A DNA stretch of 64,000 nt from Spirochaetia bacterium. Its GTDB lineage: Bacteria > Spirochaetota > Spirochaetia > CADAEX01. How positions within the stretch are numbered: position 1 is the first letter of the stretch; each line of letters opens with the position of its first letter. Positions 1 through 64,000 of this stretch are shown here, one piece after another. The position numbers and the translations under genes were made by a program. The DNA lies in contig CAXXHA010000010.1 of NCBI GenBank assembly GCA_963662265.2, positions 1 through 64,000 on the forward strand, written 5' to 3'. The notes below the pieces were generated by a model that saw only the letters and a program-made list of their open reading frames with translations, did not search any database and was not told where the DNA came from.

Positions 1-516
1 GAGCAAATATTCCCCTGCATCTTCAACAAAAGTAAAATCCTCAAGCTTCAATCCGTTATAAATAGTAGCTGCATAATCAAGCTCAGGACATCTGTCTGAA
101 TTACTGATAGAGACATAATAGGAACTGTCATTGTATTTTTTATATACAGGAATAATTTTTGGAGAAGAAAAGCCGTGTATAGTTGTAACAAGAGGAGTTT
201 TAATCAGAGAGGAATATGTAAGAGGAAGAAAATCATAGTTATTGTGAATAATATCAAATTCTGCAGCATTCTCCATCAGGTTTGCAATATGAAGAGATTC
301 CCAAACCTTTGGATCAAGAGATTTATCTTCTTCATATGGAGTTTTACATATATATTTCAATTTTCCAGTTGTGATTGAATCACCACTTGCAAAAAGTGTG
401 ACATCAATCCCTCTATCAGCAAGCCCTTCAGCTATGTTTGATGAAACCTGCTCCCAGGGACCATAGTGCCGGGGAGGAGTTCTCCAGCATAGTGGTGATA
501 ATACAGCTACTTTCAT
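1..516 (-). CDS. GT4-family glycosyltransferase, runs off the left edge of the window
   Basis: Not in the ORF track. ATG at 516 on the minus strand with AGGAG upstream; reads MKVAVLSPLCWRTPPRHYGPWEQVSSNIAEGL...DVTLFASGDS...FDIIHNN...LVTTIHG, a typical GT4 N-terminal half. Confidence 0.85.
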   Translation of the reverse strand, partial: MKVAVLSPLCWRTPPRHYGPWEQVSSNIAEGLADRGIDVTLFASGDSITTGKLKYICKTPYEEDKSLDPKVWESLHIANLMENAAEFDIIHNNYDFLPLTYSSLIKTPLVTTIHGFSSPKIIPVYKKYNDSSYYVSISNSDRCPELDYAATIYNGLKLEDFTFVEDAGEYLL

Positions 517-592
517 ATTTCAATTCTCCTTCATTTTCTATCTAAATTATCCGGAAAAACTGAAAATTGATTAGATACTCAGTTATTCAACA

Positions 593-1522
593 TTAGATTG
601 GAGATCTCGAGTTGTTAAGGCATAGAGAAACAAGCTCATCAATCTGAGCTGTTCCGACACACATTACAGAATCCGCCCCTCCCCAGTAGATCTTTACACT
701 TCCATCCCCTTCAGGAACTGCTCCGCAGGTAAATACCACATTATGAACATATCCGGTAACTTCATATACCTCTTCCGGCTGCAGTATCCAGCTGTCACCT
801 ACCCCGATAATAATCGACGGATCATTAAGATCATGAAGTGCAGCACCAATCCTGTAAACACAGCCGTCCATAGTAGGAAATACTCCGTGGTAGATATGCA
901 GCCACCCCGCTTTTGTTTTAAAGGGAGGAGCCCCGGGGCCAATTTTCATCTCATCCCAGTGATATTTAACAGGTTTCATAATTACCCTGGACTCTCCCCA
1001 AAATCGCAAATCTGGAGAATAGGATATCCATATCGACCAGGGGCTGATTTCAGAGTGAGGTCTGTCAAGCCTGGCATAAAGGCCGTTAAATTTCTCGGGA
1101 AAAATTACAATGTTTCTGTAATCTGCTTCTGTTATAAGAGAAAAACGTTCAACTGTTTTGAAATCTTTTGTCTTTGCAAGTGCAATTCGCACACCATGCC
1201 GGGAATATGCACTGTAGGTTATGAGATACTCACCACCAACAAATGTTATCCGGGGATCCTCTATACCATACTCTTCATATTCCTTAAAAATTCCGGTTTC
1301 TGCCGGGATCATAAAAGGTTTATCTGAAACACTGAAATGGTACCCGTCGTCACTTTCAGCAAGGCCCAGAATACTCCTGCCATTATGTAAATGGGAGCGG
1401 AATATCATTATATATCTGCCCTCATACTTAATAACACCTGCATTATGAACTGTTGAAACAGGATATGGAACATCTTTCCTTGTTAAAACAGGATTTCCTT
1501 CAAATCTGTTTATCAGAGCCAT
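593..1522 (-). CDS. GH130-family glycosidase/mannoside phosphorylase
   Basis: RFEGNPVL, VHNAGV, YGIEDPRIT, KIGPGAPP, GYVHNVVFTCG and IYWGGAD motifs. Confidence 0.85.
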   Translation of the reverse strand: MALINRFEGNPVLTRKDVPYPVSTVHNAGVIKYEGRYIMIFRSHLHNGRSILGLAESDDGYHFSVSDKPFMIPAETGIFKEYEEYGIEDPRITFVGGEYLITYSAYSRHGVRIALAKTKDFKTVERFSLITEADYRNIVIFPEKFNGLYARLDRPHSEISPWSIWISYSPDLRFWGESRVIMKPVKYHWDEMKIGPGAPPFKTKAGWLHIYHGVFPTMDGCVYRIGAALHDLNDPSIIIGVGDSWILQPEEVYEVTGYVHNVVFTCGAVPEGDGSVKIYWGGADSVMCVGTAQIDELVSLCLNNSRSPI

Positions 1523-3770
1523 TCCTCCCCCCCTCTAAATCATTTTCATAAGCTGTAATAACAGTTAAATATGCTATTAAATATGAAAGGGTACTTTCAG
1601 CTCCCTGATTTCTGTTGACCCCGGTGCTCTCAAGCCCTTCATTGCAGCCATATGTTTCGAAGTCATAGAGCGGCAGACGCAGGTCATTTTCGCCCAAAAA
1701 CCACATAAATGACCTGAACATTTTTTTAAGATACTGATTATCATTTGTAACAACATACGCCTGATTAAACATAAGAACCATTGCCATAGCATCAACAGGC
1801 TGCTGATCATACTGAGATCTTATCTCCCCTTTTCTAAACCACCTGTCACTTCCTATCAGGGAAATGTATCCCTCTCTGAAAACTGTCTCATCAAGGAACT
1901 CCATTGATTCTTTTGCAGTTTTAAAAACCTCCTCATCCCCGATTATTTCAAAGGCCTGAAAAAGAGAAAAAGGTATAATTCCATTGTCATATGCAAGAAC
2001 CGGTTCAAACCAGTGCCAGTTTGCACTCCTTTGATTCCTGTACATTTCAGTAATTTTAACTATCATCTCCTTAAGTATGCTGATCATTTCTTCATCCCCC
2101 GGAAAGCGGTGAAGCCAGCTGCTGATTCCAAGCACAGTATTTGATATTCCCCTGAGTGAGGATAATTTTTTAAAATTGGGAGAAGCATTTAGAAACATCT
2201 CTTTTCCGATTTCAAAATATGTATCATTCGGGGGATATCGGACAAGATTTCCCAGAGCCCAGATTGTTCTTCCGAATGAATCTTCAGACCCTATTTGATC
2301 AAGAAACCTCCGGTCAAAGCCTAGAAAATTCCTGAAAGTACCGTCATCATTCTGCATGTATTGAATATAACTTAAATAAAATGACATTAGATCCAGAACT
2401 TTTTGATCCTTCAGCAGGTTGTATGCCATTGTTCCCATTAAAAGTGCACGCGAATTATCATCCAGACAGTATCCATCTTTGAATCTGGGAATATTATACT
2501 TGGCATGCTGAATAATACCAGTACTGTCTGTCAATCTTTTTATATGGCCAAGATCAAACTTAGGCAGAAGCAAAGGATTGATAACAGAGTCTTCTTTTGT
2601 CACAGTATCAGGTTCTGTTTCAATAAGCCCGATCACAAGATTAAGATATTTAAGTCCTATCTCCGGCCATATTGTTTTTCTCCCGTAATCATAGGCGTTT
2701 TTTCTCAATGTAGCTAATCTATGAGGGTTATCGAGTAATTCATTCAAAACTTTTGAAAGCTTAACAGAATCATTAAAATCGAAAAGTATCCCTCGGTTTT
2801 CAGCAAGAAGCTCCACAGCATGCCAGTAGGGGGTTGAAAGAACAGCAGCACCTGCTCCGATAGCATATGAAAGTGTACCGCTAGTTATCTGCGCCTCATT
2901 CAGATATGGAGTAACATAAATATCTGCAGCTGAAAGATAACCAAGTAATTCTTCAGTACTCACAAAACGATCATCAAAATAAACATTCTCCATGAGATTA
3001 TTTCTTCGCACCAGAAGTTTAAGATAATTTCGATATTCTTCTCCTGATACTCTTACTACTGCAGGATGGGTCTTTCCAAGTATTACATATAAAATATCAG
3101 GATGTTTATTTACAACTTCAGGAAGTGCGTTTATAACAGTCTCAATCCCCTTGTTTCTGCTTAAAAGGCCGAATGTTATCAAAGTTTTCTTTTTTTCGAC
3201 ATGAAACTTTTTTTTATGATAGAGATTCTGCATAAAATCAAAATCAGGAACACCATGTTCTATAACCTCTATCTTCTCCACCGGTATTTCATAAATACTT
3301 GTTAAAAAATCAACAGCGATTTTGCTCATTACAACTATTTTAGCAGCTCTTTTTCCTATCTCCCGGACAATATTCTTCTGATCATAGGATGGCTCCTGCA
3401 AAACTGTATGGAAAATTACTAGAAGAGGGATCTTTAAACGATAAATAAGAGGTAAAATATAAACACCGCTATTTCCACCGTATATACCAAACTCATGCTG
3501 CAGAATACAAATATCAGCATCGCTGTAATTTATATACTTAACCGCTTCCAGATAATCCTGAGGATGATTTTGATTAATTACATGGGTAACATCTTTCGAA
3601 TACTGGTATTCCTGATTAGGATCGTTTAAAGCTACAACAAAAGCATCTGCCTTAATATTTTTTTCTCTGTTATTATTAACCAGGGAATCAATCAGATTCA
3701 TTGTAAATGTAGCAATACCGCACTGACGGGGAGGATAATTCCCGATACATACAATTTTTAATTTTTTCAT
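1500..3770 (-). CDS. GT4 glycosyltransferase fused to a C-terminal six-hairpin glycosidase-like domain
   Basis: GNYPPRQCGIATFT, QHEFGIYGG, FGLLSRNKGIE and QITSGTLSYA in the GT4 part; GIIQHA...GYCLDDNSRAL, FEPVLAYDN, YDQQPVDA and NRNQGAESTL in the C-terminal domain. Confidence 0.85.
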   Translation of the reverse strand: MKKLKIVCIGNYPPRQCGIATFTMNLIDSLVNNNREKNIKADAFVVALNDPNQEYQYSKDVTHVINQNHPQDYLEAVKYINYSDADICILQHEFGIYGGNSGVYILPLIYRLKIPLLVIFHTVLQEPSYDQKNIVREIGKRAAKIVVMSKIAVDFLTSIYEIPVEKIEVIEHGVPDFDFMQNLYHKKKFHVEKKKTLITFGLLSRNKGIETVINALPEVVNKHPDILYVILGKTHPAVVRVSGEEYRNYLKLLVRRNNLMENVYFDDRFVSTEELLGYLSAADIYVTPYLNEAQITSGTLSYAIGAGAAVLSTPYWHAVELLAENRGILFDFNDSVKLSKVLNELLDNPHRLATLRKNAYDYGRKTIWPEIGLKYLNLVIGLIETEPDTVTKEDSVINPLLLPKFDLGHIKRLTDSTGIIQHAKYNIPRFKDGYCLDDNSRALLMGTMAYNLLKDQKVLDLMSFYLSYIQYMQNDDGTFRNFLGFDRRFLDQIGSEDSFGRTIWALGNLVRYPPNDTYFEIGKEMFLNASPNFKKLSSLRGISNTVLGISSWLHRFPGDEEMISILKEMIVKITEMYRNQRSANWHWFEPVLAYDNGIIPFSLFQAFEIIGDEEVFKTAKESMEFLDETVFREGYISLIGSDRWFRKGEIRSQYDQQPVDAMAMVLMFNQAYVVTNDNQYLKKMFRSFMWFLGENDLRLPLYDFETYGCNEGLESTGVNRNQGAESTLSYLIAYLTVITAYENDLEGGRNGSDKQI

Positions 3771-3852
3771 TATAATAAAGAATAGTTAAATATACCAATA
3801 ATAGCAAATCAATTCTCTGAACATCTACAGTAACCTAATATTCACAGGTGAC

Positions 3853-3901
3853 TTGACAATAATATTAATAAGAACTACTCTATCTGTGAAATTTTTCACA
3901 G
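3853..3901 (+). promoter_or_regulatory. rex promoter with Rex operator
   Basis: TTGACA 3853-3858, 17 bp, TACTCT 3876-3881; palindrome CTGTGAA-ATTT-TTCACAG 3884-3901 matches the Rex consensus TTGTGAA-N4-TTCACAA. Confidence 0.8.
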
Positions 3902-3916
3902 GTGATATTATAAATT

Positions 3917-4546
3917 ATGGGAATACAGATACCCGAACCTACAATTGAAAGACTCTGCAAAGTCTACAGCCTGCTTGGCAGACTGAAAGAGGATGGAAGA
4001 ACAGCTGTTTCTTCATCTTCAATCGAGAGAAAAACAGGAATACCTGCCCATACAGTAAGAAAGGATATAAGCCAGGCAGGAAGCATAAAAAGCGGCAAAG
4101 AGGGCTACAGCATTGATGACCTTATGAATATTATAGGGAAAATCTTTGATTTCGGCTCACCCCGAAAAGCCTGCATAGTCGGTCTTGACATGATGGGAAG
4201 TGCAATTCTCAACAATAAACATATAAGTACGGAAGGATATGAAATTGCGGCAGGATTTGACAGCAATATAAACAGAATGGAAATGATGAATACAGATGTT
4301 CCGCTGTTTCCCACATATGAAATACCTGAAAAGGTTAAAGAGCTGTCTATAGATTTCGGAATAATTGCTGTCCGGCCTGAGAAAGCTCTTGAAACAGCTG
4401 AAAAACTGATTAAGGGGGGAATAAAGGGAATAATTAACTATTCCCCTATAATTCTTAACCTTGAAAATATTATAGTAAGAAATATTTATCTGGCAGAGGA
4501 AATCAGAATACTTTCTGCACTGATGGCAACTACTGATAAACAATAG
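3917..4546 (+). CDS. rex: Redox-sensing transcriptional repressor Rex
   Basis: IPEPTIERL...VRKDIS winged helix plus a Rossmann domain (GIKGIINYSP); the nucleotide-binding loop is divergent (VGLDMMG instead of GxGxLG). Confidence 0.85.
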   Translation: MGIQIPEPTIERLCKVYSLLGRLKEDGRTAVSSSSIERKTGIPAHTVRKDISQAGSIKSGKEGYSIDDLMNIIGKIFDFGSPRKACIVGLDMMGSAILNNKHISTEGYEIAAGFDSNINRMEMMNTDVPLFPTYEIPEKVKELSIDFGIIAVRPEKALETAEKLIKGGIKGIINYSPIILNLENIIVRNIYLAEEIRILSALMATTDKQ

Positions 4547-4665
4547 AAAACGGAGAGCCGGCAGAAAATACTGCATAGGAAGGAAGATAAACCCTTGATA
4601 TACAGTATCTACTTCCGGAGGTTTATTATTATACCGGAACTATCCGGATCTTAAAGGAGAAGAAA

Positions 4666-5742
4666 ATGAATAGAGTATTTAACTTTGCAGCAGGCCCTTC
4701 AACATTACCGGTTGATGTTTTAAAAAAGGCTCAGAATGAACTTATGGACTATAACGGATGCGGAATGTCTGTAATGGAAATGAGCCACAGATCAGCAGAT
4801 TTTGACAAAATTGTAAAAGATGCTGAAAAACTCATGAGAGAACTTCTTAATATTCCTGACAATTACTCAGTTATGTTTCTTCAGGGCGGAGCATCGACTC
4901 AGTTCGCGATGGTTCCCCTTAACCTCTTCGGTAAAAACAAAAAAGCTGACTACATTGTTACAGGAGCATGGAGTAAAAAGGCAGCGGAAGAAGCTTCAAA
5001 ATACGGAACAGCAAATATAATTGCATCATCAGAAGATACAAACTATACATATATTCCTAAAGTAAATGAATTTTCAAAAGATGCTGATTATGTTCACATT
5101 ACAATGAACAACACAATCTACGGGACAAGCTATAAATATGTTCCGGATACAGGAGATATACCTCTTGTAGCAGATATGTCATCAAACATCATGTCTGAAA
5201 AAATAGATGTAAGCAAATACGCAGTAATTTATGCAGGAGCTCAGAAAAATCTTGCTCCGTCAGGAGTTACTCTTGCAATTGTAAGAAATGATCTTATAGG
5301 AAAACACATGGATATTACTCCTACTATGCTTCAGTATAAAATCCATGCAGATAAAGGTTCTCTTTACAACACTCCTCCGTGCTGGACAATTTATATACTT
5401 AAACTTGTTCTTGAATGGGCAAAACAGCTCGGCGGCGTAGATATAATTGAAGCAAACAACAGAAAGAAAGCTGATCTTCTTTACAATTATCTTGATTCAT
5501 CTGATTTCTACAAAGGAACTGCTGTAAAAGAAGACAGATCACTTATGAATGTGCCTTTTGTACTTCCAAATGATGAATTAAATGCAAAATTCCTTGAAGG
5601 CGCAAAAGCTGCAGGTCTTGTATCTCTTAAAGGGCACAGATCTGTAGGCGGAATGAGAGCAAGCATCTATAATGCAATGCCTTATGAAGGAGTTGAAAAA
5701 CTTGTTAACTTTATGAAAATTTTTGAAGAGGAAATTAAATAA
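4666..5742 (+). CDS. serC: Phosphoserine aminotransferase
   Basis: FNFAAGPS, SVMEMSHRS, YAGAQKN (PLP lysine), GHRSVGGMRASIYNA. Confidence 0.97.
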   Translation: MNRVFNFAAGPSTLPVDVLKKAQNELMDYNGCGMSVMEMSHRSADFDKIVKDAEKLMRELLNIPDNYSVMFLQGGASTQFAMVPLNLFGKNKKADYIVTGAWSKKAAEEASKYGTANIIASSEDTNYTYIPKVNEFSKDADYVHITMNNTIYGTSYKYVPDTGDIPLVADMSSNIMSEKIDVSKYAVIYAGAQKNLAPSGVTLAIVRNDLIGKHMDITPTMLQYKIHADKGSLYNTPPCWTIYILKLVLEWAKQLGGVDIIEANNRKKADLLYNYLDSSDFYKGTAVKEDRSLMNVPFVLPNDELNAKFLEGAKAAGLVSLKGHRSVGGMRASIYNAMPYEGVEKLVNFMKIFEEEIK

Positions 5743-6911
5743 TGGCAAGAATCCAGACTCTTAACAAGATTTCAAGCGTAGGTCTTGATGTACTTCCGAG
5801 AGAAGACTATGAAATTGCATCTGAGCTTTCAAATCCTGATGCAATTATCCTGAGAAGCTTCAAAATGCATGACATGGAACTTCCCGAAACTCTTCTTGCT
5901 GTAGCAAGAGCAGGAGCAGGGGTAAACAATATACCTATAGATAAATGTTCTGAAAAAGGTATTGTAGTATTCAATACACCGGGAGCAAATGCAAACAGCG
6001 TAAAAGAGCTGGTAATAACATCTCTCTTCCTTTCATCGAGAAAAATTTCTGACTCTATCGAATGGTGCAAAGGGCTTGCAGGAAACGGAGACGAAGTTCC
6101 CAAAATGGTTGAAAAGGGAAAATCAATGTTTGCCGGTCCGGAAATAAAAGGAAAAAAACTGGGTGTTATAGGCCTGGGAGCTATCGGAGTAATGGTTGCA
6201 AATGCAGCATCAGCTCTCGGTATGGAAGTAACAGGTTATGATCCTTTTATCTCAGTTGAATCTGCATGGGGTCTTTCCAGGGATATCAAAAAAGGGATAA
6301 GCATGGACAGCGTAATCGCAGACTCTGATTATCTTTCAATTCACGTACCTCTTAACGACAACACAAAAGGCCTTTTCAACAAAGATAAATTCAAAATAAT
6401 GAAAGGGAATGTAAGACTTCTCAACTTTGCAAGGGGCGGCCTTGTCAATAATGAAGACCTTAAACAGGCTATTGCTGACGATGTAATTGCATGTTACGTG
6501 ACAGACTTCCCGGATGAAGACCTGATCAAGATGGACAATGTTATTGCAATACCTCATCTTGGCGCGTCTACAGCTGAAGCTGAGGAAAACTGTGCAAAAA
6601 TGGCTGCAGAGCAGCTCAAGGATTTCCTTGAAACTGGAAACATAAAGAATTCTGTCAACTTCCCGAACTGCAGCATGGAGATGAACGGAAACAACAGAAT
6701 CCTTATAACAAACAAAAACATTCCCAATATTATCGGGCAGGTAACATCAATGCTTGCTGCTGACGGCGTCAACATCTCAGAATACCTGAACAAGCATAAA
6801 AATGATTATGCCTACAACATTATTGATGTTGAAACAGAAATACCTGAAAACATCATTGATAAACTTAAAGGTATCGACGGAATTATCTCTGTCAGAATAA
6901 TAAACAGATAA
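5742..6911 (+). CDS. serA: D-3-phosphoglycerate dehydrogenase with C-terminal ACT domain
   Basis: ARAGAGVNNIP, GVIGLGAIG, LNFARG, PHLGAST; overlaps the serC stop (TAATG). Confidence 0.93.
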   Translation: MARIQTLNKISSVGLDVLPREDYEIASELSNPDAIILRSFKMHDMELPETLLAVARAGAGVNNIPIDKCSEKGIVVFNTPGANANSVKELVITSLFLSSRKISDSIEWCKGLAGNGDEVPKMVEKGKSMFAGPEIKGKKLGVIGLGAIGVMVANAASALGMEVTGYDPFISVESAWGLSRDIKKGISMDSVIADSDYLSIHVPLNDNTKGLFNKDKFKIMKGNVRLLNFARGGLVNNEDLKQAIADDVIACYVTDFPDEDLIKMDNVIAIPHLGASTAEAEENCAKMAAEQLKDFLETGNIKNSVNFPNCSMEMNGNNRILITNKNIPNIIGQVTSMLAADGVNISEYLNKHKNDYAYNIIDVETEIPENIIDKLKGIDGIISVRIINR

Positions 6912-6926
6912 TAATCATGTCTAATG

Positions 6927-6960
6927 GAAGGGCCTGTTCTGTGGAACAGGCCCTTCTCTT
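6927..6960 (+). terminator. Intrinsic terminator after serA
   Basis: 13-bp stem GAAGGGCCTGTTC/GAACAGGCCCTTC followed by a pyrimidine-rich tail. Confidence 0.75.
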
Positions 6961-7186
6961 CTATTCTCTTAAACCTTTCAAAGCTGCCTATCCCCTGAAG
7001 CAATCAGAGATACTTGAATCTCTTAAGAAAACAAAAACTGAATAGTTTTAATCATCTATTTTCAATTTTATCATAATGCCTGTTTGTTTATACAGATTGC
7101 ATGCATTAAAATATTAATAAAAGCTTTTAAACAATATAAAAGATCAACAATTCAGGAAGCATCTCCCATACATCAGGAAGTGAGTT

Positions 7187-8044
7187 ATGAAATCAGATAC
7201 TTTTGATATCAGCAATCTGGAATATTCCATTAAAAATAATTTCATCGAAAAAATGCTTTTCCTATGGATAATCATGGGTATACTTTTATATATAATCACA
7301 GAAATCAGGGCATTGATGATAGGATGGGTAATAAGAGACCTGATCTATACGATTTTAATGGCCCTTATAATAATTGTATTTCTGTTCAGAAAAAAGATAA
7401 AACCGGCCCATAAAGCTTTTTTCCTCATATCCATCAACCTGATAATTGCAGTTTCAGGGACAGTAACATTGGGAATGTTTGCGGGAGGTATTTTCTTTTT
7501 TCAGCTTACTGCCTTTATAGCAGCACTTTTCTACTCGAAAAAGACTGTATGGACCCTGATTTTTATAATGATTTTATACCTGACAGTACTCTCATACTGC
7601 TTTACAACAGGAATTATCAGTATTAAACAGAGTGCCGAATCACTTATCAGAAATCCAATGATCTGGGTAACATTTATATCAACCCTGACAGGCTATTTTA
7701 TTTTTGCTTCCCAGATACTGATTACCTACCTTCATGAAATAAGGCAGCTCTTAAACGAAATATCAAGACAGAGAGACAAACTCAGCAAGGCTATGGATGA
7801 AATAAACCAGCTCAATAAACTCCTGCCTATCTGTGCATCGTGTAAAAAGATCAAGGATGACTCAGGGTACTGGAACAAAGTGGAAAAATATATAGAGGAC
7901 CATTCAGGCGCCACCTTTACCCATGGGTTATGTCCTGATTGCGCGAAAAAACTCTATCCTGATGAGTATGATGATAATGAGCAGAAAAACAGATATAGTC
8001 TATCTCTTTTTTTTCAGGTTGCCTTTTGTCTTTTGCTGTGGTAA
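7187..8044 (+). CDS. Multi-TM membrane sensor-like protein with C-terminal Cys-rich domain
   Basis: About 6 hydrophobic segments, a coiled coil, then LLPICASCKKIKDDSGYW...FTHGLCPDC. Confidence 0.7.
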   Translation: MKSDTFDISNLEYSIKNNFIEKMLFLWIIMGILLYIITEIRALMIGWVIRDLIYTILMALIIIVFLFRKKIKPAHKAFFLISINLIIAVSGTVTLGMFAGGIFFFQLTAFIAALFYSKKTVWTLIFIMILYLTVLSYCFTTGIISIKQSAESLIRNPMIWVTFISTLTGYFIFASQILITYLHEIRQLLNEISRQRDKLSKAMDEINQLNKLLPICASCKKIKDDSGYWNKVEKYIEDHSGATFTHGLCPDCAKKLYPDEYDDNEQKNRYSLSLFFQVAFCLLLW

Positions 8045-8234
8045 TTTCAAAATTACAAACGGGTAACTTACTGTAAAATAAATACTTATTTATCGGGAAC
8101 CAGGCACTTTATTCAGCAAAACATCAGAATAAACAGATCCAATATTAACCGGTATATACAGGTATTATTAATATTATTTTAAAAAGTCTGGATTACCCAC
8201 ATCTATTTACTTAAAGCTGGAGGCTAAGTTAAAT

Positions 8235-9269
8235 ATGAAAATTTCACAGATTCCATTAAAAGGAGTAATATTTTTTATGCTGTTTACTTTATTAAGCATG
8301 TCAGCTTCATGCGGCACAGACACAGATCTCAAAGATGGTCTTTATGCGGAAATTGATACATCCAAAGGAAAAATTCTTCTTTCTCTTGAATATGAGAAAA
8401 CACCGATGACAGTTGCAAACTTCACAGGTCTTGCCGAGGGAAAAATTGACGGCGGCCAGGGCAAGGGAAAACCTTTCTACGATGGTCTTAAATTCCACAG
8501 AGTCATTGCAGACTTCATGATACAGGGGGGATGCCCCAGAGGAAACGGTACAGGTGGCCCGGGCTACCAGTTCCCTGATGAATTTGATTCTTCCCTCACA
8601 CACTCAGGCCCAGGAATTCTTTCAATGGCAAACTCAGGTCCCGGAACAAACGGGAGCCAGTTTTTCATAACTCATAAAGATACTCCATGGCTTGACGGCA
8701 AACACACAGTTTTCGGACATGTGGTGGAAGGCCAGGATATAGTTGATAAAATTGCCCAGGGAGATAAGATAAAAAAAGTATCTATCATCAGAGTCGGCGA
8801 AGAAGCTGCAAATTTCAAAAATGACCAGGAAGCTTTTGACGACATAGTGATGAATCAGGAAAAACTCAAAGCTGCAAAATTCAAGGCTAAGATTGAAAAA
8901 GACATCAAGACAATAGAAAAAAAATGGCCTGAAGCAAAGAAAACTGAATCAGGTCTCATGTATATTGTAAGAGAAGAGGGAACCGGTTCAGATTCTCCTG
9001 TAATGGGAAGCAGGGTAAAAACACATTACGAAGGAAAATTCCTCGACGGGCAGATTTTCGACAGCTCATACCAGAGAGGAAAGCCGCTTGAATTCCAGGT
9101 CGGCCAGGTAATTCAGGGATGGAACGAAGCACTGATGGACATGAAAAAGGGTGAAAAAAGAACTCTTATAATTCCACCAGAACTCGGATACGGCAGCGCA
9201 GGAGCAGGTGGAGTTATTCCTCCATACGCATACCTTGTTTTTGAAGTCGAACTGATAGATTTTCAGTAA
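8235..9269 (+). CDS. Dual cyclophilin + FKBP peptidyl-prolyl isomerase, possibly a lipoprotein
   Basis: [13 protein letters not shown] and [19 protein letters not shown] (cyclophilin); [17 protein letters not shown] and IPPELGYG (FKBP); SASC lipobox-like motif. Confidence 0.93.
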
Positions 9270-9280
9270 ACATATATACA

Positions 9281-10639
9281 ATGAAAAAAAGTAAGAATGT
9301 ATTTGTCTGCGATGTATGCGGACATGAAGAGGCTAAATGGGCGGGAAGATGCCCCTCGTGCCAGAACTGGAACTGTTTTTCCGAAATCACGGTTAAACCG
9401 GAAAAAGGGGGGAAGGTTTCAGGCAGGAGCGATGATGGAAAAATCCTGAAAATTTCAGAAATTGAATCATCATCTGCAAAGCCTCTCGATACAGGAATTA
9501 CTGAAATCAACAGAGTGCTGGGGGGAGGAATCATCCCCGGCTCTGTTGTTCTTATCGGAGGGGAGCCTGGAATAGGGAAATCAACCCTCATGCTTCAGCT
9601 CTGCAGAACAGTATCAAATTCAAAAAAAGTACTATACATATCCGGGGAGGAATCTCCTTCACAGATAAAGGGAAGATCTGAAAGAATAAACGGAAAAGAT
9701 GAGGGAAAGCTTGAACTCTTCTTCAACACGGAACTTTCCTCAATTCTGAAGGCAATCCGTTCTTCCAGGGCGGAAGTCATAATAATAGATTCAATACAGA
9801 CAATCTACAGCACGGAAATCGGAGCAGTTCCCGGAACTGTGAGCCAACTGAAATACTGCGCCCAGGAACTTACAGACCTGGTGAAACAGTCAAAAGCATC
9901 TCTCTTTTTTGTTGCGCATGTGACAAAGGAAGGAGTCATCGCAGGCCCCAGGGTTGTAGAGCACATGGTGGATACAGTCCTGTATTTCGAACACACAGGG
10001 AATGACCTCAGGGTCCTGAGGGCTGCAAAAAACAGGTTCGGTTCTGTAGATGAACTGGGACTCTTCAGGATGGGGGAAAAAGGACTCATGCAGATAGGGG
10101 ATCCTGAAAATGCATTCCTTGTAAAGAGAGACGATAAAATCCCCCCCGGAGTATGCATAGCTCCTGTTCATGAAGGGTCAAGAATATTCCTGGTTGAAAT
10201 CCAGGCACTCACAGTACCTGCAAAGGGGGGAATATCCAGGATATACTCGGACAGGATAGACAGCCAGAGAATATCAAGAATCGCAGCTGTTATAGAAAAG
10301 CATGCAAGCCTTAAATTCTCAGACCAGGACCTCTATATAAATGTTGCAGGCGGTATAAGGATCAAAGAGGTTGGTGTTGAACTACCTATAGCTCTTGCAC
10401 TCTACTCTGCAAGAACAGGAGTCCCTATTCCTGACGGTATTGCATCTGCCGGCGAACTGAGCCTAACAGGGGAGATACTCCCGGTTTCCGCGGCAGACAG
10501 GAGAATAAACACAGCAAACAGCTTCGGAATAAAGAAGTTTTTCACCCCCGGATCACTATACAGCGATGAGAAAATAAAGACATCCTATTCTGCTGTGCAG
10601 AATATAAAGAATGCTGTTAAGGATGTTTTCGGTAAGTAG
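9281..10639 (+). CDS. radA: DNA repair protein RadA/Sms
   Basis: CxxC-CxxC zinc finger, GGEPGIGKST Walker A, KNRFG motif. Confidence 0.96.
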   Translation: MKKSKNVFVCDVCGHEEAKWAGRCPSCQNWNCFSEITVKPEKGGKVSGRSDDGKILKISEIESSSAKPLDTGITEINRVLGGGIIPGSVVLIGGEPGIGKSTLMLQLCRTVSNSKKVLYISGEESPSQIKGRSERINGKDEGKLELFFNTELSSILKAIRSSRAEVIIIDSIQTIYSTEIGAVPGTVSQLKYCAQELTDLVKQSKASLFFVAHVTKEGVIAGPRVVEHMVDTVLYFEHTGNDLRVLRAAKNRFGSVDELGLFRMGEKGLMQIGDPENAFLVKRDDKIPPGVCIAPVHEGSRIFLVEIQALTVPAKGGISRIYSDRIDSQRISRIAAVIEKHASLKFSDQDLYINVAGGIRIKEVGVELPIALALYSARTGVPIPDGIASAGELSLTGEILPVSAADRRINTANSFGIKKFFTPGSLYSDEKIKTSYSAVQNIKNAVKDVFGK

Positions 10640-10727
10640 TACCGGTGTAAATTCGATTTATTCAAAAAATATCCCTGCGCAAAACAGGGATTAAATATCT
10701 ATTCAAGTCAGAATCGACTTTAAAAGC

Positions 10728-11918
10728 CTATGAAAGCAGTGATGTAAGGTAAGGCAGCGCTATAAAAGTGCCTATAGCACTTCCAACACTGGAAAGGAAA
10801 AACACAACAAGTATGTGTGTTACCCTGTTTCTGAAAAACCCTTTCACGCTCATAATATCATCACTCAGGTTCTCAAGATCTATGACTCTTGGCTTTCGCA
10901 GAACTGCTTCCAGTAATCCTGTAAACATGCCGACACCGATTGTGGGGTTCATGGATGTAATCGGAGCTGCGAGAAAGGCAAGCACTATTGTAAGAGGATG
11001 GGCCAGCGCAACAAGGGCGCCTGCAGCGGAAAAAGTCCCGTTTACTATGACCCAGCTTAAAAGCATGGAAAGGCTTCTGTCCCATCCGGATTTGAAAAAA
11101 CCGGCTCCAATAAGACCGATAACCAGCGCGGGAATAAGCCATGGAAGGATTTTTGAAAAAGTACTGCGGGGAGGTATTTCTATTATATCTTTCAGATCGA
11201 AACTTTCATTTCCCGATGCAAACTTTTCAAACCACTTAATCATTCCGGGAACATGGCCGGCGCCGACAACAGCAACAACCTTGCTTCCTGTAGCGGTAAA
11301 GATATTGGTTGCAAGATACCTGTCCCTCTCATCTATCAGAACTTTCTTTACAGAAGGGAGGTAGTCTGAAAGCTCATCCATCATATCATCAAGAGCGCTT
11401 CTCTCCTTCATTTTTTCAATATCTTCGCCGGAAACCTTTTCCCTTGAAAAAACACTGCCGACAAGGGAAGCAAGCATCTTGTTCTTGCCCCAGAAGCCGC
11501 TCTTGGCCCAGGCCCTTTTAAGCGTAACCTGAATATCCCTGTCAGAGAAACTGAACGGAATACCAAGCTCCTCAGCTGTATCAATTGCAGCCTTCATCTC
11601 ATCACCAGGCTTTACATCAAGCCCCTCGCCTATCTTTTTCTGAAAAGAGGACATTGCAAGATTTGCAAGCATGAGAAATCCCTGCCCCTTTTTCAAAATT
11701 TTGAATATATCAAGGTTTTCCCATTTACTTTTTGCCTTCATTGAGTTGTAACGGCCGGAATCTATTTCAACACAAACCCTGTCGGGAGCTTCCTCCCTTA
11801 TTATGGAAATAACCTCTTCCACACTCTCACTGGATACATGAGCAGTTCCGATTAATACAATCTCCCTGTCATCCTCTTTTATTCTTGTAACTGTATCGCT
11901 GTTTTCAACTACTAACAT
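10728..11918 (-). CDS. TraB/GumN (pheromone-shutdown-like) family protein
   Basis: LIGTAHVS, VCVEID, DRDIQVTLKRAW, LIDERD, VVGAGHVPG, with C-terminal TM helices. Confidence 0.88.
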   Translation of the reverse strand: MLVVENSDTVTRIKEDDREIVLIGTAHVSSESVEEVISIIREEAPDRVCVEIDSGRYNSMKAKSKWENLDIFKILKKGQGFLMLANLAMSSFQKKIGEGLDVKPGDEMKAAIDTAEELGIPFSFSDRDIQVTLKRAWAKSGFWGKNKMLASLVGSVFSREKVSGEDIEKMKERSALDDMMDELSDYLPSVKKVLIDERDRYLATNIFTATGSKVVAVVGAGHVPGMIKWFEKFASGNESFDLKDIIEIPPRSTFSKILPWLIPALVIGLIGAGFFKSGWDRSLSMLLSWVIVNGTFSAAGALVALAHPLTIVLAFLAAPITSMNPTIGVGMFTGLLEAVLRKPRVIDLENLSDDIMSVKGFFRNRVTHILVVFFLSSVGSAIGTFIALPYLTSLLS

Positions 11919-13391
11919 TTATTCTCCAACTTCCTCAAGCTTCCATTCTGCAATTTTATATTCAAGTGTCTCGGTAAATCCGGAATCAATTACCCTGCTG
12001 AAAAAGTCCTCACTCAGTACGCTTTTTCCAAATGTGTCATAATAAAGAGCAAGGTAAAAATATCCCTGCATATGTGTAATTGGTAATTTTTCCTCTTCTA
12101 TTTTCCTTACCGCTATTCCCTCATAAGGGGGATCTACATAAACCCTTGCAACATGGTACATCATTTCATCACGCGGCATCTTTGCAAGCTGTTTCTTTAC
12201 AAGATTTTTCGCATTGAATTTATCGCCGTCCTTCATCATTGATGCTGCAGCAAGGAGGACAAATGTATCATTCGGCTCTCTCTCATTTGCCTTTAAAAAG
12301 TATTCAGAGGCCTGTTTATATTCACCTGCCCTGTAAAGCTGCATTGCAGTGGGAAGATAACCGTAAAAATAATCATCATTTCTGGAAAGGGCTTTTTTAT
12401 AATCAGCAAGCGCCCTGTCGTTTTCACCGAGAGCTTCGAGCGCCTTTGCCCTGTGGGCATAGCAGATAAACATCTCGGGATCCATACCTATAGCCTTGTC
12501 AAAATCCTTAACAGCTTCTTCATACTTTCCTGAATAAAGCCTTGCCCGTCCGCGGTCAACATAGTTCCAGATATAATCAGGATCAAGCCTGACTGCTTCG
12601 TTCAGATCTTTTTCAGCACCCTCATAATCCTCTTTAAGAGATTTAAGGTAGCCCCTGTCTATATATGCAAACATGTTTTCAGGATCATTTTTAATCACAG
12701 TATCATACTGCTTCAGCGCTTCGTTATTCTTTTCCTGCTTCATCAGCAGAACAGCATAGCCGAGCCTTGCCTCGTTATCCATTGATCCGCTGCCGAGGCC
12801 CTTCCTGAAGGCTTTTTCAGCCTGTTTGTATTTCTTTTTATTATAATAAATCTTACCCAGAGCAATATTAGCATCCTCATTGTCAGGATCAAGAGCAATA
12901 ATTTTCTCAAGGATCTCCTCTTCCCTGACAGTGTCCCCTTTCATGTGATAAATCATTGAAAGATAATAAAGAGCATCTTCATTTTCAGGGTTTTCGGAAA
13001 GAAAAGCTGAGAGAACCGCTTCAGCATCATCAATCCTGTCATTGTTGAAAAGAAGAATTGAATAGAGAAGTTCATCAGAGCCGTTCTCTGTTTCATAAAG
13101 CTCAAGAGCTCCCTTTAAGTCTCCTTCTGCAATCATTTTTTCGATTCTGCTGATCAGAGAGTCTTCCTCCACAGCACCCGGCTTAACTCCCGGTTTTTCA
13201 GCACCCGGCTTCACAGATGCACAGGAAATTACCAGAGAAAGCATTGCTGCTGACAAAATTAAAAAAAGAAAAACTCTTCTGGTCTTCTGCAGTTTTCCGT
13301 TCAGAAGGACGGAATTGGGACCTGGCTGAGAGGCGCATGATGTAATATTTTTTACGGTGTCTTTAAGTGTTAATCTGGAAATGTATTTCAT
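11919..13391 (-). CDS. Tetratricopeptide-repeat protein, probable lipoprotein
   Basis: Hydrophobic signal ending VISC followed by multiple TPR-like repeats; the true start may be downstream. Confidence 0.8.
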   Translation of the reverse strand: MKYISRLTLKDTVKNITSCASQPGPNSVLLNGKLQKTRRVFLFLILSAAMLSLVISCASVKPGAEKPGVKPGAVEEDSLISRIEKMIAEGDLKGALELYETENGSDELLYSILLFNNDRIDDAEAVLSAFLSENPENEDALYYLSMIYHMKGDTVREEEILEKIIALDPDNEDANIALGKIYYNKKKYKQAEKAFRKGLGSGSMDNEARLGYAVLLMKQEKNNEALKQYDTVIKNDPENMFAYIDRGYLKSLKEDYEGAEKDLNEAVRLDPDYIWNYVDRGRARLYSGKYEEAVKDFDKAIGMDPEMFICYAHRAKALEALGENDRALADYKKALSRNDDYFYGYLPTAMQLYRAGEYKQASEYFLKANEREPNDTFVLLAAASMMKDGDKFNAKNLVKKQLAKMPRDEMMYHVARVYVDPPYEGIAVRKIEEEKLPITHMQGYFYLALYYDTFGKSVLSEDFFSRVIDSGFTETLEYKIAEWKLEEVGE

Positions 13392-13526
13392 AAATAAAAC
13401 TCCGGAATAATTTGAAAACGTCCCTGAACTGAATACAGGACTGCAAGGTTTTCAACTACTATACCCTGCATTCCCGATATTACTCAAGGTTGCTTTTTTA
13501 TTTTCATACTGCTAAAATAGCACACT

Positions 13527-15371
13527 ATGAGCATAAATATTAAAAAAAAATACTATATAATACCGGTTTTTTATATCGGGATAATATCACTGCTTGTTTA
13601 CATGCAGTTTTCTACAACTTCAGACTTTTCAGATAATATTTCTACAATTCAGATTACAGGAGAAACCAGGGCTAACAGCGATGACAGGGCAACTGCAGTT
13701 ACAGCCATGGAAATTGATATTCACGGTTTCATCCTTCCTCTTTCATCAAAAAAGCCAATTATAATGACGACTCTCGACGGCAACAAGACAAGGCTTTTTG
13801 TGAGAGGCTATAATAAGACAGGGGACGGAATGGAGCTGTTTCTGACAGGCGATGTAAAAATCAGGATAGAAAACAGGAACAAAGGATCAAGGGAATTCTG
13901 CCTCATACCGGTGTTTCCGTCAGGAAACAGCAATATCCAGTCTGTTTCTGTCCCTTTCCGCCTGATCAATCCGGAAGATACTTCTCCAACAGAAATATTT
14001 CCAGTTTTTTCATTTTCAGAAGGGGAAAACCTGTTTTTCACCGCAGCGACACCGCAGTCCACAATTGATATAGAAAAAAACATAATCACAGCTGTCCCTG
14101 ACAACGAACAGAATTTGAGAATCAGAATAAGCGAAGCAAGGGAAGGATTATCCGACCCCTACTCGTTCTGGTTTTCAAGCTTTATGATGGATCCGGAAAA
14201 CAGTGCTGAAACAGAAGCGCTTATCGCGGAATATATTGAGAAAGGATACTCAGGGTGGAAAGCCCCCCGTTTCAACCAGAAAACAGGGAAATGGAAAACA
14301 CATGACGGTGTTGAAGTCTACAACAGTGAAATAATATCAGCCTTAGCTTCCGAATCTTTCAGAAGAAATGAATTCAGAAGAAACAGGTGGCTGTTCAATG
14401 CATCGAGAGTTCTCAACAAGGAAACATTCCTGCTTGAAGCTGCGCTTGCAAACGGAAATCTAGTAAACACATATACAGAATTCCAGAAACAGGATGTTGA
14501 ACTTATCAATAAAATCAGCAGCATGATAAAGCAGAAAAATCCTGATGTTTTCAAAATCAACAACCTGATCAAGATAATTGTTGACAGGGGACCTTATTCT
14601 CTCAATCAGGAACTCTTTCAGATGGCTGAAAGAAACTATAATACAAAAAACAAATTCATAAGGCTGGGCATTGCTGTTGCCTATCTTGACTTTGCGGCTC
14701 TGAATATTGAACCTGAACTTTCCCTGGAAAGATTCAACCACATTGCAGACAACCTAATACTCAGAAACATAGTAAAAGCAGATGAAGGGCTTTTCCTGAC
14801 AGGGGAAGCTGACAAAGAGAGTTCTGATACACTTTTCACTCTCAAGGCTGCCGACTGTCTTATAAAATCAGAAAATTACAATACACGGCCGGTTATCAAT
14901 TCTATAGGAAGAAAACTTCTTACAGCGCTTCTTCCGTTCTCCAATTCGGAAGGTTTTTTGCCGGAAAAAATAATCATAAGAAACGGAAAGGTGAACAACA
15001 CCACAGGATATCTGGAACCTGAAAAAGCCTATATGTATCTTGGAAGTCCCAGGTACATGCCCAGGATCATAAGCCTTAAAAACGAACTCAATCCCGGGGC
15101 ATGGATTGCTACATGTGCAGAAAATGTTGATATAAAGAAAATGCCGGGAGAAATAAGAATAAGCACTTCTTTCCCTGCAGGTTCAATTGAATATCTGATA
15201 ATACAGGGAGTTCCGGAAGTAAAAGGTTTCAAGCTTTACGGTAAAGACTGGGTAAGTGACCCCTCTTTTGAAAGATATTCTGCAGGGTGGGTATATCAGA
15301 ATGAAACAAATTCCGTACTGATAAAACTTCAGCACAAGACGGAAACTGAAGAGATAACAATCAAATATTAA
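13527..15371 (+). CDS. Hypothetical exported or membrane-anchored protein
   Basis: 614-aa ORF with one N-terminal TM segment, preceded by TTGCTT-17-TAAAAT. Confidence 0.7.
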   Translation: MSINIKKKYYIIPVFYIGIISLLVYMQFSTTSDFSDNISTIQITGETRANSDDRATAVTAMEIDIHGFILPLSSKKPIIMTTLDGNKTRLFVRGYNKTGDGMELFLTGDVKIRIENRNKGSREFCLIPVFPSGNSNIQSVSVPFRLINPEDTSPTEIFPVFSFSEGENLFFTAATPQSTIDIEKNIITAVPDNEQNLRIRISEAREGLSDPYSFWFSSFMMDPENSAETEALIAEYIEKGYSGWKAPRFNQKTGKWKTHDGVEVYNSEIISALASESFRRNEFRRNRWLFNASRVLNKETFLLEAALANGNLVNTYTEFQKQDVELINKISSMIKQKNPDVFKINNLIKIIVDRGPYSLNQELFQMAERNYNTKNKFIRLGIAVAYLDFAALNIEPELSLERFNHIADNLILRNIVKADEGLFLTGEADKESSDTLFTLKAADCLIKSENYNTRPVINSIGRKLLTALLPFSNSEGFLPEKIIIRNGKVNNTTGYLEPEKAYMYLGSPRYMPRIISLKNELNPGAWIATCAENVDIKKMPGEIRISTSFPAGSIEYLIIQGVPEVKGFKLYGKDWVSDPSFERYSAGWVYQNETNSVLIKLQHKTETEEITIKY

Positions 15372-15782
15372 TATTTATCTTGTACAAATCAATTACAGGG
15401 CTGTTTATTAAAACAGTCCTTTTTTTTAATCCCGGTAATTATTATACAACTCCAAAAACAAAAAAAGCTGTACTGTCCGGTATACTGAACAGTACAGCGT
15501 GCCCCTGTGGGGTGTTGCCTTTCTAACATTTTCACCTGAAAAATGTATTTAAATAATATTTTACTGCCGAATCCCTCTTCAACTCTTATCAGCACCGTAA
15601 AGGGGTCTGCTCCTGTATGTTCTGCCCAACATCAAAAAAACAGGGTACTCAATAAAAGTTCCGGCTTAAATACTCCGGAATATGAAACACGCTGCCAGCG
15701 TTCCATAGAAAAAGAAGGAAAAGCCCTTAACAGGCAGTGCTTCCTGCAGGAGCAGGAAACACTTACCGGAATAAAATATTTA

Positions 15783-17756
15783 TTATCTGTTTATAATTGC
15801 AGCAAGGTTTTCAGCTGTAAAACCGAATTTCTTAGCTACATCTGTATATTTACCTGATTCACCGAATACATCAACAGCGAGAATATCATCTTCAGAAGAA
15901 GCAAGTCCTCTCCATCCTGTAGAAACTCCGCATTCAGCAACAACAACTCTTCCCCCTTCAGGAATGAGAGATGCTTTAAAAGCCTTATCCTGTGCTTCGA
16001 AGAGTTCTCTTGAAGGCATTGAAACAACTCTTACCTTCTTGTCTGTAAGTGCAAGTGCTTCGAGTGCAAGTGATACTTCAGAACCTGTTGCAACAACAGT
16101 TACATCCGGTTTACCTGAGCAGTCCGCAACAATGTAAGCACCTTTTCTCATGTTCTGTTTCCAGTTTGTATCAGCTTTTTCATAAACCTTGATTCCCTGT
16201 CTTGTGTATGCCATACAAACAGGTCCGTCTTTTCTTTCAACAGCCATCTGCCATGCAACTGCTGTTTCCTGAGCATCGCCGGGCCTCAGCATTATGTTGT
16301 TGGGAATAACTCTGAGTGATTCAACCTGTTCTACAGCCTGATGTGTAGGTCCGTCTTCTCCAACATAGATTGAGTCATGAGTAAAGATAAAAGTTGTAGG
16401 AACTTTCATGATCGCTGCAAGTCTTACAGTCGGTCTCATATAATCTGCAAATACAAGGAATGTCGCACAGTATCCTCTAAGTCCTCCGTGGAGTATGATA
16501 CCGTTTGTAACACCGCCCATTGCATGTTCTCTGATACCAAAGTGGAGAGTTCTTCCGGCTCTGTCTGCTCTTGAGAAATCACCGTTGTCAGGAACTACAG
16601 TGTTGTTTGAAGGAGCAAGGTCTGCTGATCCACCTACAAGGTTTGGAACTGCAGCGCATGCTGATACAAGTGATTTACCTGAAGCCTGTCTTGTAGCAAG
16701 TGCATCTCCAATTTCAAACTGTGGCATAGCTGCATCATCGATTGAAATAACTTCACCAGACATGAATTTGTCCCAGAGTTTTGCAAGATCTGCATTTTCA
16801 CTCTGCCATGAAGCAAATTCCTTCTTCCATGCATCATAGCCTGCAGCCTGTTCTTTTCTCTTTTCCTCAAAGTATTTATAAGCTTCAGGGAAAACATAGA
16901 AATCCTGATCCACAGGAATTCCAAGGCTTTCTCTCATCAGTTTTCTTTCTTCATCTCCGAGAGGAGCACCGTGTACTTTGTGAGTACCTGCAAGGTTTGG
17001 TGAACCTTTACCGATTACTGATTTAAGAACGATGAAAGCAGGTTTATCTTTAACAGCTTTAGCTTCTTCAACAAGTTTAACAATACCTTCGAGGTCATAT
17101 GCATCGCCTTTTAAAACCTGCCATCCGTAAGCTTCATATCTTGCTGCAACATCTTCTGTAAAAGCAAGATCTGTAGAACCTTCAATTGTAATTCCGTTAT
17201 CATCATAGAAAACAATAAGCTTTCCAAGGCCAAGATGTCCTGCAAGAGAAGCAGCTTCAGCTGTAATTCCTTCCATCATACATCCGTCGCCTGAGAGAGC
17301 ATATGTGTAATGATCTACTATTTTTCTTTTTTCTGTGTTGAATTTTGCAGCAAGCATTTCTTCTGCAATTGCCATACCTACAGAATTTGAAAAACCTGCG
17401 CCAAGCGGTCCTGTAGTTGTTTCAACACCATCAGTCCATCCGTATTCAGGATGTCCCGGAGTAAGTGTACCAAGCTGTCTGAAACCTTTAAGATCTTCAA
17501 TTGAAAGCTTGTAACCTGAAAGATGTAAAAGTGCGTAGAGAAATGTTGATCCGTGTCCTGCTGAGAGAACGAATCTGTCTCTGTTTATCCAGCTTGAATC
17601 TGCCGGATTATGATTCATGATTTCCCCATAAAGTAAAGCACCCAGTTCTGCGCATCCGAGCGGAAGACCAGGATGACCTGATTTGGCACTCTGTACCTGA
17701 TCGACAGCAAGCGTTCTTACTGAGTTTGCAACAGCTGTAATAGCTTGTTTATTCAT
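15783..17756 (-). CDS. tkt: Transketolase
   Basis: SGHPG, RDRFVLSAGHGS, GDGCMMEG (TPP motif), HFGIREHAMG, GEDGPTHQ. Confidence 0.97.
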   Translation of the reverse strand: MNKQAITAVANSVRTLAVDQVQSAKSGHPGLPLGCAELGALLYGEIMNHNPADSSWINRDRFVLSAGHGSTFLYALLHLSGYKLSIEDLKGFRQLGTLTPGHPEYGWTDGVETTTGPLGAGFSNSVGMAIAEEMLAAKFNTEKRKIVDHYTYALSGDGCMMEGITAEAASLAGHLGLGKLIVFYDDNGITIEGSTDLAFTEDVAARYEAYGWQVLKGDAYDLEGIVKLVEEAKAVKDKPAFIVLKSVIGKGSPNLAGTHKVHGAPLGDEERKLMRESLGIPVDQDFYVFPEAYKYFEEKRKEQAAGYDAWKKEFASWQSENADLAKLWDKFMSGEVISIDDAAMPQFEIGDALATRQASGKSLVSACAAVPNLVGGSADLAPSNNTVVPDNGDFSRADRAGRTLHFGIREHAMGGVTNGIILHGGLRGYCATFLVFADYMRPTVRLAAIMKVPTTFIFTHDSIYVGEDGPTHQAVEQVESLRVIPNNIMLRPGDAQETAVAWQMAVERKDGPVCMAYTRQGIKVYEKADTNWKQNMRKGAYIVADCSGKPDVTVVATGSEVSLALEALALTDKKVRVVSMPSRELFEAQDKAFKASLIPEGGRVVVAECGVSTGWRGLASSEDDILAVDVFGESGKYTDVAKKFGFTAENLAAIINR

Positions 17757-17809
17757 ATTTCCCCCTTATAAAATGATAAAACAAGTTTTATCTTTCCTCT
17801 GTTTCGCTA

Positions 17810-17904
17810 TCGAGCACTTTCCGAAGGAAAGTCTCTTTCTTTTCGAGCACTTTCCAAAGGAAAGTCTCTTTCTTTTCGAGCACTTTCCAAAGGAAAGTCT
17901 CTTT
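17810..17904. repeat. 33-bp tandem repeat (about 2.9 copies) with an internal hairpin, upstream of tkt
   Basis: TCGAGCACTTTCC(G/A)AAGGAAAGTCTCTTTCTTT at 17810, 17843 and 17876 (last copy truncated); no spacers. Confidence 0.92.
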
Positions 17905-18165
17905 ACTATGCCAAAACAAGTTTTGACATAGCCCTATACAGATTTCTACATATCTACCTAAGTATATATATTCTATACGAAAATATATTTAATTAAAAGA
18001 TATAAATCATAAACTACTAACAATATTTTTAAAATATCTATATATAAAATCTTTTTAAAATAAAGATCATTCAAAACAAATACATATACTCTTCCTGAAA
18101 ATATTTTAAGCAAAAACATATCAACAGGGGATGAATTAATCATTACGGAATGTTATAATAAGCAG

Positions 18166-18831
18166 ATGATTGATAACTACAAAACTTTTCTAAACAATGT
18201 TACCGGTACTCCGTATCTTCTGGGCAGGGACTCAGGGTTAAAATCTGCAGTACTGGTGCCGTTTATAAAAGCTGACAACCAGGAATATATCCTGTTTGAG
18301 AAAAGAGCATCCGGCATAAGGCAGGCAGGTGAAATCTGCTTCCCCGGCGGTGTATTTGACAGCAGCAGAGACAGGGATTTTTCAGAGACTGCCATGAGAG
18401 AAACAATCGAAGAACTGGGTATATCGGGGAATCTCATAGAAATTGATTATCATCTTGGTTACATGGTAGCCAACATGGGGGCAACTGTAGATATTTTCAC
18501 AGGAAGCATCCATATAAAAGATAAATCTGAGCTGAATCCAAATGCAGAGGAAGTTGAAAGTATCCATCTTGTCCCGGTTGATTTTTTTATGGATAATGAG
18601 CCTGAGGAATATAAGCTTCAGATAGAAATAAAATCATCATATGACAATGACATGGGTGAAAAAATCGTACTTTTCCCGGCTGAAAAACTTGGGCTTCCCG
18701 AAAAATACCACAATTCATGGCAGGGAAGAACTCCAAGTATTTATGTTTACAAATATGATGATATAATTATCTGGGGACTTACAGCAAAGATTATTAAAGA
18801 GATTGCGGAAATCATAAAAAAGAATAAATAG
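18166..18831 (+). CDS. Nudix hydrolase, CoA pyrophosphatase subfamily
   Basis: SAVLVP, RQAGEICFPGG...TAMRETIEELG Nudix box, IWGLTA. Confidence 0.88.
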   Translation: MIDNYKTFLNNVTGTPYLLGRDSGLKSAVLVPFIKADNQEYILFEKRASGIRQAGEICFPGGVFDSSRDRDFSETAMRETIEELGISGNLIEIDYHLGYMVANMGATVDIFTGSIHIKDKSELNPNAEEVESIHLVPVDFFMDNEPEEYKLQIEIKSSYDNDMGEKIVLFPAEKLGLPEKYHNSWQGRTPSIYVYKYDDIIIWGLTAKIIKEIAEIIKKNK

Positions 18832-18844
18832 AGGAATATCTGAG

Positions 18845-19285
18845 ATGAAAAGAGTTGTAATAGGAGCAGATCACGGAGCTTTCCAGCTGAAGGAAAGAAT
18901 AAAAAAACATCTTGATAAAAAAGGTTATGAAATAACCGACACAGGAGTTCTTGAAGAGGTATCTGTTGATTATCCGGACATGGCGGAAAATGCATGCAGG
19001 GAATACCTGAAGGGGAACTATGATTTCGGGATTGTTTGCTGCGGAACCGGAATCGGAATATCAATTGCAGCAAACAAGATAAAAGGGATAAGATGCGCAC
19101 TGCAGCAGAACCTTTTCACTGCAGAGATGAGCAAGGCACATAACAATGCAAATTTTCTGGCTTTCGGCGGAAGAATCGAATACAAAGACGGAACTGTTGA
19201 AGAGATGATTGATAAATTCATAGAAACTGATTATGAAGGCGACAGACACCAGAGGAGAATTGATAAAATTACAGGACTTGAATAA
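18845..19285 (+). CDS. rpiB: Ribose-5-phosphate isomerase B
   Basis: GADHGA, DYPD, CCGTGIGISIAANK, HNNAN, RHQRR. Confidence 0.93.
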   Translation: MKRVVIGADHGAFQLKERIKKHLDKKGYEITDTGVLEEVSVDYPDMAENACREYLKGNYDFGIVCCGTGIGISIAANKIKGIRCALQQNLFTAEMSKAHNNANFLAFGGRIEYKDGTVEEMIDKFIETDYEGDRHQRRIDKITGLE

Positions 19286-19372
19286 GATTCACAGATAAAA
19301 ACAGATAAAATATTATTTGTTAAAAATGCTTTATATCTATTATAGTTATAAACAAGGATATAAAGCAGATCT

Positions 19373-20893
19373 ATGAATAGAAAAAAAGCCGGCAAAATAT
19401 TATTTATAGGGATTTTACCACTTCTGACAGTTTTCCTGATAACAGCATATGTTATACATATAAGCTACAAAAAAAGAATTGAAGAGTATCAGCAGTTTAA
19501 AACTGAAGAAATGAAAAAAGAAATTGAAGTAGCGACAAATACTTACAGGAATTTTTCAGATTTTCTTTTTTACAACACAATCAACAGAGATGAAATATCA
19601 AAGCTGCTTTATGAAAGCTATACAAATCCTGAAACAAAAAATACCAACAGAATAAAGCTGAAGACAAAAATTGATTCACTTTACAATGATATAAAAAAAT
19701 ACGAATACAGACAGCTTCATTTTCATCTCCCTGATACAGAGAGCTTCCTGAGAATGCATAAACCTCCAAAATTCGGAGACAAGCTGGCATCAGTAAGGGA
19801 AACTGTAAGAATAACAAATCTCAACAGAACTGTATCAATAGGGTTTGAGGAGGGAAGAATATTCAACGGATACAGATATGTCTACCCGTTATTCTACAAG
19901 GACAAGCATGCCGGAAGTGTTGAGATAAGCATCTCTTTCAGCGCTGTCATAAAATCACTTGAAGAACTGTTTGACAAAAAATATATCTTTATACTTAAAA
20001 AAGAAATAATTGATAAAAAGGTATTCAGCTCTGAAAAATCCAACTATGAACCATTCTGTATTAACAGCAACTATATGCTTGATATAGCTGTCAACAGAAA
20101 AGAATCATGCGATTTCAACCGGGAAAAACTCTTAAACAATCCCCGAATAAAAGATTTCAGTAAAAAACTTGATTTAAATACTGATTTCATTCTTCCTATT
20201 ACAGACAGCAGCTACAGTCTGTTATTTACCGCTACGAAACTCATAAACTTCAGCAATCAGCATGCAGGATATATTATTTCAATAGAACCTCCGGAAGAAT
20301 TCTTATACGTAAGAAACAACACACTTGGAATGATAATTATAAGCGGAATCATAATGCTTCTTCTTTACTTACTTATCCAGTATCACATATGGGTAAAAAT
20401 AAAATTTGAAGAAATGGCTATGCATGACAAGCTTACAGCTCTTTACAACAGGCGAATGTTTCTTGAGATTTTCAAACAGACCCTGACCAGAATGAAAAGA
20501 TCCAGCGAATATTCTGTCACAATTATGGCAGACATTGATCACTTTAAAAAACTCAATGACAATTTCGGCCATAATACAGGGGACACTGTTCTCAAGACTG
20601 TTGCACAGATAATAAAAAGCAGCATAAGGGAAAGCGATATTTTATGCAGGTGGGGAGGAGAGGAATTTGTCATTCTGCTGCCCGGGACAAACCTGGAAAA
20701 CGGTAAAAAGATTGCAGAAAAAATAAGATTGAATATTGAAAATAATGATTTCAATATAAATGCAAAAGTCACATGCAGCTTCGGAGTTGCTGTCTTCACT
20801 GAAGAGGAAACCGACATATCAGACATAGTCAACAGGGCTGACAAAATGCTCTATAAAAGCAAGGAAAACGGAAGAAACAGGGTCGAAGGATAA
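19373..20893 (+). CDS. Diguanylate cyclase with periplasmic dCache-like sensor
   Basis: Two TM segments flanking QLHFH...SFLRMH...GFEEGR; DKLTALYNRR, DIDHFK and RESDILCRWGGEEF (RxxD I-site plus GGEEF). Confidence 0.9.
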   Translation: MNRKKAGKILFIGILPLLTVFLITAYVIHISYKKRIEEYQQFKTEEMKKEIEVATNTYRNFSDFLFYNTINRDEISKLLYESYTNPETKNTNRIKLKTKIDSLYNDIKKYEYRQLHFHLPDTESFLRMHKPPKFGDKLASVRETVRITNLNRTVSIGFEEGRIFNGYRYVYPLFYKDKHAGSVEISISFSAVIKSLEELFDKKYIFILKKEIIDKKVFSSEKSNYEPFCINSNYMLDIAVNRKESCDFNREKLLNNPRIKDFSKKLDLNTDFILPITDSSYSLLFTATKLINFSNQHAGYIISIEPPEEFLYVRNNTLGMIIISGIIMLLLYLLIQYHIWVKIKFEEMAMHDKLTALYNRRMFLEIFKQTLTRMKRSSEYSVTIMADIDHFKKLNDNFGHNTGDTVLKTVAQIIKSSIRESDILCRWGGEEFVILLPGTNLENGKKIAEKIRLNIENNDFNINAKVTCSFGVAVFTEEETDISDIVNRADKMLYKSKENGRNRVEG

Positions 20894-20902
20894 AACAGCT
20901 TC

Positions 20903-21868
20903 ATGAACAAGGAATACTCATCCAGGATAAACAGGGCGCTTAACCACATAGAGAAAAACCTCTCCAGGGAAATTACACTTGAAGAAATTGCGGAAAAGGC
21001 GCTTTTTTCAAAATACCATTTCCACAGAATATTCTCATCAATTATGGGGGAATCCCTCTTCAGGTATATTCAGAGACTGAGAATTGAAAAAGCCGCCGCA
21101 GAAATAGCGGCAGACAAAGATACACCGATAACTGATATAGCAATGAAATACATGTTTTCCTCCTCCGCTGTCTTTTCCAGGGCTTTCAAGACAAGATTTG
21201 ATATGAGCCCGAGCGAGTGGAGGGACGGAGGATCAAGGGAATACAGCAAAAACAGCAAACTTCAGAGCAGCAGATATCAACAGCTCAGCAAGGAATGCAA
21301 AGAACTCTCATTAAAGGCGGATTACACTGATATCAGATCAAAAAAATGGAGAGTATCAATGAAATCAGAAAAAACAAACCTTGACTATTATGTTGAAGTC
21401 AAAGAAATTGATGAAAAACATCTGGCATATGTGAGGCATACAGGCCCTTACGCCGGAAACAGCGAACTGTTTAAAATGCTTTTCACAAAACTTATGAAGT
21501 GGGCAGGGCCGAGAAACCTGTTTATCCCGGAGAAAACCGAGTTTCTGACAATTTATCACGATTCCCCGGAAATTACAGATGAAGACAAGCTGAGAATAAG
21601 CACATGCATAACAGTACCTGAAGGAACAGATACAGATGGAGAAATCGGGTATATGGATATTAAAAAGGGATTATATGCAATTGCTGAATTCAGGATCGAT
21701 GTAAGTGAATACGGGGATGCATGGAACACTTTCTGCGGAGACTGGCTCCCTGAAAGCGGATACCAGTGCGCTGACGGTCCATGCTACGAACTATATCTCA
21801 ACGAAGCGGATAAAGACCCGGAGGGAAAACACCACATAGCAATCCATATGCCTGTAAAACCACTGTAG
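20903..21868 (+). CDS. AraC-family regulator fused to a GyrI-like effector-binding domain
   Basis: SKYHFHRIF and FSSSAVFSRAFK HTH motifs; RHTGPY, YHDSPEIT and WLPESGY GyrI-like motifs. Confidence 0.9.
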   Translation: MNKEYSSRINRALNHIEKNLSREITLEEIAEKALFSKYHFHRIFSSIMGESLFRYIQRLRIEKAAAEIAADKDTPITDIAMKYMFSSSAVFSRAFKTRFDMSPSEWRDGGSREYSKNSKLQSSRYQQLSKECKELSLKADYTDIRSKKWRVSMKSEKTNLDYYVEVKEIDEKHLAYVRHTGPYAGNSELFKMLFTKLMKWAGPRNLFIPEKTEFLTIYHDSPEITDEDKLRISTCITVPEGTDTDGEIGYMDIKKGLYAIAEFRIDVSEYGDAWNTFCGDWLPESGYQCADGPCYELYLNEADKDPEGKHHIAIHMPVKPL

Positions 21869-22186
21869 ACAGATATTTCAAAAGCAAAAAATACTGCCCT
21901 GCTGTTCAGTAATGAACCGGGGCGGTTTTTTTATGGACACCTCTGAAAACAGCAGTTTTTCCCCGCCCGGCCGGGACAATTACCTTAGATTTTCGCCCAC
22001 AGGGAACCTGTACCCGAAGGGGGGAGTCTATAAGAAAAACTATGTTTTTGTTATACAGGAAATTATTACCACACAAGAGCTTATAGTCTGAATTAGAAAA
22101 AAATGGTGCAAAATAAAACATAGTTTTAAAGATTCCCTTATTTAATTTGACTGAACAGCTTGTTAAGCATTAATATTAATAGTGCT

Positions 22187-23077
22187 ATGAATGGAACAGA
22201 AATTGATAGACTGGAAAAAGAGTACCGGGAATTCGGACCATGGATACTTGAAATAAAATCGGAAGAAGATATACCTGACCTTTTCCGCAAACAATACTCA
22301 TACAGCAGCGATGTGGAATGCGCCTTAAAAATTCCCATCCCCATGGACAGGCGGCAGGCTAAAAAAGGAATGGACTTCTACAGATCCATAGTCTCATTTA
22401 ACAGGGCTGAAATAATAATACTTGAAAAATCCTGGACAGAAATTACTGAAAAAAAGATTCTTTACAAAGATATAAAAGCTGTAAAAAACATGATTGATCT
22501 CCTGGAAGCTTCACTTACACTGTTTACCGCAGATGAAAATTTTTCCATTAAATACAGCTCTGTATCTGAAGAGATTATAAATAATGTCATAACCATACTC
22601 AGAAAAAAATATTCAGAAGATTCAGACCCCTGCCGTATCGAAACAGAATATGAAGGAAAAATAACAGATCAGCTGTTCAGAAACCTTATCAGTATCTCCG
22701 GAAAGAATTATTCGCTTATCCCATTATCGTTTCAGAAAACAACAACTGTAAAAAGGGAAAATACATCGATAAAAGACTACCTGCTGTTTAATTTCAAACT
22801 TGAACTTCAGAGCTACATCTTCATGAGGACAGAGAAAGAGCTTGTTGCGGTTACAAGAAACATGGAAATAAAGAAGAAACGGGCAGTAGATTACAGCTAC
22901 AACTACACATATATACCATTCTCAAATATAGAATTCATCGATTTCATACCTGAACCGGAATTCCCCGATATTTACATACTGAGAATATCTCTTTCAGGTT
23001 CAGCTTCAATCAGCTTTGTTACATCAGAACAGACAAAAAAGGATTTTGCCGAAATAATCGATATATACAGCTACTGA
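22187..23077 (+). CDS. Hypothetical protein
   Basis: Long ORF (EYREFGPWILEI...); ATG at 22187 preferred over TTG at 22160. Confidence 0.65.
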   Translation: MNGTEIDRLEKEYREFGPWILEIKSEEDIPDLFRKQYSYSSDVECALKIPIPMDRRQAKKGMDFYRSIVSFNRAEIIILEKSWTEITEKKILYKDIKAVKNMIDLLEASLTLFTADENFSIKYSSVSEEIINNVITILRKKYSEDSDPCRIETEYEGKITDQLFRNLISISGKNYSLIPLSFQKTTTVKRENTSIKDYLLFNFKLELQSYIFMRTEKELVAVTRNMEIKKKRAVDYSYNYTYIPFSNIEFIDFIPEPEFPDIYILRISLSGSASISFVTSEQTKKDFAEIIDIYSY

Positions 23078-23168
23078 TAAGTTTGACCTGCAGGCTGTAT
23101 CATGAAGCTGCAATTCAGATACTCCTGCAGATAATAATGAGGTTTCCGGTTTAACCTGTTTCAGAAAA

Positions 23169-24008
23169 CTAATACTGCATTTCCTGGAGAGCCCAGAATG
23201 CAGTTGTATTCTCAAGCGCCTTGTTGGCCTTTATATAGTCGAATGCTGTCTTGCCGCTTTTATCCTCGGCAGCAATATCTGATCCTGCCTTGATCAGCAC
23301 ATCAATTATTACAGGATTTCTGTTGAACATTGCAGCAACCATAAGCGGAGTCAGCCCGTTCCTGTCCCTTGCGTTTATATCTGCCCCCATTGTCAGAAGA
23401 AGTGAAATAACATAGGGATTGGTATTATTGCCTGAAGAAATCATGAGGACTGTGCCTCCGTCTGGTGTCGCTGAATTCACATCATACCCGGAATTAATTA
23501 ATTCCAGCACAACCATGGGATTTCTGTTTCTAAGTGCAGCATACATTAAAGGGCTGAACCCGTTACAGGTAACATTCTTATCCGCCCCATGCTGTATCAG
23601 GGTTCTGACAATTTCAGGATTACGGTTATTCATCGAAGCAAGAATTAATGGAGTAAGACCGTCATTTTTAACAGCATTAACATCAGAACCTGCTTTAATG
23701 AGGGATGTAATAACAGCGGTGTTTGTGTTGTTCCAGGATGCAATCATCAATGAAGTGGCTCCCTTGCTGTTTCTGGCATAAATATCTGCGCCTGCATCAA
23801 TAAAAAGCCGCGTGAGGTTTTCATCATAAAAATAAGCGGAAGTATACATAATAGGGGTCCAGCCCCCTTTATCACGGATATTAACATCTGCGCCTTCCTT
23901 TACTGCTGTTTCTATTTTTTTGTAGTCGCCGTTTTTAATAAGATCAAATAAGTTTATTGCAGGAAGGGTCAGAGGAATCAGAAGGAATAAAAAGATCATT
24001 TTTTTCAT
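23169..24008 (-). CDS. Exported ankyrin-repeat protein
   Basis: Signal peptide MKKMIFLFLLIPLTLPA, then about 7 repeats of G.TPLM.A...N.NP.VI..LI..GADVNA. Confidence 0.9.
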   Translation of the reverse strand: MKKMIFLFLLIPLTLPAINLFDLIKNGDYKKIETAVKEGADVNIRDKGGWTPIMYTSAYFYDENLTRLFIDAGADIYARNSKGATSLMIASWNNTNTAVITSLIKAGSDVNAVKNDGLTPLILASMNNRNPEIVRTLIQHGADKNVTCNGFSPLMYAALRNRNPMVVLELINSGYDVNSATPDGGTVLMISSGNNTNPYVISLLLTMGADINARDRNGLTPLMVAAMFNRNPVIIDVLIKAGSDIAAEDKSGKTAFDYIKANKALENTTAFWALQEMQY

Positions 24009-24250
24009 AAATGCTCTTTCAGGGAGGGGCAAAAAGGGACAGACTCCTGATGCCGGCAGGATGCCGGGGGTATTCTGAACCTGTCAGAACCGTTTCGGGA
24101 GAAAATCCTCAAGCAGAACGACTCCCTACTCTAAGTATAAGAAATTTTCCCCGGATTATGAAATATTTACACTGTTTTTAACAAAGATTAAACAAAGCAG
24201 AGATTTTCATCAAATTATTTTGCCTGGAAGAGATTTCAGAATGCCTGATT

Positions 24251-24565
24251 TTACAGACCCAGCTGCTTTTTTCTGTTTAAAAGAACTGTTGTTTCAGCAC
24301 AGGCTGCAAGATCCAGTACACAGGGAGCTGTAAGACGGTATTCAACAAGAGTCCCCTGCTTTTCATCATCAACAAGGCCTGCCTCCTTAAGCTGGGAAAG
24401 ATGCTTGGATGCAGCCGATTTATTAATCCCTATTTCTTCTGCAAGCTCGCAGACACACCTGGGTCTCTCCTTAAGCTTTTCAAGAATAAATACCCTCATC
24501 GGGTGGCCCAGCGCTTTGAACATATGGGCCCTTAAATCACACCGTTTTTTTTCATCTTCAGTCAT
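24251..24565 (-). CDS. ArsR/SmtB-family repressor
   Basis: FKALGHPMR, CVCELA, SAASKHLSQLKEAGLV. Confidence 0.92.
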   Translation of the reverse strand: MTEDEKKRCDLRAHMFKALGHPMRVFILEKLKERPRCVCELAEEIGINKSAASKHLSQLKEAGLVDDEKQGTLVEYRLTAPCVLDLAACAETTVLLNRKKQLGL

Positions 24566-24584
24566 TCAGTTTCCTCAGCATATT

Positions 24585-24663
24585 GTTGCAATGTTTGGAA
24601 ACTTTGTCAATAAAGGACTTGACATCACCGTTGCAAAGTTTCATAATTTGGAAACAAAGCAAC
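24585..24663. promoter_or_regulatory. Divergent promoters with candidate ArsR operator
   Basis: TTGACA 24619-17-CATAAT 24642 on plus and TTGACA at 24610-24605 on minus; imperfect inverted repeat GTTGCAAAGTTTC 24630-24642 / GAAACAAAGCAAC 24651-24663, plus a third half-site GTTGCAATGTTT at 24585-24596. Confidence 0.65.
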
Positions 24664-24758
24664 AAAAAAACAGATGAAACAGGGAAATTATTACTGTTCA
24701 CTGCAGATCTGAAAAACAACCGCTGTCCATCAGACAGAAAATAAAACGGAGAGTGAAT

Positions 24759-24998
24759 ATGAAAGTACAGATACTGGGCGCAGGATGCCCTAAATGCAAG
24801 AAACTCGAGGCAAATGCCAGGGAAGCAATTGAAAGTCTCGGAATTGATGCTGTGACTGAGAAAATTACAGATATAGATGAGATATTCGACATGGGTGTAA
24901 TGATGACACCTGCGCTTGCTGTTGACGGTGATGTAAAAACTGTCGGTCAGCTTCTTTCAAAAGATGAAATCGCAGAAATCCTGAAGGAGGCAGAATAA
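24759..24998 (+). CDS. Small redox-active disulfide protein (thioredoxin-like)
   Basis: ILGAGCPKCKKL...GVMMTPALAVDG. Confidence 0.9.
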   Translation: MKVQILGAGCPKCKKLEANAREAIESLGIDAVTEKITDIDEIFDMGVMMTPALAVDGDVKTVGQLLSKDEIAEILKEAE

Positions 24999-25369
24999 TG
25001 AGCTGTCCATGCTGCTCCGATGGGGCATTAAACCTCCTTTATTCCTGCTCAGGCTCATCAAATACAGGTGAAGCTGCAGATCTTGTAATGAGAAAACTGA
25101 AAAAACTGGAGACAGGAAAGGGAACCTGCCTTGCAGCTGTAGGGGCAGACCTTACAGGATTTCTTGCATCTGCAAGAGCTGCAGATAAAAACATAGTTAT
25201 TGACGGATGCCCTATTGCCTGCGGAAAGAAAATAATGGACAACAAAAACATTGAATATATCCATGTTCTTCTTTCTGAATACGGCATAGAAAAGGGAAAA
25301 ACAGAAATTAAGGAAGAACTTGTAAACAGCATTGCCGGAAAAATAGATTCAGAAATCAGAGAGGCTTAA
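24998..25369 (+). CDS. DGC-domain putative zinc-binding protein
   Basis: YSCSGSSNTG, CLAAVG, VIDGCPIACG. Confidence 0.85.
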   Translation: MSCPCCSDGALNLLYSCSGSSNTGEAADLVMRKLKKLETGKGTCLAAVGADLTGFLASARAADKNIVIDGCPIACGKKIMDNKNIEYIHVLLSEYGIEKGKTEIKEELVNSIAGKIDSEIREA

Positions 25370-25373
25370 CTAT

Positions 25374-26558
25374 ATGGCTAAAAAACAGTTATCAGCAAAC
25401 AATGCTTTGGGACTCACATTCCTGGTGTTTCTCGGAGCCTATTTCATACCTTTCGATTCACCTGAAGTAGGCGACGCTATACTCGAAGCTTTCATGATGC
25501 TGGGAGAATATGCAAGAGAGCATGTCATTCTCTGCCTTGTTCCAGCAATGTTTATAGCAGGGGCAATAACAGTATTTTTAAACCAGAAAGCAGTAATCAG
25601 ATACCTCGGGCCGAAAGCAAGCAAGTTTGCGGCATACGGGGTTGCTTCGGTTTCAGGCGCAATTCTTGCGGTGTGCTCATGTACTATACTTCCCCTCTTC
25701 AAGGGAATATACAAGAAAGGTGCAGGCCTTGGACCAGCAGTAAGCTTTCTCTATTCCGGTCCTGCAATCAATGTCCTTGCAATTGTATTATCCTATAAAG
25801 TATTCGGCTGGCAGCTGGGCCTTGCAAGAATGACAGGGGCTATCCTGTTTGCAGTAGTAATAGGCCTCCTTATGCAGGCGATATTCAGGAAAGAGGATGA
25901 GGCAAGGCTTGAAGATGAGAAAATGTTCAGGTACAAGAGCAAGGAAAAGGAAAGAACTCTATTCCAGATGTCTGTATTCATGTTTTCCATGATCGGTATA
26001 CTTGTGTTTGTAAACTGGGCAGATTCAAAAGGGGGAAGCCGTTTATGGGATTCAATATACAGCCTGAAATACTATATCTCTGCAGCATTTGCAGCTGCCC
26101 TGATCTATTCCCTTGTAAAATGGTTCAACAAGCTTGATATGCAGATCTGGGTAATATCCACACGAGACTTTGCCCTCCAGATTCTCCCCTACCTTTTTAC
26201 AGGGGTGCTTTTTGCCGGATTTCTTCTGGGAAGGCCGGGACACAGCGCGCTGATTCCAACATCATGGGTTGCGTCTCTTGTCGGGGGAAATTCATTATTA
26301 TCAAACCTGATTGCATCAGTTTCCGGGGCATTCATGTATTTTGCGACACTTACAGAAGTTCCAATCATACAGGGGCTCCTGGGAGCCGGCATGGGCAAGG
26401 GACCTGCACTGGCACTCCTTCTTGCAGGACCTTCACTGTCTCTCCCTTCAATCCTTGTAATCAACGGGGAGCTCGGGATTAAAAAGACAGCAGTTTATGT
26501 GATTCTTGTAGTAATTCTTTCAACTTTTGCAGGATGGATTTTCGGAGCAGTTATATAA
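25374..26558 (+). CDS. DUF318/ArsP-like permease
   Basis: LAVCSCTILPLF, FLYSGPAIN, MYFATLTEVPI, LLLAGPSLSLPS; in an operon with the thioredoxin-like and DGC genes. Confidence 0.88.
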   Translation: MAKKQLSANNALGLTFLVFLGAYFIPFDSPEVGDAILEAFMMLGEYAREHVILCLVPAMFIAGAITVFLNQKAVIRYLGPKASKFAAYGVASVSGAILAVCSCTILPLFKGIYKKGAGLGPAVSFLYSGPAINVLAIVLSYKVFGWQLGLARMTGAILFAVVIGLLMQAIFRKEDEARLEDEKMFRYKSKEKERTLFQMSVFMFSMIGILVFVNWADSKGGSRLWDSIYSLKYYISAAFAAALIYSLVKWFNKLDMQIWVISTRDFALQILPYLFTGVLFAGFLLGRPGHSALIPTSWVASLVGGNSLLSNLIASVSGAFMYFATLTEVPIIQGLLGAGMGKGPALALLLAGPSLSLPSILVINGELGIKKTAVYVILVVILSTFAGWIFGAVI

Positions 26559-26855
26559 GGCACTTGTCCGCATTTTGCGAAAAAATAACTCGCACGAGTT
26601 TTAGAGGTGCTTATAAACAAATGTTCATTTCAGAAGAGTCTGGTATATACAAAAAAGAGTCAGATATGTAAAATTACATAATTTTTTTACATGATCCGGC
26701 ATTTAAATCATGTATTTTAAATTTACCTGTCCGGCGGTCTTCACATTTACTTATGAAGAAACCTCCTAAACAGCCGGGCAGGTTTTTTTAAGTCAAAAAT
26801 CAGAAAAAAATCTGTGCTTATAAATATTCCGGGTAAAATCATGAAAAGTGATAAA

Positions 26856-28220
26856 TCAGCTTGAAAACCTCTCCAGGCGGATATTCCTTCCAGGCACTCC
26901 AGTCTTCTTGAGCATCTTTTTTACAGAATCCATAAAGGGGGAAGGGCCGCAGATATAGGCATCTGTCTCTTTCAAAGCCCCGGAATAAATAGCCCCCTTT
27001 ATATCATCAACCCCGATTCTCCGGTTACTGTAGGTATCAGACTCATCCCCGGTTATAAAAATCCTGAGATTAAACGAAGGGTTCCACTCTTCAACACGCT
27101 TCAGAAAGGCAAGATCAATAAGCTCGTTTTCAAACCTGACACTCCACAGAAGAGTTGAGGAAAACGAAAGCCCCTTGATCTCCCAGTCCCTGAGCACGGA
27201 AAGAAACGGCGTAATACCTATGCCGCCTGCAATGAATATTTTCTGCCTGCCGTCAGGCAGCGGGGAAAAAAGCCCGTAGGGACCGTCTACCGCAGCCCTG
27301 TCTCCCGGCTCCAGGGAGGAAAGCTTCATGGTATAATCCCCTCCCCTTTTTACCGTTACAGAAATATCACTCTCTGCAGGGGAAGATGAAACAGTAAACG
27401 GATGCTCTTCAGATGCAACTACACGGGAGAAAAATCTGAAACACGCGAACTGCCCTGAACGGAAAATAAAACGCTCATGCACAGGAGACTCCTGGCTGAG
27501 CCTTATCCTGACAACAGAGGAAGAAAGATCTTCAACCCCGGACACAGAAAAAAGCTTACGCGGCTTCATAATCTTCCTGAAGAGAAGATGGTAAAAATAG
27601 AGGGCAACTGCCGCAGCTCCGTAAAATCCCATTGCCGATATTCTACAGGCATTTTCAGATGTCGAATAAGCAAGAAGAACATGGACAATAAGAAAAACAT
27701 GGGCAAGAGGGAAAAAATTATGAATTATCCTGGCTTTTGAATAATCTATCCCGGCGGCTTTATTGATAATCTTCTTCAAACCTGCAAAACCGGGCACTGG
27801 AACAACCGGTTTTTCAACCATGTAAAGAAACGTTATAAACATAATCAAAGTAAAAAGAATAAGAGCTGAAAACCCTGCAGATGGCTGAAGAGATAAAGAT
27901 TCAACATATGTCTTTTTTATAAAATAATGGATAATTCCGAAAACAATACCAGAGGATGCAATATACCCGTGAACTCTTATAACCCTGTCCTGCCCTATAA
28001 GAATGTCGAAAAGCTTTACCCTTCCCGAAAGGATAAGGGCTGCACACAGCCAGCAGTATCCTGTAATACCGAAGAACATTCCAACTGTATAATCATGAAA
28101 AAAGGAATACCAGTTGCCGGCAAGATAGAAGTTCAGAAAAATAAAAGGGTGAAATATAAGTACAAAATAGAAGAGGACTTTTAAAAATCTTATATTATTT
28201 GCACGGCGGCTATTCATCAT
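26856..28220 (-). CDS. Ferric-reductase-like membrane oxidoreductase (heme TM domain plus FAD/NAD domain)
   Basis: TM helices with conserved His, EEHPFTVSS, VDGPYG, IAGGIGITPF, YICGP. Confidence 0.88.
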   Translation of the reverse strand: MMNSRRANNIRFLKVLFYFVLIFHPFIFLNFYLAGNWYSFFHDYTVGMFFGITGYCWLCAALILSGRVKLFDILIGQDRVIRVHGYIASSGIVFGIIHYFIKKTYVESLSLQPSAGFSALILFTLIMFITFLYMVEKPVVPVPGFAGLKKIINKAAGIDYSKARIIHNFFPLAHVFLIVHVLLAYSTSENACRISAMGFYGAAAVALYFYHLLFRKIMKPRKLFSVSGVEDLSSSVVRIRLSQESPVHERFIFRSGQFACFRFFSRVVASEEHPFTVSSSPAESDISVTVKRGGDYTMKLSSLEPGDRAAVDGPYGLFSPLPDGRQKIFIAGGIGITPFLSVLRDWEIKGLSFSSTLLWSVRFENELIDLAFLKRVEEWNPSFNLRIFITGDESDTYSNRRIGVDDIKGAIYSGALKETDAYICGPSPFMDSVKKMLKKTGVPGRNIRLERFSS

Positions 28221-28243
28221 TCATATAAATTTTCACTGAACCT

Positions 28244-28684
28244 TTACTTTTTAAGCAAAAGATCAATATATTTTTCTGCAAGAGAGGATGCAAGAGAGGG
28301 CTTTGATGCAGAAGATACAGAATCAACATCCACCTGCTCCTTCCACTTCTTTATCTTAGTTGTATGAAGAAGAATATTTTTACTGTTCCTGTTGGCATGG
28401 AGCCACTCCACAACCCACGGCCTTACCTTCGAATTGACTCCGGAATTTGTAATAAAGACATAGTCAAAATCGGATGCCCTGTAGTTTTTAAGCTCTTTTT
28501 TATGATTATCGACAACAGTGACTTCAAAAGATTTTTTCTCCAGCCTGTCTGTCATTTCCGCAATAAGCTCTTTCTTGAATTTTGTCTTTTCCATTGCAAG
28601 CAGAACTTTTTTCATTCCGTCCTGGGCAGAGGCAGAGGCAGCAAATAAAGCTATCAGCATTATTAAAAGATATTTTTTTTTCAT
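28244..28684 (-). CDS. Hypothetical secreted protein
   Basis: GGAG RBS, signal peptide MKKKYLLIMLIALFAASASA. Confidence 0.7.
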   Translation of the reverse strand: MKKKYLLIMLIALFAASASAQDGMKKVLLAMEKTKFKKELIAEMTDRLEKKSFEVTVVDNHKKELKNYRASDFDYVFITNSGVNSKVRPWVVEWLHANRNSKNILLHTTKIKKWKEQVDVDSVSSASKPSLASSLAEKYIDLLLKK

Positions 28685-28876
28685 TATAAATACTCCCTGA
28701 TAAATAATCTTGAAAAGCATGAGGATGAAAAGATTTTATATTAAAAAGTATAGCTTTATGGCGGGAATTATCAAATGAAAGATAAATATTTTCTGTTATT
28801 CAGATTAAGTATATTCATAAAAAGCAAAATGCGGTGACAGAAACATTTCCGTCCTAACAAAAATAACTGCAAAAAA

Positions 28877-28906
28877 ATCCCGGTTGGAATAAAAACCAAC
28901 CGGGAT
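28877..28906 (-). terminator. Terminator after the metal-binding protein gene
   Basis: ATCCCGGTTGG/CCAACCGGGAT stem with an A-run on its left (U-tail on the minus strand). Confidence 0.75.
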
Positions 28907-28931
28907 ATAAAAATACATTCAGCAGTTTCAG

Positions 28932-29924
28932 TTAAAAAACCTCTTTAATTCCACTGGCAATACTATCAATTGTTTCAAGATAATCAGGATTTAATGGATT
29001 CAGCATCAGAACCTTTCCCCCGATTGCATCGGCTATCACTTCAGCGCTCTTTCTGGAAAATTCCGGCTGGGCAATAATTATTTTTATCCCCTCTTCCCTT
29101 GCCTCTGTAATTATATTCTCAAGGTATGCAGGGGACGGTTCCTTGCCGCCTGATTCAATAGCAAGCTGAACAAGACCGAATTCATCTGCAAAATATCCGA
29201 ACGAAGGGTGAAATACGATAAATCGCTTTCCCCTGTACGGATCAAGCACAGCTTTTATCCTTTTGTATTCTGTATCGATTTCCTTCTTTATTTTTTCAGA
29301 ATTACTGTCATAGTATTCACTGTTTTCAGGATCAATCTCCTTAAGGGTTGTACAGATGTTGTCTATTATTATTTTAGAAGCATTCATTGACAACCATACA
29401 TGGGGATCATCGTTATTCAGATGTTCGTCATGCTCATCATGTTCAGCAATGCCTGTTTCCGGCTCAGACTCATGGTGTTCCTGCTCATCCGCATGGATAC
29501 CCTCTGTATCGGAATGATCTTCCTCCCCATCATGTCCGTGATCCTCTTCAGAATGATGGTGGCTTTCAATTTTCCTCTTTTTGATGTTGTCTGAAACATC
29601 TTTTATTTTAAGACCTTTCAAACTGCTTTCCACATTATCAATAAAGCTCTTCTCGAACGGAACCCCGATCCTGAAAAAAAGATCTGAACTGCTCAAGGCT
29701 ATAACCTGGGAAGGTGTAGGTTCATATGTTGCTGGACTTTTCCCGGGGAGAACAAGAATATCAACAGAAACTTTATCGCCTCCCACTTTCTCTATAAAAT
29801 ATTTAAGCGGAATAATACTTGCAAATATCTTAATCCTGCCGTCGTCTGTATCGCTGCTTTTGCCGGAACAGGATGAAACACCCAGCAGAGCCAGCACAAT
29901 AAGTATTAATAAACTTTTTTTCAA
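28932..29924 (-). CDS. znuA: Zinc ABC-type substrate-binding lipoprotein with long His/Glu-rich loop
   Basis: TTG start, lipobox VSSC, SPATYEPTP, HHHSEEDHGHD loop, DPHVWLS, FHPSFGYF. Confidence 0.85.
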   Translation of the reverse strand: MKKSLLILIVLALLGVSSCSGKSSDTDDGRIKIFASIIPLKYFIEKVGGDKVSVDILVLPGKSPATYEPTPSQVIALSSSDLFFRIGVPFEKSFIDNVESSLKGLKIKDVSDNIKKRKIESHHHSEEDHGHDGEEDHSDTEGIHADEQEHHESEPETGIAEHDEHDEHLNNDDPHVWLSMNASKIIIDNICTTLKEIDPENSEYYDSNSEKIKKEIDTEYKRIKAVLDPYRGKRFIVFHPSFGYFADEFGLVQLAIESGGKEPSPAYLENIITEAREEGIKIIIAQPEFSRKSAEVIADAIGGKVLMLNPLNPDYLETIDSIASGIKEVF

Positions 29925-29926
29925 CT

Positions 29927-30196
29927 CTATACTCCTTTATCACTTATACTTTCGTGGTTACACTTAATATAAAGCTCATCACAGTCATGACATCTTATAA
30001 CCTGGTGCTCCTCCTGGAATTTATCCCAATGCTCTTTCTGATTCGCATTAAGTATCCCGGTTCCGCTGCATAACGGGCAGATGCAGTCCATAGCCTTTAA
30101 TATTGAATTCCTTATAAAATCAGATTTGTTAGGTATTTTATTGAGAAGCTCCTCAATTTCAGGATCTACCTTGAAAGTTATGACTTTCTGCTTCAT
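29927..30196 (-). CDS. CopG/ribbon-helix-helix regulator with Cys/His-rich C-terminus
   Basis: GGAGG RBS; VITFKVD...NKSDFIRNSI RHH pattern, then CICPLCSGTG...HW...H...CHDC...CNH. Confidence 0.8.
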   Translation of the reverse strand: MKQKVITFKVDPEIEELLNKIPNKSDFIRNSILKAMDCICPLCSGTGILNANQKEHWDKFQEEHQVIRCHDCDELYIKCNHESISDKGV

Positions 30197-30213
30197 ATAT
30201 CCTCCCATTTCTG

Positions 30214-30230
30214 GTATTACTTAGTAATAC
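30214..30230. promoter_or_regulatory. Palindromic operator, copy 1
   Basis: GTATTAC-TTA-GTAATAC between TTGACA (minus, 30264-30259) and the RHH gene RBS. Confidence 0.8.
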
Positions 30231-30498
30231 TTATATTAATAAGACAATCAAAGCATTTTGTCAATAAGAAAGAGACAGACCCAGGGACACGGCAAATCCG
30301 GATTAAAAATAAAAAAGGATTATACGTGCCGAAGAACAGCTTCAGGATGTAAAGGGAGATAAAAAATACCTGATGCGCGCATGCAGGCAGGAAAGAATCC
30401 GGCTTGATCTGCAGCCACAGCACCAACCTTTTAAATTAGCAGGACAAAGCGGGATCATGTTTATTGACTGTAAACAGGTTTTATAATAATATTCACAA

Positions 30499-30515
30499 GT
30501 ATTACTTAGTAATAC
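30499..30515. promoter_or_regulatory. Palindromic operator, copy 2
   Basis: Identical 17-mer just downstream of TTGACT 30464-17-TAATAT 30487. Confidence 0.8.
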
Positions 30516-30592
30516 CATCAATTCTGCATATATTTCAATTCCTGCAGAATCAGTCCCGGGTATATTTTAAAAAGCCTGATACGGAAAAATAG

Positions 30593-31612
30593 ATGCCAGA
30601 GTCAAAAACAATAAAAAAAACAGCAGACATGGTCTGTAAAATTATATTAGCCGTTATTTCCGCATATTACATATACCTGGCTGCAAAAAGTGGAATACTG
30701 ATAAACGAAATAGTTCAGAAATTTTTCGCATTATTTACAGTAATAATTATAGAAGGGTTCCCGTTCATACTTATAGGTTCATTTATATCTGCAGTGATAA
30801 ATTCATATGTATCGGAAGACCTTATCTTCAGAATCATGGGAAGGAACAGCATATTAAGCATATTTGCAGCATCATTAACCGGGCTCCTGTTCCCGGTGTG
30901 CGAATGCGGAATTGTTTCTGTAATAAAAAAACTCACACACAAGAAACTGCCTCTCCACCTCGCTGTTACTATCATGGTTTCTGTTCCGATAATTAACCCG
31001 ATTGTTATCCTGACAACTTTTCTTGCGTTTTACGGAAGGGCCGACATAGTAATTTCAAGAATTGTATCAGGAATACTGATTTCAAATTTAACAGGTATCA
31101 TTACATTCATAAGATATAAAAACACAGCCAGTTTCTTAACAGAAAATGATCATCACAGCCATGAAGGATGTTCCTGCCATTCATGCCGGGCAGCAAGCAG
31201 GGCCCCTGCAGAGAATATTTTTTCATGCATAGATCATGCACTTATCGAGCTTTATTCAATAGGAAGATATTTTATTACAGGATCATTTATCGCAGCTCTG
31301 ATACGGACATGCATCCCTGTGTCTATGATTTCCATGTTCTCGGAAAACAATACAGCTTCAATACTGCTCATGCTTTTTCTTGCATTCAGCATGTCTGTAT
31401 GTTCAGAATCAGATGCGTTTATTGCCAGGAAATTCTCAGGGATTTTCCCGGACAGTTCCATAGTCGGTTTTCTTGTACTTGGTCCAATGCTGGATTTAAA
31501 AAACACAATAATGCTGCTGAATGCTTTTAAAAAGGAAGTTGTAATATTTCTGATTATTACAATCACATCACTGTGCTTTCTGAATTCCCTGATATTATCA
31601 TTAATACTCTGA
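30593..31612 (+). CDS. DUF318-family permease (YcgR-like)
   Basis: IEGFPFILIG, FPVCECG, PIINP, His/Cys loop HHSHEGCSCHSC, SVCSESDAFIA, GPMLDLKN. Confidence 0.88.
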   Translation: MPESKTIKKTADMVCKIILAVISAYYIYLAAKSGILINEIVQKFFALFTVIIIEGFPFILIGSFISAVINSYVSEDLIFRIMGRNSILSIFAASLTGLLFPVCECGIVSVIKKLTHKKLPLHLAVTIMVSVPIINPIVILTTFLAFYGRADIVISRIVSGILISNLTGIITFIRYKNTASFLTENDHHSHEGCSCHSCRAASRAPAENIFSCIDHALIELYSIGRYFITGSFIAALIRTCIPVSMISMFSENNTASILLMLFLAFSMSVCSESDAFIARKFSGIFPDSSIVGFLVLGPMLDLKNTIMLLNAFKKEVVIFLIITITSLCFLNSLILSLIL

Positions 31613-31619
31613 GGCTGCC

Positions 31620-32405
31620 GTGAAGAAAACAAGAATACTGAATATAACCTGGCTTCTGATAATTGCATCTTATGCTTCTTTATTAATATATGTATTAATT
31701 TCGGAAAAAATATCCACATTATTTCATCCCAGGAACTATCCTTTCTTTTTAACAGCCCTGTTTTTGCTTTTTCTGATGCTGTACAGGCAATGCTGTAATA
31801 TTTTCATTTTAAAAAAACGGGGAAACTTCAACTACTCTATATTTATTTTTCTGATACCACTGATTACTTCCTCATCTGTCTTTTTGTTCAGCAGGAGCAA
31901 TATCACGAGCCTGGTGCGAAGCCAGAACACTATTTATCCTGTTTCAGATTCAACTCCAGTAAAAAGTGATTCAAAACCTACAATTCCTGAAGAGATTAAG
32001 ATGACAGAGGAAAACTATTTCTACTTCTACAACAGGATCTCTGAAAACCTTGATAAGCTGACAGGAAAGAAAATAGAAGTTTCAGGCTATGTTTTCAGGG
32101 AAGAAAACTATGAAAAAACAGAACTTGTTGTTGCAAGGGATCTTATGTGGTGCTGTGCCGCAGATATTGCAGTAATAGGGTTTTATTGTGAAGTTGAGAA
32201 CCCGGATTCGTTCAAGGAAAATGAATGGATAAATGTCACAGGCATACTGGATAAACACCTGTACCATAATGAGGATCTTGATAAGGATTATTATATTGCA
32301 TCGGTAAAAATTGAGAGTGCAGAAAAAATAAATCCCCCGGTGAATGAATATATATACCCTTTCTCAGGGTTTCTTAATAATGACACAGATAGAGGCAGTG
32401 ACTGA
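31620..32405 (+). CDS. TIGR03943/DUF1980 (YcgQ-like) putative permease subunit
   Basis: GTG start, three TM segments, FHPR, GKKIEVSGYV, ARDLMWCCAAD, P..EYIYP. Confidence 0.85.
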   Translation: MKKTRILNITWLLIIASYASLLIYVLISEKISTLFHPRNYPFFLTALFLLFLMLYRQCCNIFILKKRGNFNYSIFIFLIPLITSSSVFLFSRSNITSLVRSQNTIYPVSDSTPVKSDSKPTIPEEIKMTEENYFYFYNRISENLDKLTGKKIEVSGYVFREENYEKTELVVARDLMWCCAADIAVIGFYCEVENPDSFKENEWINVTGILDKHLYHNEDLDKDYYIASVKIESAEKINPPVNEYIYPFSGFLNNDTDRGSD

Positions 32406-32560
32406 TCATCTTCAATTTTAAAATTACCAGGTATGAGTATTCTGGTAATAAAAGGGGCTTATATGACCCGGCAAAATCCAAATACAATCCTGTCCCATGA
32501 CAAACTGGGAAAGATAATCAGAAATATTCAGGACAACAGGTTTGCATACAGAAGAGCTGC

Positions 32561-34186
32561 TTACTCAAACACACGCTCAGAAAGCCTTAGATCCTCGCAT
32601 TCACTTATTCCGGGAAGAAGAATATCCTGCTTGTTCTGAAAATTCTCCATCCGCCTGAGGATACGGTCAAGCATTTTAACAGCCTTGAGAATATACGGGC
32701 CCTTGTTAAGCATAACACACTCACATCTGTGCCCCATTGCGGCATCTGTAATTTCTGACCTTGTAGGAATCCCCTTCTTGGCAAGATTTTCAAGAACCTG
32801 GGTAGCCCAGATTACAGGAATATGTGCTGCAGCGCATGTCCTGATAATCTCCTCCTGAACCGCGGCAAAGCTTTTCCAGCCTGCCTCAACCGCAAGATCA
32901 CCCCGCGCAATCATCACACCAACAGGATATCTCTTCATGGCTGTGAGAAGAAGTTCCGGTAGGCTGCAGAACCCCTCCCTTGTTTCAATCTTCAGTATAA
33001 TCCCGGTTTCTGAATCACGCTTTTCAAGCTCCTCAATAAGGGCCTCCACATCGGAAGGCCTGTTTACAAATGAAAGGTTAACAGCATCGGCATGTTCGGC
33101 AATAAAGGCAATATCCTGCCTGTCCTTCCCGGTAAAACCTGAAAAAACATAGCCTGTTGTGGGGAAATTAATCCCCTTGTCCTGCCGGAGCTTGGCAGAT
33201 GCCCCTTTTACAGATGTAATTCCGACAACAGCACCTTCCGGGTCTGTGCTTTCAATAACCCCCTCAATCTTGCCGTCATCAAAAAAAACAGCATCACCCT
33301 GTTTTACATGATCAAGTATTTCAGGAAGAGTGCAGGATACGCAGGCGGGGGACAGGACATTTCCCTCTTTATCAAGAGAGGCATCCCTGCCAGGGACAGC
33401 TTTCCTCATAATACGAAGAGAATCACCCTCGCCCAGCCTGATAAAGTCACGGGGAGGCTTTCCGCTGCTCCCGGGTAATACCAGGTCATCAGCAGCAGGC
33501 ACACCACTGTCTCTGGAAGATTCATTCCCTGTTTTAGAAGACTTCCCTTCCCCCCTTGGAGACTTTATTACACCTGTCCTTATCTTGGGCCCAGCAAGAT
33601 CCATCATTACAGTGCATTTCCGCCCCAGCTCAGTTTCTGCCTTTTTAATGTTATCAATCATTTTTTTCCAGACTTGAGCATTGTCATGTGCGCAGTTTAT
33701 CCTGGCGCAGTTCATACCTGTCCTGATAAGATCTTTTATGAAATCATAATCCTCAGATGCGGAAGAGGGGATTGTAACCATGATGCGTGTATTTCTTTTT
33801 TCCGGCTTCCGCCCGAAAAGAACCCGTGTATTCTTTTTGAGTATCTTTCGCCCCTTTACCGCAGTAATACCTTTGAGAGATTTTCTGCCTTCGGTATCTT
33901 CGTTTAAAAAAGATGTAATCTTCCTGATTGAATCAAGACCGGACATTACATGATCTTCTATCCTGCCGAAACCGATCAGCCCGGAATCTGTTATCCTGCT
34001 CTGTATCCTGTCAAGATCGAAAGTCCTTAATGCAAGATAATGAACAAGGTTTCGCGCGCTCTTGCCGAATCTCGGATGAACCTCTTCAAGATTACTTCTG
34101 TAACGGGATTCGAGAGAAAGAGCCTTATCTATGATTTTATTTATATTTTCCCCGATATAGGAGAGTTTCTTTTCTATCTTCTTCAT
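32561..34186 (-). CDS. pyk: Pyruvate kinase, atypical form with N-terminal extension
   Basis: RIMVT, ARINCAHD, MDLAGPKIRTG, KIET, MIARGDLAVE, ATQVLE, RSEITDA, CVMLNKG. Confidence 0.88.
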   Translation of the reverse strand: MKKIEKKLSYIGENINKIIDKALSLESRYRSNLEEVHPRFGKSARNLVHYLALRTFDLDRIQSRITDSGLIGFGRIEDHVMSGLDSIRKITSFLNEDTEGRKSLKGITAVKGRKILKKNTRVLFGRKPEKRNTRIMVTIPSSASEDYDFIKDLIRTGMNCARINCAHDNAQVWKKMIDNIKKAETELGRKCTVMMDLAGPKIRTGVIKSPRGEGKSSKTGNESSRDSGVPAADDLVLPGSSGKPPRDFIRLGEGDSLRIMRKAVPGRDASLDKEGNVLSPACVSCTLPEILDHVKQGDAVFFDDGKIEGVIESTDPEGAVVGITSVKGASAKLRQDKGINFPTTGYVFSGFTGKDRQDIAFIAEHADAVNLSFVNRPSDVEALIEELEKRDSETGIILKIETREGFCSLPELLLTAMKRYPVGVMIARGDLAVEAGWKSFAAVQEEIIRTCAAAHIPVIWATQVLENLAKKGIPTRSEITDAAMGHRCECVMLNKGPYILKAVKMLDRILRRMENFQNKQDILLPGISECEDLRLSERVFE

Positions 34187-34229
34187 ATGGTTCTGCTGAT
34201 TTGAATAATAACAGAATATAAAGATATTA

Positions 34230-35366
34230 TCAGCCCTTTATAACACCCAGCGGTTCAAGCTTCACAAGAACCTTTACAAGATCTTTCTGGTTTCTCATAA
34301 CCTCATCTATATCCTTGTATGCGCTTGATGCCTCATCAAGATCTTTGGCAGACCTTATTGCATGCAGTATCCCCTTCTCATCAAGCTTCTTCTTTTCGAT
34401 ACCGAGGTCAAGCTCCTTTCTGGCAGCATGGCGGCTCATTACCCTTCCAGCCCCGTGTGAGCAGGAATAGAAACTCTCCTCGTTTCCAAGCCCTTCAACA
34501 ATAAACGAGGATGTACCCTGGGAGCCGGGAATAATGCCGGTCTCCCCCTTCCTTGCAGATGTTGCACCCTTTCGGTGTATTATTACATCCTCATAAAAGT
34601 GCCTTTCAGCTGCTGCGTAGTTATGGTGGATATTTACCTCATCCAGAAAGCTGCAGTCTGTATACTTAAGAAAAGCCTCCTTGATCCTCTCCGATATTAG
34701 CCTCCTGTTCTCCCTTGCAAAGGAGAGGGCGAAATTCATCTCTGCCATGTAGAGGCTGAAAAGCTCTGTACCGGATCTGAAAGATGAAAGGTCCTTTCCT
34801 CCTCCCCCCTTCATGTTCTCACTCTTTGCAAGTGAGTTATAGTAGTCACAGACCTGCTTGCCGAAATTCCTCGATCCGGTGTGAAGCATGAACCAGATAT
34901 GGCTGTCAGATCCTTTCTGTACCTCTATGAAATGGTTCCCGCCGCCGAGAGTCCCCAGCTGGCATTCAATATTGCTTTTTTCCTTTCTGAAAACAGGGTA
35001 AGGTTCTCCCGGTAATTTGAGTTTATTGGCAGGCGGAATTTTATGATGAGCAAAGCCCACAGGAACACTTCTTCTTATATCACTCATTATTTTTTTAAGA
35101 ACTTCCCGGTCAAGCTTTTTAAGATCTGTCTTAACCGCGCACATGCCGCAGCCTATATCAACACCCACAGCATTGGGGACAACAGCATCCTTCGCAGCAA
35201 GGACTCCCCCTATAGGCATGCCGAATCCTGTATGGCAGTCTGGCATTACAGCAATGTGATGAAACGCGAAAGGGAGCTCTGAAAGATTATATGCCTGCTG
35301 GAGGGCCGAGTCCTCTATGCTGTCTGTCCAGATTTTTATCGGGATTCCGTTTCTCTTATCAACTAT
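34230..35366 (-). CDS. rtcB: RNA ligase RtcB family; probable non-canonical start upstream of the called ORF
   Basis: MPDCHTGFGMPIGG, AVGVDIGCGM, LGTLGGGNHFIE, HHNY, HRKGAT, SCSHGAGR, DEASSAYKDI. RtcB-like sequence continues 40 codons upstream of ATG 35246 to ATA 35366. Confidence 0.9.
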   Translation of the reverse strand: MVDKRNGIPIKIWTDSIEDSALQQAYNLSELPFAFHHIAVMPDCHTGFGMPIGGVLAAKDAVVPNAVGVDIGCGMCAVKTDLKKLDREVLKKIMSDIRRSVPVGFAHHKIPPANKLKLPGEPYPVFRKEKSNIECQLGTLGGGNHFIEVQKGSDSHIWFMLHTGSRNFGKQVCDYYNSLAKSENMKGGGGKDLSSFRSGTELFSLYMAEMNFALSFARENRRLISERIKEAFLKYTDCSFLDEVNIHHNYAAAERHFYEDVIIHRKGATSARKGETGIIPGSQGTSSFIVEGLGNEESFYSCSHGAGRVMSRHAARKELDLGIEKKKLDEKGILHAIRSAKDLDEASSAYKDIDEVMRNQKDLVKVLVKLEPLGVIKG

Positions 35367-35624
35367 AAAAGGCGCTGCCTCCGGGAATAAACAATTTACA
35401 ATGCACTTAATAATTCAGACATATATAAAGACAGAATAAATTTCTTTCTTTAATTAATTATACAACAGAAAGAGATGATTGACCCACACAGGGAATATTC
35501 TAACCTCTAAATAGAATCGCCATTCTTCATTTTTAACAGTAATTATTATTATTTAAAACATTTTTGAAGAATATTGCTCTCAGTAAGATTATTTGCAGCG
35601 TCAACAACATACAAAAACTTATTT

Positions 35625-35987
35625 TTACAGTAATACAAAATATTTTCCAAACCTCCTGAATAACAGGATACCTGTAAACCCCATCAGGAGATCCATGAAA
35701 CTGAAAGTTCTGGATGGGAATAATATCTGGGAAAACTCTTCCGCAATTATCAGAATCGATGTAAGCAGGAAAGATAAGGAAATATTCTTTTTCATGATAT
35801 ACACCTCTTTTTTATATAAAAAATAATCAAGTAAGATGTAGAAAAATCCATATAAAACAGCATGAGCCAGCCAGTCATAATGAGGTATTCCGGATAAAAG
35901 AAAGAGAGGCAGCCTGCCGATATCTGCCAGTATAATGACCAATACAATCAGAAAACAATAGGGGATAAATATAAATGCTTTTTTCAT
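35625..35987 (-). CDS. VanZ-like membrane protein
   Basis: IPHYDWLAHAVLYG, AEEFSQILFPSRTFSFMDL. Confidence 0.8.
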   Translation of the reverse strand: MKKAFIFIPYCFLIVLVIILADIGRLPLFLLSGIPHYDWLAHAVLYGFFYILLDYFLYKKEVYIMKKNISLSFLLTSILIIAEEFSQILFPSRTFSFMDLLMGFTGILLFRRFGKYFVLL

Positions 35988-36135
35988 AATCACTCCATGT
36001 TTCATAAATACAGAATTTATTTATTGCAATATATAATAAGCAGCACTTTATTATTTTACATAAAGAACAGCGTATCCTAAAAACCAGGCGGGGGGATAAA
36101 GCCTTACTGACTGGAACAAACACCCCCCGTAGTTT

Positions 36136-37485
36136 TCAGCAGTTCTTATTTCCCGGACCGATTTCATACCAGTTTATTCTTCTTGTCAGCACCATAATTA
36201 CCGCAAGTATTATAAAAAGGCCAAGCGATCCGATCAGCAGCGCCATATCTTCCGAAGCAAGAGCCATATAAAGGTAGAGGTAGAGCAGAGTATTCAAAAA
36301 AGCCATAACAGCTCCTTTCTGAGCGCTTCGAAGGACTGCTCCTGTATAAAATGATACAAGCGCTGCCGATGCTCCTGCAGATGCCATGTAGGCAAGGAAA
36401 AAAGCTATATGTTCAGAAAGGGAAATGAGCAGAAGAAAAAACATGCAGACCGACAAACCTATCATGATGTACTGAAGGGGATGAAGTTTTTTCACAGTAA
36501 TTACTTCAAACAGGAAAAGAATAATGAAGGGGAGAAAAATAAACAGAAAACAGTACTTCATAGCCCTGTGACTCATGTAATAGCTGTCTACCGGTGTAAT
36601 AAAGTTTACACCAAATCCGCTGTCATAAATATAATTCCAGTCATAGTTATTTTCCATCCCGCTCTGGGGATAGTTTCTTGCAAGAGCACCGACATTCCAT
36701 TGGGCAGTAAACCCGTTTTTATCAATATCTCTTTCTGTTGGAATAAAAGATCCCGAGAATTCCGGGCTGATCCAGTCGGAGCTGACTGATACAGATGTTT
36801 CCCTACCCAGAGGAAAGAAGGTTAGAGCACCGCCTCCCTTTAAGCTGACAGACATTTTAAAATCAGCTTTCTCAGAACCATTGAAAGGAACAGATGCGCT
36901 TATACCTGCAGGAAATATTGATGTCCCTGATGTTCCTCCCTGGAAAGCGAATTTTTCCCCGTTCCAGTCCAGATCAACAGACTGGCTGAGTCCTTTTATA
37001 TCTCCCAGGCCGAGAATTATTCTGGCTTCTTTCCAGATAACTTCCCCCCTGTCAGCCTTCCACACCTCATCAATATTTTTTCCGAAATTCCCTTCGATTG
37101 TAAAACTGCCCTTATAGAGCTCAATCTCAAAAATTCCCTTTTCTCTTGTATGTGACTCAAGAATACCGTCAACTTTCAGATCATCGGGGAGAATATAGAG
37201 AAACTGCCTTGATAGGCGAAGAACATCCTTACCATCTATATATTCTATCTCTTTTTTTTCTACCGGTATTGCCAGAACCGGTCCTGCAATATGCTGCCGT
37301 CCGCCCCATTGATTTATAACAGCGTACTCAGCATTTTCCTTTCTGTTTTCACGCTCTCTTACAAGATTACTTATTGCCGAAGCCGGAAGAAGAAGCAGAG
37401 CTGCTATAACCAGAGTTACCATCAGTTTTGCCATAGGGCTGTTTCCCTTTAATTTAACCCTGTTAATTATTTTGTTATCACCCAT
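36136..37485 (-). CDS. creD: Inner membrane protein CreD
   Basis: LVRERE, WGGRQHIAGPVL, F.G.F.P, LHPLQYIMIGL, LLISLSEH, VMVLTRRINWY. Confidence 0.92.
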   Translation of the reverse strand: MGDNKIINRVKLKGNSPMAKLMVTLVIAALLLLPASAISNLVRERENRKENAEYAVINQWGGRQHIAGPVLAIPVEKKEIEYIDGKDVLRLSRQFLYILPDDLKVDGILESHTREKGIFEIELYKGSFTIEGNFGKNIDEVWKADRGEVIWKEARIILGLGDIKGLSQSVDLDWNGEKFAFQGGTSGTSIFPAGISASVPFNGSEKADFKMSVSLKGGGALTFFPLGRETSVSVSSDWISPEFSGSFIPTERDIDKNGFTAQWNVGALARNYPQSGMENNYDWNYIYDSGFGVNFITPVDSYYMSHRAMKYCFLFIFLPFIILFLFEVITVKKLHPLQYIMIGLSVCMFFLLLISLSEHIAFFLAYMASAGASAALVSFYTGAVLRSAQKGAVMAFLNTLLYLYLYMALASEDMALLIGSLGLFIILAVIMVLTRRINWYEIGPGNKNC

Positions 37486-37621
37486 ATTAACCTCTTTTTA
37501 ATTTGATATGATGAAGTATGACTCTTGCAGTTGGCAGGAAAAGGGCATAAATGTGGCAATATTGTGACATTGAAAACATCTGTCTTGGTTTTTACATGTT
37601 TCATATGATAAATTAAGATAT

Positions 37622-38317
37622 ATGAAAATATCAGTTGTTGATGATGAACCTGACTTGAGAGAAACTATCTCATATGCCCTTACCCATGAAGGGTATGACT
37701 GTGAAAGCTACAGGGACGGTCTTCATGCATGGACTGCCTTCAGTCAAAAACTTCCTGATCTTATTATTCTTGATGTATCAATGCCTCAAATGGACGGGCT
37801 TGAACTGTGCAGGAGAATCAGAAAAATATCAGAGACAGTACCTATTCTGTTTCTCTCGTCCAAGGATGATGAAATTGACCGTATTCTTGGACTGGAAATC
37901 GGCGGCGATGATTACATGTGTAAACCATTCTCAGTCCGGGAGCTGCTGGTCAGAATCAAGGTTCTTTTCAGGAGGCAGATGGCCAGGCAGGAAAATGCCA
38001 AAACAGAAGATATTTATCAGCTCGGGAACCTCATCCTTCATTACGGGAAGTATATGGCTTTCTGGAAAGATCAGTTAATTGAACTTACTGTTACAGAATT
38101 CCTCCTTCTTAAAATACTTTCTCAAAATCCCGGATTCGTTAAAACAAGAGAAGTGTTAATGAACCAGGTTTATCCCGAGGGAACCTATGTCTCTGCAAGA
38201 ACAATTGATACACACATAAAAAGACTGAGAAAAAAAATACAGAAAATGGATGAATCATTTGATGAAATTGAAACAGTTTACGGGGTGGGCTACAGATACA
38301 GGCAGCCTGCTGCATAG
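37622..38317 (+). CDS. OmpR-family response regulator (ChvI/CreB-like)
   Basis: VVDDE, LDVSMPQMDG, KPFS, RTIDTHIKRLRKK, IETVYGVGY. Confidence 0.92.
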   Translation: MKISVVDDEPDLRETISYALTHEGYDCESYRDGLHAWTAFSQKLPDLIILDVSMPQMDGLELCRRIRKISETVPILFLSSKDDEIDRILGLEIGGDDYMCKPFSVRELLVRIKVLFRRQMARQENAKTEDIYQLGNLILHYGKYMAFWKDQLIELTVTEFLLLKILSQNPGFVKTREVLMNQVYPEGTYVSARTIDTHIKRLRKKIQKMDESFDEIETVYGVGYRYRQPAA

Positions 38318-39854
38318 TATATCGCTCAGACTTCTTCTATTTAATATCCTTCTCGTTTTCCTCCCTATTGCCGCTGTTCTCTACCTTGATGTATATGAGG
38401 AAAAACTTCTGTTATCACAGGAAAAATCCATGGTTCAGCAGGGGCGCCTCCTTTCTGCAGCGCTCAGCAACCAGGGTGAAATTGAAAAAGAAAATGTTGA
38501 GTTTATTCTGAAAAACCTCGCAGGGAGGACAGAAACAAGGCTCAGGGTAGTTGATAATAAAGGCGTCTTACTGGCAGACACAAGCACTCTTTTTTTAACA
38601 AAGCAGCCGTCTCCGGCTCCCGCTAAAAGTAAACAACAGGAAGAAATCATGATTCATAAAGAGGATACCCTCCTTTACAGAATTGCAATTTTCCCAATCA
38701 GGGTATATAGAAAATTATTCAATCCACCGGTCTCTGTAGAAAATGAAACTTTCTACAACTCAACCGAACCTCTCATGGGTAAGGAGATCCAGGCAGCGCT
38801 TGAAGGAAAATACGGAGCTGTTACAAGATTATCAAGGGGAGGACAGAGATCTGTTACCCTCTATACTGCAATACCTGTTTTTAACGGAGATGAAGTTACA
38901 GGCGCTGTTTTAAGCAGTCAATCGACATACAGAATACTCAAGGATTTATATGAAGTCCGTTTATTTATTGTAAAGATATTTATAGCCTCATTGACAGCTG
39001 CACTCTGTATAAGCCTGTTCTTATCCAGAACAATTTCTTTCAGAATAAAAAAACTCAGAAAAGAGGCTCAATCAATAACAACAGGAAGAGGCAGGATTAA
39101 AGGAACATTCACCTCTTTCAAATTGAAAGATGAAATCGGATTTCTCTCCTTTTCACTTAAAGATCTTACAGACCGCCTGGACCGCCATATACAGTTTATT
39201 GACAGCTTTTCACGGGATATCAGCCATGAGTTTAAAAACCCCCTGGCAGTGATCAGATCATCAGCAGAGATGATTGAAAGAACAGAAGGCAGGGAGCAGA
39301 CACGGTTTATCCAGTTGATTAATCAGAATACAGGAAGAATGGAATCACTGCTGAACGGCATTGAGGAAGTTTCAAGGCTTGATTCTTCCCTGGACAGGGA
39401 GAAAAAAGAAAAGATTGAAATATCCGATTTCTTAAACATCATACTGGAAGGTTTCAGGATTACTTTTTCCGGCAGAAACTGGATTTTTGAAAATTTCAAA
39501 CAAGGTTATTTTATCCTGGCAAATCCCGAGAGGCTCAGCCAGATTTTTGTCAATCTTTATGAAAATGCATGCTCTTTTTCCCCCCGGGACGGGAAGATTA
39601 TTACATCCATACAGAAAGAGAGGCACCAGCTTAAAATAACAATATTCAATGAAGGGCCTCAGCTTCCGGAAGAGGATAAAGAAAAGATATTCACCCGTTT
39701 TTACACATCAAGGGAAACTGACAAGAACAGGCATCATGGCCTGGGTCTTTCAATTGTAAAAACCATTGTTGAAAGTTACGGAGGCACAGTTTCCGGAGAA
39801 AACTCCCCTGGTGGTGTATCTTTTATAATATTACTGCCGCTGTTAAAAAGCTGA
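38250..39854 (+). CDS. Sensor histidine kinase (ChvG/CreC-like)
   Basis: Two TM segments, HAMP, SHEFKNPL, NLYENA, GLGLSIV. The true start may be CTG 38307/38310 overlapping the response-regulator stop. Confidence 0.9.
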   Translation: MNHLMKLKQFTGWATDTGSLLHSISLRLLLFNILLVFLPIAAVLYLDVYEEKLLLSQEKSMVQQGRLLSAALSNQGEIEKENVEFILKNLAGRTETRLRVVDNKGVLLADTSTLFLTKQPSPAPAKSKQQEEIMIHKEDTLLYRIAIFPIRVYRKLFNPPVSVENETFYNSTEPLMGKEIQAALEGKYGAVTRLSRGGQRSVTLYTAIPVFNGDEVTGAVLSSQSTYRILKDLYEVRLFIVKIFIASLTAALCISLFLSRTISFRIKKLRKEAQSITTGRGRIKGTFTSFKLKDEIGFLSFSLKDLTDRLDRHIQFIDSFSRDISHEFKNPLAVIRSSAEMIERTEGREQTRFIQLINQNTGRMESLLNGIEEVSRLDSSLDREKKEKIEISDFLNIILEGFRITFSGRNWIFENFKQGYFILANPERLSQIFVNLYENACSFSPRDGKIITSIQKERHQLKITIFNEGPQLPEEDKEKIFTRFYTSRETDKNRHHGLGLSIVKTIVESYGGTVSGENSPGGVSFIILLPLLKS

Positions 39855-39991
39855 ACAAATCAAACTGGCTGCTGAGTATTCTGAGATACCAGCTATTGTA
39901 AAATTACTCCCTGTATCAGGCTTTAAAACGTGGAAGAATATCCCATGATACATATTTAAAGAATCTTAGTTATACCGATAAAACTTGTTTT

Positions 39992-40666
39992 TTATTCTCG
40001 CATTAAATATATTACTTGTTTTCGAAACCAGGATCTTGGAGCCATTTTTCGATAATAGTTCACAATTAAATGAAATGAACATTTACCAAGTTTTTTCCCG
40101 CATCCACATGGACAAACCTTTTTATTTCCAACTCTTTTCTTAAGTCCCATAAGCCGAAATGCCTGGATAATTTGATAATCTTCTTCTAAACCTAATAGTA
40201 AAGAATAGTCATCCAAAGCTCCGGAATTCCCGTGGTCCAGTTCTCCGAACATAAAATCATCACCGTACTTTAATTTAACAGAGACAGCATAAAAGTAAGG
40301 GATTAAACATCTCTCTGCAAAAACAACCAGATCAGGAGAATTATTCACTATCGATAATAGACGGAGAGGAGATCCGAGACAGAGTGAACCGTCAGGATTT
40401 ACGTGAAAATCACCATTCTTAGGAATCCTCCCTTTTGTTTCTTTTACTACCGGAACTACTTGAGGAAAACCATAAGGAACTAAAAGTTCAATATTAAATT
40501 GGTCACAAATAGTTCCTCTGTTGTTTGTATCTGCAGTAAAACTAAATATTCCTCGAAGGTATATACCCAATTCAGATGATGGAGCAGTGGACATGCCCGG
40601 ATATTCGGAGAGAAATTTTTCTATTCCAAATTGTTTAGACTTTTCAAGCACATTTATACTCGCCAT
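39992..40666 (-). CDS. CBASS-associated prokaryotic E2-like protein with C-terminal SEC-C-type motif
   Basis: IELLVPYGFPQVVPVVKE and FHVNPDGSLCLG (UBC-like HxNxxGxxC), CPCGCGKKLGKC; overlaps the CD-NTase 3' end. Confidence 0.8.
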   Translation of the reverse strand: MASINVLEKSKQFGIEKFLSEYPGMSTAPSSELGIYLRGIFSFTADTNNRGTICDQFNIELLVPYGFPQVVPVVKETKGRIPKNGDFHVNPDGSLCLGSPLRLLSIVNNSPDLVVFAERCLIPYFYAVSVKLKYGDDFMFGELDHGNSGALDDYSLLLGLEEDYQIIQAFRLMGLKKRVGNKKVCPCGCGKKLGKCSFHLIVNYYRKMAPRSWFRKQVIYLMRE

Positions 40667-41844
40667 GGTTTTGGTGGATTTGCTTCCTCAAGGTGATGTC
40701 TTTTTTGTGTAATGATATGAACAGGCTTCTGCTCAAATCCAAGTCCTTTACTTAAAAGTTCAGAATTAAGTTTTACTGAGAATTTTCTCTCTGCCATCTC
40801 CCGGATGAATTCGGTATCAGTAGTTGAAGTAATATGGTAAAAATCTTTCTTGACTTGCATTAGCCACAAATGGAACGTCTCCTCAAGTCTTAGGTGAAGA
40901 CAATCTGCTCTGTACCATCTATCAGCAAAGTCTTCTCCTGGGTCCACAGGATTCGGTACACGAGGAATCGATGCATTTATATAGTTTTCCATTTTGCTCA
41001 AAACATTATTCAGAGCTAATTGAAGATTTGTTTCGCCCTGATAAGCTCGTGATGCTAATGTTGTAATTATGATTGAAATAGGCTTCGATTCCGGGTTTTC
41101 GATACTCCAACAGTCTCTATGCCTTTTAAGTAATTGAATAACTCTTTGTAATGGCGATTTTATCTTGTACTGAGGAACATCATCAACTTGCGCTTTTTTC
41201 ATCCTGTATCCTATAGGTAATGATTGCATTCGGTATCCAAACCACTTTGCATAACCTTCAGGATTACTAATATTCCAATCGTCACAGATATTTCTGTATG
41301 ATTCATGACGATCATCAGTGATGGAAATTGTCGTATAAGCAGCCGAAGCGGCTAATGGATCTTCAAGTCCAGTTGATCGAATCGATTTTAAAATCGCTTC
41401 TTGCTTTACACTTTCGGCGGGAATACATGGGACAATATCCATGTGAAAACTGATTTCATCTTGATATTCTAAACGCCAACATCTATGTTTTGGTTCCAGT
41501 CTTTTTTGGATTCCTCTTGCTGTTCTGTATAATTCCAGCTCTGACCCAACAATTTTCTTTAAACCTTCTTGAGTGATGGTTCTTTTATCAAATCCGGTCC
41601 GCAATTTGCAAGCGAGATCGAGATCGTATTCATCTCTTTCATTTATCGGACGTATTGCAGTGCCAAGTCTAAAAGACCCCTGAGGGAAAATGTGTGGCTC
41701 GTTATCTTTAAGTAGAGATCCTTCTCTATCAAACCATTTCCCCAAGTCTTCATATCTTTTTTTTGCTTTTTCATAAGCATGATCAGGTAATTCCAGCTGT
41801 TCGATCAAGTTCGAAAGTATCGTTTCTTTTTGTATTTCAGTCAT
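40654..41844 (-). CDS. CD-NTase (cGAS/DncV-like cyclic nucleotide synthase) of CBASS
   Basis: PQGSFRLGTAIRP..DEYDLD, RCWRLEY, FHMDIVP, SNPEGY, LQRVIQLLKRHRD, PISIIITTL, NPVDPGEDFADRW; GGAGG RBS before ATG 41844. Confidence 0.93.
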   Translation of the reverse strand: MTEIQKETILSNLIEQLELPDHAYEKAKKRYEDLGKWFDREGSLLKDNEPHIFPQGSFRLGTAIRPINERDEYDLDLACKLRTGFDKRTITQEGLKKIVGSELELYRTARGIQKRLEPKHRCWRLEYQDEISFHMDIVPCIPAESVKQEAILKSIRSTGLEDPLAASAAYTTISITDDRHESYRNICDDWNISNPEGYAKWFGYRMQSLPIGYRMKKAQVDDVPQYKIKSPLQRVIQLLKRHRDCWSIENPESKPISIIITTLASRAYQGETNLQLALNNVLSKMENYINASIPRVPNPVDPGEDFADRWYRADCLHLRLEETFHLWLMQVKKDFYHITSTTDTEFIREMAERKFSVKLNSELLSKGLGFEQKPVHIITQKRHHLEEANPPKPWRV

Positions 41845-43009
41845 CTTTTCCTCCGATTGTGATTGTTTTAACAAACTTTCGCAGTTTGTTATTCTGGTCA
41901 TATATTATCCAGGGCATATCCGCTTTTGGCATTCTGGCTCTCCCCATTTCTATAGAACAGGAGATACCCATAGCTGGAAAAACTGATAAATCTTTTTGAC
42001 CGTGGAAATTCTTTATTTGAATCATTAGAGACCTTATTGCCGTACGCATCATTGAAAGTTGAACTTGATTGCGAATATTGTCATTTCCTATATGTGTTTC
42101 AGGGACGGTTAAATCCCATATTGAAACATTATCCCCTAATACAGATTTGATTCGGTCATGATGTATGGAATCGCTCAAAGAAATAACAAGCACTGGTTGT
42201 CCCTCTGTGTTCTTTGGTTTTTTTATGATGAATTCGAATCCTTCTGGAAAATTTTGCCAGTGCCAGCCTTTGGGTTCTCTTAAAAGTTGATAGGTATCTA
42301 CAGATACTTTATCAGTGAATAACGCCCCTAGATGAATCAACAAAGGAATATCTGCTAAACAAAATAGCGAGAAATGCTTTGTCTGATCACTTTCAACAAG
42401 AGGTATTATCTTCTGGTTGAACATCCTGATTTGATGAGATAATTCAGATTCCCAAAATATTGACGTTTTGTCCTCGTGGGAGCATAACATTGATAGATCA
42501 ACTGATTTATCAGAAGCAGGATAGCGCTCTGGAAACATCGCTTCTATGGCTTCATCCTTCTGAAGCGGAGACCGTTGCTCGCCTATATTACTACCATAAA
42601 AAACTACATGGGATTTTTTGTTCGCTACAATTCCTGTTACGGATACAACTCTGTATTCATGCTCTCTTTTCCATTGCTGGAGTATTGAAGCAGAATATTT
42701 ACTACCATCTTTGTCTTGATCAATCGTTTTATGGCAGTCATGACACATAAGCATCAGGTTGTCTACATCATTAAGTTTCTGCGGCTTTTTTTGAAAAGGA
42801 CCCCACCCACGGGGGCCATCTTTTGAGAAAGAGTAAATGTGAGCTTTCTCCGAAATATTAACACGTTCTTGGGTAACTGGAGACTTGTAGAGTATTCGAT
42901 TACAACCATTAAATTGGCATCGTCCAGCAGCTCGTGCCCACAATTCTCGCTCTATTTCTTTTTTGATATTGCGGGTTATTTTGATTTCTTTAATAACATC
43001 TGTCCCCAT
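41837..43009 (-). CDS. cap5: HNH-SAVED effector nuclease (Cap5-type)
   Basis: LWARAAGRCQFNGC, EKAHI...GPRG and NLMLMCHDCHKTID (HNH); C-terminal LADIPLLIHLG, YQLLRE, LVISLSD and VFPAM...MGR (SAVED). Confidence 0.88.
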   Translation of the reverse strand: MGTDVIKEIKITRNIKKEIERELWARAAGRCQFNGCNRILYKSPVTQERVNISEKAHIYSFSKDGPRGWGPFQKKPQKLNDVDNLMLMCHDCHKTIDQDKDGSKYSASILQQWKREHEYRVVSVTGIVANKKSHVVFYGSNIGEQRSPLQKDEAIEAMFPERYPASDKSVDLSMLCSHEDKTSIFWESELSHQIRMFNQKIIPLVESDQTKHFSLFCLADIPLLIHLGALFTDKVSVDTYQLLREPKGWHWQNFPEGFEFIIKKPKNTEGQPVLVISLSDSIHHDRIKSVLGDNVSIWDLTVPETHIGNDNIRNQVQLSMMRTAIRSLMIQIKNFHGQKDLSVFPAMGISCSIEMGRARMPKADMPWIIYDQNNKLRKFVKTITIGGKDD

Positions 43010-43020
43010 AAATATACCCT

Positions 43021-43254
43021 CTATTTCTTATCCTTTGGAGGACAGGGGTCATTACCATAACTGTTACCACCACGGATTTTTCCATCTCGACCATGAATCT
43101 TGGTATCAGATTTCTGGTTTCGGGCAATATCCTGTGCTATTTCAATTGCTTCTTGTTGAGTTGAGGTTACCTTTGTAGCCTTACTATTCCCGGCACCTTT
43201 AACAGCCCATCCATCTTCATGTTTAACGACATGCTGATTCTTTCCTTTTGCCAT
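43021..43254 (-). CDS. DUF2188 family small protein
   Basis: NQHVV..GWAVKGAG..AT..TQQEAI..A..IHGRDGKIR..SYGNDP.PP; AAGGAGG RBS. Confidence 0.88.
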   Translation of the reverse strand: MAKGKNQHVVKHEDGWAVKGAGNSKATKVTSTQQEAIEIAQDIARNQKSDTKIHGRDGKIRGGNSYGNDPCPPKDKK

Positions 43255-43271
43255 CTCGGCCTCCTTGCATT

Positions 43272-43308
43272 TTCTCGTTCATTGAAACAGATGAACGAGA
43301 ATGATCAA
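43272..43308 (-). promoter_or_regulatory. Candidate CBASS promoter/operator
   Basis: Perfect 11-bp inverted repeat TTCTCGTTCAT-N8-ATGAACGAGAA at 43272-43301, overlapping TTGATC...TGnTTCAAT on the minus strand; an 18/19-identical box recurs at 43863-43881. Confidence 0.7.
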
Positions 43309-43314
43309 AAAATT

Positions 43315-43872
43315 TTATTTAATTCTATAGTAATAGAATTCTTTACCACCACTCGGGGCAATTTCTTCTTGTCTTATTAGAAACCCCCCAGTCACTAATT
43401 GTTTAAGTTTCATGCTTGCATTGTTTAATTTCAGTTCCAACTCCTTCGCTACTTCAGCTGCTGTTATTGACGGCTTGGAAATAGCAAGCTCCAAAACTGC
43501 TTTTATTCCCAATTTTGGTTCTGTTCCAATTATCTGATACTCATTATCATTCCAGATAAACATTGGAATCTCTTTTTTAAGTGCAGCAGCATCAAGGTTA
43601 TCTATTAAATCAGGGTTCGTTACATCTGTAAGACAGATCCCTTTATCTCCCTTATATCGCCTAGCAACTTCCATTATACTTTCACGGGGAAATGAGGCAT
43701 CCAATCTACCTACATTTTTCAATGATATTAAAAAAAGAAGAGAAGTTGATTTTTCAATAATATTGAGGAGTTTTGAGTGTACTTCAATACCTTGTTCGCG
43801 ACCCCACCCATCATCTGATTCCATGAGATTTCGAAGAAGTATAGTCTCTCTTTTCTGCTTCATCTCTTTCAT
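43315..43872 (-). CDS. STAS-like + winged-helix transcriptional regulator (CapS-like)
   Basis: ISLKNVGRLDASFPRE STAS-like segment with a candidate phospho-Ser; ITAAEVAKELELKLNNASMKLKQLVTGGFLIR wHTH. May start at ATG 43863. Confidence 0.75.
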   Translation of the reverse strand: MKEMKQKRETILLRNLMESDDGWGREQGIEVHSKLLNIIEKSTSLLFLISLKNVGRLDASFPRESIMEVARRYKGDKGICLTDVTNPDLIDNLDAAALKKEIPMFIWNDNEYQIIGTEPKLGIKAVLELAISKPSITAAEVAKELELKLNNASMKLKQLVTGGFLIRQEEIAPSGGKEFYYYRIK

Positions 43873-43888
43873 TGAAACAGAAAACTAA

Positions 43889-44818
43889 CTATTTGTCAAG
43901 ACCAATATCTAATGTAATATGAGTTCCGGCGAAATCCATTGTCGTTTTTGTTATAGAACCTTGAGCTTCATACCCAAATATTTTTGAGTCTAGGGGTGTA
44001 AGGTGAAATCTGGAGTGAGGGAGTCGCACATCCAGAGTCGCATGAAATTTCAAAGCATGTTTTGCACATGTTTTTAGTCCACAACCTTTGTCACCACCAT
44101 CTTTTGAAAGGCCTTCGGAAAACATCAGTTCAATCAATTTTGCATCATCTGCATCTTTATATTGGGGATAATGATCTGTAATTTTTGAACGAAGGGAAGT
44201 CAGTAATCCTATACCGCTATCTGACACAGCAACTTTAACAGAAGTACCTTTTTTATAAACTTGAAAGGCGATAAAACCTTTAAGCTCAGTTTGACTATGA
44301 AGGTAGATATTTTCTACAAGCTCAGCAAAAAAAGTATAACAGGGAGTATCAAAAGAGGCCCTTATATTCTCGTCAGCAATATTGGATAGCAATTTATTAG
44401 CTAAAGTCGTAGGTAAGGAAGAATCTCTTGCTAAATTTACAGGATCTATTGGAATAATTTCAAGAACTCCAGAGTTTGTACCTCGAAATATATCTGCACC
44501 AGAAATATCTGGCCTTTCTGGGACAGTTGTTATATCATCTTCCAACTGATCAAAAAAACCTAATCTATTCATATATCCAAATGCACCATCTTCACCTTCT
44601 TCGAAATTAAGACAGACATTTTTTCCTGATTTGCATAGTTGGTTAAGATAGCTTAAAAGCCGAACCCCCGCATCTACCATGAGCTTTCCGCCATCAGGAA
44701 CAGTAATCAAGAAATCCGTACTATCTTGAATAGTCGTACCTTCAACCAGATTTAATTGATTTTCAAGATCCACACAGCTAATCCATTTTTCCGGTAATTC
44801 TATTGAAATCTGTCTCAT
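43889..44818 (-). CDS. Anti-sigma-factor-type GHKL/HATPase kinase with N-terminal STAS-like domain (CapK-like)
   Basis: FAELVENIYLHS (N box), VAVSDSGIGL (G1), GLSK...GCGL (G2), GTHITL; no HisKA phospho-His domain. Confidence 0.78.
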   Translation of the reverse strand: MRQISIELPEKWISCVDLENQLNLVEGTTIQDSTDFLITVPDGGKLMVDAGVRLLSYLNQLCKSGKNVCLNFEEGEDGAFGYMNRLGFFDQLEDDITTVPERPDISGADIFRGTNSGVLEIIPIDPVNLARDSSLPTTLANKLLSNIADENIRASFDTPCYTFFAELVENIYLHSQTELKGFIAFQVYKKGTSVKVAVSDSGIGLLTSLRSKITDHYPQYKDADDAKLIELMFSEGLSKDGGDKGCGLKTCAKHALKFHATLDVRLPHSRFHLTPLDSKIFGYEAQGSITKTTMDFAGTHITLDIGLDK

Positions 44819-44928
44819 GCTTATTCGCTCCTAACTACACATATTTCCAAGAGAAATACTCAAATCCATTGGAAACTGTAAATTCCATATCATTCCCCAG
44901 AGCCTTAAAATGGGCTTTTCCACTCATA

Positions 44929-45810
44929 TCAATGATGCAGTATATCCACCGCATTGCTAGATATCTTCTGTATCGACTCAACCGATTTTTCGTAGTTCTC
45001 CTCTGCAACCCCTGTGTAGAGAATATCCATGATAATTATCTGGGAAAGCCTTGCGTATGAAGTAAGAAGGTAGTCATCAAGCTCCTCGTACTGGGAGGAA
45101 ATCTTTATGTCTGCCATCTTTATAAGGGGGGATCTTCCCGGGCCTGTTATTGCAATAGTTGCAGCGCCGTTATCCTTTGCAATCTTCATTGCAGTGTTGA
45201 CAACTTCTGTCTTTCCCGAATAACTGAGGCCTATTGCGACATCCCCTTTCTCTGTTAATGATGCTGCAATCCCCATCTCTGCAGGGTCGTTGTAGACAGA
45301 TGTCTTTATCCCTGCCCTGTAAAACCTGAGGTATGAGTTTTTTGCTGCTATGCAGGATGTCCCTACGCAGAAGAAATTTATACTTTTTGCATCCTTTATA
45401 GCACCGATCGCATTTAGGATCTCCCTGGTATCGAGGTTCTTGAGAGTCATCTGTATGTCTGAGATATATTCATTCTTTACACGTGATATGAGGCTGTCGA
45501 CAGGGTCGTCTGTGTTTATCCTGTCAAGGTCGTCAAGTTCACCTTTAGTCTCTCTTACAGATGAATCAACCTTTATAACTGCATACTTGAAGTTCTGAAA
45601 GCTGCTGAACCCGATTTTTCTTATAAATCTTGTTACTGTCGCTTCCGACACATCGCAGTTCAGTGCAAGCTGCTTTATCTTGAGATGTTTGAGCTCCTCC
45701 CTGTTGGAGAGAAAATATTCAGCCACCTTCACTTGAGCCTTGTTGAACGAAGGCATGAGGTTCTGTATTCTTACGAAAAGATTGTTTATAAAGATATCTT
45801 CCTGCGCCAT
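44929..45810 (-). CDS. RpiR/MurR-family regulator
   Basis: VSEATVTRFIRKIGFSSFQNFK HTH plus a SIS domain (GLSYSGKT). Confidence 0.92.
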   Translation of the reverse strand: MAQEDIFINNLFVRIQNLMPSFNKAQVKVAEYFLSNREELKHLKIKQLALNCDVSEATVTRFIRKIGFSSFQNFKYAVIKVDSSVRETKGELDDLDRINTDDPVDSLISRVKNEYISDIQMTLKNLDTREILNAIGAIKDAKSINFFCVGTSCIAAKNSYLRFYRAGIKTSVYNDPAEMGIAASLTEKGDVAIGLSYSGKTEVVNTAMKIAKDNGAATIAITGPGRSPLIKMADIKISSQYEELDDYLLTSYARLSQIIIMDILYTGVAEENYEKSVESIQKISSNAVDILHH

Positions 45811-45894
45811 TTCTTACAAAGTAAAAGAAATAATGCGGTTTTGCAATAAAAAAATAAAATATATGCAGTAATGATTCTTTGTATAGAAAAAAAC

Positions 45895-45970
45895 TTGACA
45901 GGAGAAAATGCTCTGGTATAATTCTTCCTGTATGAAATTCACTTTCATATGAAATGAAATTACATTTCAT
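45895..45970 (+). promoter_or_regulatory. Promoter with tandem palindromic operators (candidate RpiR sites)
   Basis: TTGACA 45895, TGgTATAAT 45914-45922; ATGAAA-N5-TTTCAT at 45932-45948 and again at 45954-45970. Confidence 0.78.
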
Positions 45971-46016
45971 ATCTCATTTGCCCGGCCGGCAGCAATTCTA
46001 CAATGGAGGAAATTTA

Positions 46017-47183
46017 ATGGAAAGTCTTATCTCTCCCGACAGTCTCGGACTGATCATTTCTGTAATGATGATAATGATTGCACTCGCTTTCTATCTTCAG
46101 AAATTCAGGGTATTCAGATCATTCGGCCCTGTTATCACAGTTATTATTCTCGGAGCTGTTTTATCCAATCTCGGCATAATGCCGAAATGGTCTGACAGCT
46201 ATAATTTTATTTTTGAATTTGCAGTACCTGTTTCGCTTTGTCTGTTCCTTCTGCATATTGATGTTAAAAAATTCCTTAAGGTTGCAAAAAACCCTATGCT
46301 TGCAATGCTTTTCGGTCTTTTCAGCATCTGTGTGGTTGCACTCACCATGGGTATTATCTTTGCACCGAAAATCGCAGAAGGATGGAAAATTGCAGGTATG
46401 TTTATCGGAACATATACAGGCGGAAGCCCAAACCTTACAGCTATTGCCCAGGGCCTCAAGGCTACTCCCGACACTATTGTTGCAGGTAATGCTGCAGACT
46501 ATGCAATCGGCCTTCCCACTATTCTTATTTTCATGGCGCTCCCGAGACTTATCGGAAAAGCCAAATGGTTTCAGAAATTCTGGCCCTACTCTCTCAACGA
46601 GGAACAGCTTGCAGCTCCTGAAGAGGAAAAGCTTTTCGGAAGCATAGACTGGTCAATTCATGATATTTCAATCCTTCTTGCAACAGCATTCACTGTAGTT
46701 TCAGTCTGTACCCTTGTTACAAGCCAGTTCTCAGACCTGATTGCAAGTGCGACAAGAATTCTCTTAATCACAACTGTTTCAATTATCATGGCGCAGTTTG
46801 AGCCTATCAAGAAGCTGAAAGGTTCTGTAGACCTGGGTTTCTATATATGTCTCTTCTTCCTCTGTGTTATTGGTTTCATGCTTAACATCAAGGAAGTGCT
46901 TAATGCTGCTCCCATGATTGCCCTCTTCTGTTTCTGCGTTGTTGCAGGAGCTGTGCTTCTTCATCTTGTGCTTTGCAGAATTTTTAAGATCGAATGGCAG
47001 TACTATATTGTTTCTTCTGTTGCAGCTATCTGGGACGGTCCTACAACTGCAATGCTTGCAGGGGCTCAGGGTTGGACATCGCTCATGCCTGTGGCAATTA
47101 TCCTGGGTGCCTTTGGAGAGGCCTGCGGAAACTATCTAGGTATCGGAATAGCATTTCTAATCAAATCATTTATCGGTGCCTGA
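46017..47183 (+). CDS. DUF819-family multi-pass membrane protein, probable transporter
   Basis: GGAGG RBS before ATG 46017; LSNLGIMP, GTYTGGSPN, SVAAIWDGPTTA; about 10-11 TM segments. Confidence 0.8.
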   Translation: MESLISPDSLGLIISVMMIMIALAFYLQKFRVFRSFGPVITVIILGAVLSNLGIMPKWSDSYNFIFEFAVPVSLCLFLLHIDVKKFLKVAKNPMLAMLFGLFSICVVALTMGIIFAPKIAEGWKIAGMFIGTYTGGSPNLTAIAQGLKATPDTIVAGNAADYAIGLPTILIFMALPRLIGKAKWFQKFWPYSLNEEQLAAPEEEKLFGSIDWSIHDISILLATAFTVVSVCTLVTSQFSDLIASATRILLITTVSIIMAQFEPIKKLKGSVDLGFYICLFFLCVIGFMLNIKEVLNAAPMIALFCFCVVAGAVLLHLVLCRIFKIEWQYYIVSSVAAIWDGPTTAMLAGAQGWTSLMPVAIILGAFGEACGNYLGIGIAFLIKSFIGA

Positions 47184-47258
47184 GTTACAGGAAATCACAG
47201 CCGGATTATTCCGGTATGTGATTATTTTAAATAATTACAGAGGAATACAGGCAGAGTA

Positions 47259-48527
47259 ATGATTAATAATAATATCAGTAAAAATGATTATATTGATTTT
47301 CTCAAAAAACTGATTGCGATCCAATCTGTTACTGGTAATGAAAAAGAAGCTGCTGAGTTTCTTAAAAAGAATTTTATCGAAAACGGTTTTGAAAACTGCT
47401 TCATTGACAGGTGCGGAAACCTTGTCGCACTTCTACCAGGCCGTGGAGAAGGTCCATGCATCATGCTTAACGGTCACCTCGATGTTGTGCCAGAAGGAAA
47501 TATGGATGACTGGCTCCCATATCATCCATATAACGCGGAACTTGATGATGAGGGGAACCTGTACGGACGGGGAACTTCTGACATGAAGGGGGGGCTTTCA
47601 TCCCTTTTCTTCACCATGCTTCACTTTAAAAAGCTCTCCGATGAGGGGTTTACACTTCCGGGAAACCTTGTATTCTCTGCAGTTGTCCATGAGGAAGCTG
47701 CTGAAATGCTTGGAATGGAGTATCTTATAGAAAAGACTCTTCCCGAAATAGGTATAAAATGCGACCTTGTGTGCCTTGCAGAGCCGACTGACGGCAACCT
47801 TGCAATTGGACAGCGGGGAAAGGTTGAGCTTGTAATAAGGACAAAGGGAAAAACAGCCCACTCATCTGTTCCGAAAGAGGGTATCAATGCTCTTGAAAAG
47901 ATGGGGCCTGTGCTTGATTATATTTTCAAAACCATGCCTCTTTCTCTTAAATCCAGCGATGTTTTCGGGGAAGGGACTGTTACAGTTACCGACTGTGTTG
48001 TGAAGCCGGGGGCTTTGAGCGTAATACCTGATGAATGCGAGATTTCGGTTGACAGGAGGTACATGCCTGATGAGACGATTGAATCGCTTCTTGAGGAATT
48101 TGAAAATCTATTCAAAGGCCTTAAAGAGAAGGACAGTGATTTTGATGCATCTGTTTCTGCAAGGTATTTCGATGAGACAACCTATACAGGCTACAGTAAA
48201 AACATCATGAAATATCATCCCCCCTGGATGATGGAGAGGGATAATATATTTGTAGAAAAAGCATTTGCTGCGCTTAAAAAAGCGGGTCAGAATCCTTCCA
48301 TCAAGTACTGGAAATCGGGATGCGACGGAAGCATGAGCTGCGGAATCCACGGGATACCCACAATAGGTTATTCGTGGGGTCTTGAAGAATGGGTTCATAA
48401 GCCTGGTGAAAGGGTAAATATAGACAAAATGCTTGAAACGATATCCGGATATATTGAAATTGTAAAAAATGTGATGGATGCTGATGAGTCATTCAGCATC
48501 GGAAAAAGCGGAAGGAGCGGGATTTGA
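47259..48527 (+). CDS. M20-family metallo-amidohydrolase (ArgE/DapE/YgeY-like)
   Basis: NGHLDVVP, YGRGTSDMKG, VHEE, AEPT, GKTAHSS.P.EG.NA, C-terminal His. Confidence 0.9.
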   Translation: MINNNISKNDYIDFLKKLIAIQSVTGNEKEAAEFLKKNFIENGFENCFIDRCGNLVALLPGRGEGPCIMLNGHLDVVPEGNMDDWLPYHPYNAELDDEGNLYGRGTSDMKGGLSSLFFTMLHFKKLSDEGFTLPGNLVFSAVVHEEAAEMLGMEYLIEKTLPEIGIKCDLVCLAEPTDGNLAIGQRGKVELVIRTKGKTAHSSVPKEGINALEKMGPVLDYIFKTMPLSLKSSDVFGEGTVTVTDCVVKPGALSVIPDECEISVDRRYMPDETIESLLEEFENLFKGLKEKDSDFDASVSARYFDETTYTGYSKNIMKYHPPWMMERDNIFVEKAFAALKKAGQNPSIKYWKSGCDGSMSCGIHGIPTIGYSWGLEEWVHKPGERVNIDKMLETISGYIEIVKNVMDADESFSIGKSGRSGI

Positions 48528-49471
48528 AAACACTTATTAAGACAGATATTGAAACAGCTGTTAAAAGAGTACCTGAATGGGAGGGACTGGATGTTGATTT
48601 TAAACCGGCAGGCAACGGCATAACAAATCCCAACTTCATAGTTTCAGCAGCTGGGAAAAACTACTTCCTTAAAATCCCAGGGGCCGGAACAGACAGTTTC
48701 ATTGACAGGGACAACTGCCATGAAGCAAACCTGATTGCAATGGAATCAGGCTCAGGACCGGATGTTTTCAAATACTTTCCCGACACAGGTGTTGAAATAT
48801 GGGAATGGCTTGAAGGCTACAGGCAGCTTACTTTCGGGGATGTCTATGACAGGGAGATTTTCACAAAAATTGCCGAAACTGCCCTGAAGTTCCATTCATA
48901 CAGCGAAAAAAAGCTACCCCTTACGCAATCACTGTTTGAACAGGCAAGACACATGATAGAGAGAGCTGACAAACTCGGTTACAGGCCGCCCTGGTACGAC
49001 AGGATTATATTCCTCTTAAATACAATTGAGGAGGCTGTTAACACAGACGGAATAAATTTGAGCCCTTCACACAACGACCTCTGGACAAACAACTTCATGT
49101 ACAATCCGGAAACCGGGGATATGAAGATGATTGATTTTGAATATGCATCCATGAGCGATCCCTATAACGACCTGGGATGTTATTCAACTTCAAACTACCT
49201 TACAGAAGCTATGGATGTTGAACTCTGCAAAATATACCACGGAAGATGGGATGAAAAGGGTTTTGCAAGGATGAAGCTCTACAAGATTGTAGCTGACATT
49301 AAATGGGGCTACTGGGCGCTTCAGCAGTCGCTCTACTCTGATGTCGAGTTTGACTACATGGAATGGTACGGGGTCCAGTTCTCACGGCTCCGTCACCTCT
49401 GGCATGATCCAAGGCTTGACTACTGGATATCCCTCCTAAAGGGGACTGATATTTTTATCAGAAGAAAATAA
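48524..49471 (+). CDS. Choline/ethanolamine kinase-family phosphotransferase
   Basis: TTG start overlapping the upstream stop; GITNPN, LKIPG, SHNDL..NNF, MIDFEYASM.D. Confidence 0.85.
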   Translation: MKTLIKTDIETAVKRVPEWEGLDVDFKPAGNGITNPNFIVSAAGKNYFLKIPGAGTDSFIDRDNCHEANLIAMESGSGPDVFKYFPDTGVEIWEWLEGYRQLTFGDVYDREIFTKIAETALKFHSYSEKKLPLTQSLFEQARHMIERADKLGYRPPWYDRIIFLLNTIEEAVNTDGINLSPSHNDLWTNNFMYNPETGDMKMIDFEYASMSDPYNDLGCYSTSNYLTEAMDVELCKIYHGRWDEKGFARMKLYKIVADIKWGYWALQQSLYSDVEFDYMEWYGVQFSRLRHLWHDPRLDYWISLLKGTDIFIRRK

Positions 49472-49871
49472 AGCTTTAATTATTTATTCAGAACAATCTG
49501 ACCGGTGTCAGATGACAATAACAGAAGCCTGCATGTTGATATGAACCCCTTTTGTTGGACAAAAATCCAATAGCAGGGGTTTTTTCTTTTGAAATCAGGT
49601 TCATATAACCTGGTAATTATCTGTTAAGTTATTTTTATTAAATAACAATGAAAAATTTTTATTTTCCCTTTTTCCCCTTTGACTGATAATCATATAATTG
49701 ATATATTACGGCTTCCCTTTGGATCGCATCCATAACAGCATGTCAGTTTATAAAAAGTTACCAGAATTATACGTATCTCGCAAAAAGTTCCCGGACAGGA
49801 AATTTCCGTTCCTTATAACAATTTAATTTCAGTAACTCAAAGAATATTTATTTTTAAAGAGGAAAAAAATA

Positions 49872-51962
49872 ATGAGACTCAACGTAAAATGGAAGATCCT
49901 TCTTCCGGTAGTATTAATTCTTGTAATCTCCCTGGGAACAGTTACAGGATATTCGTACCTGCTTCAGAAAAAAATGGTGCATGATCTTATGGAAACAACT
50001 GCAGCTGAACAGCTGTCTGAAATAAGCAACATTGTAGAATCTTCAGAAAAACAGATCAGAAATCTTAAAAGTTCTCTCAACAGGAATTACCTGAGAATTG
50101 CAGAAACAATTGCAATAGCTGTCAAGGATGGAAGCAGTATTCTTGAAACAGGAAAAATGACAGAACTTGCAGAAACTGCAGGAATTGATGAAATCCATGT
50201 TACTGATGAAAACGGGATCCTCAGATGGGGAAACAAAACTGGTTTCTACGGATTTGATTTCAATACAAGCGATCAGACACAACCCTTTCTTGCGGGACTG
50301 AAAAATCCCTCCTTCCAGCTTGCCCAGGATCCCCAGCAGAGGGGTACAGACAAGGTCCTTTTTCAGTACATCGGTGTTGGGAGAAAAGACAGACCTGGAA
50401 TAGTACAGATAGGGGTTCAGCCGCTTGAGCTCAACAACCTTCTGGAATCATCATCAATCAGGAACACACTCAAAAACCTCAATATATCAAGGTCAGGTGT
50501 TGTCTATATTATCAATTCTGATGGAACAATTGCTGAAAGCTCTGCAATACTCAATGATAAACATCTTAACCCGGAATTGTGGAATTTCATTAAAAATTCC
50601 GGTAAAGAGGGAAAAGGCATTGTTGAAGACAGGTATGCAGGATTCATGGAAAACGATGATTACATATGGATGGTCACTTACCCGCTTACAGAGTTCACAT
50701 CAGAACTGAACAGCTTCCTTATACATGTCTTTATCATGTTTATTGTGCTTGCAGCAGTATCTGCAGCTGTAATCCTTCTCATTGTAAGCAGGATCACAAA
50801 TCCGCTTAAGAAAGGTGTAACTTTTGCAAACATGATTGCTCAAGGGGACCTCACAGCAGACCTTGAAGTGAATACTTCAGATGAGGTAGGAGTTCTTGCA
50901 TCGACACTCAGGCAGATGGTAGGCAAAATCAGCAACGTGGTGGAAAAAGTAGCAGACACATCACTGACAGTTGCATCAGGCAGCAGGCAGCTGAGCCAGA
51001 ACACTGTAAAAATGGCAGAAGGTACAAGCTCCCAGGCATCAGCAACTGAAGAGGTTTCAGCTTCCATGGAGGAGATGAGCGCGAACATAACCCAGAATGC
51101 GGAAAACGCCGACACAACAGAGAGAATTGCGATGCAGGCAGCAAAAGATGCTGTTGAAAGCAGCAAGTCAGCTAAAAAAGCTGTTGATGCAATGAATGTT
51201 ATAAATGAGAAAATCAGCATTGTGGAAGAGATTGCAAGGCAGACAAATATGCTTGCTCTTAATGCTGCCATAGAAGCTGCCCGGGCAGGGGAGCAGGGAA
51301 AAGGCTTTGCAGTTGTTGCATCTGAAGTCAGGAAACTGGCAGAAAGAAGCCAACAGGCTGCCGGTGAAATAACAGAACTTACCCAGTTGACAAGCGCTTC
51401 AGCAGATGAGACATCTGCAATGCTTAAAAAGCTTGTAGACGGAATTAACCAGACAGCCGAGCTTGTCAGGGAGATAAGTTCGGCAAGCAGGGAGCAGAGC
51501 GGAGGAGTTCAGCAGGTAAACAGGGCAATTCTCCAGCTTGATGAGGTTGTTCAGCAGAACGCATCCTTCTCTGAAGAGATTTCAGCCACAAGCGAGGAGC
51601 TTACAGCGCAGGCTGAATTTCTACAGGAGACTGTTTCCTACTTCAGGATTGATAAATCATCTTCAACAGGGGAAGATGCAGGTCTTCTTCTCCCGGCCGA
51701 AAGAAATGCCGGCAATGGCAGAGCTGCGGAATTAAATACTGCGGGTGTTTCGGCAGGAAGGAAAAGCTCTTCAGGCAGTGCTTCTGTTATAAGGGCTGCC
51801 GGAGCCGGGCAGGTTCGGATCACATCAGGGGCTGCCGGGGCTGCGGGAAAAACAGAAGAAACAGCTGCAGTTTTCAAGGCAGTATCAGCTGCTGAGTCAT
51901 TAAACAACGGAAATCCTTCTGATACTGATTCGATGTCAGATGGAGGGTTTAAGGAGTTTTAG
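49872..51962 (+). CDS. Methyl-accepting chemotaxis protein
   Basis: TM-sensor-TM-HAMP, [40 protein letters not shown], and a flexible tail ending GFKEF. Confidence 0.95.
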
Positions 51963-52109
51963 GTGGATCTGAAATTCTTATTTCATGATAATTGCACCAA
52001 GATGATTATGCCGTATAGATAAGAAGCTGCTTATCGGAAATCCGAGAGTACCGGGATTAAGTAACCGGGAAATACAATCAGCTACAGGCTGTGTGCAAAC
52101 TTGAATATT

Positions 52110-52143
52110 AAAAAGGCCTGCTTTGACAAGCAGGTCTTTTTTT
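52110..52143. terminator. Bidirectional terminator between the MCP and VOC genes
   Basis: AAAAAGGCCTGCTT-TGAC-AAGCAGGTCTTTTTTT. Confidence 0.8.
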
Positions 52144-52153
52144 AAAAGGGATT

Positions 52154-52636
52154 CTACATCCCCATGCTTTCAAGCCATTCCTTTTCATTCTTTTTCATCT
52201 CATCTTCAGTAAGCTTCCACTTATTTGTCGCTATAGCCCAGACATGGCCGAAGGGATCAAGGACTTTCCCCATCCTGTCTCCCCAGAATGCATCCATTAT
52301 TTCATCCACAATTTCAGATCCGTTTTCCACCATTCCATTGTAAACAGCATCACAGTCTTCAACATATATAAACAAGCTCACAGTAGTCCCGTTAATAGCA
52401 CCTTTCTCCACACCTCCCGGATAGGAATCAGCCATCATAAGATTTGTATCCCCAATTCTTATCATTGAATGCATTATCTTATCACTGCCTGGAAAACTGT
52501 AAGGGGGAAAAACAAGTTCCGCCCCCAGCACTTTCCTGTAATATTCAATAGCTTCTGAACAGTTTCCATTAAACCACAGATTAGCTGTTACATTGTTCAT
52601 CCCTTCTGGGACAGGTTTTAATGCTTTTTCAGCCAT
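52154..52636 (-). CDS. VOC/PhnB-family (glyoxalase-like) protein
   Basis: AIEYYRKVLGA, IMHSMIRIGD, DAFWGDRMGKVLDPFGHVW. Confidence 0.9.
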   Translation of the reverse strand: MAEKALKPVPEGMNNVTANLWFNGNCSEAIEYYRKVLGAELVFPPYSFPGSDKIMHSMIRIGDTNLMMADSYPGGVEKGAINGTTVSLFIYVEDCDAVYNGMVENGSEIVDEIMDAFWGDRMGKVLDPFGHVWAIATNKWKLTEDEMKKNEKEWLESMGM

Positions 52637-52907
52637 TAAAATTCTCCTTGTATAGAGATCTGTAAGTATGAATAATTAAGCCTTGAATTTTCTGTTTAAA
52701 CACCTGAAACATTTTATACCTTACTTTTATTAATAGTAGTTTCAAAATGATCTGTTTTCAAAAGAAACTCTTACATGAGGCTGTATTTACAATAAATTTT
52801 AATAAAATCAGATATTCTGAAGGCTTTATAAATTAAACAGGACGAAAATTCTTTCTTCAGGACCGGAAGATAATTTCATATTTAAACAAGCAGTGTTTTA
52901 AATATAA

Positions 52908-52971
52908 AATAATATCGATATTATTGTATCCAATATTGACATTTTTCTTATTCGATACTATATTATCCATA
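52908..52971 (+). promoter_or_regulatory. Unit 1 promoter with TATCGATA operator
   Basis: Palindrome AATAATATCGATATTATT 52908-52925; TTGACA 52936-17-TATATT 52959. Confidence 0.75.
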
Positions 52972-53237
52972 CAGGTTGGGCAAACAACCTGTAGGTGAAA
53001 ATATTTTGTTTTTGAGAAAATCAAAAATAAAAAAAGAAAATAGAATGTACGAAAGACCTCTGGTAAATGGCAAAATAATATCAGAAATAAGGTCTTTCAA
53101 TAAAAAAACTGCAAATACGTCCGGCAAAACAGTATTTGCAGTTATAATCTAAGACTTTTTTATAGATTCCTCCTAACCTTCTAAAAAGAGTTTTATTCAT
53201 GGGAACCTGCTGTAAGTTTTACAGCAGGTTCTTTTTT
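52970..53237 (+). ncRNA. Candidate structured sRNA of about 270 nt (unit 1)
   Basis: Lies between a promoter and a U-tailed terminator (53203-53237); three hairpins with GGCAAA in their loops and one hairpin exposing TTCCTCCT; no RBS-led ORF. Confidence 0.6.
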
Positions 53238-53576
53238 CATTATTACCTCCTGTAATAATGAGTTGTTATTTATAAAACTGCAGTGAGTTTCACTGCAGTT
53301 TTTCTTTTTGCTGGCCGTTGCTGCATAAACAGGCTTTTTATACTTATAATTCTGCATTTATTTCACAGACTTATCCGCTGATCACCTGGCAGAAATCTTA
53401 TATTTCCCTATTAACAGCTTTCAAGGACTCTAAAGCTGTTAAACTTATTTCAACAGTGTTTTATCCTCCCGGAATAATTCTAATTATCACGCAGTCTAAA
53501 CACTGTTTTGCCCATATTCCCATATGGAGCCCACCTGTCTACCTATCTAACTACCCAGAACCATGTAGATAAATTT

Positions 53577-53637
53577 TTATCGATAATTACATATCTTATA
53601 TTGACATTTTTTATTTTCGATAGTATGTTATCGATAG
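53577..53637 (+). promoter_or_regulatory. Unit 2 promoter with two TATCGATA operators
   Basis: TTATCGATAA 53577-53586; TTGACA 53601-17-TATGTT 53624; TTATCGATAG 53628-53637. Confidence 0.75.
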
Positions 53638-53676
53638 TTAGAGATTGAAATAAATAGTATTTCAAGGAGGACAATT

Positions 53677-53772
53677 ATGTTAGAAATTTTAATTGTAGCT
53701 ATTATAGCAGCTGGTGCAGTTTTTGCATTCATAGAAGACGGTCGTGTTAGTCCTAACGGAATCGACTGGTAA
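53677..53772 (+). CDS. 31-aa hydrophobic peptide MLEILIVAIIAAGAVFAFIEDGRVSPNGIDW
   Basis: AAGGAGG RBS 53664-53670, own promoter, paralogue at 54205; too short for the ORF track. Confidence 0.75.
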   Translation: MLEILIVAIIAAGAVFAFIEDGRVSPNGIDW

Positions 53773-53803
53773 TCTAGAAAAAACTTGTTTTGAGGAGATC
53801 AAA

Positions 53804-53947
53804 ATGAAAAAAATACTTAGTAAATTATCAGAAAGACCATTTATCAATGGCAAACAGAGACATATTAAAAAAGAAGGCCTTTCAATTAAGGCAGTTGCAG
53901 AAGCAACAGGAAAATCAATTGAATCTGTACTTTCAATGAAATTCTAA
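53804..53947 (+). CDS. 47-aa basic peptide with HTH-like C-terminus
   Basis: GAGGAG RBS, ATG 53804; MKKILSKLSERPFINGKQRHIKKEGLSIKAVAEATGKSIESVLSMKF. Confidence 0.6.
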   Translation: MKKILSKLSERPFINGKQRHIKKEGLSIKAVAEATGKSIESVLSMKF

Positions 53948-53991
53948 AACTTCTTTTTAACTTCAAACCTTCTAAATTTTGAGTTTTATTC

Positions 53992-54028
53992 AAAAGACCT
54001 GCTGAGCCGTATACAGCAGGTCTTTTTT
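53992..54028 (+). terminator. Unit 2 terminator
   Basis: AAAAGACCTGCTG/CAGCAGGTCTTTT stem plus T-run. Confidence 0.8.
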
Positions 54029-54102
54029 AATTTTTCAGTGAAAATCATTGATAACCTTTGTTCAGGAAGTAGATAAATAAAAATCATGCATTTTGATAAT
54101 AT

Positions 54103-54164
54103 ATTATCGATAATGCTGTATCCATACTTGACTTTTTCAGTTATCCTTTATACATTATCAATAA
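54103..54164 (+). promoter_or_regulatory. Unit 3 promoter with TATCGATA operators
   Basis: ATTATCGATAAT 54103-54114; TTGACT 54128-17-TACATT 54151; TTATCAATAA 54155-54164. Confidence 0.75.
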
Positions 54165-54204
54165 CTTTAAATACGATTTTAATAATCTTGTTAAGGAGGC
54201 CAGC

Positions 54205-54306
54205 ATGTTACTTATCAATACTTTAGTAATCATGGCTATTGCAGCAGGAGTTTTAGCTGCATTCATTGAAGATGGAAAAACAGCACCAAATTGCTGTGAC
54301 TGGTAG
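54205..54306 (+). CDS. 33-aa hydrophobic peptide MLLINTLVIMAIAAGVLAAFIEDGKTAPNCCDW
   Basis: TAAGGAGG RBS 54192-54199; shares IAAG...AFIEDG...PN..DW-stop with the 53677 peptide, with synonymous changes between them. Confidence 0.75.
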   Translation: MLLINTLVIMAIAAGVLAAFIEDGKTAPNCCDW

Positions 54307-54517
54307 AAAGTAGTCTGAAGATTTCAGATACTTGTAAAAACTGAAAACAATCAGTAGAAAGGTCTGTAATTTACAACAGGATTAACAATATAGAGAAAGG
54401 AAGACCTTTCACATTACATTCCATGATGCTGCAGCAAAAACAACAGAATCGGCATCCGGAATGTAAAACAAAAGACTTTTTAGATTCCTCCAAAATTCTA
54501 AAAAGAGTTTTATTTCC

Positions 54518-54550
54518 AGGCCCCGCAGCGTTGCTGAGGGGCCTTTTTTT
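54518..54550 (+). terminator. Unit 3 terminator
   Basis: AGGCCCC-GCAGC...GCTG-AGGGGCCT stem plus T-run. Confidence 0.8.
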
Positions 54551-54685
54551 CCCCCTTTCACGCAAATACCCATTCTCTCGGCAGCTTCATAAGATTTAAT
54601 AATAAAATTCCGCCTCTTGCGATTTATATGCATATCATGCAACTTCAACCATCCAGGTATTTTTACAAAATAATTACAGACTGTA

Positions 54686-54740
54686 TTGACTTTTTCCCTT
54701 TTCGATAGTATTATATCGATAACAAGTTACCGATAACAAG
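54686..54740 (+). promoter_or_regulatory. Unit 4 promoter with downstream operators
   Basis: TTGACT 54686-17-TATTAT 54709; ATATCGATAAC 54713-54723 and GTTACCGATAAC 54726-54737. Confidence 0.65.
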
Positions 54741-54802
54741 CAATATTTCTGATGGCCAGAAATGTTTGACTTTATAAATACAACTGGAATAAGGCTGGAG
54801 AT

Positions 54803-54835
54803 AAAAAAAATCCCGGATCCGAAGAACCGGGATTT
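54803..54835 (-). terminator. gdhA terminator, possibly also ending the unit 4 transcript
   Basis: A8 followed by the AAATCCCGG/CCGGGATTT stem. Confidence 0.75.
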
Positions 54836-54871
54836 ATATAAGCCTAATCAGGCTAAATATAAAACTATATC

Positions 54872-56209
54872 CTAGTAACCGAGATCAAGCATTGCATCTG
54901 CAACTTTCTTGAAACCGGCAATATTAGCACCGTTGATGTAGTTTACAAAACCTGAAGCATCTTTGCCTTCTCTAACACAAGCAGCGTGGATGTCTTTCAT
55001 GATTACTTTGAGTTTTGCATCAACTTCTTCAGATGACCAGTTGTATTTCATTGAGTTCTGGCACATTTCAAGACCTGATACTGCAACACCACCGGCATTA
55101 GCAGCTTTACCAGGACCAAACGGGATCTTGTTTTTAACAAACTCAACTGCAGCATCTGCAGTACAGCCCATGTTGGATGTTTCAACAACATATTTAACAC
55201 CGTTTGAGATAAGAGCTTTTGCATCATCGAGAGTAAGCTCGTTCTGGAAAGCACAGGGGAATGCCATATCAACTTTAAGTTCCCATGGTTTTTTACCTGC
55301 AACAAATTTTGCGCCGAATTTTTCAGCGTAAGGAGCTACAACATCATTGTTGGAAGCTCTGAGCTCAAGCATATAGTCAAATTTTTCTTTTGTATTGATA
55401 CCTGCTTCATCATAGATGTATCCGTCAGGTCCAGAAATTGCCACTACTTTACCACCAAGTTCAGTAGCCTTCATTACAGCACCCCAGGCAACATTACCGA
55501 AACCTGAAACAGCAATTGTTTTGCCTTTCATTGAATCATTGTTTGTTTTGAGCATTTCATCAGCAAAATACATTGTACCAAAACCAGTTGCTTCAGGTCT
55601 TACAAGTGAACCGCCCCAGTTAAGGCCTTTACCTGTGAGTACACCTGTGTTTTCAGCTCTGAGTCTCTTGTACTGACCATACATGAAACCGATTTCTCTT
55701 CCGCCTACTCCGATATCACCTGCAGGAACGTCAGTCTGAGGACCGATATATTTCTGAAGTTCTGTCATGAAACTTCGACAGAATCTCATGATTTCTGCAT
55801 CTGATTTACCTTTAGGATTAAAGTCTGAACCACCTTTACCTCCACCCATTGGGAGAGTAGTAAGACTGTTTTTGAAAATCTGCTCAAATCCGAGGAATTT
55901 AAGAGTTCCGAGAGTAACGCTTGGGTGGAATCTGAGTCCGCCCTTATATGGACCAATAGCGTTGTTAAACTGAACTCTGTAAGCCTTGTTTACCTGTACT
56001 TCACCGTTATCATCTTCCCATTCAACTTTGAACATGAAAGTTCTGTCCGGCTCAGTAATTCTTTCAAGGATTTTTGCATCTACATATGCAGGGTTGTCGT
56101 TAACTACATCAATAATAGATTCAACTACTTCTTTTGCAGCCTGAATAAATTCCGGCTGAGCTGGGTTTTTTCTTTCCAGTTCTGCCATAAATTCGTCAAG
56201 ATTATACAT
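54872..56209 (-). CDS. gdhA: NAD(P)-specific glutamate dehydrogenase
   Basis: GPYKGGLRFHPSV, LPMGGGKGGSDF, DVPAGDIGVG, RPEATGFG, GFGNVA; AAGGAG RBS before ATG 56209. Confidence 0.96.
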   Translation of the reverse strand: MYNLDEFMAELERKNPAQPEFIQAAKEVVESIIDVVNDNPAYVDAKILERITEPDRTFMFKVEWEDDNGEVQVNKAYRVQFNNAIGPYKGGLRFHPSVTLGTLKFLGFEQIFKNSLTTLPMGGGKGGSDFNPKGKSDAEIMRFCRSFMTELQKYIGPQTDVPAGDIGVGGREIGFMYGQYKRLRAENTGVLTGKGLNWGGSLVRPEATGFGTMYFADEMLKTNNDSMKGKTIAVSGFGNVAWGAVMKATELGGKVVAISGPDGYIYDEAGINTKEKFDYMLELRASNNDVVAPYAEKFGAKFVAGKKPWELKVDMAFPCAFQNELTLDDAKALISNGVKYVVETSNMGCTADAAVEFVKNKIPFGPGKAANAGGVAVSGLEMCQNSMKYNWSSEEVDAKLKVIMKDIHAACVREGKDASGFVNYINGANIAGFKKVADAMLDLGY

Positions 56210-56414
56210 TTCTAACAGCTCCTTAAAACATTTTAATACCACCCCTCAGGGCGGTATTACTTATCTATATATAAAGCCTATTTCTGATATTAATCAAGTA
56301 TTAATATTGGCCTATCTATACATCTATACAAGTTAAATCATGAATATTGTTGATATTTAACATAGTGGTGTATTATTATTAAGAAAACGAACATTCTTTT
56401 TTAAGGAATTTACA

Positions 56415-59402
56415 ATGAATAATCCTCTTGCATCCAAGTTTCATTTCAAGGAAACCCCATTTAAACAGCTTATGGATAAAAGGATAAATGACATACTCCT
56501 TGTATGCAGCAAATATGACAAATTCATGCTTGATGAAGACGGCAGAATTGATGAACAGCTTTTCCAGGAATATGTGTCCCTCAACCTCCGCTATCCTCCC
56601 CGTTTCACACATGTTTCAACAGAGGAAGAAGCTTTTGAAAAGCTCTACACGGAGAATTTCGACCTTGTAATTACAATGCTCAACTTCAAGGGAACACTCG
56701 TTCTTGACCTTGCGGAAAACATAAAAACAGCATATCCCGATATACCTGTAGTTGTATTGAGCCCGTTTTCAAAGGCTATTTCAAAGAAACTTCAGGCTCT
56801 TCAAAATGTCAAGGCAGACTATATTTTCTCATGGCTCGGCAATGCAAGGCTGCTGCTGGCAATTGTAAAACTTATTGAGGATAAAATGAATGTTGAGCAT
56901 GATGTGGAAATCGCAGGTGTTCAGACAATTATTCTTGTAGAAGACTCAATCCGTTACTATTCAAGTTACCTGCCCAACATATACAGGCTTCTTTTCCGGC
57001 AGGCCAGAAGGATTATGGAAGAGGGGTTAAATGAATATCAGCAGAATACAAGGATGAGAGGAAGGCCGAAAATTCTCCTTGCAACTTCCTATGAGGAGGC
57101 TATCGAGCTTTATGAAAAATACAAGAACAATACTCTCGGTGTAATTTCCGATATCGGATATAAACGGGAAGGTGTTGAAGACCCTGTTGCAGGGCTGAAA
57201 CTGAGCAGACTGATTCGGGAGGAAAACACAGATGTTCCCATACTGCTTCAGTCGGCCCAGCTTGACCTTAAGGAGGAGGCCTCCACATATAACGCATCCT
57301 TTATCTACAAGCACTCTGAGACCCTGCTTAAAGAGCTGAGAGACTATATCAAAGACAATTACGGCTTCGGAGACTTTATATTCAAAGACCCTGAAGGGAT
57401 GACTCTTGAAAAGGCGAGAAACCTCAAAGAGCTTCAGGAAAAACTCGCAATTGTTCCAAACTATTCTGTCGAACACCATATCAGACAGAACCACTTTTCA
57501 AAGTGGATGAGGGCAAGAGCGCTTTTTACACTTGCAGAAATTTTCAAGCCTATCCAGCTCAAGGATTTTGACGGGTCTCTTCTTGAGACAAAAAAGTATC
57601 TTATTGAAATTATCAAGCTCTACAGAAAACAGACCGGAAAGGGTTCAATCGCAAGTTTTGACAACAACAGGTTTGATGATTTTACATCATTCGCAAGAAT
57701 CGGGGACGGTTCACTCGGGGGAAAAGCAAGAGGTCTCGCTTTCATTGATAATATAATTAAAAGGCATGACCTTCTGTTCAAATACAAGAACATAACAATC
57801 AGTATCCCTAAAACAATTGTTCTTTCAACATCTGTCTTTGAAGATTTCATGGACCTAAACAACCTGTACAGTACAGCTCACTCAATAAAAACAGACAAGC
57901 TTATGTTAAACGCGTTTCTCCAGGCGGAACTGCCGGAATATATGCATGAATATATAAAAACAATCCTGACTGTAGTAACCAGGCCTATTGCAGTAAGATC
58001 ATCCAGTCTTCTCGAAGACTCACTCTACCAGCCTTTTGCGGGAGTTTATGCAACATACATGCTTCCAAACAACAACGAAGACCTTAAAATCAGGTGTCTT
58101 CAGCTGGAACAGGCTGTAAAAAGTGTTTTTGCATCAACATATTCCAGAAAAAGCAAGGCATATATTTCTGCAACAAAAAATGTAATTGACGAGGAAAAAA
58201 TGGGTGTAATAATCCAGGAAGTGACCGGACAGGAGCATGACGGGTATTTCTATCCCGATTTTGCAGGAGTTGCCAGATCATACAACTACTACCCTCTTCC
58301 TAATGAAAAAACTGAAGAGGGGATAGCAGATATTGCTCTGGGGCTTGGTAAGACTGTTGTTGAGGGGGGAACAGGCCTGAGATTTTCACCTTCCCATCCA
58401 AAAAAAAACATAATGTTTTCTTCAGTTGATACTGCCCTCAAATCAAGCCAGAAAGTTTTTCACGCCCTGGACTTAAGCCCGTACAGTTTTACTCCTTCGA
58501 TAGACCAGGAGGAAAATATTCCCCGTCTGGATATTGACAGGGCATTTGAAAACCCGACATTCAAGTATATCGGATCTACATATGACATGCAGAACAATGC
58601 AATCAAGGACACAGTAAATGCTCAGGGAAAGAAAATTGTTACATTTGCCGGAATTCTCAAGTACAAAATGTTTCCCATTGCAGACATACTCAAGGAACTA
58701 CTTGCAATAGGTCATGAATCAATGCAGTGCCCTGTTGAAATTGAATTTGCTGTCAATTTAAGCCCGAATCCTGAAATACCGCACAAATTCAGCTTTCTTC
58801 AGATCAGGCCGATAGTAGAAGGGCTTGAAGCGATTGACCTCAATATCAACAACTACACAAAAGAAGATAAAATTATCCATTCAGATAAAGCCCTCGGAAA
58901 CGGAAAATATGAACAAATTCATGATTTTGTTTATATAAAACATGAAAGCTTTGATCCTGCACATACCCAGACTATGGCAGATACCCTGGACAGGATAAAC
59001 AACCAGTTTATTGAAGAAGACAGGAACTATATTCTCGAAGTTCCGGGCAGGCTGGGATCATCAGATCCGTGGCTGGGTATTCCTGTAAGCTGGGCCCAGA
59101 TATGCAATGCAAGGGTAATCATAGAATCCGGTCTTGAAAATTTCCAGGTTGAACCAAGCCAGGGGACCCACTTCTTCCACAATATAACTTCACTGAATAT
59201 TGCCTACTTCACAATCAACCCGTTTTATAAAGACGGATTTATCAACCTTGACTTCCTTAAAGAAGCAGAGGCTGTTTACGAGGATGAATTTATAAGACAC
59301 ATAAGGTTTGAAAAAACAATAAAGGTATTTGTTGACGGCAAGGACAGAAAAGGAATTATACTGAAACCGGGAGTAGGCGCTATTGATATGATGAACCTTT
59401 AA
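56415..59402 (+). CDS. PEP-synthase/PPDK N-terminal (ATP-grasp) domain protein with receiver-like N-terminal domains
   Basis: GSLGGKARGL, AVRSSSLLEDS..QPFAGVY, EEKMGVIIQEV, VEIEFA..LQIRP, PSQGTHFFHN; N-terminal ILLV.../LVEDSIRYYS receiver-like segments. Confidence 0.85.
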   Translation: MNNPLASKFHFKETPFKQLMDKRINDILLVCSKYDKFMLDEDGRIDEQLFQEYVSLNLRYPPRFTHVSTEEEAFEKLYTENFDLVITMLNFKGTLVLDLAENIKTAYPDIPVVVLSPFSKAISKKLQALQNVKADYIFSWLGNARLLLAIVKLIEDKMNVEHDVEIAGVQTIILVEDSIRYYSSYLPNIYRLLFRQARRIMEEGLNEYQQNTRMRGRPKILLATSYEEAIELYEKYKNNTLGVISDIGYKREGVEDPVAGLKLSRLIREENTDVPILLQSAQLDLKEEASTYNASFIYKHSETLLKELRDYIKDNYGFGDFIFKDPEGMTLEKARNLKELQEKLAIVPNYSVEHHIRQNHFSKWMRARALFTLAEIFKPIQLKDFDGSLLETKKYLIEIIKLYRKQTGKGSIASFDNNRFDDFTSFARIGDGSLGGKARGLAFIDNIIKRHDLLFKYKNITISIPKTIVLSTSVFEDFMDLNNLYSTAHSIKTDKLMLNAFLQAELPEYMHEYIKTILTVVTRPIAVRSSSLLEDSLYQPFAGVYATYMLPNNNEDLKIRCLQLEQAVKSVFASTYSRKSKAYISATKNVIDEEKMGVIIQEVTGQEHDGYFYPDFAGVARSYNYYPLPNEKTEEGIADIALGLGKTVVEGGTGLRFSPSHPKKNIMFSSVDTALKSSQKVFHALDLSPYSFTPSIDQEENIPRLDIDRAFENPTFKYIGSTYDMQNNAIKDTVNAQGKKIVTFAGILKYKMFPIADILKELLAIGHESMQCPVEIEFAVNLSPNPEIPHKFSFLQIRPIVEGLEAIDLNINNYTKEDKIIHSDKALGNGKYEQIHDFVYIKHESFDPAHTQTMADTLDRINNQFIEEDRNYILEVPGRLGSSDPWLGIPVSWAQICNARVIIESGLENFQVEPSQGTHFFHNITSLNIAYFTINPFYKDGFINLDFLKEAEAVYEDEFIRHIRFEKTIKVFVDGKDRKGIILKPGVGAIDMMNL

Positions 59403-59449
59403 CAGGAGAAACTCATAAGACTGGAAATATTTTTCAGTTTTTAAGAAGG

Positions 59450-59488
59450 GGCGCTTTGTAATCAGATCAATTACAGGGCGCCTTTTTT
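59450..59488 (+). terminator. Intrinsic terminator
   Basis: GGCGCTTTGTAAT/ATTACAGGGCGCC stem plus T6. Confidence 0.75.
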
Positions 59489-59593
59489 ATATTCATCCGG
59501 CTCAAGGCAGCTGTTATTAAGACCTTATCCAGCAGTGAAAACGGTAAATATATAATCCGGAAAATGTAAAATACTGCAGTCCGGGATTAAAAA

Positions 59594-60298
59594 TCATACA
59601 GATTTCTCAGGCGGGGCAAGAAGCTTCATCTCCTTCTTTTTCCTCCGTTTTTCCCGCTCTGCAGCCCTCTCTGCAATTGTTTTCTGAAGCTTTTCAAGCG
59701 CTATTTCACCTGCAATTATCAGGGCATTTACACCTGACAGGATCTTGTGCTCTTTCCAGGAAATCCTGCCGTTCTTGGGCTTATAGACAAGATCATGCTC
59801 AATCTCTGCCCAGGAATGCATGAGAATAGAGGCAACCTGTATTTCAATCATTGTATTTCTGAATTTATCTGAAAAATCACTGTCTTTAAGATAAACACGG
59901 TAGTGATTGGCACAGTATTCTGCCTTGTTGATTTTCGGCCGTTTTCTTTTCCGGTCGTTTTTTTCGGGAAAAGTCTTGCATTTTACGACATTGAACTTTT
60001 CCCTGATTATCCGGTCAACTGCGTCCCGTTCATTTGGAAAGTAAAGAGCTATTCTCACACCTGCAAGATCATATATATCTTCCCTTATCTGCTCTTCATT
60101 TTCATAGTTTCTGGTTTTAAATCTTCTTTCAATTTTTTCCCTGAGAGAGTCAGCCTTCTTGGCCCTGGAAGATATAATTGATTTTATACCTGCAGCCTTC
60201 ATTGCATCATCAGTAATTTCCTGCGAAATATAAGCCAGTTTAATATAAAAATCATAATCCTCTTTATACTTCTCTACAAACTGATCAATTAATTCCAA
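59594..60298 (-). CDS. Small alarmone synthetase (RelA/SpoT synthetase domain)
   Basis: RAKKADSLREK, DLAGVRI, EYCANHY, EIQVASILMHSWAEIEHDLVYK. Confidence 0.88.
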   Translation of the reverse strand: MELIDQFVEKYKEDYDFYIKLAYISQEITDDAMKAAGIKSIISSRAKKADSLREKIERRFKTRNYENEEQIREDIYDLAGVRIALYFPNERDAVDRIIREKFNVVKCKTFPEKNDRKRKRPKINKAEYCANHYRVYLKDSDFSDKFRNTMIEIQVASILMHSWAEIEHDLVYKPKNGRISWKEHKILSGVNALIIAGEIALEKLQKTIAERAAEREKRRKKKEMKLLAPPEKSV

Positions 60299-61011
60299 CT
60301 AAAACCCCCTTTCCAACTTTTTTATTTTTCCGGTTCCGGGTTTGATAACAAATCAAAACCATATTCTTTATGAATCAGATTTCCTGTTATCACGGTCTGA
60401 ATATATAATAATACGGATTCTCCGTTTCTCAAAGAAATCATTTGCTCTCATGTTTTTCAGGTTTTTTATCTTATGCTGCCTTTCATTGCAGTTTTTTAAA
60501 CTCTTATAAAACTGTTAAGGGGCAGAAAAAACAATGATGCTGTCCGGATTATCAAAACCCGGGCAGCATCACATGTGATAGATATTCCGGCGGAAGTATT
60601 CAAGTACAAACCGGAGAAATTATAGAGCTGCCTGTTCTGATTCAGGCATCTCTCGCTTCCCTTTCTAATATAAAAAACAACAGAAGCCAAGGTACTGTTA
60701 CAGCTTATAACAGTTAGTTTATAAAGTTATATTTTGTTAATATTTGTTATTAAAAATGATCATTGCTTATTTATAAAAAACAACTCTTTCGCAATGCCTT
60801 GAGGGATTTCAGCGTGCAGCTGTCTCCGGCACAATGATGTTACCCGCACCCGGACTGCAGGCAAAAGCCTGTTCCGCACACAGAACCGGCTCCCCCCTCA
60901 TTTTAGATGCTGTAAATTGCAACAAACAGTTGTTTATTATTCCCGCATACTATAGATAGCTTCAATTTTCTCTAATTGACTCAAACAATTCAAAAAATGT
61001 ATCATGCCTTC

Positions 61012-63438
61012 ATGAGTAAATATCCATTTCACGAAATCGAAAAAAAATGGCAGAACTACTGGGAAGAGAACAATACTTTCCAGGTCACAGAAGATGAATC
61101 AATTCCTGTAGAGAAAAGAAAATATGTGCTGGATATGTTTCCCTACCCGTCAGGGGCAGGGCTTCATGTAGGTCATCCTGAAGGATATACAGCAACAGAT
61201 ATATACTGCAGATTCCTAAAGATGAACGGATACGCAGTTCTTCACCCTATGGGATTTGACTCTTTCGGACTGCCTGCAGAAAATTATGCAATCAAGACCG
61301 GGACACACCCCGGGGTATCAACACAGAACAACATAGACAAATTCAGAGAACAGATTAAGGCTCTCGGATTCTGCTATGACTGGAGCAGAGAAGTTTCCAC
61401 ACATACTGCTGAATACTATAAGTGGACACAGTGGATCTTCCTGAAACTCTATGAAAAAGGGCTTGCCTACGAATCAGAAATGCCTATCAACTTCTGCCCG
61501 TCCTGTAAAACAGGGCTTGCAAACGAAGAGGTAAAAGACGGCAAGTGCGAAAGATGTAATACACAGGTTATCAGGAAAAGCATCAGACAGTGGATGCTTA
61601 AGATTACCAAGTATGCAGACAGGCTTCTTCACGAACTTGATGAACTTGACTGGTCTGAAGCTATCAAGACTATGCAGAGGAACTGGATCGGAAGAAGTGA
61701 AGGCGCAAATGTAGTATTCCCCATGGAAAACTCATCTGATTCCATTGAGGTTTATACAACTAGACCGGATACTCTCTTCGGCGCTACATACATGGTACTT
61801 GCTCCCGAGCATCCTCTTGTACAGAAAATCACAACTGCAGATCAGAAATCAGCTGTTGAAGAATATATAAAAAAGGCAAGCTACAAGTCAGACCTTGAAA
61901 GAACAGACCTTGCAAAGGAAAAAAGCGGTGTTTTCACCGGAGCCTATGCTGTTAACCCTGTAAATGACGAGAAAATCCCTGTGTGGATTTCCGACTATGT
62001 TCTTATAACATACGGTACAGGAGCTATCATGGCTGTTCCTGCTCATGATGAGAGGGACTTCGAGTTTGCACAGCTTTTCAACCTTCCGATAATCCAGGTT
62101 GTTTCAGAAGACGGTTCACTCTATAAACTTGATCAGGCCTATGTGGCAAAAGAGGACGGCGTTGCTGTCAACTCTGCCCAGTTCACAGGCATGAAAACAC
62201 CCGATGTTATCAGAGAGATGATTAAATGGCTCGAAGAAACCGGAAGAGGAAAGAAAACAGTCAACTACAAGCTCAGGGACTGGATCTTCTCAAGACAAAG
62301 ATACTGGGGAGAGCCGATTCCTATAGTACACTGCGAAGAGTGCGGTATTGTCCCTCTTGATGAGAAAGACCTGCCCCTCACACTTCCTGAAGTGGAATCA
62401 TACACTCCTACAGGTACAGGGGAATCTCCTCTTGCTGCAATTGACGAATGGGTAAACACAACATGCCCCAAATGCGGCGGCAAGGCAAAGAGAGAAACAA
62501 ATACAATGCCCCAGTGGGCAGGTTCCTGCTGGTACTACCTCAGGTTTATCGATCCCCACAACACAGAGGAATTTGTTTCAAAAGAAAAGGAAAACTACTG
62601 GATGCCTGTAGATCTTTATGTAGGGGGAGCAGAACATGCAGTACTCCACCTCCTCTATTCAAGATTCTGGCACAAGGTACTTCATGATATAGGTGCTGTA
62701 AGCACAGTTGAACCTTTCCAGAGACTGGTTAACCAGGGAATGATTCTCGGCGAGGGCGGGGTGAAAATGTCAAAATCCCTCGGCAATGTTATCAATCCTG
62801 ATGATGTAATCAAGGATTTCGGCGCAGACTCAATGAGAATGTATGAAATGTTCATGGGACCTTTAAGTGTGTCAAAACCATGGTCAACAACAGGGATCTC
62901 AGGTGTATACCGGTTCCTCGACAGGGTCTGGAGACTTTCCGAAGAGAGAGAACTAATCAACGAAGAAGCACCAGAGGCGCTTGATAAGCTCCTTCACAAG
63001 ACTATAAAGAAAGTAACACACGATACAAATAATCTTGAATTCAACACTGCGATCTCGCAGATGATGATTTTCATAAACGACCTCTACAAAGATACAAAGC
63101 TTTACAGGGGAATGTGGGAGAAATTCATCAGGCTTCTTGCGCCTTATGCTCCCCATATTGCGGAAGAGCTCTGGGAAAAAGCGGGAAACAAACCTGCAGT
63201 ATCTCTTGAAAGCTGGCCTGAATTCGATGAAGCAAAGACTATTGAAAGTGAAGTTACAATAGTGCTTCAGATCAACAGTAAAAACAGAAGCAAGGTGGAA
63301 ATGGCCAAGGGTTCTTCAAAAGAGGAACTTGAAAAAGCTGCCCTTGAAAACAGCAGAATCAAAGAGCTTACCGAAGGTAAGAAAATAGTCAAGATAATTG
63401 CTGTTCCTGACAAACTGGTAAACATCATTGCTAAGTAA
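61012..63438 (+). CDS. leuS: Leucine--tRNA ligase
   Basis: [14 protein letters not shown] (HIGH), YTTRPDT editing domain, SRQRYWG, KMSKS; ATG 61012 preferred. Confidence 0.97.
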
Positions 63439-64000
63439 TTCAGCATCAGACACATATAAAACAAGGCAGGCGGACTTCTCCTCCCGGTTAAAACGGGAGG
63501 GGATTTTCGCCTCTGTTATTTCTGACTTCGAGAATTCCAGAAATTCTTCACTCAGATACCTTTCCGGACATCCGATGGATGCTCTTCTTATCATCTTTGC
63601 AGACTCAGACTCTGTCCTTATCCCCTGGGATGTAAACCTGGCAGGCCAGTTTGCTTCGGTATCGGAGATTGTTCCCTTCACAGATTTCAACAGAAACTTT
63701 CTTCTTGCAGTCAGGAAAAGTGCAGAAAACAAGCTTGATTCAGAACAGGGAAGAAAACTCCTCGAAGAACTTTCAGGATTCAGAGGTAATAATGATAAAA
63801 CCGGAAGCGGGAAAAGCATAATTAACGGCAACTCATCGGAAACATTCATAGATATACATGATTCAGCAGCTGCAGGCAGTCAGGAAAAAGATCAGCATTA
63901 TTCAGAAAACTCAGCTGAAACTGCTGCTGAGTGTGAATTAAAGACATCTACAGCCGTTCTCCATGACAGGGTACATGTTTACAGAAAACCTGTGCTTGAA
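63428..64000 (+). CDS. Probable Xaa-Pro (M24) peptidase N-terminal part, runs off the right edge
   Basis: Not in the ORF track. Open frame from TTG 63428 (or ATG 63575) to the end: YKTRQ...[34 protein letters not shown]...PWDVNLA, a creatinase/prolidase-N-like pattern. The catalytic domain is not visible. Confidence 0.55.

What the first reader, a model, noticed from the sequence alone, without database searches (positions are those of the whole stretch)
39992..44818. Kinase-regulated CBASS island: GHKL kinase, STAS-wHTH, DUF2188, HNH-SAVED, CD-NTase, E2/SEC-C
Seen: six tightly packed co-directional genes between a two-component locus and an RpiR locus, with visibly different codon habits (for example frequent CGA) and no integrase. 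Established: CD-NTase plus HNH-SAVED is a CBASS anti-phage system, and GHKL kinase plus STAS mirrors SpoIIAB/SpoIIAA partner switching. I recall a similar CBASS-linked pair being called CapK/CapS but cannot verify that here. Inference: phosphorylation of the Ser in LDASF releases the repressor and induces CBASS. This full combination in a probable spirochaete is unusual.
Basis: partly seen in the sequence, partly recalled or inferred. Interest (0 to 1): 0.78.

Follow-up and report, generated by a model that had tools for sequence, protein, structure and literature searches.

The report
CapK–CapS-controlled CBASS anti-phage island
This is a small horizontally acquired anti-phage island in which a kinase and repressor pair (CapK and CapS, described in 2026) most likely switches on a cyclic-nucleotide suicide system after DNA damage; it is an ordinary new member of a known kind.

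Summary
Six tightly packed minus-strand genes fill 39992-44818. They are CapK (STAS + SpoIIAB-like GHKL kinase), CapS (STAS + winged HTH), a 77-aa DUF2188 protein, Cap5 (HNH-SAVED nuclease), a clade-G-like CD-NTase and an E2-only regulator. GC3 is low and CGA use is high compared with the flanks.

Chambers et al. (EMBO J 2026, PMC13373217) showed that ssDNA-activated CapK phosphorylates a conserved CapS serine. That breaks the repressor dimer and de-represses the downstream immune operon. The window's CapS S60 (in LDASF) aligns with that serine in the solved CapS structures.

An 83%-identical copy of the island lies in another spirochaete genome. The paper's Dataset EV2 lists an Oceanispirochaeta capKS + "CBASS Type IIB (E2)" locus.

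Minor new details:
- This CapK lacks the N-terminal HTH and belongs to a separate HTH-less clade.
- In that clade the candidate CapS operators use TTCA/TGAA half-sites instead of the published TTAA.
- The island's right edge is the 3' remnant of a type III restriction gene.
- The role of DUF2188 is unknown.

Verdict: new member of a known kind, with low to moderate interest.

The parts
44835..44923 (-). Remnant of the 3' end (about 29 codons plus stop) of a type III restriction endonuclease (res) gene. It marks the right edge of the island, 5 nt from the rpiR stop codon.
   Evidence: The translation SGKAHFKALGNDMEFTVSNGFEYFSWKYV* matches the C-terminus of the 1000-aa Res protein upstream of capK in G288 (L091 6898-9900; PADLOC REase_III E 0). 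DNA homology to that island ends at 44923.
43889..44818 (-). capK: 309-aa STAS + GHKL Ser kinase, with no N-terminal HTH.
   Evidence: HATPase_c at 162-273. AF2 model pLDDT 85. VIA-align: residues 115-309 to SpoIIAB (1l0o_A, Z 11.6, rmsd 3.0, 132 aligned), RsbW (Z 9.8) and UsfX (Z 9.7); residues 1-101 to RsbS (Z 8.5) and SpoIIAA (Z 7.7). Invariant W12, E166, N170, D200-S-G-x-G and G245-x-G247. An in-frame stop lies 15 nt upstream of the ATG. Long homologues carry about 55 extra N-terminal residues that are absent here.
43894..43899 (-). Candidate -35 hexamer TTGACA of a capS promoter (P1), made of the last capK codons.
   Evidence: Read from the sequence. It lies 17 nt upstream of TTCAAT. The same CTTGACA occurs at the capK 3' end in the related loci printed. 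This is inference; the consensus scan did not list it.
43868..43876 (-). Narrow palindrome TTCAaTGAA, the candidate CapS operator 1. It overlaps the candidate extended -10 (TGtTTCAAT), just upstream of or overlapping the capS start.
   Evidence: The 14-mer TCTGTTTCAATGAA occurs exactly twice in the 64-kb window, here and at 43278-43291. TGNTTCAATGAA gave 3 matches against 0.17 expected. The geometry matches the published narrow palindrome TTAAaTTAA between capK and capS. It is present in 6 of 13 HTH-less-clade loci.
43315..43872 (-). capS: STAS + wHTH repressor, 185 aa (homologues start at M4, position 43863). The phospho-acceptor is S60.
   Evidence: AF2 model pLDDT 93.9. Foldseek: C-terminal wHTH to MarR/PadR-type regulators and N-terminal domain to SpoIIAA (1tid_B, TMt 0.58). 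Profile versus PDB: 9Z72 at 4.3e-52 and 9Z71 at 7.1e-52. Invariant D58, S60, F61, E64, G175 and G176; N151 is nearly invariant.
43272..43301 (-). Wide palindrome, the candidate CapS operator 2 over the promoter of the DUF2188-CBASS operon. Core is GTTCA-N10-TGAAC (43277-43296), extended to 11-nt arms TTCTCGTTCAT / ATGAACGAGAA.
   Evidence: Perfect inverted repeat. GTTCA-N10-TGAAC occurs once in the window (0.06 expected). The arms are conserved and the spacer varies in G288 and L001. TTCA-N10-TGAA lies 15-29 nt after the capS stop in 13 of 13 HTH-less-clade loci. The published wide palindrome also has a 10-bp spacing.
43021..43254 (-). DUF2188 small protein (77 aa), the first gene behind the CapS-controlled promoter. 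Function unknown.
   Evidence: PF09954 at 1.6e-23. PADLOC PDC-S16 at 7e-37. It occupies the same position in G288 (97% aa) and L001/L083 (86% aa).
41837..43009 (-). cap5: HNH-SAVED nuclease effector.
   Evidence: SAVED 1.3e-41 and HNH_2 2.1e-7. PADLOC endonuclease effector 1.8e-137. Solved Cap5-type chains 7rwk (9e-67), 8ysq and 7rwm.
40654..41844 (-). CD-NTase, clade-G-like (396 aa from M20; the longest ORF reaches 41901).
   Evidence: PADLOC cyclase 3.3e-121. PDB 9WOO (VcCdnG) 1.8e-119 over residues 5-394, and SmCdnG 8hsb 2e-25. 48% identical to the CdnG of a Vibrio capKS-CBASS locus. The QGSF, YDLDL and HMD motifs are visible in the translation.
39992..40666 (-). E2-only CBASS regulator with a C-terminal Cys cluster (SEC-C-like).
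   Evidence: PADLOC E2 PDLC00859 at 1.9e-83. H88, C96 and C185-P-C-G188 are invariant in 8 of 8 aligned E2s. No E1 or JAB gene is in the island.

Best explanation
The region is a horizontally acquired defence island of about 4.9 kb with two layers.

Layer 1 is a transcriptional switch, CapK + CapS. In the resting state CapS dimers sit on two palindromes. A narrow one, TTCAaTGAA, overlaps the -10 of a promoter at the capK/capS junction. A wide one, TTCA-N10-TGAA, lies over the promoter in front of DUF2188. Together they repress capS itself and the DUF2188-cap5-cdnG-E2 operon. DNA damage or phage replication produces ssDNA, which binds between the STAS and GHKL domains of CapK (W12) and activates the kinase. 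CapK then phosphorylates CapS on S60 at the start of STAS helix 2. The dimer falls apart, DNA binding is lost and the operon is transcribed.

Layer 2 is an E2-type (type II short) CBASS. The CdnG-like cyclase, held in check or primed by covalent linkage to the E2 (C96), makes a cyclic dinucleotide on infection, most likely 3'2'-cGAMP. That product binds the SAVED domain of Cap5, which oligomerises and degrades DNA through its HNH domain, causing abortive infection.

Shown here: the genes, folds, conserved residues, repeated palindromes, conserved synteny and foreign composition. Inferred from the published homologues: the kinase reaction, ssDNA sensing, repression, the nucleotide product and phage defence.
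For: Family membership:
- The CapS profile matches the solved CapS structures 9Z71 and 9Z72 at E about 5e-52 over the full length, with S60 in the phospho-Ser column.
- The DNA-contact residues named in the paper (Er N145, K151, G169, G170) correspond to N151, K157, G175 and G176 here.
- The CapK GHKL domain is closest in fold to the anti-sigma Ser kinases SpoIIAB (Z 11.6), RsbW (Z 9.8) and UsfX (Z 9.7). Its N-terminal domain is closest to STAS proteins (Z 7.7-8.5).
- W12 and N170 are conserved.

Binding:
- The complex prediction for CapK + CapS STAS domain + ATP scored 0.90, with the best of 3 controls at 0.00. That mark was reached by 116 of 157 solved complexes and 2 of 215 mismatched pairs.
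- The three runs agree in 100% of contacts and the partner pLDDT is at least 90.
- The interface includes CapS residues 56-61 against CapK 161-169 and 242-257.
- A similar complex (SpoIIAB-SpoIIAA, 1TID) is solved, so the pass may reflect likeness rather than this pair.

Gene linkage:
- A capK homologue lies directly upstream of capS in 79 of 80 genome loci. The 80th has only 252 nt of upstream sequence.
- Downstream cargo by clustering and family scans: CBASS 21, Bub-like ubiquitination operons 42, MBL/E1-E2-JAB 2, YegP 3, Tn7-like 2, caspase-like 2, unresolved 8. This matches the published spectrum.

Cis-elements:
- An exact 14-mer is shared by the two junctions and occurs nowhere else in 64 kb.
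- There is a perfect 11-nt inverted repeat.
- The wide palindrome is present in 13 of 13 HTH-less-clade loci, and the TTAA version in 42 of 60 long-clade loci.

CBASS core.

Foreign origin:
- Codon and GC3 contrast with the flanks.
- capS was found in 3 of 401 genomes of the class (G000 included) and in 0 of 2 same-genus genomes.
- The island is 83.2% identical at the DNA level to one in another family's genome.
Against: - Nothing was measured in this organism.
- This CapK lacks the N-terminal HTH of the characterised E. roggenkampii CapK. The paper reports that deleting the HTH had no effect on induction or phosphorylation.
- The half-sites are TTCA/TGAA, not the TTAA that was shown to bind CapS, so operator assignment rests on geometry and conservation only.
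- The narrow palindrome is present in only 6 of 13 clade members and is degenerate in the closest relative, G288.
- The consensus promoter scan found no site at either junction, and fewer sites overall than shuffles (12 against 16.3).
- The inverted repeat could instead form an RNA hairpin.
- The upstream R-M partner seen in G288 has been lost here.
- Pfam's HATPase_c hit on CapK is below the gathering threshold (21.5 against 26.4 bits).
Confidence: 0.8

Rival explanations
1. The pair works post-translationally like VapK/VapS. The HTH-less kinase phosphorylates the STAS protein to release and activate a bound effector (for instance DUF2188 or Cap5), rather than to de-repress transcription.
For: This CapK has the STAS-GHKL architecture without an HTH, which the paper describes for VapK of the vapKSC toxin-antitoxin loci.
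Against: - VapS has only a short C-terminal helix.
- The A1 profile did not hit the VapS chain of 9Z7O at E <= 0.1.
- No PIN/VapC gene is present.
- Conserved palindromes sit at both promoters.
- The aromatic residue is Trp as in CapK, not Phe as in VapK.
Confidence: 0.05
2. The pair is a transcriptional switch as proposed, but it responds to a cue other than repair-derived ssDNA (for example a phage product or another nucleic acid). Alternatively, after loss of its upstream R-M partner it is now decoupled and the CBASS is expressed constitutively.
For: - The clade is deeply separated from the characterised one (SH-aLRT 100, quick tree of 74 rows) and lacks the HTH.
- The adjacent R-M system seen in G288 has been reduced to a 29-codon remnant here.
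- The narrow operator is not conserved in 7 of 13 clade members.
Against: - W12 (the ssDNA-stacking Trp) and the kinase motifs are invariant or nearly so across both clades.
- The wide operator is perfect here.
- All six reading frames are intact.
Confidence: 0.1
3. It is a classical SpoIIAB/SpoIIAA-type partner-switching module that controls an alternative sigma factor encoded elsewhere, and it lies next to a CBASS only by chance.
For: The best structural matches of the kinase domain are the anti-sigma factors SpoIIAB, RsbW and UsfX.
Against: - There is no sigma factor or PP2C phosphatase among the island or flanking genes.
- The STAS protein is fused to a DNA-binding wHTH.
- The pair is linked to immune or ubiquitin-like operons, recognised in 72 of 80 loci.
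- The whole six-gene block moves together between genomes.
Confidence: 0.02

Closest known systems
CapK + CapS of Enterobacter roggenkampii and Vibrio cholerae (Chambers, Rani, Min, Villa, Corbett; EMBO J 2026; PMC13373217; PDB 9Z71, 9Z72, 9Z73)
   Same: - Gene order: capK, then capS, then an immune operon.
- CapS is STAS + wHTH with the phospho-Ser (S60 here; S54 in Er, S58 in Vc) and the DNA-contact residues.
- The CapK STAS + GHKL core keeps the kinase Asn and the ssDNA Trp.
- Two palindromic sites are present: a narrow one at the capK/capS junction and a wide one (10-bp spacer) downstream of capS.
- A CBASS cargo is one of the published cargo classes (75 of 443 loci).
   Different: - CapK lacks the roughly 55-aa N-terminal HTH (309 aa against about 360 aa).
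- The half-sites are TTCA/TGAA instead of TTAA.
- CapS is only 37-40% identical to the proteobacterial ones.
- A DUF2188 gene is the first gene of the controlled operon.
- No function has been tested here.
   Same: G288 has the same six genes in the same order: CapK 87%, CapS 88%, DUF2188 97%, Cap5 87%, CD-NTase 87% and E2 74% amino-acid identity. DNA identity is 83.2% over 4837 nt.
   Different: - G288 has an intact type III R-M system (Res, Mod), DUF4391 and a helicase upstream of capK, and an IS21-like element downstream.
- The G288 E2 C-terminus diverges after the CPCGCG motif.
- The window keeps only the last 29 res codons and has an E2 tail like the gammaproteobacterial ones.
- That G288 is the listed strain was not established.
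E2-CBASS / CdnG-Cap5 systems (VcCdnG-VcCap5, PMC12804361, PDB 9WOO; SmCdnG-SmE2, PMC12948482, PDB 8hsb; AsCdnG-Cap5, preprint 10.1101/2021.08.31.458341)
   Same: - A clade-G-type CD-NTase of about 396 aa (E 1.8e-119 to VcCdnG).
- An HNH-SAVED Cap5 effector.
- A single E2 without E1 or JAB.
- The E2 His and Cys are conserved.
   Different: - The E2 has no sequence match to any solved chain at E <= 0.01.
- The nucleotide product and phage targets have not been tested.
- Gene order here is cap5-cdnG-E2, behind DUF2188.
SpoIIAB-SpoIIAA / RsbW-RsbV partner switching (PDB 1TID, 1L0O, 6M36)
   Same: - The kinase fold (Z 11.6 to SpoIIAB).
- A STAS substrate with the Ser at the N-terminus of helix 2.
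- The predicted interface places that Ser loop against the kinase N-box and ATP lid.
   Different: - There is no sigma factor target and no PP2C phosphatase.
- The kinase carries its own STAS domain.
- The substrate is itself the transcription factor.
VapK-VapS-VapC (same paper, PDB 9Z7O)
   Same: A kinase of STAS-GHKL architecture without an HTH.
   Different: - The partner has a wHTH rather than a short antitoxin helix.
- There is no PIN nuclease.
- Trp rather than Phe stands at the ssDNA-stacking position.

Membership tests
CapK/CapS regulator pair (PMC13373217) | CapK contains a STAS domain followed by a GHKL (SpoIIAB-like) kinase domain | tested here: met
   VIA-align: residues 1-101 to RsbS (Z 8.5) and SpoIIAA (Z 7.7); residues 115-309 to SpoIIAB (Z 11.6, rmsd 3.0, 132 aligned). 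HATPase_c E 3.3e-4.
CapK/CapS regulator pair (PMC13373217) | CapK N-terminal HTH domain (HTH-STAS-GHKL as first described) | tested here: not met
   - The alignment with 8 long homologues shows their roughly 55-aa N-terminal extension is absent here.
- An in-frame stop lies 15 nt upstream of the ATG.
- The paper reports that a delta-HTH construct behaves like wild type.
- Its Dataset EV2 lists an Oceanispirochaeta locus.
- The 87%-identical CapK of a same-class genome is also 309 aa.
The HTH therefore does not appear to be required for membership.
CapK/CapS regulator pair (PMC13373217) | Conserved kinase-site Asn (Er N218) and ssDNA-stacking Trp (Er W68) | tested here: met
   N170 is invariant in 39 of 39 and 13 of 13 aligned sequences. 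W12 is invariant in 39 of 39 and nearly invariant in the 13-sequence cross-clade alignment.
CapK/CapS regulator pair (PMC13373217) | CapS is an N-terminal STAS plus a C-terminal wHTH, with an absolutely conserved Ser on STAS helix 2 | tested here: met
   - Model pLDDT 93.9, with helix 2 starting at residue 60.
- S60 is invariant in 38 of 38 sequences.
- The profile hits 9Z71 and 9Z72 at about 5e-52, with S60 in the column of Er S54 and Vc S58A.
CapK/CapS regulator pair (PMC13373217) | capK immediately followed by capS, upstream of and co-directional with an immune operon | tested here: met
   A 16-nt gap separates the two genes, and the CBASS lies downstream. The same arrangement holds in 79 of 80 related loci.
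CapK/CapS regulator pair (PMC13373217) | Two palindromic CapS sites: a narrow one (1-bp spacer) at the capK/capS junction and a wide one (10-bp spacer) downstream of capS | tested here: met
   The geometry is met, with different half-sites: TTCAaTGAA at 43868-43876 and GTTCA-N10-TGAAC at 43277-43296. Binding was not tested.
CapK/CapS regulator pair (PMC13373217) | ssDNA-activated phosphorylation of CapS, dimer dissociation and DNA-damage-induced de-repression | not testable with these tools
   The only available evidence is a complex prediction: 0.90 against a best control of 0.00. It shows likeness to solved kinase-STAS complexes, not activity.
E2-CBASS (type II short; CdnG-Cap5-E2) | CD-NTase with GS and acidic catalytic motifs, of clade G type | tested here: met
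   PADLOC cyclase 3.3e-121. VcCdnG 9WOO at 1.8e-119, and SmCdnG at 2e-25. The QGSF, YDLDL and HMD motifs are in the translation. Clade assignment is by nearest solved relatives; no clade tree was built.
E2-CBASS (type II short; CdnG-Cap5-E2) | Effector with a SAVED sensor fused to an HNH nuclease (Cap5) | tested here: met
   SAVED 1.3e-41 and HNH_2 2.1e-7. 7rwk at 9e-67.
E2-CBASS (type II short; CdnG-Cap5-E2) | A stand-alone E2 with catalytic Cys, and no E1 or JAB | tested here: met
   PADLOC E2 1.9e-83. The only E1-E2 profile hits cover the E2 part. H88 and C96 are invariant in 8 of 8 sequences. No further ORF lies in the island.
E2-CBASS (type II short; CdnG-Cap5-E2) | Cyclic dinucleotide synthesis, Cap5 activation and phage protection | not testable with these tools
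   3'2'-cGAMP is inferred from VcCdnG and AsCdnG (abstracts seen).
SpoIIAB/SpoIIAA partner-switching module | The kinase doubles as an anti-sigma factor with a cognate sigma factor, and a PP2C phosphatase resets the STAS protein | tested here: not met
   No sigma-factor or PP2C family was found in the six island proteins or the four flanking proteins scanned. The rest of the genome was not searched for them.
VapKSC toxin-antitoxin | A STAS-only VapS with a short C-terminal helix, and a VapC PIN nuclease | tested here: not met
   The partner has a full wHTH. No PIN domain is in the island.

The most novel reading that the evidence does not exclude
The HTH-less CapK/CapS clade, to which this locus belongs, may be a distinct and older-looking lineage of the switch.

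- It has its own operator code: TTCA/TGAA half-sites in 13 of 13 loci, against TTAA in 42 of 60 loci of the long clade.
- It spans at least eight phyla.
- Architecturally it bridges the transcriptional CapK/CapS and the post-translational VapK/VapS systems.

Within it, the very slowly evolving 77-aa DUF2188 protein, the first gene released by CapS, may be a functional accessory of damage-induced immunity. It could be a small nucleic-acid-binding or CBASS-modulating factor rather than a passenger. This would fit its published association with CapH/CapP-controlled operons.
Probability: 0.25. Interest if true: 0.45.

Novelty: new member of a known kind. Interest (0 to 1): 0.25.

Why it matters
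The locus adds a spirochaete example to a regulator family characterised only in Enterobacter and Vibrio proteins.

It is a natural experiment on the CapK HTH domain, whose role the authors left open. A whole clade does without the HTH and still keeps the Trp, the kinase site, the CapS serine and the two-operator layout.

The clean switch of half-site (TTCA against TTAA) between clades gives a testable handle on CapS DNA recognition.

The restriction-gene remnant shows that these R-M + capKS + CBASS islands are cut down and reshuffled as modules.

None of this changes the picture of how such systems work.

Tried and rejected
- Consensus promoter and terminator scan of 39800-45100. It found 12 promoter-like sites against 16.3 in shuffles and none at the two junctions. 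It was uninformative because its rule excludes a TTCAAT -10.
- Search for direct repeats flanking the island (att-like). None lay at the ends.
- Foldseek of the CapK model against PDB. It gave only weak, high-rmsd multi-domain matches (best E 3.9e-4, rmsd 19.9). The VIA-align wide search resolved the two domains.
- DUF2188. No solved relative (best E 0.26). The Atlas returned only DUF2188 clusters. It was found in only 6 of 401 Spirochaetota genomes at E <= 1e-10, G000 included. Function remains open.
- E2 against PDB sequences. No hit at E <= 0.01.
- Earlier findings of this scan. Nothing near this place.
- A third match of TGNTTCAATGAA at 55527-55538 lies inside a 456-aa ORF and was taken as chance.
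- PADLOC scan of the two genes that replace the island in the same-genus genome G160. No hit.
- I first read the high conservation of DUF2188 (97% and 86%) as special to this island. I rejected that after finding that the whole 77-aa family is 82-90% identical across many taxa.
- The careful tree did not finish in the time allowed, so only the quick tree with SH-aLRT support is reported.

Full report
**1. What is in the sequence**

Six minus-strand ORFs fill 39992-44818 with gaps of 16, 60 and 11 nt and two small overlaps.

Family scans named four of them directly:
- A 77-aa DUF2188 protein (Pfam 1.6e-23; PADLOC candidate system PDC-S16, 7e-37).
- An HNH-SAVED nuclease (PADLOC 1.8e-137).
- A CD-NTase (PADLOC cyclase 3.3e-121).
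- An E2 (PADLOC 1.9e-83).

The two upstream genes gave only sub-threshold hits. The 309-aa protein hit HATPase_c at E 3.3e-4. The C-terminus of the 185-aa protein hit MarR/HTH_20-type wHTH families.

The flanks are CreD, a response regulator and a histidine kinase on one side and RpiR on the other.

- CGA is 20 of 82 Arg codons in the island and 1 of 114 in seven flanking genes.
- AGG is 10% against 41%.
- GC3 is 0.283 against 0.423.

**2. The two upstream proteins**

Homologue searches found 38 relatives of the 185-aa protein and 55 of the 309-aa protein. I aligned all 38 of the first set and 39 of the 55 of the second, leaving out 16 shorter hits of the second set (P0055, P0058, P0065, P0066, P0071, P0072, P0077, P0079, P0083, P0084, P0087-P0092).

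AlphaFold models from these alignments were confident, at pLDDT 93.9 and 85.3.

The small protein:
- It is a beta-alpha domain followed by a winged HTH.
- Foldseek matched the C-terminal part to MarR/PadR-type regulators and the N-terminal part to SpoIIAA (1tid_B, TMt 0.58).
- Its family profile hit two solved chains over the full length: 9Z72 at 4.3e-52 and 9Z71 at 7.1e-52.

The large protein:
- Foldseek was unclear.
- A VIA-align search of about 48,000 representative chains separated two domains.
- Residues 115-309 are closest to the anti-sigma Ser kinases SpoIIAB (Z 11.6, rmsd 3.0, 132 aligned), RsbW (Z 9.8) and UsfX (Z 9.7).
- Residues 1-101 are closest to STAS proteins: RsbS (Z 8.5), a mycobacterial antagonist (Z 8.2) and SpoIIAA (Z 7.7).

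**3. It is a published system**

Two full-text searches found Chambers et al., EMBO J 2026 (PMC13373217) and its preprint. I read the abstract, sections 7, 8, 9, 11, 12, 13 and 17, further passages by term search, and one row of one supplementary table.

The paper reports the following:
- It names the pair CapK (HTH-STAS-GHKL) and CapS (STAS-wHTH).
- It finds 443 capK genes, all followed by capS. Of these, 348 lie upstream of known or predicted immune operons, including 75 CBASS and 231 Bub.
- CapS is a dimeric repressor that binds a narrow palindrome (TTAAaTTAA) between capK and capS and a wide one (TTAA-N10-TTAA) downstream of capS.
- ssDNA activates CapK, through W68, to phosphorylate CapS S54. 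This dissociates the dimer and de-represses the operon after mitomycin C or levofloxacin treatment.
- 9Z71 is E. roggenkampii CapS, and 9Z72 and 9Z73 are V. cholerae CapS S58A.

In the alignments the window's S60 (R-L-D-A-S-F) stands in the column of that serine. In 9Z72 the column holds the engineered alanine.

The residues the paper gives as DNA contacts (Er N145, K151, G169, G170) correspond to N151, K157, G175 and G176 here. G175 and G176 are invariant and N151 is nearly so.

**4. Independent check of the linkage**

A scan of one genome per species found 111 loci encoding a CapS relative, and 80 were kept. A CapK homologue lies directly upstream in 79 of the 80. The last locus has only 252 nt upstream.

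I clustered the downstream genes and scanned representatives against PADLOC and Pfam. The result:
- 21 CBASS. Seventeen have the same Cap5/E2 make-up as here: sixteen with a CdnG-like cyclase and L006 with a different cyclase. The others are a type III locus with HORMA/TRIP13/TIR, a full type II locus, a phospholipase type and a SAVED-2TM type.
- 42 ubiquitination-like (Bub-type) operons, with Multi_ubiq, Prok-E2_E, ThiF/JAB and DUF6527.
- 2 MBL + E1-E2-JAB.
- 3 YegP (DUF1508).
- 2 Tn7-like.
- 2 caspase-like.
- 8 unresolved.

This reproduces the spectrum in the paper.

**5. How this copy differs**

*No HTH on CapK.* The proteobacterial CapKs are about 360-367 aa, and their first roughly 55 residues have no counterpart here. 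The window's ORF cannot be extended, because an in-frame stop lies 15 nt upstream. W12 aligns with the Trp that is W67 in the Citrobacter homologue (Er W68), and N170 with the kinase Asn.

*A separate clade.* I built a quick maximum-likelihood tree of 74 CapKs: the window, G288 and 72 of the 80 loci. Six loci with contig-truncated ORFs under 290 aa and two without an ORF call were left out. The tree splits 13 HTH-less proteins from 61 others with SH-aLRT 100 on both sides. The root is at the midpoint only, and the careful search did not finish. The 13 come from Spirochaetota, Acidobacteriota, Armatimonadota, Chloroflexota, Myxococcota, Cyanobacteriota, Thermodesulfobacteriota and Pseudomonadota. 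Their cargo is CBASS (5), Bub (3), MBL (2), Tn7-like (1) and unresolved (2).

[quoted passage not shown] Here the partner has a full wHTH, no PIN gene is present, and the aromatic residue is Trp, not Phe. I therefore file it as CapK/CapS. The authors report that a delta-HTH CapK behaves like wild type.

**6. Candidate operators**

- The 14-mer TCTGTTTCAATGAA occurs exactly twice in the 64-kb window, at 43868-43881 (capK/capS junction) and 43278-43291 (capS/DUF2188 spacer). The two sites form a 26-nt direct repeat at 85% identity.
- The first site holds the narrow palindrome TTCAaTGAA.
- The second is the core of a perfect inverted repeat, TTCTCGTTCAT-N8-ATGAACGAGAA. That is GTTCA-N10-TGAAC, which occurs once in the window against 0.06 expected.
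- The arms are conserved and the spacer varies in G288 and in the spirochaete MAG locus L001.

Scripted counts:
- TTCA-N10-TGAA lies within 200 nt after the capS stop (first copy 15-29 nt after it) in 13 of 13 HTH-less-clade loci and in 0 of 60 long-clade loci.
- TTAA-N10-TTAA is found in 42 of 60 long-clade loci and in 0 of 13 short-clade loci.
- The narrow form is less constant: TTCAnTGAA in 6 of 13 short-clade loci and TTAAnTTAA in 14 of 60 long-clade loci.
- Nine loci with a truncated or unclassified capK were kept apart.

By eye, a perfect TTGACA formed by the last capK codons lies 17 nt upstream of TGtTTCAAT at the first site. TTGATC lies 16 nt upstream of the same -10-like element at the second site. 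CapS bound there would cover the -10, as the paper describes for its promoters. The -10 lies so close to the capS start that a transcript from P1 would be leaderless or nearly so, which favours M4 (43863) as the start. This promoter reading is inference. The consensus scan did not list these sites.

**7. Kinase-substrate contact**

I ran a complex prediction of CapK (alignment A2), CapS residues 1-118 (alignment A1) and ATP.
- The score was 0.90 in three runs, against 0.00 for the best of three controls.
- That mark was reached by 116 of 157 solved complexes and 2 of 215 mismatched pairs.
- The runs agree in 100% of contacts, and the partner pLDDT is at least 90.
- The interface pairs CapS residues 18-27, 56-61 and 86-101 with CapK residues 133-173 and 242-257, that is the N-box helix and the ATP-lid region.
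- SpoIIAB-SpoIIAA is solved, so the pass may reflect that likeness rather than this pair.

**8. The CBASS core**

*Cyclase.* Taken from M20 (396 aa, the length of its homologues), it matches VcCdnG (PDB 9WOO) at 1.8e-119 and SmCdnG at 2e-25. It is 48% identical to the cyclase of a Vibrio capKS-CBASS locus. VcCdnG and Asticcacaulis CdnG make 3'2'-cGAMP, which activates Cap5 (abstracts).

*Effector.* It matches solved SAVED-HNH chains, with 7rwk at 9e-67.

*E2.* It keeps H88 and C96 and a C-terminal CPCG...C cluster. C185, P186, C187 and G188 are invariant in 8 of 8 aligned sequences. In the Serratia system the E2 becomes covalently linked to the C-terminal region of CdnG (PMC12948482, abstract and section 7). 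Support for SEC-C as such is weak.

**9. Origin and borders**

- CapS was found in 3 of 401 genomes sampled from the class, G000 included, and in neither of the two same-genus genomes.
- G288, from another family of the class, carries the same six genes. The two DNAs align from window 40089 to 44923 at 83.2% identity.
- In G288 capK is preceded by a type III R-M system (Res, Mod), DUF4391 and a helicase. The island is followed by an IS21-like element.
- In the window only the last 29 res codons remain (44835-44923), ending 5 nt from the rpiR stop.
- The same-genus genome G160 is 90% identical up to about window 39874. It then carries two unrelated genes.
- G227 matches only the right flank, at 74% identity.
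- No flanking direct repeats were found.

**10. DUF2188**

- It sits in the same place in G288 (97% aa) and L001 (86% aa).
- The whole 77-aa family is slow-evolving and widespread: 3588 hits, and all of the 120 best listed are 79-90% identical, in taxa as far apart as Legionella, Alteromonas and Pontiella.
- It is rare in Spirochaetota: 6 of 401 genomes at E <= 1e-10, G000 included.
- It occurs in viral contigs next to an Abi_alpha gene and a Cro/CI-like switch.
- Passages of the Lau et al. 2022 preprint place DUF2188 genes in CapH/CapP-controlled operons.
- In 13 gammaproteobacterial capKS-CBASS loci a YdjM-family gene stands in its position.
- Its function is unknown.

**11. Verdict**

The locus is a new member of a known kind. 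The HTH-less clade, its TTCA operator code and the restriction-gene remnant are small additions. What the supplements of the paper say about CapK lengths was not read beyond one row, so the HTH-less form may already be tabulated there.

Noticed in passing
window 44835-44923 (-): The last 29 codons and stop of a type III restriction endonuclease gene survive between rpiR and capK. The intact gene stands in this position in G288 (L091 6898-9900).
   Followed up: yes
L092 1842-4660 (G160:C1, same genus): At the site where the window has the island, right after the histidine kinase gene, the same-genus genome has two other minus-strand genes: 364 aa with a weak HNH_4 hit, and 515 aa with no family. 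Neither hits PADLOC. This may be a variable hotspot.
   Followed up: partly
L091 1-14000 (G288:C165): The sister island is flanked by type III R-M, DUF4391 and an SNF2-type helicase upstream, and by IS21-like IstA/IstB genes downstream. Its E2 C-terminus diverges after CPCGCG and lacks the last Cys of the cluster.
   Followed up: partly
window 43891-43900 and the capK 3' ends of the loci printed: The near-invariant C-terminal Leu-Asp of CapK is encoded by CTTGAC, which with the next base forms a TTGACA -35-like hexamer for the capS promoter. The protein and promoter constraints may coincide.
   Followed up: no
L032, L034, L038, L048, L049 (12412-16446): In five gammaproteobacterial capKS-CBASS loci the CBASS is followed by TraI_2 relaxase/helicase and TraD/TrwB-type coupling protein genes. 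This suggests carriage on an integrative conjugative element.
   Followed up: no
13 loci of cluster c6, e.g. L074 8867-9235: A YdjM-family (PF04307) small membrane protein is the first gene after capS in these CBASS loci, in the position held by DUF2188 in the window.
   Followed up: partly
L002 1526-6461 and L003 8610-13701: Here capKS is followed by Tn7-like genes: a TnsB-like protein of 886-912 aa, an AAA protein and TniQ. The regulator pair may be transposon cargo or may control transposition genes.
   Followed up: no
L095 3951-7910 (viral contig): A DUF2188 gene (64% identical) lies beside an Abi_alpha gene, a Cro/CI-like HTH pair and a protein with a PemK/MazF-like domain in a predicted prophage.
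   Followed up: partly
window 55527-55538 (-): A third match to TGNTTCAATGAA lies inside a 456-aa ORF (54872-56242). It was taken as chance.
   Followed up: yes
window 36136-39854: The left flank is a CreD-family inner membrane protein gene next to a response regulator / histidine kinase pair, an arrangement like creBCD. It is 90% identical in the same-genus genome G160.
   Followed up: no

Follow-up and report, generated by a model that had tools for sequence, protein, structure and literature searches.

The question raised by this locus is what the 2.2-kb intergenic gap adjoining gdhA encodes (positions 52637-54871 of the window, the whole 64-kb stretch of DNA analysed here) and which regulator controls it. 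The preliminary description had read the gap as a duplicated and diversifying family of dual-function small RNA/microprotein genes under one repressor, expressed from four plus-strand promoters of the same design. A consensus promoter scan recovered these four promoters at 52936, 53601, 54128, and 54686, all on the plus strand and with scores of 9-11 out of 12. The region as a whole contains 17 promoter-like sites, compared with 10.7 ± 3.2 in shuffled sequence, and the terminator scan yielded 5 sites against 1.1 ± 1.1 in shuffles, including 53201-53233 and 53274-53302. The alignment of units 1-3 with one another identifies them as duplicated, diverged paralogues, and the GAAAG..CTTTC stem and the 3' TTCTAAA..GAGTTTTATT block reported for them are indeed common to all three. 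The array lies beside gdhA (Glu/Leu/Phe/Val dehydrogenase, minus strand, 54872-56209) in the genome under study (G000) as well as in both other genomes of the genus (G001 and G002), making gdhA its conserved neighbour in 3/3 genomes. The gap is most likely a cluster of three paralogous small predicted transcription units plus one orphan promoter copy, restricted to a single genus.

Each of the four promoters is bracketed by TATCGATA-type palindromes. The octamer occurs six times in the window, with 0.65 ± 0.85 copies expected and six copies reached in 0 of 100 shuffles, and five of the six fall within this gap. Exactly 15 bp separate the copies at 52913, 53578, and 54105 from the downstream -35 elements of units 1-3, as originally noted, and the copies at 53629 and 54714 start at the last base of the -10 element of units 2 and 4. 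At the equivalent position, units 1 and 3 carry one-mismatch copies (TATCCATA at 52964 and TATCAATA at 54156). The octamer alone is not enriched genome-wide (102 copies versus about 118 expected from base composition), and the meaningful element is an 18-bp palindrome, TCGATA-N6-TATCGA, rather than the octamer. Unit 1 has an upstream operator with one mismatch at 52915-52932 (TCGATA-N6-TATCCA, including the TATCGATA at 52913-52920) and another, also with one mismatch, over the -10 (52952-52969). Upstream of unit 2 (53566-53597), the sites 53566-53583 (one mismatch) and 53580-53597 (two mismatches) have the TATCGATA at 53578 in common. A perfect 18-bp operator at 53617-53634 overlays the -10 hexamer of this unit (53624-53629), a layout equal to that in units 1 and 4 and in line with repression by occlusion, and a weaker site overlaps it at 53631-53648. 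Two upstream operators with one mismatch each precede unit 3 (54093-54110 and 54107-54124, spanning 54093-54124), and the degenerate octamer occupies its -10 operator position.

Perfect 18-mers are found twice in the 3.77-Mb genome, both times in the gap. When up to one mismatch is allowed, 17 of 20 sites are intergenic in a genome whose coding share is about 84% on a crude ORF map. Eight of these 17 lie in the gap and nine elsewhere, including two before the gene for a Rex paralogue, rex-A. Further sites of this quality precede NADH-oxidase-like, Zn-ADH, C_GCAxxG/NuoE-like, and GGDEF-ODP genes. A sensory Fe-hydrogenase-like gene has four two-mismatch sites, among them two perfect TATCGATA octamers around a TTGACA-17-TATAAA promoter. 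Compared with a reversed-pattern control, the operator pattern gave 20 versus 13 sites in G000 and 14 versus 8 in G001, against 26 versus 99 in 17 pooled genomes of other genera. The sites before rex-A are kept in G001 and G002 despite diverged flanks, and those at the hydrogenase-like and EIIA-CBS orthologues are kept in G001. One operator type across all gap promoters defines a small conserved regulon.

The repressor of the units is most likely Rex-A, a divergent and lineage-specific Rex paralogue. It resembles the Rex family in its domain pair (Pfam Put_DNA-bind_N and CoA_binding), in a full-length alignment with solved Rex structures (E = 1e-34, with GxGxxG and the following Asp aligned), and in the 18-bp inverted repeat over core promoters, including the putative repressor's own. 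An 18-bp inverted repeat corresponds to the footprint size of Rex dimers. Close orthologues of Rex-A (76-95% identity) were found only in the two sister genomes, and the Rex homologues in the other 17 genomes of the family are at most 33% identical to it. The operator is common to the rex-A promoter, where it is present twice, and to the NADH-oxidase-like, ADH, and hydrogenase-like genes, and it is conserved in G001 and G002. The earlier proposal of co-regulation under one repressor is thus borne out as far as the operator common to all promoters is concerned; the identity of the repressor as Rex-A is one that we infer from the autoregulation-like placement of sites and the content of the regulon. 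Since the operator recurs at rex-A and at redox genes, the units are probably de-repressed when the NADH/NAD+ ratio rises.

The difference from known Rex proteins lies in the half-site of TCGATA-N6-TATCGA, which is unrelated to that of the Rex operator TTGTGAA-N4-TTCACAA, the canonical box sequence given in PMC2883068. With up to two mismatches allowed, the canonical box has no site in the gap. The canonical type of box, TGTGAA-N4-TTCACA, is instead found at a third Rex paralogue encoded in the window. Because the half-site is unlike the canonical box and another paralogue carries that box, Rex-A would be a paralogue with new specificity. A limited literature search on Rex, redox sensing, Spirochaetes, and binding motifs returned no TCGATA-type Rex operator, which is not proof of its absence, and Spirochaetes are unmentioned among the Rex, redox-sensing, and binding-motif matches listed.

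The cargo of units 1-3 agrees with the preliminary description: a conserved ORF is absent from unit 1, unit 2 contains a 31-aa and a 47-aa ORF, and unit 3 contains a 33-aa ORF followed by a structured tail. In unit 2 (plus-strand promoter TTGACA-17-TATGTT, 53601-53629), the 31-aa membrane microprotein gene (53677-53772, plus strand) is preceded by a GGAGG Shine-Dalgarno (SD) sequence, and the gene for the 47-aa helix-turn-helix (HTH)-like microprotein (53804-53947, plus strand) by GAGGAG. The 3'UTR of this unit (53948-54028, plus strand, 64% identical to G001) contains a P3-homologous block without CCUCC and a terminator identified from its fold (53996-54022 plus T run). Unit 3 (plus strand, 54128-54163, promoter TTGACT-17-TACATT, degenerate octamer TATCAATA at 54156-54163) encodes a 33-aa membrane microprotein (54205-54306, plus strand), a paralogue of the 31-aa peptide. 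Codon differences between G000 and G001 support the view that both microprotein types behave as coding sequence, with predicted translation: the synonymous/non-synonymous counts are 11/8 for the 47-aa protein and 8/7 and 10/5 for the membrane peptides. Homologues of the 47-aa protein form 9 clusters of 39-48 aa in 5.8 billion proteins, and those of the membrane peptides comprise 8 representatives of 30-44 aa in 1.84 billion proteins. G001 has a third membrane-peptide paralogue standing alone, and neither a CCUCC hairpin nor an operator was found in the 550 bp around it. On this comparative evidence, the 31/33-aa membrane peptide and the 47-aa HTH-like peptide are real, conserved microprotein families.

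Neither microprotein matched Pfam, NCBIfam, or PHROGs above threshold. The best Pfam HTH scores of the 47-aa protein (E = 0.018-0.25, to HTH_24, HTH_38, HTH_58, and HTH_3, in one or two of three members) lie below the curated threshold. Its AF2 model (pLDDT 77) has a helix pattern compatible with an HTH. Foldseek gave 0 matches to the model at E <= 0.001, the top rows being HTH domains, and the homodimer prediction scored 0.02. The leads from the ESM Atlas search were unnamed clusters and small HTH_3-type clusters at 0.87-0.91. A PDB sequence profile search reached E = 0.12 at best, to unrelated proteins, and tblastn against phages and plasmids gave no match to the 47-aa protein. This HTH-like protein co-occurs with the operator motif equally well as Rex-A does.

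Unit 1 (plus-strand promoter TTGACA-17-TATATT, 52936-52964) specifies a predicted non-coding RNA of about 270 nt (52971-53240, plus strand), assigned from fold z-score and conservation. It comprises a 5' hairpin (52971-52992), P1 (53051-53098), P2 (53107-53143), P3 (53150-53195, with the loop UUCCUCCUAACCU at 53167-53179), and a terminator (53201-53233 plus U run). The plus-strand segment that follows (53241-53312) comprises a second small hairpin, whose loop is CUCCU (about 53242-53262), and a second terminator (53274-53302 plus T run). This segment is 81% identical to G001, with a terminator stem that differs in sequence but stays paired. The spacer before unit 2 (53313-53560) is poorly conserved (31% alignable to G001), and an 84-aa ORF in it had no match in the family search. 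In the structured non-coding tail of unit 3 (54307-54551, plus strand), the P1 arms lie at 54357-54365 and 54402-54410, P2 at 54414-54466, P3 at 54470-54511 with a CCUCC loop at 54485-54496, and the terminator, identified from its fold, at 54518-54544 plus U/T run. Hairpin loops present CCUCC in units 1 and 3 as well as in G001 and G002.

Alignment identifies the 47-aa gene as the source of the unit 1 and unit 3 tails. The fold z-scores are -9.2 on the plus and -6.05 on the minus strand for unit 1, and -7.1 for the unit 3 tail. No ORF of unit 1 is conserved with G001, and its P3 and terminator are identical at 92 of 95 positions between G000 and G001 (97%), compared with 60% at the neutral reference, 185 four-fold sites of gdhA, and with 31-58% for spacers. 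Units 1 and 3 also have conserved promoters and operators (81-88%). The structural comparison comprised seven copies from three genomes, with helices tabulated directly; MAFFT/RNAalifold on whole tails misaligned the G001 unit 1. P1 is fully paired (9 pairs) in three of the four RNA-only copies, through AT<->GC and CG<->TA exchanges, and interrupted in all three coding copies. In G001 unit 3, P3 has changed by G.U wobbles, which allow pairing on the plus strand only. The sequences of P2 and terminator 2 vary from species to species, with their hairpins retained. These comparisons support the conclusion that compensatory and wobble changes have preserved the hairpins of the RNA-only tails. In unit 1, the former ORF region, containing P1 and P2, is so diverged between species (52% identity) that these two helices could be drifting relics.

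An Rfam cmscan of 52000-55500 at E <= 1 matched no family, returning four chance-level hits (OrzO-P, mir-126, Thr_leader, and STnc490), each below half the gathering score. A covariance model of P3 and the terminator matched 0 of 150 other genomes of the class, a sample without G001 and G002. A DNA search of the genome itself gave no more unit copies; the units are therefore not a dispersed repeat. A metagenome pattern scan for the CCUCC block gave at least 118 non-specific hits, the pattern being too loose. Neither microprotein is encoded at any of the 118 matches listed (best tblastn E = 0.67). The four that passed a TATCGATA-plus-T-run screen are unrelated in sequence.

Most plausibly, the CCUCC hairpins would act in trans on ribosome-binding sites. 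Target prediction gave no outlier, and the ribosome-binding site of gdhA is average. Excess complementarity to the locus's own ribosome-binding sites, seen relative to shuffles, vanished against the background of real strong-SD sites, among which they rank 237-1175 of 1414. A CCUCC loop pairs with nearly any SD sequence.

Unit 4 (54686-54733, plus strand) consists of a promoter (TTGACT-17-TATTAT), a perfect operator (54702-54719), and a one-mismatch operator (54716-54733). Its likeness to unit 2 is confined to the promoter/operator region, where the two are 80% alike across about 52 nt. G001 and G002 have no fourth promoter/operator set between the terminator of the last unit and the gdhA stop codon. 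In the hairpin at 54808-54835 the T run is on the minus strand; the hairpin is therefore primarily the gdhA terminator, and a weak terminator at best on the plus strand. Unit 4 thus does not hold up as a fourth paralogue of the cargo and is probably a duplicated orphan promoter aimed at the gdhA 3' end. Intrinsic terminators are found by scan and folds in units 1-3, and unit 4 ends in the gdhA terminator.

G002 has a single unit beside gdhA that bears both the 47-aa ORF and the CCUCC hairpin, which suggests a dual-function ancestor that was duplicated and subfunctionalised. In a public DNA run, a contig end joins the 3' end of an HTH ORF directly to the P3 block. The polarity of this evolutionary account is set by one outgroup genome and one contig fragment. 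In the present genome, unit 3 pairs a membrane peptide with a CCUCC hairpin, and a coding 47-aa ORF and the CCUCC hairpin are never clearly in one unit. The dual-function character proposed in the initial idea is one that we infer.

Our overall reading, with a probability of roughly 55%, is that of a Rex-A-repressed, NADH-responsive cluster of paralogous units with trans-acting hairpins, derived from an ancestor with the 47-aa ORF and the CCUCC hairpin. Units 1-3 would be repressed through TCGATA-N6-TATCGA operators, with one site next to the -35 and a second over the -10. The repressor would be Rex-A, which keeps the NAD(H)-binding fold and has the same operators at its own promoter. A rise in NADH/NAD+ would switch the units on together with the NADH-oxidase-like, alcohol-dehydrogenase, and hydrogenase-like genes. 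The ancestral unit was probably a small mRNA for the 47-aa HTH-like microprotein with a 3' CCUCC anti-SD hairpin next to its terminator. After duplication, unit 1 would have lost the ORF and become a pure small RNA. Unit 2 would have kept it while losing the CCUCC loop and acquiring the 31-aa membrane peptide ORF, and unit 3 would have come to combine the 33-aa membrane peptide ORF with an RNA-only tail carrying the CCUCC loop. By pairing with ribosome-binding sites in trans, the CCUCC hairpins would provide a redox-responsive post-transcriptional arm comparable to RoxS/RsaE. That a dual-function ancestor was subfunctionalised in tandem and wired to a Rex paralogue of new specificity, forming a self-contained NADH-responsive post-transcriptional module, is a more tentative proposal.

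The operators might be bound by the 47-aa HTH-like microprotein instead of Rex-A, in an autoregulated mini-regulator locus that also controls rex-A and the redox genes. Microprotein, motif, and array are confined to the same three genomes, the promoter of the 47-aa gene has the best operator, and its product has weak HTH-type matches in Pfam, PHROGs, and Foldseek. We consider this unlikely, as the 47 residues of the protein show no obvious domain for dimerisation on an 18-bp palindrome, whereas the inverted repeat fits a Rex dimer footprint, NADH-oxidase-like, ADH, hydrogenase-like, and rex genes make up a classic Rex regulon, and Rex-A is as lineage-restricted as the microprotein and has two conserved sites at its own promoter. 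A similarly low probability is assigned to the possibility that only unit 2, as a two-microprotein operon, is functional and that the tails of units 1 and 3 together with unit 4 represent decaying copies of the 47-aa gene that lack an RNA function. The ORF origin of both tails, the 52% identity of the former ORF region, and the strain-specific unit 4 speak for decay. The near-identity of the unit 1 P3/terminator core at 97% versus 60% at neutral sites, the conserved promoters and operators of units 1 and 3, the improved pairing of P1 after ORF loss, and the strand-specific wobble changes argue against it.

Even less probable is a type I toxin-antitoxin-like system, with the 31/33-aa peptides as membrane toxins and the CCUCC RNAs as antitoxins blocking their ribosome-binding sites. 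The hydrophobic helix followed by a charged tail recalls Fst-type toxins, the anti-SD hairpins are encoded adjacent to the peptides, and the duplex energies exceed mononucleotide shuffles for some pairs. However, the peptide sites are no outliers in the ranking given above, a scan found no convincing antisense promoter and terminator pair over the peptide genes, the 550 bp around the lone G001 paralogue revealed no CCUCC hairpin or operator, and redox-type co-regulation is atypical for type I systems. It is very improbable that the structured elements are cis-acting, riboswitch-like leaders or attenuators of a downstream gene. An anti-SD hairpin beside a terminator resembles an expression platform, but none of the units has a plus-strand gene after it, gdhA runs convergently, each unit is given its own promoter and terminator in this comparison, and the Rfam hits at E <= 1 are noise only.

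Several known systems can be compared with the Rex-A-controlled array proposed here. SR1/SR1P, SgrS/SgrT, and RNAIII/delta-haemolysin are dual-function small RNAs, and unit 3 and the single unit of G002 would resemble them in bringing together, on one short transcript, a conserved small ORF and a separate conserved RNA element probably used for base-pairing; the array differs in that the functions are apparently split among tandem paralogues, RNA-only unit 1 versus protein-only unit 2. Qrr1-5, LhrC1-5, and PrrF1/2 are tandem multi-copy small RNA families whose neighbouring paralogues likewise have one regulator's site in common, whereas the paralogues of the array vary in cargo, with peptide genes gained or lost, beyond sequence. 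Fst/Ldr-type type I toxins are matched by the peptides of about 30 aa with an N-terminal hydrophobic helix and charged tail and by the predicted structured small transcripts; unlike them, the array has no overlapping antisense RNA or above-background complementarity. A parallel in regulation is RoxS of B. subtilis, which is repressed by Rex (PMC5419742). According to the same source, RoxS/RsaE has an operator of the NADH-sensing Rex family at the small RNA promoter and unpaired C-rich motifs that can pair with SD sequences, and a role in NAD+/NADH rebalancing is proposed. The array is similar to RoxS/RsaE of Bacillus and Staphylococcus in its predicted small RNA gene with a putative Rex-family operator and a C-rich loop that may pair with SD sequences. 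In contrast to RoxS/RsaE, it matches no Rfam model, has a CCUCC loop instead of C runs and a TCGATA-N6-TATCGA operator instead of the canonical Rex box, and is found in a spirochaete as several paralogues, some with microprotein ORFs.

Sequence comparison points to a small RNA/microprotein family that shares its operator with rex-A and appears to be previously undescribed, and two unannotated microprotein families are added by this analysis. The organisms are uncultured MAGs, and the practical weight of the finding is limited. If confirmed, a Rex paralogue with switched operator specificity would be documented, and the series from a single dual-function unit to RNA-only, protein-only, and chimeric units would be a clear natural example of coding gene/small RNA interconversion. 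Rex-controlled riboregulation, so far a matter of Firmicutes (RoxS/RsaE), would then reach Spirochaetia via an unrelated RNA.

The four small plus-strand units occupy a 2.2-kb gap in the window (C10:1-64000 of a 3.77-Mb genome with 38.5% G+C), bordered by a minus-strand glyoxalase-family ORF (52154-52636) and by gdhA, also on the minus strand (54872-56242 as the longest ORF; Pfam ELFV_dehydrog, E = 7e-83). A consensus scan recovered the predicted plus-strand promoters of one design that the preliminary description had placed at 52936, 53601, 54128 and 54686, with 9-11 of 12 matches and 17-bp spacers. The palindromic octamer TATCGATA was likewise arranged as described: three gap copies end exactly 15 bp upstream of the -35 element, two begin on the last base of the -10 element, and units 1 and 3 carry one-mismatch copies there. 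Units 1-3 are mutually alignable, as expected of the paralogues they had been called, and each closes with a predicted terminator of its own, in which a T run comes after the hairpin. The longest gdhA frame starts with GTG at 56242, and its orthologues start at the Met equivalent to 56209. A hairpin in the gdhA 5'UTR (AATACC...GGTATT) is kept in one sister genome of the genus, G001, and a different hairpin stands there in the other, G002. A 995-aa ORF at 56415-59402, divergent from gdhA, contains two domains, a response-regulator receiver and a PPDK_N domain (pyruvate phosphate dikinase, AMP/ATP-binding).

Both peptide types encoded by the array are predicted to be real microproteins. The 47-aa ORF of unit 2 (53804-53947) is 83% identical in G001 and 66% in G002, and its codon differences from G001 are 11 synonymous and 8 non-synonymous. 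Nine homologous clusters of 39-48 aa were found among 5.8 billion proteins. A search of 400 other class genomes left full-length matches only in G001 and G002; weak partial matches in six further class genomes (E = 5e-4 to 9e-3) are embedded in long ORFs, except in one genome, where a stop interrupts the frame. The AF2 model (pLDDT 77) has helices at residues 2-9, 21-24, 28-35 and 39-46. Foldseek returned no significant match for it, the top rows being helix-turn-helix (HTH) domains over about 25 residues, and the Pfam and PHROG matches are also HTH families, all sub-threshold. The 31-aa and 33-aa peptides of units 2 and 3 have in common a hydrophobic helix with AIAAG as its core, followed by FIEDG and a terminal DW; codon comparison gives synonymous/non-synonymous counts of 8/7 and 10/5. 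Eight short representatives were found in 1.84 billion proteins, and a ninth match was discarded as a repeat within an 897-aa protein. This genome holds just the two array copies of this membrane peptide. G001 has a third, stand-alone paralogue (C1, about 2611690-2611790; 33 aa, ending in KKEW) equipped with a Shine-Dalgarno sequence and a terminator of its own; the region before it showed no TCGATA-type operator, and no counterpart was found in this genome.

As DNA, the unit 1 and unit 3 tails align to the 47-aa ORF with the reading frame broken, and unit 1 has lost the Shine-Dalgarno sequence and start codon. No ORF is common to the two species' copies of unit 1 (this genome and G001). These tails are predicted to be RNAs derived from the 47-aa gene. 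Their successive hairpins, P1 to P3, were compared across seven copies from three genomes. The P1 stem (GAAAG.../...CTTTC) has nine unbroken pairs in three of the four RNA-only copies, and six pairs plus two wobbles in the fourth; pairing is retained through AT<->GC and CG<->TA exchanges. In all three coding copies its sixth pair is mismatched, at the third base of a Gly codon, where the change is synonymous. The sequences of P2 and of the second terminator vary across species, but both still form hairpins. The P3 loop shows UUCCUCC, including the anti-Shine-Dalgarno CCUCC, in five of seven copies, and two substitutions in the P3 of G001 unit 3 both yield G.U pairs, possible only in plus-strand RNA. 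Between this genome and G001, unit 1 P3 and its terminator are 97% identical (92/95), compared with 60% at gdhA four-fold sites (185 sites), 31-58% in spacers, 82-87% in ORFs and 81-91% in promoter/operator blocks; the unit 2 3'UTR, which has no CCUCC, reaches only 64%. Fold z-scores are -9.2 for the predicted unit 1 RNA (reverse strand -6.05) and -7.1 for the unit 3 tail.

Unit 4 did not hold up as a fourth paralogue, since its likeness to unit 2 is limited to the promoter and operator region. Its downstream stretch of about 115 nt has no conserved ORF or motif and closes at a hairpin with a T run on the gdhA strand. No additional promoter/operator set was found between the last terminator and the gdhA stop codon in G001 or G002. 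Speculatively, unit 4 may drive antisense transcription into gdhA.

The proposed synteny with gdhA was borne out in G001, which bears units 1-3 in the same order next to the gene. In G002 a single unit near gdhA comprises operators, promoter, a 48-aa ORF, a CCUCC hairpin and a terminator. Public DNA-run contigs from relatives co-occurring with this organism show a single-unit junction running from the unit 1 promoter through P3 to the gdhA end, and at one contig end the 3' end of an HTH ORF is fused directly to P3. The simplest reading, drawn from one outgroup genome and fragments, is a putative ancestral unit with both ORF and CCUCC hairpin, which would then have been duplicated and both functions partitioned. 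Samples of 40 relatives (DNA search), 400 class genomes (protein search) and 150 class genomes (covariance model) yielded no homologue from outside the genus. Public-run contigs from two samples also reveal related organisms with a shorter unit 1-2 spacer, and single-unit forms of the locus. One near-identical strain there differs at 10 positions in 2301 nt, and three C>T substitutions (54123, 54138 and 54153) fall in its unit 3 promoter/operator region.

The window contains six copies of TATCGATA where 0.65 would be expected (0 of 100 shuffles reached six), five of them in the gap; genome-wide it is not enriched (102 copies versus about 118 expected). The sole other window copy, at 40349-40356, is isolated, has no second half-site at operator spacing, is absent from the sites with up to two mismatches and is probably a chance occurrence. 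Read jointly, the sites resolve into an 18-bp palindrome, TCGATA-N6-TATCGA. The genome has two perfect copies, both in the gap, and 18 with one mismatch; 17 of these 20 are intergenic, in a genome for which a crude ORF map puts the coding share at about 84%, and eight of the 17 lie in the gap. Against a reversed-pattern control the motif is over-represented here (20 versus 13) and in G001 (14 versus 8), not over-represented in G002 (7 versus 8), and under-represented in 17 genomes of other genera (26 versus 99 summed).

From this distribution, the palindrome is predicted to define a regulon. By Pfam assignment of the adjacent genes, the nine intergenic sites outside the gap comprise two before a Rex-family gene (Put_DNA-bind_N and CoA_binding), two before a GGDEF-ODP protein, and one each before an NADH-oxidase-like flavoprotein, a Zn alcohol dehydrogenase and an EIIA-CBS protein, within a C_GCAxxG/NuoE-like cluster, and about 690 bp from an EtfB-like gene. 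Four two-mismatch sites belong to a sensory Fe-hydrogenase-like gene; two of them include perfect TATCGATA octamers on either side of a TTGACA-17-TATAAA promoter, the layout of the array. In G001, sites of this type are likewise found upstream of an Fe-ADH-like gene and of the hydrogenase-like and EIIA-CBS orthologues. The regulon may extend to c-di-GMP signalling, as hinted at by three overlapping operator-like sites at 14-bp offsets upstream of the GGDEF-ODP gene (C35:48095-48149); the ODP domain is of the diiron, oxygen-binding type.

The likely repressor of the array is Rex-A, a divergent paralogue among three Rex homologues in the genome. The whole of Rex-A (C1:273842-274465) can be aligned with Rex proteins of solved structure (E = 1e-34), with the GxGxxG motif and the subsequent Asp in place. 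Its orthologues (95% and 76% identity) are confined to G001 and G002, and no Rex homologue of the remaining 17 genomes in the family exceeds 33% identity to Rex-A. The third paralogue (C32:118700-119299) is 50% identical to Rex-A. The second, in the window (3929-4528, plus strand; about 30% identical), has a canonical-type Rex box, CTGTGAA-N4-TTCACAG, just before it at 3884-3901. The TCGATA-type operator is thus probably that of Rex-A, an assignment drawn from the regulon content, which matches the general description of Rex regulons, and from the sites before rex-A itself, which are retained in G001 and G002 despite diverged flanks. Alternatively, the 47-aa HTH-like protein could bind the operator in place of Rex-A.

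Target prediction for the CCUCC hairpins gave nothing specific. The scan also surfaced five identical copies of the start region of a 76-aa frame that may be part of a repeated mobile element (C10:175565, C29:74131, C5:40462, C8:26049 and C8:57216).

With Rex-A as the repressor, a low NADH/NAD+ ratio would place it on one operator beside the -35 element and on another over the -10 element (centre distances of 37 and 51 bp in unit 2), and occupation of both would occlude RNA polymerase. As NADH rises, the units would be transcribed alongside NAD+-regenerating enzymes. In that state the ribosome-binding sites of putative target mRNAs would be paired by the CCUCC hairpins, with the membrane and HTH-like peptides acting on putative partners. 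The closest working analogue is the Rex-repressed RoxS (PMC5419742).

Follow-up and report, generated by a model that had tools for sequence, protein, structure and literature searches.

SgrS/SgrT is a short transcript with a small ORF on its 5′ side and a conserved RNA element on its 3′ side, and some lineages have lost the coding part and kept the 3′ element. In type I toxin–antitoxin modules such as hok/Sok and aapA1/IsoA1, genes for short hydrophobic peptides with strong Shine-Dalgarno sequences (SDs) adjoin structured RNAs with anti-SD-like pyrimidine motifs, and fold-back and anti-SD control of these modules is described in PMC6733600 and PMC8594479. Template switching at quasi-palindromes makes imperfect inverted repeats perfect and yields multibase compensatory changes, as set out in PMC8794818. 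Small helix-turn-helix (HTH) proteins of the Xre/Cro, sigma region 4 and resolvase types are a further point of comparison.

The locus described here shares features with each of these systems. In the window (the whole stretch of DNA analysed, 64,000 nucleotides), three tandem paralogous small cassettes (units 1–3), which can be aligned to one another, sit between a glyoxalase-family gene and gdh. The parts of the cassette are a sigma-70-type promoter set in TATCGATA-type boxes, a 47-aa HTH ORF, a CCUCC-loop hairpin and a terminator; units 2 and 3 additionally carry a hydrophobic peptide ORF of 31–33 aa. The cassettes are unrelated in sequence to SgrS/SgrT and match no Rfam family at threshold; they also differ in being tandem paralogues with one promoter type, in encoding a putative DNA-binding HTH protein, in a 3′ element whose base-pairing is putative, and in a lost ORF that has been converted to hairpins rather than deleted. 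The cassette differs from type I modules in having a protein regulator and operator arrays, in peptides that are only candidate toxins, and in complementarity of only SD/anti-SD length; an antisense unit overlapping the locus, or the extended complementary RNA that marks a type I antitoxin, was looked for and not found. The likeness to template-switch products is one of pattern only, and the locus departs from them in its conserved flanking elements and in being the only one of its kind in the genome. Comparisons were made between this genome (G000), two same-genus genomes (G001 and G002) and a related metagenome contig (L042). The transcripts and their ends are predicted from promoter and terminator consensus only, a search for RNA runs of this organism having returned none. 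The features are as follows.

52904–52971, + strand: promoter/operator P1 (repeat family D1; promoter scan 11/12)
52972–53240, + strand: predicted unit 1 transcript, ~265 nt, non-coding here (fold; alignment to G001 and the intact L042 copy)
53051–53098, + strand: unit 1 stem 1 (inverted repeat; fold; homology to the intact ORF at L042:2489–2629)
53107–53143, + strand: unit 1 hairpin 2, a perfect 12-bp stem with a loop of 13
53150–53195, + strand: unit 1 3′ hairpin with the anti-SD-like loop UUCCUCCUAACCU (fold; alignment)
53201–53238, + strand: unit 1 intrinsic terminator (terminator scan)
53569–53636, + strand: promoter/operator P2 (repeat family, promoter scan, promoter alignment)
53677–53772, + strand: unit 2 ORF for a hydrophobic 31-aa peptide, preceded by a strong SD (ORF list; conserved among copies)
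53804–53947, + strand: unit 2 intact 47-aa HTH ORF (homology, codon-position bias, AF2 model)
53992–54030, + strand: unit 2 terminator (repeat family D2; inverted-repeat scan)
54096–54163, + strand: promoter/operator P3 (repeat family, promoter scan, promoter alignment)
54205–54306, + strand: unit 3 hydrophobic peptide ORF, 33 aa (ORF list; conserved among copies)
54357–54410, + strand: unit 3 stem 1 (inverted repeat; fold)
54414–54466, + strand: unit 3 hairpin 2, 9 perfect pairs plus an inner stem
54476–54505, + strand: unit 3 3′ CCUCC-loop hairpin (inverted-repeat scan; fold)
54519–54550, + strand: unit 3 terminator, GGCCCC...GGGGCC followed by a T run (alignment)
54654–54721, + strand: P4, an orphan fourth promoter copy (repeat family, promoter scan, promoter alignment)

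The core of P1 is TTGACA-17-TATATT; a TATCGATA palindrome lies upstream of it, and half sites of the TATC type occupy the spacer and follow the −10 element. Alignment of 11 promoters from four species revealed an upstream TTATCGATA box in 10 of them. P4, which points towards the 3′ end of gdh, is without this box, and no counterpart was found in G001 or L042. Besides stem 1 and hairpin 2, the predicted unit 1 transcript contains a 5′ hairpin, the decayed remains of a ribosome-binding hairpin, the hairpin with the CCUCC loop and a terminator.

The sequences quoted in the initial annotation all lie where it placed them. Stem 1 of unit 1 joins GAAAGACCT (53051–53059) to AGGTCTTTC (53090–53098) through 9 Watson-Crick pairs across a loop of 30, adjoined by an inner 7-bp extension, and that of unit 3 joins GAAAGGTCT (54357–54365) to AGACCTTTC (54402–54410) through 9 pairs across a loop of 36. 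The corresponding arms of unit 2, GAAAGACC (53831–53838) and GGCCTTTC (53876–53883), contain one A·C mismatch. As had been annotated, the change of GT to AC on the 3′ arm mirrors that of AC to GT on the 5′ arm. The arms are followed by AATAAAAAAAC after 53098 and by ACATTACATT after 54410. The second hairpins reported for units 1 and 3 (53107–53143 and 54414–54466) were recovered by both the inverted-repeat scan and the folds, and the loop of the unit 1 hairpin, CCGGCAAA, corresponds to the former A-G-K codons of the HTH. Stem 1 of units 1 and 3 lacks the G+C-rich stem and T run of an intrinsic terminator, and the + strand scan lists neither copy.

In unit 2, both arms of stem 1 fall inside the intact HTH ORF. 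The arms are the E-R-P and (E)G-L-S codons of the 47-aa ORF, which are partly self-complementary through their composition (GAAAG / CTTTC). Aligned locally to unit 2, unit 1 scores z = 9.6 and unit 3 z = 5.1 (0/300 shuffles in both cases); the stem thus lies at the same place in the units because they descend from one coding sequence. Where paralogous units differ by changes that look compensatory, decayed coding sequence can be the cause, so a stem held in common with an intact gene copy is no evidence for a conserved RNA motif. Because its arms are codons of an ORF that is intact in unit 2, the single RNA stem that had been proposed for units 1–3 is not supported.

The 47-aa ORF is intact and preceded by an SD in four copies from four species (unit 2 of G000, unit 2 of G001, the G002 copy and unit 1 of L042), and differences among HTH ORFs fall mostly at third positions (2/3/11, 6/5/17, 4/7/17 and 9/4/17 by codon position). 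Judged from these substitutions, the unit 2 ORF evolves as a protein, and protein constraint is the only one visible in it. A conserved hairpin in its start region carries the SD as part of the loop. The hydrophobic peptides, 31–33 aa long and each with one hydrophobic helix, are conserved in six copies, and comparison with G001 gave 4/3/10 differences by codon position for the unit 2 peptide ORF and 3/1/12 for that of unit 3. The AF2 model of the 47-aa protein (pLDDT 80) has three C-terminal helices, and its C-terminal half reads as a classic HTH (I-KEGLSIKAVA-ATGKS-ETV) like those of the small Xre/Cro, sigma region 4 and resolvase types, from which it differs in its length of only 47 aa with an N-terminal helix and beta-hairpin. 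The top Foldseek rows were HTH domains (~25 residues aligned, rmsd 1–1.5 Å), with nothing in the PDB at E ≤ 0.001 (best E 1.8); the protein atlas gave HTH_3 and HTH_26 as leads, and Pfam HTH matches to the G002 copy were weak (E 0.07–0.25). Membership of a curated HTH family was sought in Pfam and NCBIfam with no match at threshold, and no cassette protein had a match at threshold in Pfam, NCBIfam, PHROGs or PADLOC; the hydrophobic peptide had none in PADLOC or PHROGs and no usable match in the protein atlas. The family is tiny, with five close matches and six at E ≤ 0.001 among 1.84 billion representatives, and the weaker homologues are proteins with repeated HTH motifs.

Units 1 and 3 represent decayed copies of this gene. 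Unit 1 has here lost its SD and start codon and acquired frame-breaking indels. Alignment showed it to be intact in L042 and broken differently in G000 and G001, so that it is decayed in two species and intact in one; no ORF conserved between G000 and G001 was found in it. The remnant in unit 3 is recognisable over the 3′ half of the ORF only, and each of the three species with a unit 3 has it in decayed form. The stem 1 region was the only part of the unit 3 3′ UTR matched in G001 (BLAST, 85% over 53 nt). Most likely, unit 1 is now a structured non-coding RNA of ~265 nt and the unit 3 remnant a structured 3′ UTR.

To this decay corresponds a difference in predicted folding, since among units 1–3 of this genome perfect stems occur in the decayed copies 1 and 3 only. 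The unit 1 RNA (52972–53201) folded with z = −7.57 (0/200 shuffles as good), with both hairpins in the minimum free energy (MFE) and centroid structures, and the unit 3 3′ UTR (54304–54520) with z = −4.85 (0/200 shuffles as good). The stems that the initial annotation expected of all units thus form in the non-coding copies 1 and 3, but that of unit 2 lies outside both the MFE and centroid structures (z = −2.02). Decayed copies gave z-scores of −7.57, −5.64, −4.85, −1.76 and −1.77, compared to −2.02, −2.82, −0.75, −2.78 and −2.87 for coding-type copies, and stem 1 was present in the MFE of three of the five decayed copies. Unit 3 is less uniform than unit 1: its remnant is strongly folded here only (z −4.9) and reaches about −1.8 in two relatives. 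In L042, unit 3 has not kept stem 1, its 5′ arm being engaged with a closer sequence instead; in G001, stem 1 is missing from the unit 3 MFE, and a different hairpin is built around the common GCTGCAG. When the whole unit 3 transcript was folded, the 5′ arm paired elsewhere and the 3′ arm entered a local hairpin (GAAAGG-AAGA-CCTTTC, 54395–54410), for which covariation was looked for and none found. Hairpin 2 of unit 1 occurs in all three orthologues, with both-sided differences at at least four positions, as read by eye from the pair lists of single-sequence folds.

The best-conserved RNA element of the cassette is, by alignment, the 3′ CCUCC hairpin. From this hairpin through the terminator of unit 1, 86 of 91 columns are invariant in three species, compared to about one third in the ORF-derived part, and this near-invariance holds with an intact ORF (L042) as well as with a decayed one (G000 and G001); the RNA element conserved independently of an ORF that is expected of a dual-function sRNA is therefore represented by the 3′ hairpin and terminator. 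A relative's contig is identical to the unit 1 hairpin at 50/50 positions, and the unit 1 terminator shows one compensatory pair (U-A > C-G between G000 and G001/L042). Of 10 units, 8 have the CCUCC loop, and both-sided changes affect seven pairs of the stem below it, a number reached by 4/500 shuffles. Pairing between the SD and the 3′ element was predicted with P > 0.9 in three of six peptide mRNAs, and exceeded shuffled controls, which were often similar, in three of six only.

The initial annotation had read the compensatory changes as selection for structure in all three units, unit 2 included. Such an element might, for instance, be a cis-regulatory one overlapping the small ORF. Paired cells make up 87.7% of a 10-copy alignment (A3), in which pair 11–55 is GC in three copies and AU in two, and pair 12–54 is CG in six and UA in two; the covariation score was 0.136 against 0.083 in shuffles and was reached by 0/500, with slid controls lower, although shuffle control (a) ignores relatedness and kin copies are not independent. 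Both-sided change affects 2 of 9 pairs (4 cells), a pair number reached in 236/500 shuffles and a cell number reached in 5/500. Pairs 6 and 7 do change on both sides, as claimed, but these are only two pairs, with two to three independent events in four species, and template switching can produce the same compensatory pattern without selection, according to PMC8794818. The intact L042 unit 1 ORF, with a perfect 8-bp stem and a 6-bp extension in its MFE, also speaks for an element common to coding and decayed copies. Against it stands pair 6, which in copies that are intact or of full length falls on the last base of a Gly codon (GGC, GGG, GGA, GGA and GGT). This four-fold degenerate site takes C, G, A or T among intact copies, and the apparent mismatch of unit 2 is its free third base. 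The pair is formed in all four decayed copies with letters there and in one of five coding-type copies, so that it is open in four of the nine copies with letters there, all four coding-type. Moreover, the stem is missing from the MFE of four of the five coding-type copies, whose z-scores are unremarkable (−0.75 to −2.9), and the arms show no conservation beyond that of the E-R-P and G-L-S codons. This and the third-position bias of its divergence speak against selection on structure in unit 2, and we regard a single structure-selected element in all three units as very unlikely. A near-identical strain, with 5 differences in 1971 nt, is uninformative on this point because none of them lies in the arms. 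In 50000–58000, Rfam gave four matches at E ≤ 1 (22.9–27.1 bits against thresholds of 47–70), none on the stems.

The data show the homology of the units, a coding unit 2 beside decayed units 1 and 3, the strength of the folds, and the near-invariance of the 3′ CCUCC hairpin and terminator. As an overall explanation we consider it probable that a 47-aa HTH gene cassette was triplicated, that units 1 and 3 decayed, and that the formerly coding RNA now bears perfect hairpins. On this view the decayed copies would be kept for their 3′ CCUCC / CCUUCU element, through which the transcripts may still act by pairing, in cis or in trans, with the SDs of the mRNAs for the peptide or the HTH protein; the hairpins further upstream would then provide generic stability and folding rather than one conserved motif, and the HTH protein would repress the promoters common to the cassettes. 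Several observations weigh against this explanation: the unit 3 remnants are not unusually stable in two of three species, stem 1 of unit 3 gives way to other pairings in L042 and has a local hairpin as competitor, SD pairing exceeds its controls in only half of the peptide mRNAs, and the cassette is known from four species only, to which the strand test and the spacer hairpins described below are to be added. A scenario in which hairpins arose as a neutral by-product, with template switching at imperfect inverted repeats (quasi-palindrome mutation) perfecting and creating them after ORF decay and no RNA function, is a possibility we hold to be somewhat unlikely; the compensatory changes would then be single mutational events. 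Quasi-palindrome mutation by template switching reportedly occurs in E. coli (PMC7202029). The coding ancestor was already quasi-palindromic, being complementary at 7 of 8 stem 1 positions, and hairpin 2 already exists in the coding L042 copy, where 12 positions comprise 10 Watson-Crick pairs, one G·U pair and one mismatch. Homologous sequence has given different hairpins in different lineages, and a strand test (plus versus minus MFE, G·U counts) found no consistent plus-strand folding advantage. The region 52650–54870 contains 15 perfect Watson-Crick inverted repeats of at least 9 bp with loops of 3–60 nt, far more than the 1.2 ± 1.1 (maximum 6) of 200 dinucleotide shuffles; they make up 15 of the 39 such stems in the entire window. 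Perfect hairpins also occur in the non-conserved spacer 53411–53507, outside every predicted unit, and thus fit a mutational origin. The creation and maintenance of RNA stems and multibase compensatory changes by template switching are documented in PMC8794818.

Other evidence runs against a purely neutral origin. The hairpin density is extreme at this locus alone and so does not reflect a genome-wide mutational bias: with 14 stems it ranks first among 2.2-kb windows of the 3.77-Mb assembly, ahead of a runner-up with 11 and against a genome mean of 0.68 per kb; other hairpin-dense loci were considered as similar cassettes and rejected as low-complexity repeats. The promoter, 5′ hairpin, 3′ hairpin and terminator of unit 1 are conserved around the decayed part, and unit 1 folds strongly in both species without the ORF (z −7.6 here and −5.6 in the sister species). 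Both single-sided changes in the stem 1 arms stay paired via G·U on the transcribed strand, one in G001 unit 3 and the other in a relative's unit 1 at 53052, the latter resting on one contig at depth 2.9. That units 1 and 3 still encode other small proteins in the stem region, with incidental stems, is scarcely credible: unit 1 of G000 does contain an ATG-started 35-codon frame from 53046, but this frame has no SD and is not conserved in G001, where it meets stops and large deletions, the equivalent frame of unit 3 lacks a start codon in G000, and a six-frame HTH profile search returned a weak unit 1 fragment (E 0.17) and nothing in unit 3. A more ambitious form of the triplication and decay account is unlikely in our estimation. 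Here a dual-function transcript, with a micro-HTH ORF and a 3′ anti-SD hairpin, would have been triplicated, and two copies would have become hairpinned RNAs whose unchanged CCUCC / CCUUCU seed brakes translation of the HTH repressor and of the membrane peptides encoded nearby. If so, a protein gene has been caught turning into a regulatory RNA in four related Spirochaetia, with a brake resembling a type I antitoxin and a hairpin birth traceable stepwise from known codons.

The cassette copies, at different stages of ORF decay, form a small natural series suited to asking whether it is selection or template switching that turns codons into new RNA hairpins, and whether a 3′ anti-SD element persists once its ORF is gone. 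The cassette is uncharacterised and genus-restricted, in uncultured Spirochaetia, and is carried by four species only. BLAST found no further copies of unit 2 in its own genome (matches outside the locus E ≥ 0.127). A DNA search matched 6 of 61 genomes at E ≤ 0.001, G000 included, with real matches in two same-genus genomes only; three matches of 29–45 nt (E about 5e-4) were rejected as low-complexity. The HTH profile had strong matches in 3 of 20 family genomes (remainder E ≥ 0.04), and the HTH alignment matched one locus in a metagenome collection and three in a genome collection, of which two are same-genus MAGs and the third, a weak 19-residue match in another phylum, was rejected. Among 301 class genomes, the peptide profile was strong in G000 and G001 only. 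G001 also carries one weaker stand-alone paralogue of the peptide.

The interval between a glyoxalase-family gene and the glutamate dehydrogenase (gdh) gene consists of homologous tandem units and is best filed as an ORF-derived structured RNA inside a genus-specific small-gene cassette. Every unit starts with a near-consensus promoter embedded among TATCGATA-type boxes and ends in a hairpin followed by a terminator. Alignment of 11 promoters from four species revealed an upstream TTATCGATA box in 10 of them, and six copies of the hydrophobic ORF have the pattern IAAG..A..ED...P...DW in common. The features of the locus are as follows.

52154-52636, minus strand: glyoxalase-family gene, flanking the locus
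53051-53059 and 53090-53098: stem 1 of unit 1, paired arms GAAAGACCT and AGGTCTTTC
53677-53772: hydrophobic ORF of unit 2 (31 aa), with its own SD
53804-53947: 47-aa ORF of unit 2, 3' of the hydrophobic ORF, with an SD ahead
53831-53838 and 53876-53883: stem 1 of unit 2, arms GAAAGACC and GGCCTTTC, one A.C mismatch
54205-54306: hydrophobic ORF of unit 3 (33 aa), with its own SD
54357-54365 and 54402-54410: stem 1 of unit 3, paired arms GAAAGGTCT and AGACCTTTC
54654-54721: fourth copy (P4), promoter alone
54872-56242, minus strand: gdh gene, flanking the locus on the other side

The P4 promoter lacks the upstream box and was found in the source genome (G000) only; its predicted transcript runs for ~120 nt toward the gdh 3' end and stops at the bidirectional gdh terminator (54808-54835). 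The hydrophobic peptide also has a stand-alone paralogue (33 aa, ...AFIED...KKEW), located at ~792-892 of locus L066 in the same-genus genome G001 (G001:C1:2611693-2611791), with its own SD and terminator and without a TATCGATA promoter, and a further small hydrophobic ORF is located ~250 nt upstream of it.

The arms that the initial annotation described for units 1-3 are all in place, and pairs 6 and 7 differ on both arms between unit 1 and unit 3, as it had claimed. The second hairpins that it reported are likewise present, at 53107-53143 (a 12-bp perfect stem) and 54414-54466. Hairpins in the intergenic region 52650-54870 are far beyond chance: 15 perfect inverted repeats of at least 9 bp with loops of 3-60 nt occur there, compared with 1.2 ± 1.1 (maximum 6) in 200 dinucleotide shuffles, and these 15 belong to a total of 39 in the whole window. 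Across 2.2-kb windows of the 3.77-Mb assembly, in which such stems average 0.68 per kb, the locus ranks first with 14 stems and the second-best window has 11. The next most hairpin-dense loci of the genome are low-complexity repeats; their windows (G000 C41:42501-44700, C14:3001-5200 and C13:18001-20200; 10-11 perfect stems) hold mostly AT-rich or ATGTATGT-type repeats. Two perfect hairpins, 53411-53442 (11 bp, loop of 10) and 53452-53507 (10 bp, loop of 36 containing CCTCCC), are located in a spacer for which G001 has no equivalent.

The 47-aa ORF of unit 2 is a real gene. Together with its SD it is intact in the two remaining species of the genus, G001 and G002, as well as in the related syntenic metagenome contig L042, and most differences fall at third codon positions (pairwise counts by codon position of 2/3/11, 6/5/17 and 4/7/17; 9/4/17 for L042 unit 1). 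The protein family is tiny, with five close relatives among 5.8 billion proteins, and a search of 1.84 billion representatives gave six matches at E <= 0.001; a profile search placed the gene in 3/3 genomes of the genus and 0/17 other genomes of the family. Its weak matches are proteins built from repeated HTH motifs. The AlphaFold model (pLDDT 80) comprises a helix, a beta-hairpin and three helices; Foldseek returned no significant match to this model, with HTH domains in the top rows, and the HTH matches in Pfam were sub-threshold only. We call it a minimal HTH protein, which may bind the promoter boxes. The start region of the ORF forms a conserved hairpin that loops out GGAGA, holds the AUG within the stem and exhibits one G-C to A-U compensatory change. 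In L042, the unit 2 ORF (3215-3358) is full length with residues 9-27 out of frame, owing to a 1-nt loss followed by a 1-nt gain, and the database protein P0007 is the same protein; the frame shift may be genuine or stem from a sequencing error in a homopolymer. In contigs from two runs, a P1-like promoter (52971) is fused to the HTH start region (53788) with 816 nt skipped, and the probable source of these contigs is other organisms that, like G002, have just one promoter-HTH unit.

Units 1 and 3 are decayed copies of the 47-aa gene. In L042 all three units recur, flanked by the same genes as here, and unit 1 there has an intact 46-aa ORF with an SD (L042:2489-2629). Relative to this copy, neither the SD (GAGGAG to GAGAAA) nor the start codon (ATG to ATA) survives in unit 1 of G000, which also contains frame-breaking indels, and the deletions in unit 1 of G001 are larger. 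Local alignment relates unit 1 to unit 2 with a z of 9.6. The unit 3 3' UTR aligns with unit 2 across the KKEGLS...IES codons (z 5.1, 0/300 shuffles) and, on this alignment, is derived from the 47-aa ORF.

In hairpin 2 of unit 1, the CCGGCAAA loop corresponds to what were the A-G-K codons of the HTH. This hairpin occurs in 3/3 orthologues, the coding L042 copy included, with 12 perfect pairs in G000, 9 + 6 pairs in G001, and 12 positions (10 Watson-Crick, one G.U and one mismatch) besides an inner stem in L042. With the TGC/GCA core as anchor, at least four positions show two-sided differences between orthologues, a count that is our own reading of single-sequence pair lists. Unit 1 hairpin 2 is better evidence of a maintained hairpin than stem 1, and it points to structure in the unit 1 lineage at a time when this still coded. 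The hairpin 2 stems of unit 3 differ between G000 and G001, both being built around a common GCTGCAG.

The best-conserved RNA element of the locus is the 3' CCUCC hairpin region. From the former stop codon of unit 1 up to and including the terminator, 86/91 columns are invariant among G000, G001 and L042, compared with approximately one third in the ORF-derived part of the same alignment. Positions 53154-53203 are identical (50/50) in another run's contig, where the sequence upstream resembles an intact L042-type ORF end. The element is made up of a U-run/A-run stem, whose loop of 12-13 nt exposes UUCCUCC, and a CCUUCU 3' of it; CCUCC lies in the predicted loop in 8/10 units and is degenerate in unit 2 of G000 and G001. 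In an unfitted alignment, 76% of cells are paired and seven pairs exhibit two-sided change, a number reached by 4/500 shuffles. In partition-function folds, the SD of the peptide ORF pairs with the 3' CCUUCU or CCUCC at P > 0.9 in 3/6 peptide mRNAs; shuffled 3' elements often match this predicted pairing, which exceeds most controls in 3/6 transcripts only and is a lead only.

Stem 1 had been read as a structure-selected helix common to units 1-3. In unit 2 its arms are codons of the 47-aa ORF, GAA-AGA-CC (E-R-P) on the 5' side and GG-C-CTT-TC (G-L-S) on the 3' side. Across all 10 copies, 87.7% of stem 1 cells are paired; pair 12-54 is CG in six, UA in two and unpaired in one, and pair 11-55 is GC in three, AU in two and unpaired in four. 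These four are coding-type copies (unit 2 of G000 and G001, G002, and unit 2 of L042), in which the third base of a Gly codon (GGC, GGG, GGA and GGA) serves as the 3' partner, and in the fifth coding copy, L042 unit 1, the codon is GGT, so that a perfect 8-bp stem results. All four bases thus occur at a four-fold degenerate site, matching protein-only constraint. The fold z-scores of the coding-type copies are ordinary (-2.02, -2.82, -0.75, -2.78 and -2.87). Stem 1 is in the MFE structure of 3/5 decayed copies, and pair 6 is paired in 4/4 decayed copies with letters at that position. With z-scores of -7.57 and -5.64 in unit 1 of G000 and G001, and -4.85, -1.76 and -1.77 in unit 3 of G000, G001 and L042, the structure signal is robust in unit 1 and weak in unit 3. 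A competing local hairpin, GAAAGG-NNNN-CCTTTC, which shows no covariation, appears in the G001 unit 3 and full-length G000 unit 3 transcript folds; in L042 unit 3, the 5'-arm homologue forms 8 bp with a partner closer by, and the distal arm folds back on itself. Independent covariation events in stem 1 are few, namely one affecting two pairs in the ancestor of unit 3 and one at pair 6 in G001 unit 1. Single-sided changes that preserve a G.U pair occur at pair 2 of G001 unit 3 and at 53052 (A>G) in one relative's contig at depth 2.9. Of the five coding-type copies, one has the stem in its MFE structure.

These observations are probably best explained by triplication of a micro-HTH cassette, in which the stem 1 arms are inherited codons with complementarity built in, unit 2 is a gene, and units 1 and 3 are ex-genes whose RNA became or stayed folded. 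We propose that the unit 1 and unit 3 transcripts persist because the promoter and the 3' anti-SD-like element are conserved. Selection of one RNA motif in all three units is unlikely, given that the arms are codons and pair 11-55 is unpaired in four of five coding copies; the original observation is confirmed, while its interpretation is supported only in part and the specific claim shrinks. That units 1 and 3 still code for protein appears highly improbable: the former-ORF part of unit 1 has no conserved frame between G000 and G001, and the unit 3 3' UTR holds no ORF in any of G000, G001 and L042.

The main rival explanation, to which we give some but clearly lesser weight, is that the perfect stems are quasi-palindrome products of template switching in unconstrained DNA, a process for which the formation and repair of RNA stems and multibase compensatory changes are on record (PMC8794818), and which is also reported from E. 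coli (PMC7202029). The stems are perfect and all Watson-Crick, the hairpins are lineage-specific and extend to the spacer, and strand asymmetry is absent, all of which would fit such an origin; however, the locus has no equal in the genome, its flanking elements are conserved and the unit 1 fold is strong in two species. The locus is a tidy natural series for the origin of hairpins from codons, and for the question whether an anti-SD element at the 3' end survives the loss of its ORF.

No Rfam family reached threshold. In its putative working the cassette comes closest to a dual-function small RNA with a dispensable ORF (SgrS), whose Y. pestis homologue keeps the 3' pairing region without the sgrT CDS (PMC2760806); this is a likeness, without a claim of membership. 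Type I toxin-antitoxin systems controlled via mRNA folding (PMC6733600, PMC8594479) are also similar, without a claim of membership, in that the hydrophobic peptides adjoin an anti-SD-bearing structured RNA, but the cassette has no antisense partner and the toxicity of its peptides is only putative.

Immediately 3' of the unit 1 terminator, 53237-53307, where a sub-threshold Rfam mir-126 match falls, contains a second CCUCC-type-loop hairpin (CATTATTAC-CTCCT-GTAATAATG) and a second terminator (53274-53302), an arrangement that G001 keeps, with compensatory changes in the terminator stem. The minus strand of this segment carries AGGAGG and a 15-codon mini-ORF overlapping the unit 1 terminator. 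Outside the cassette, 56415-59402 encodes a 995-aa ORF with an N-terminal response-regulator receiver and a PPDK_N (PEP-utilising, ATP-binding) domain.
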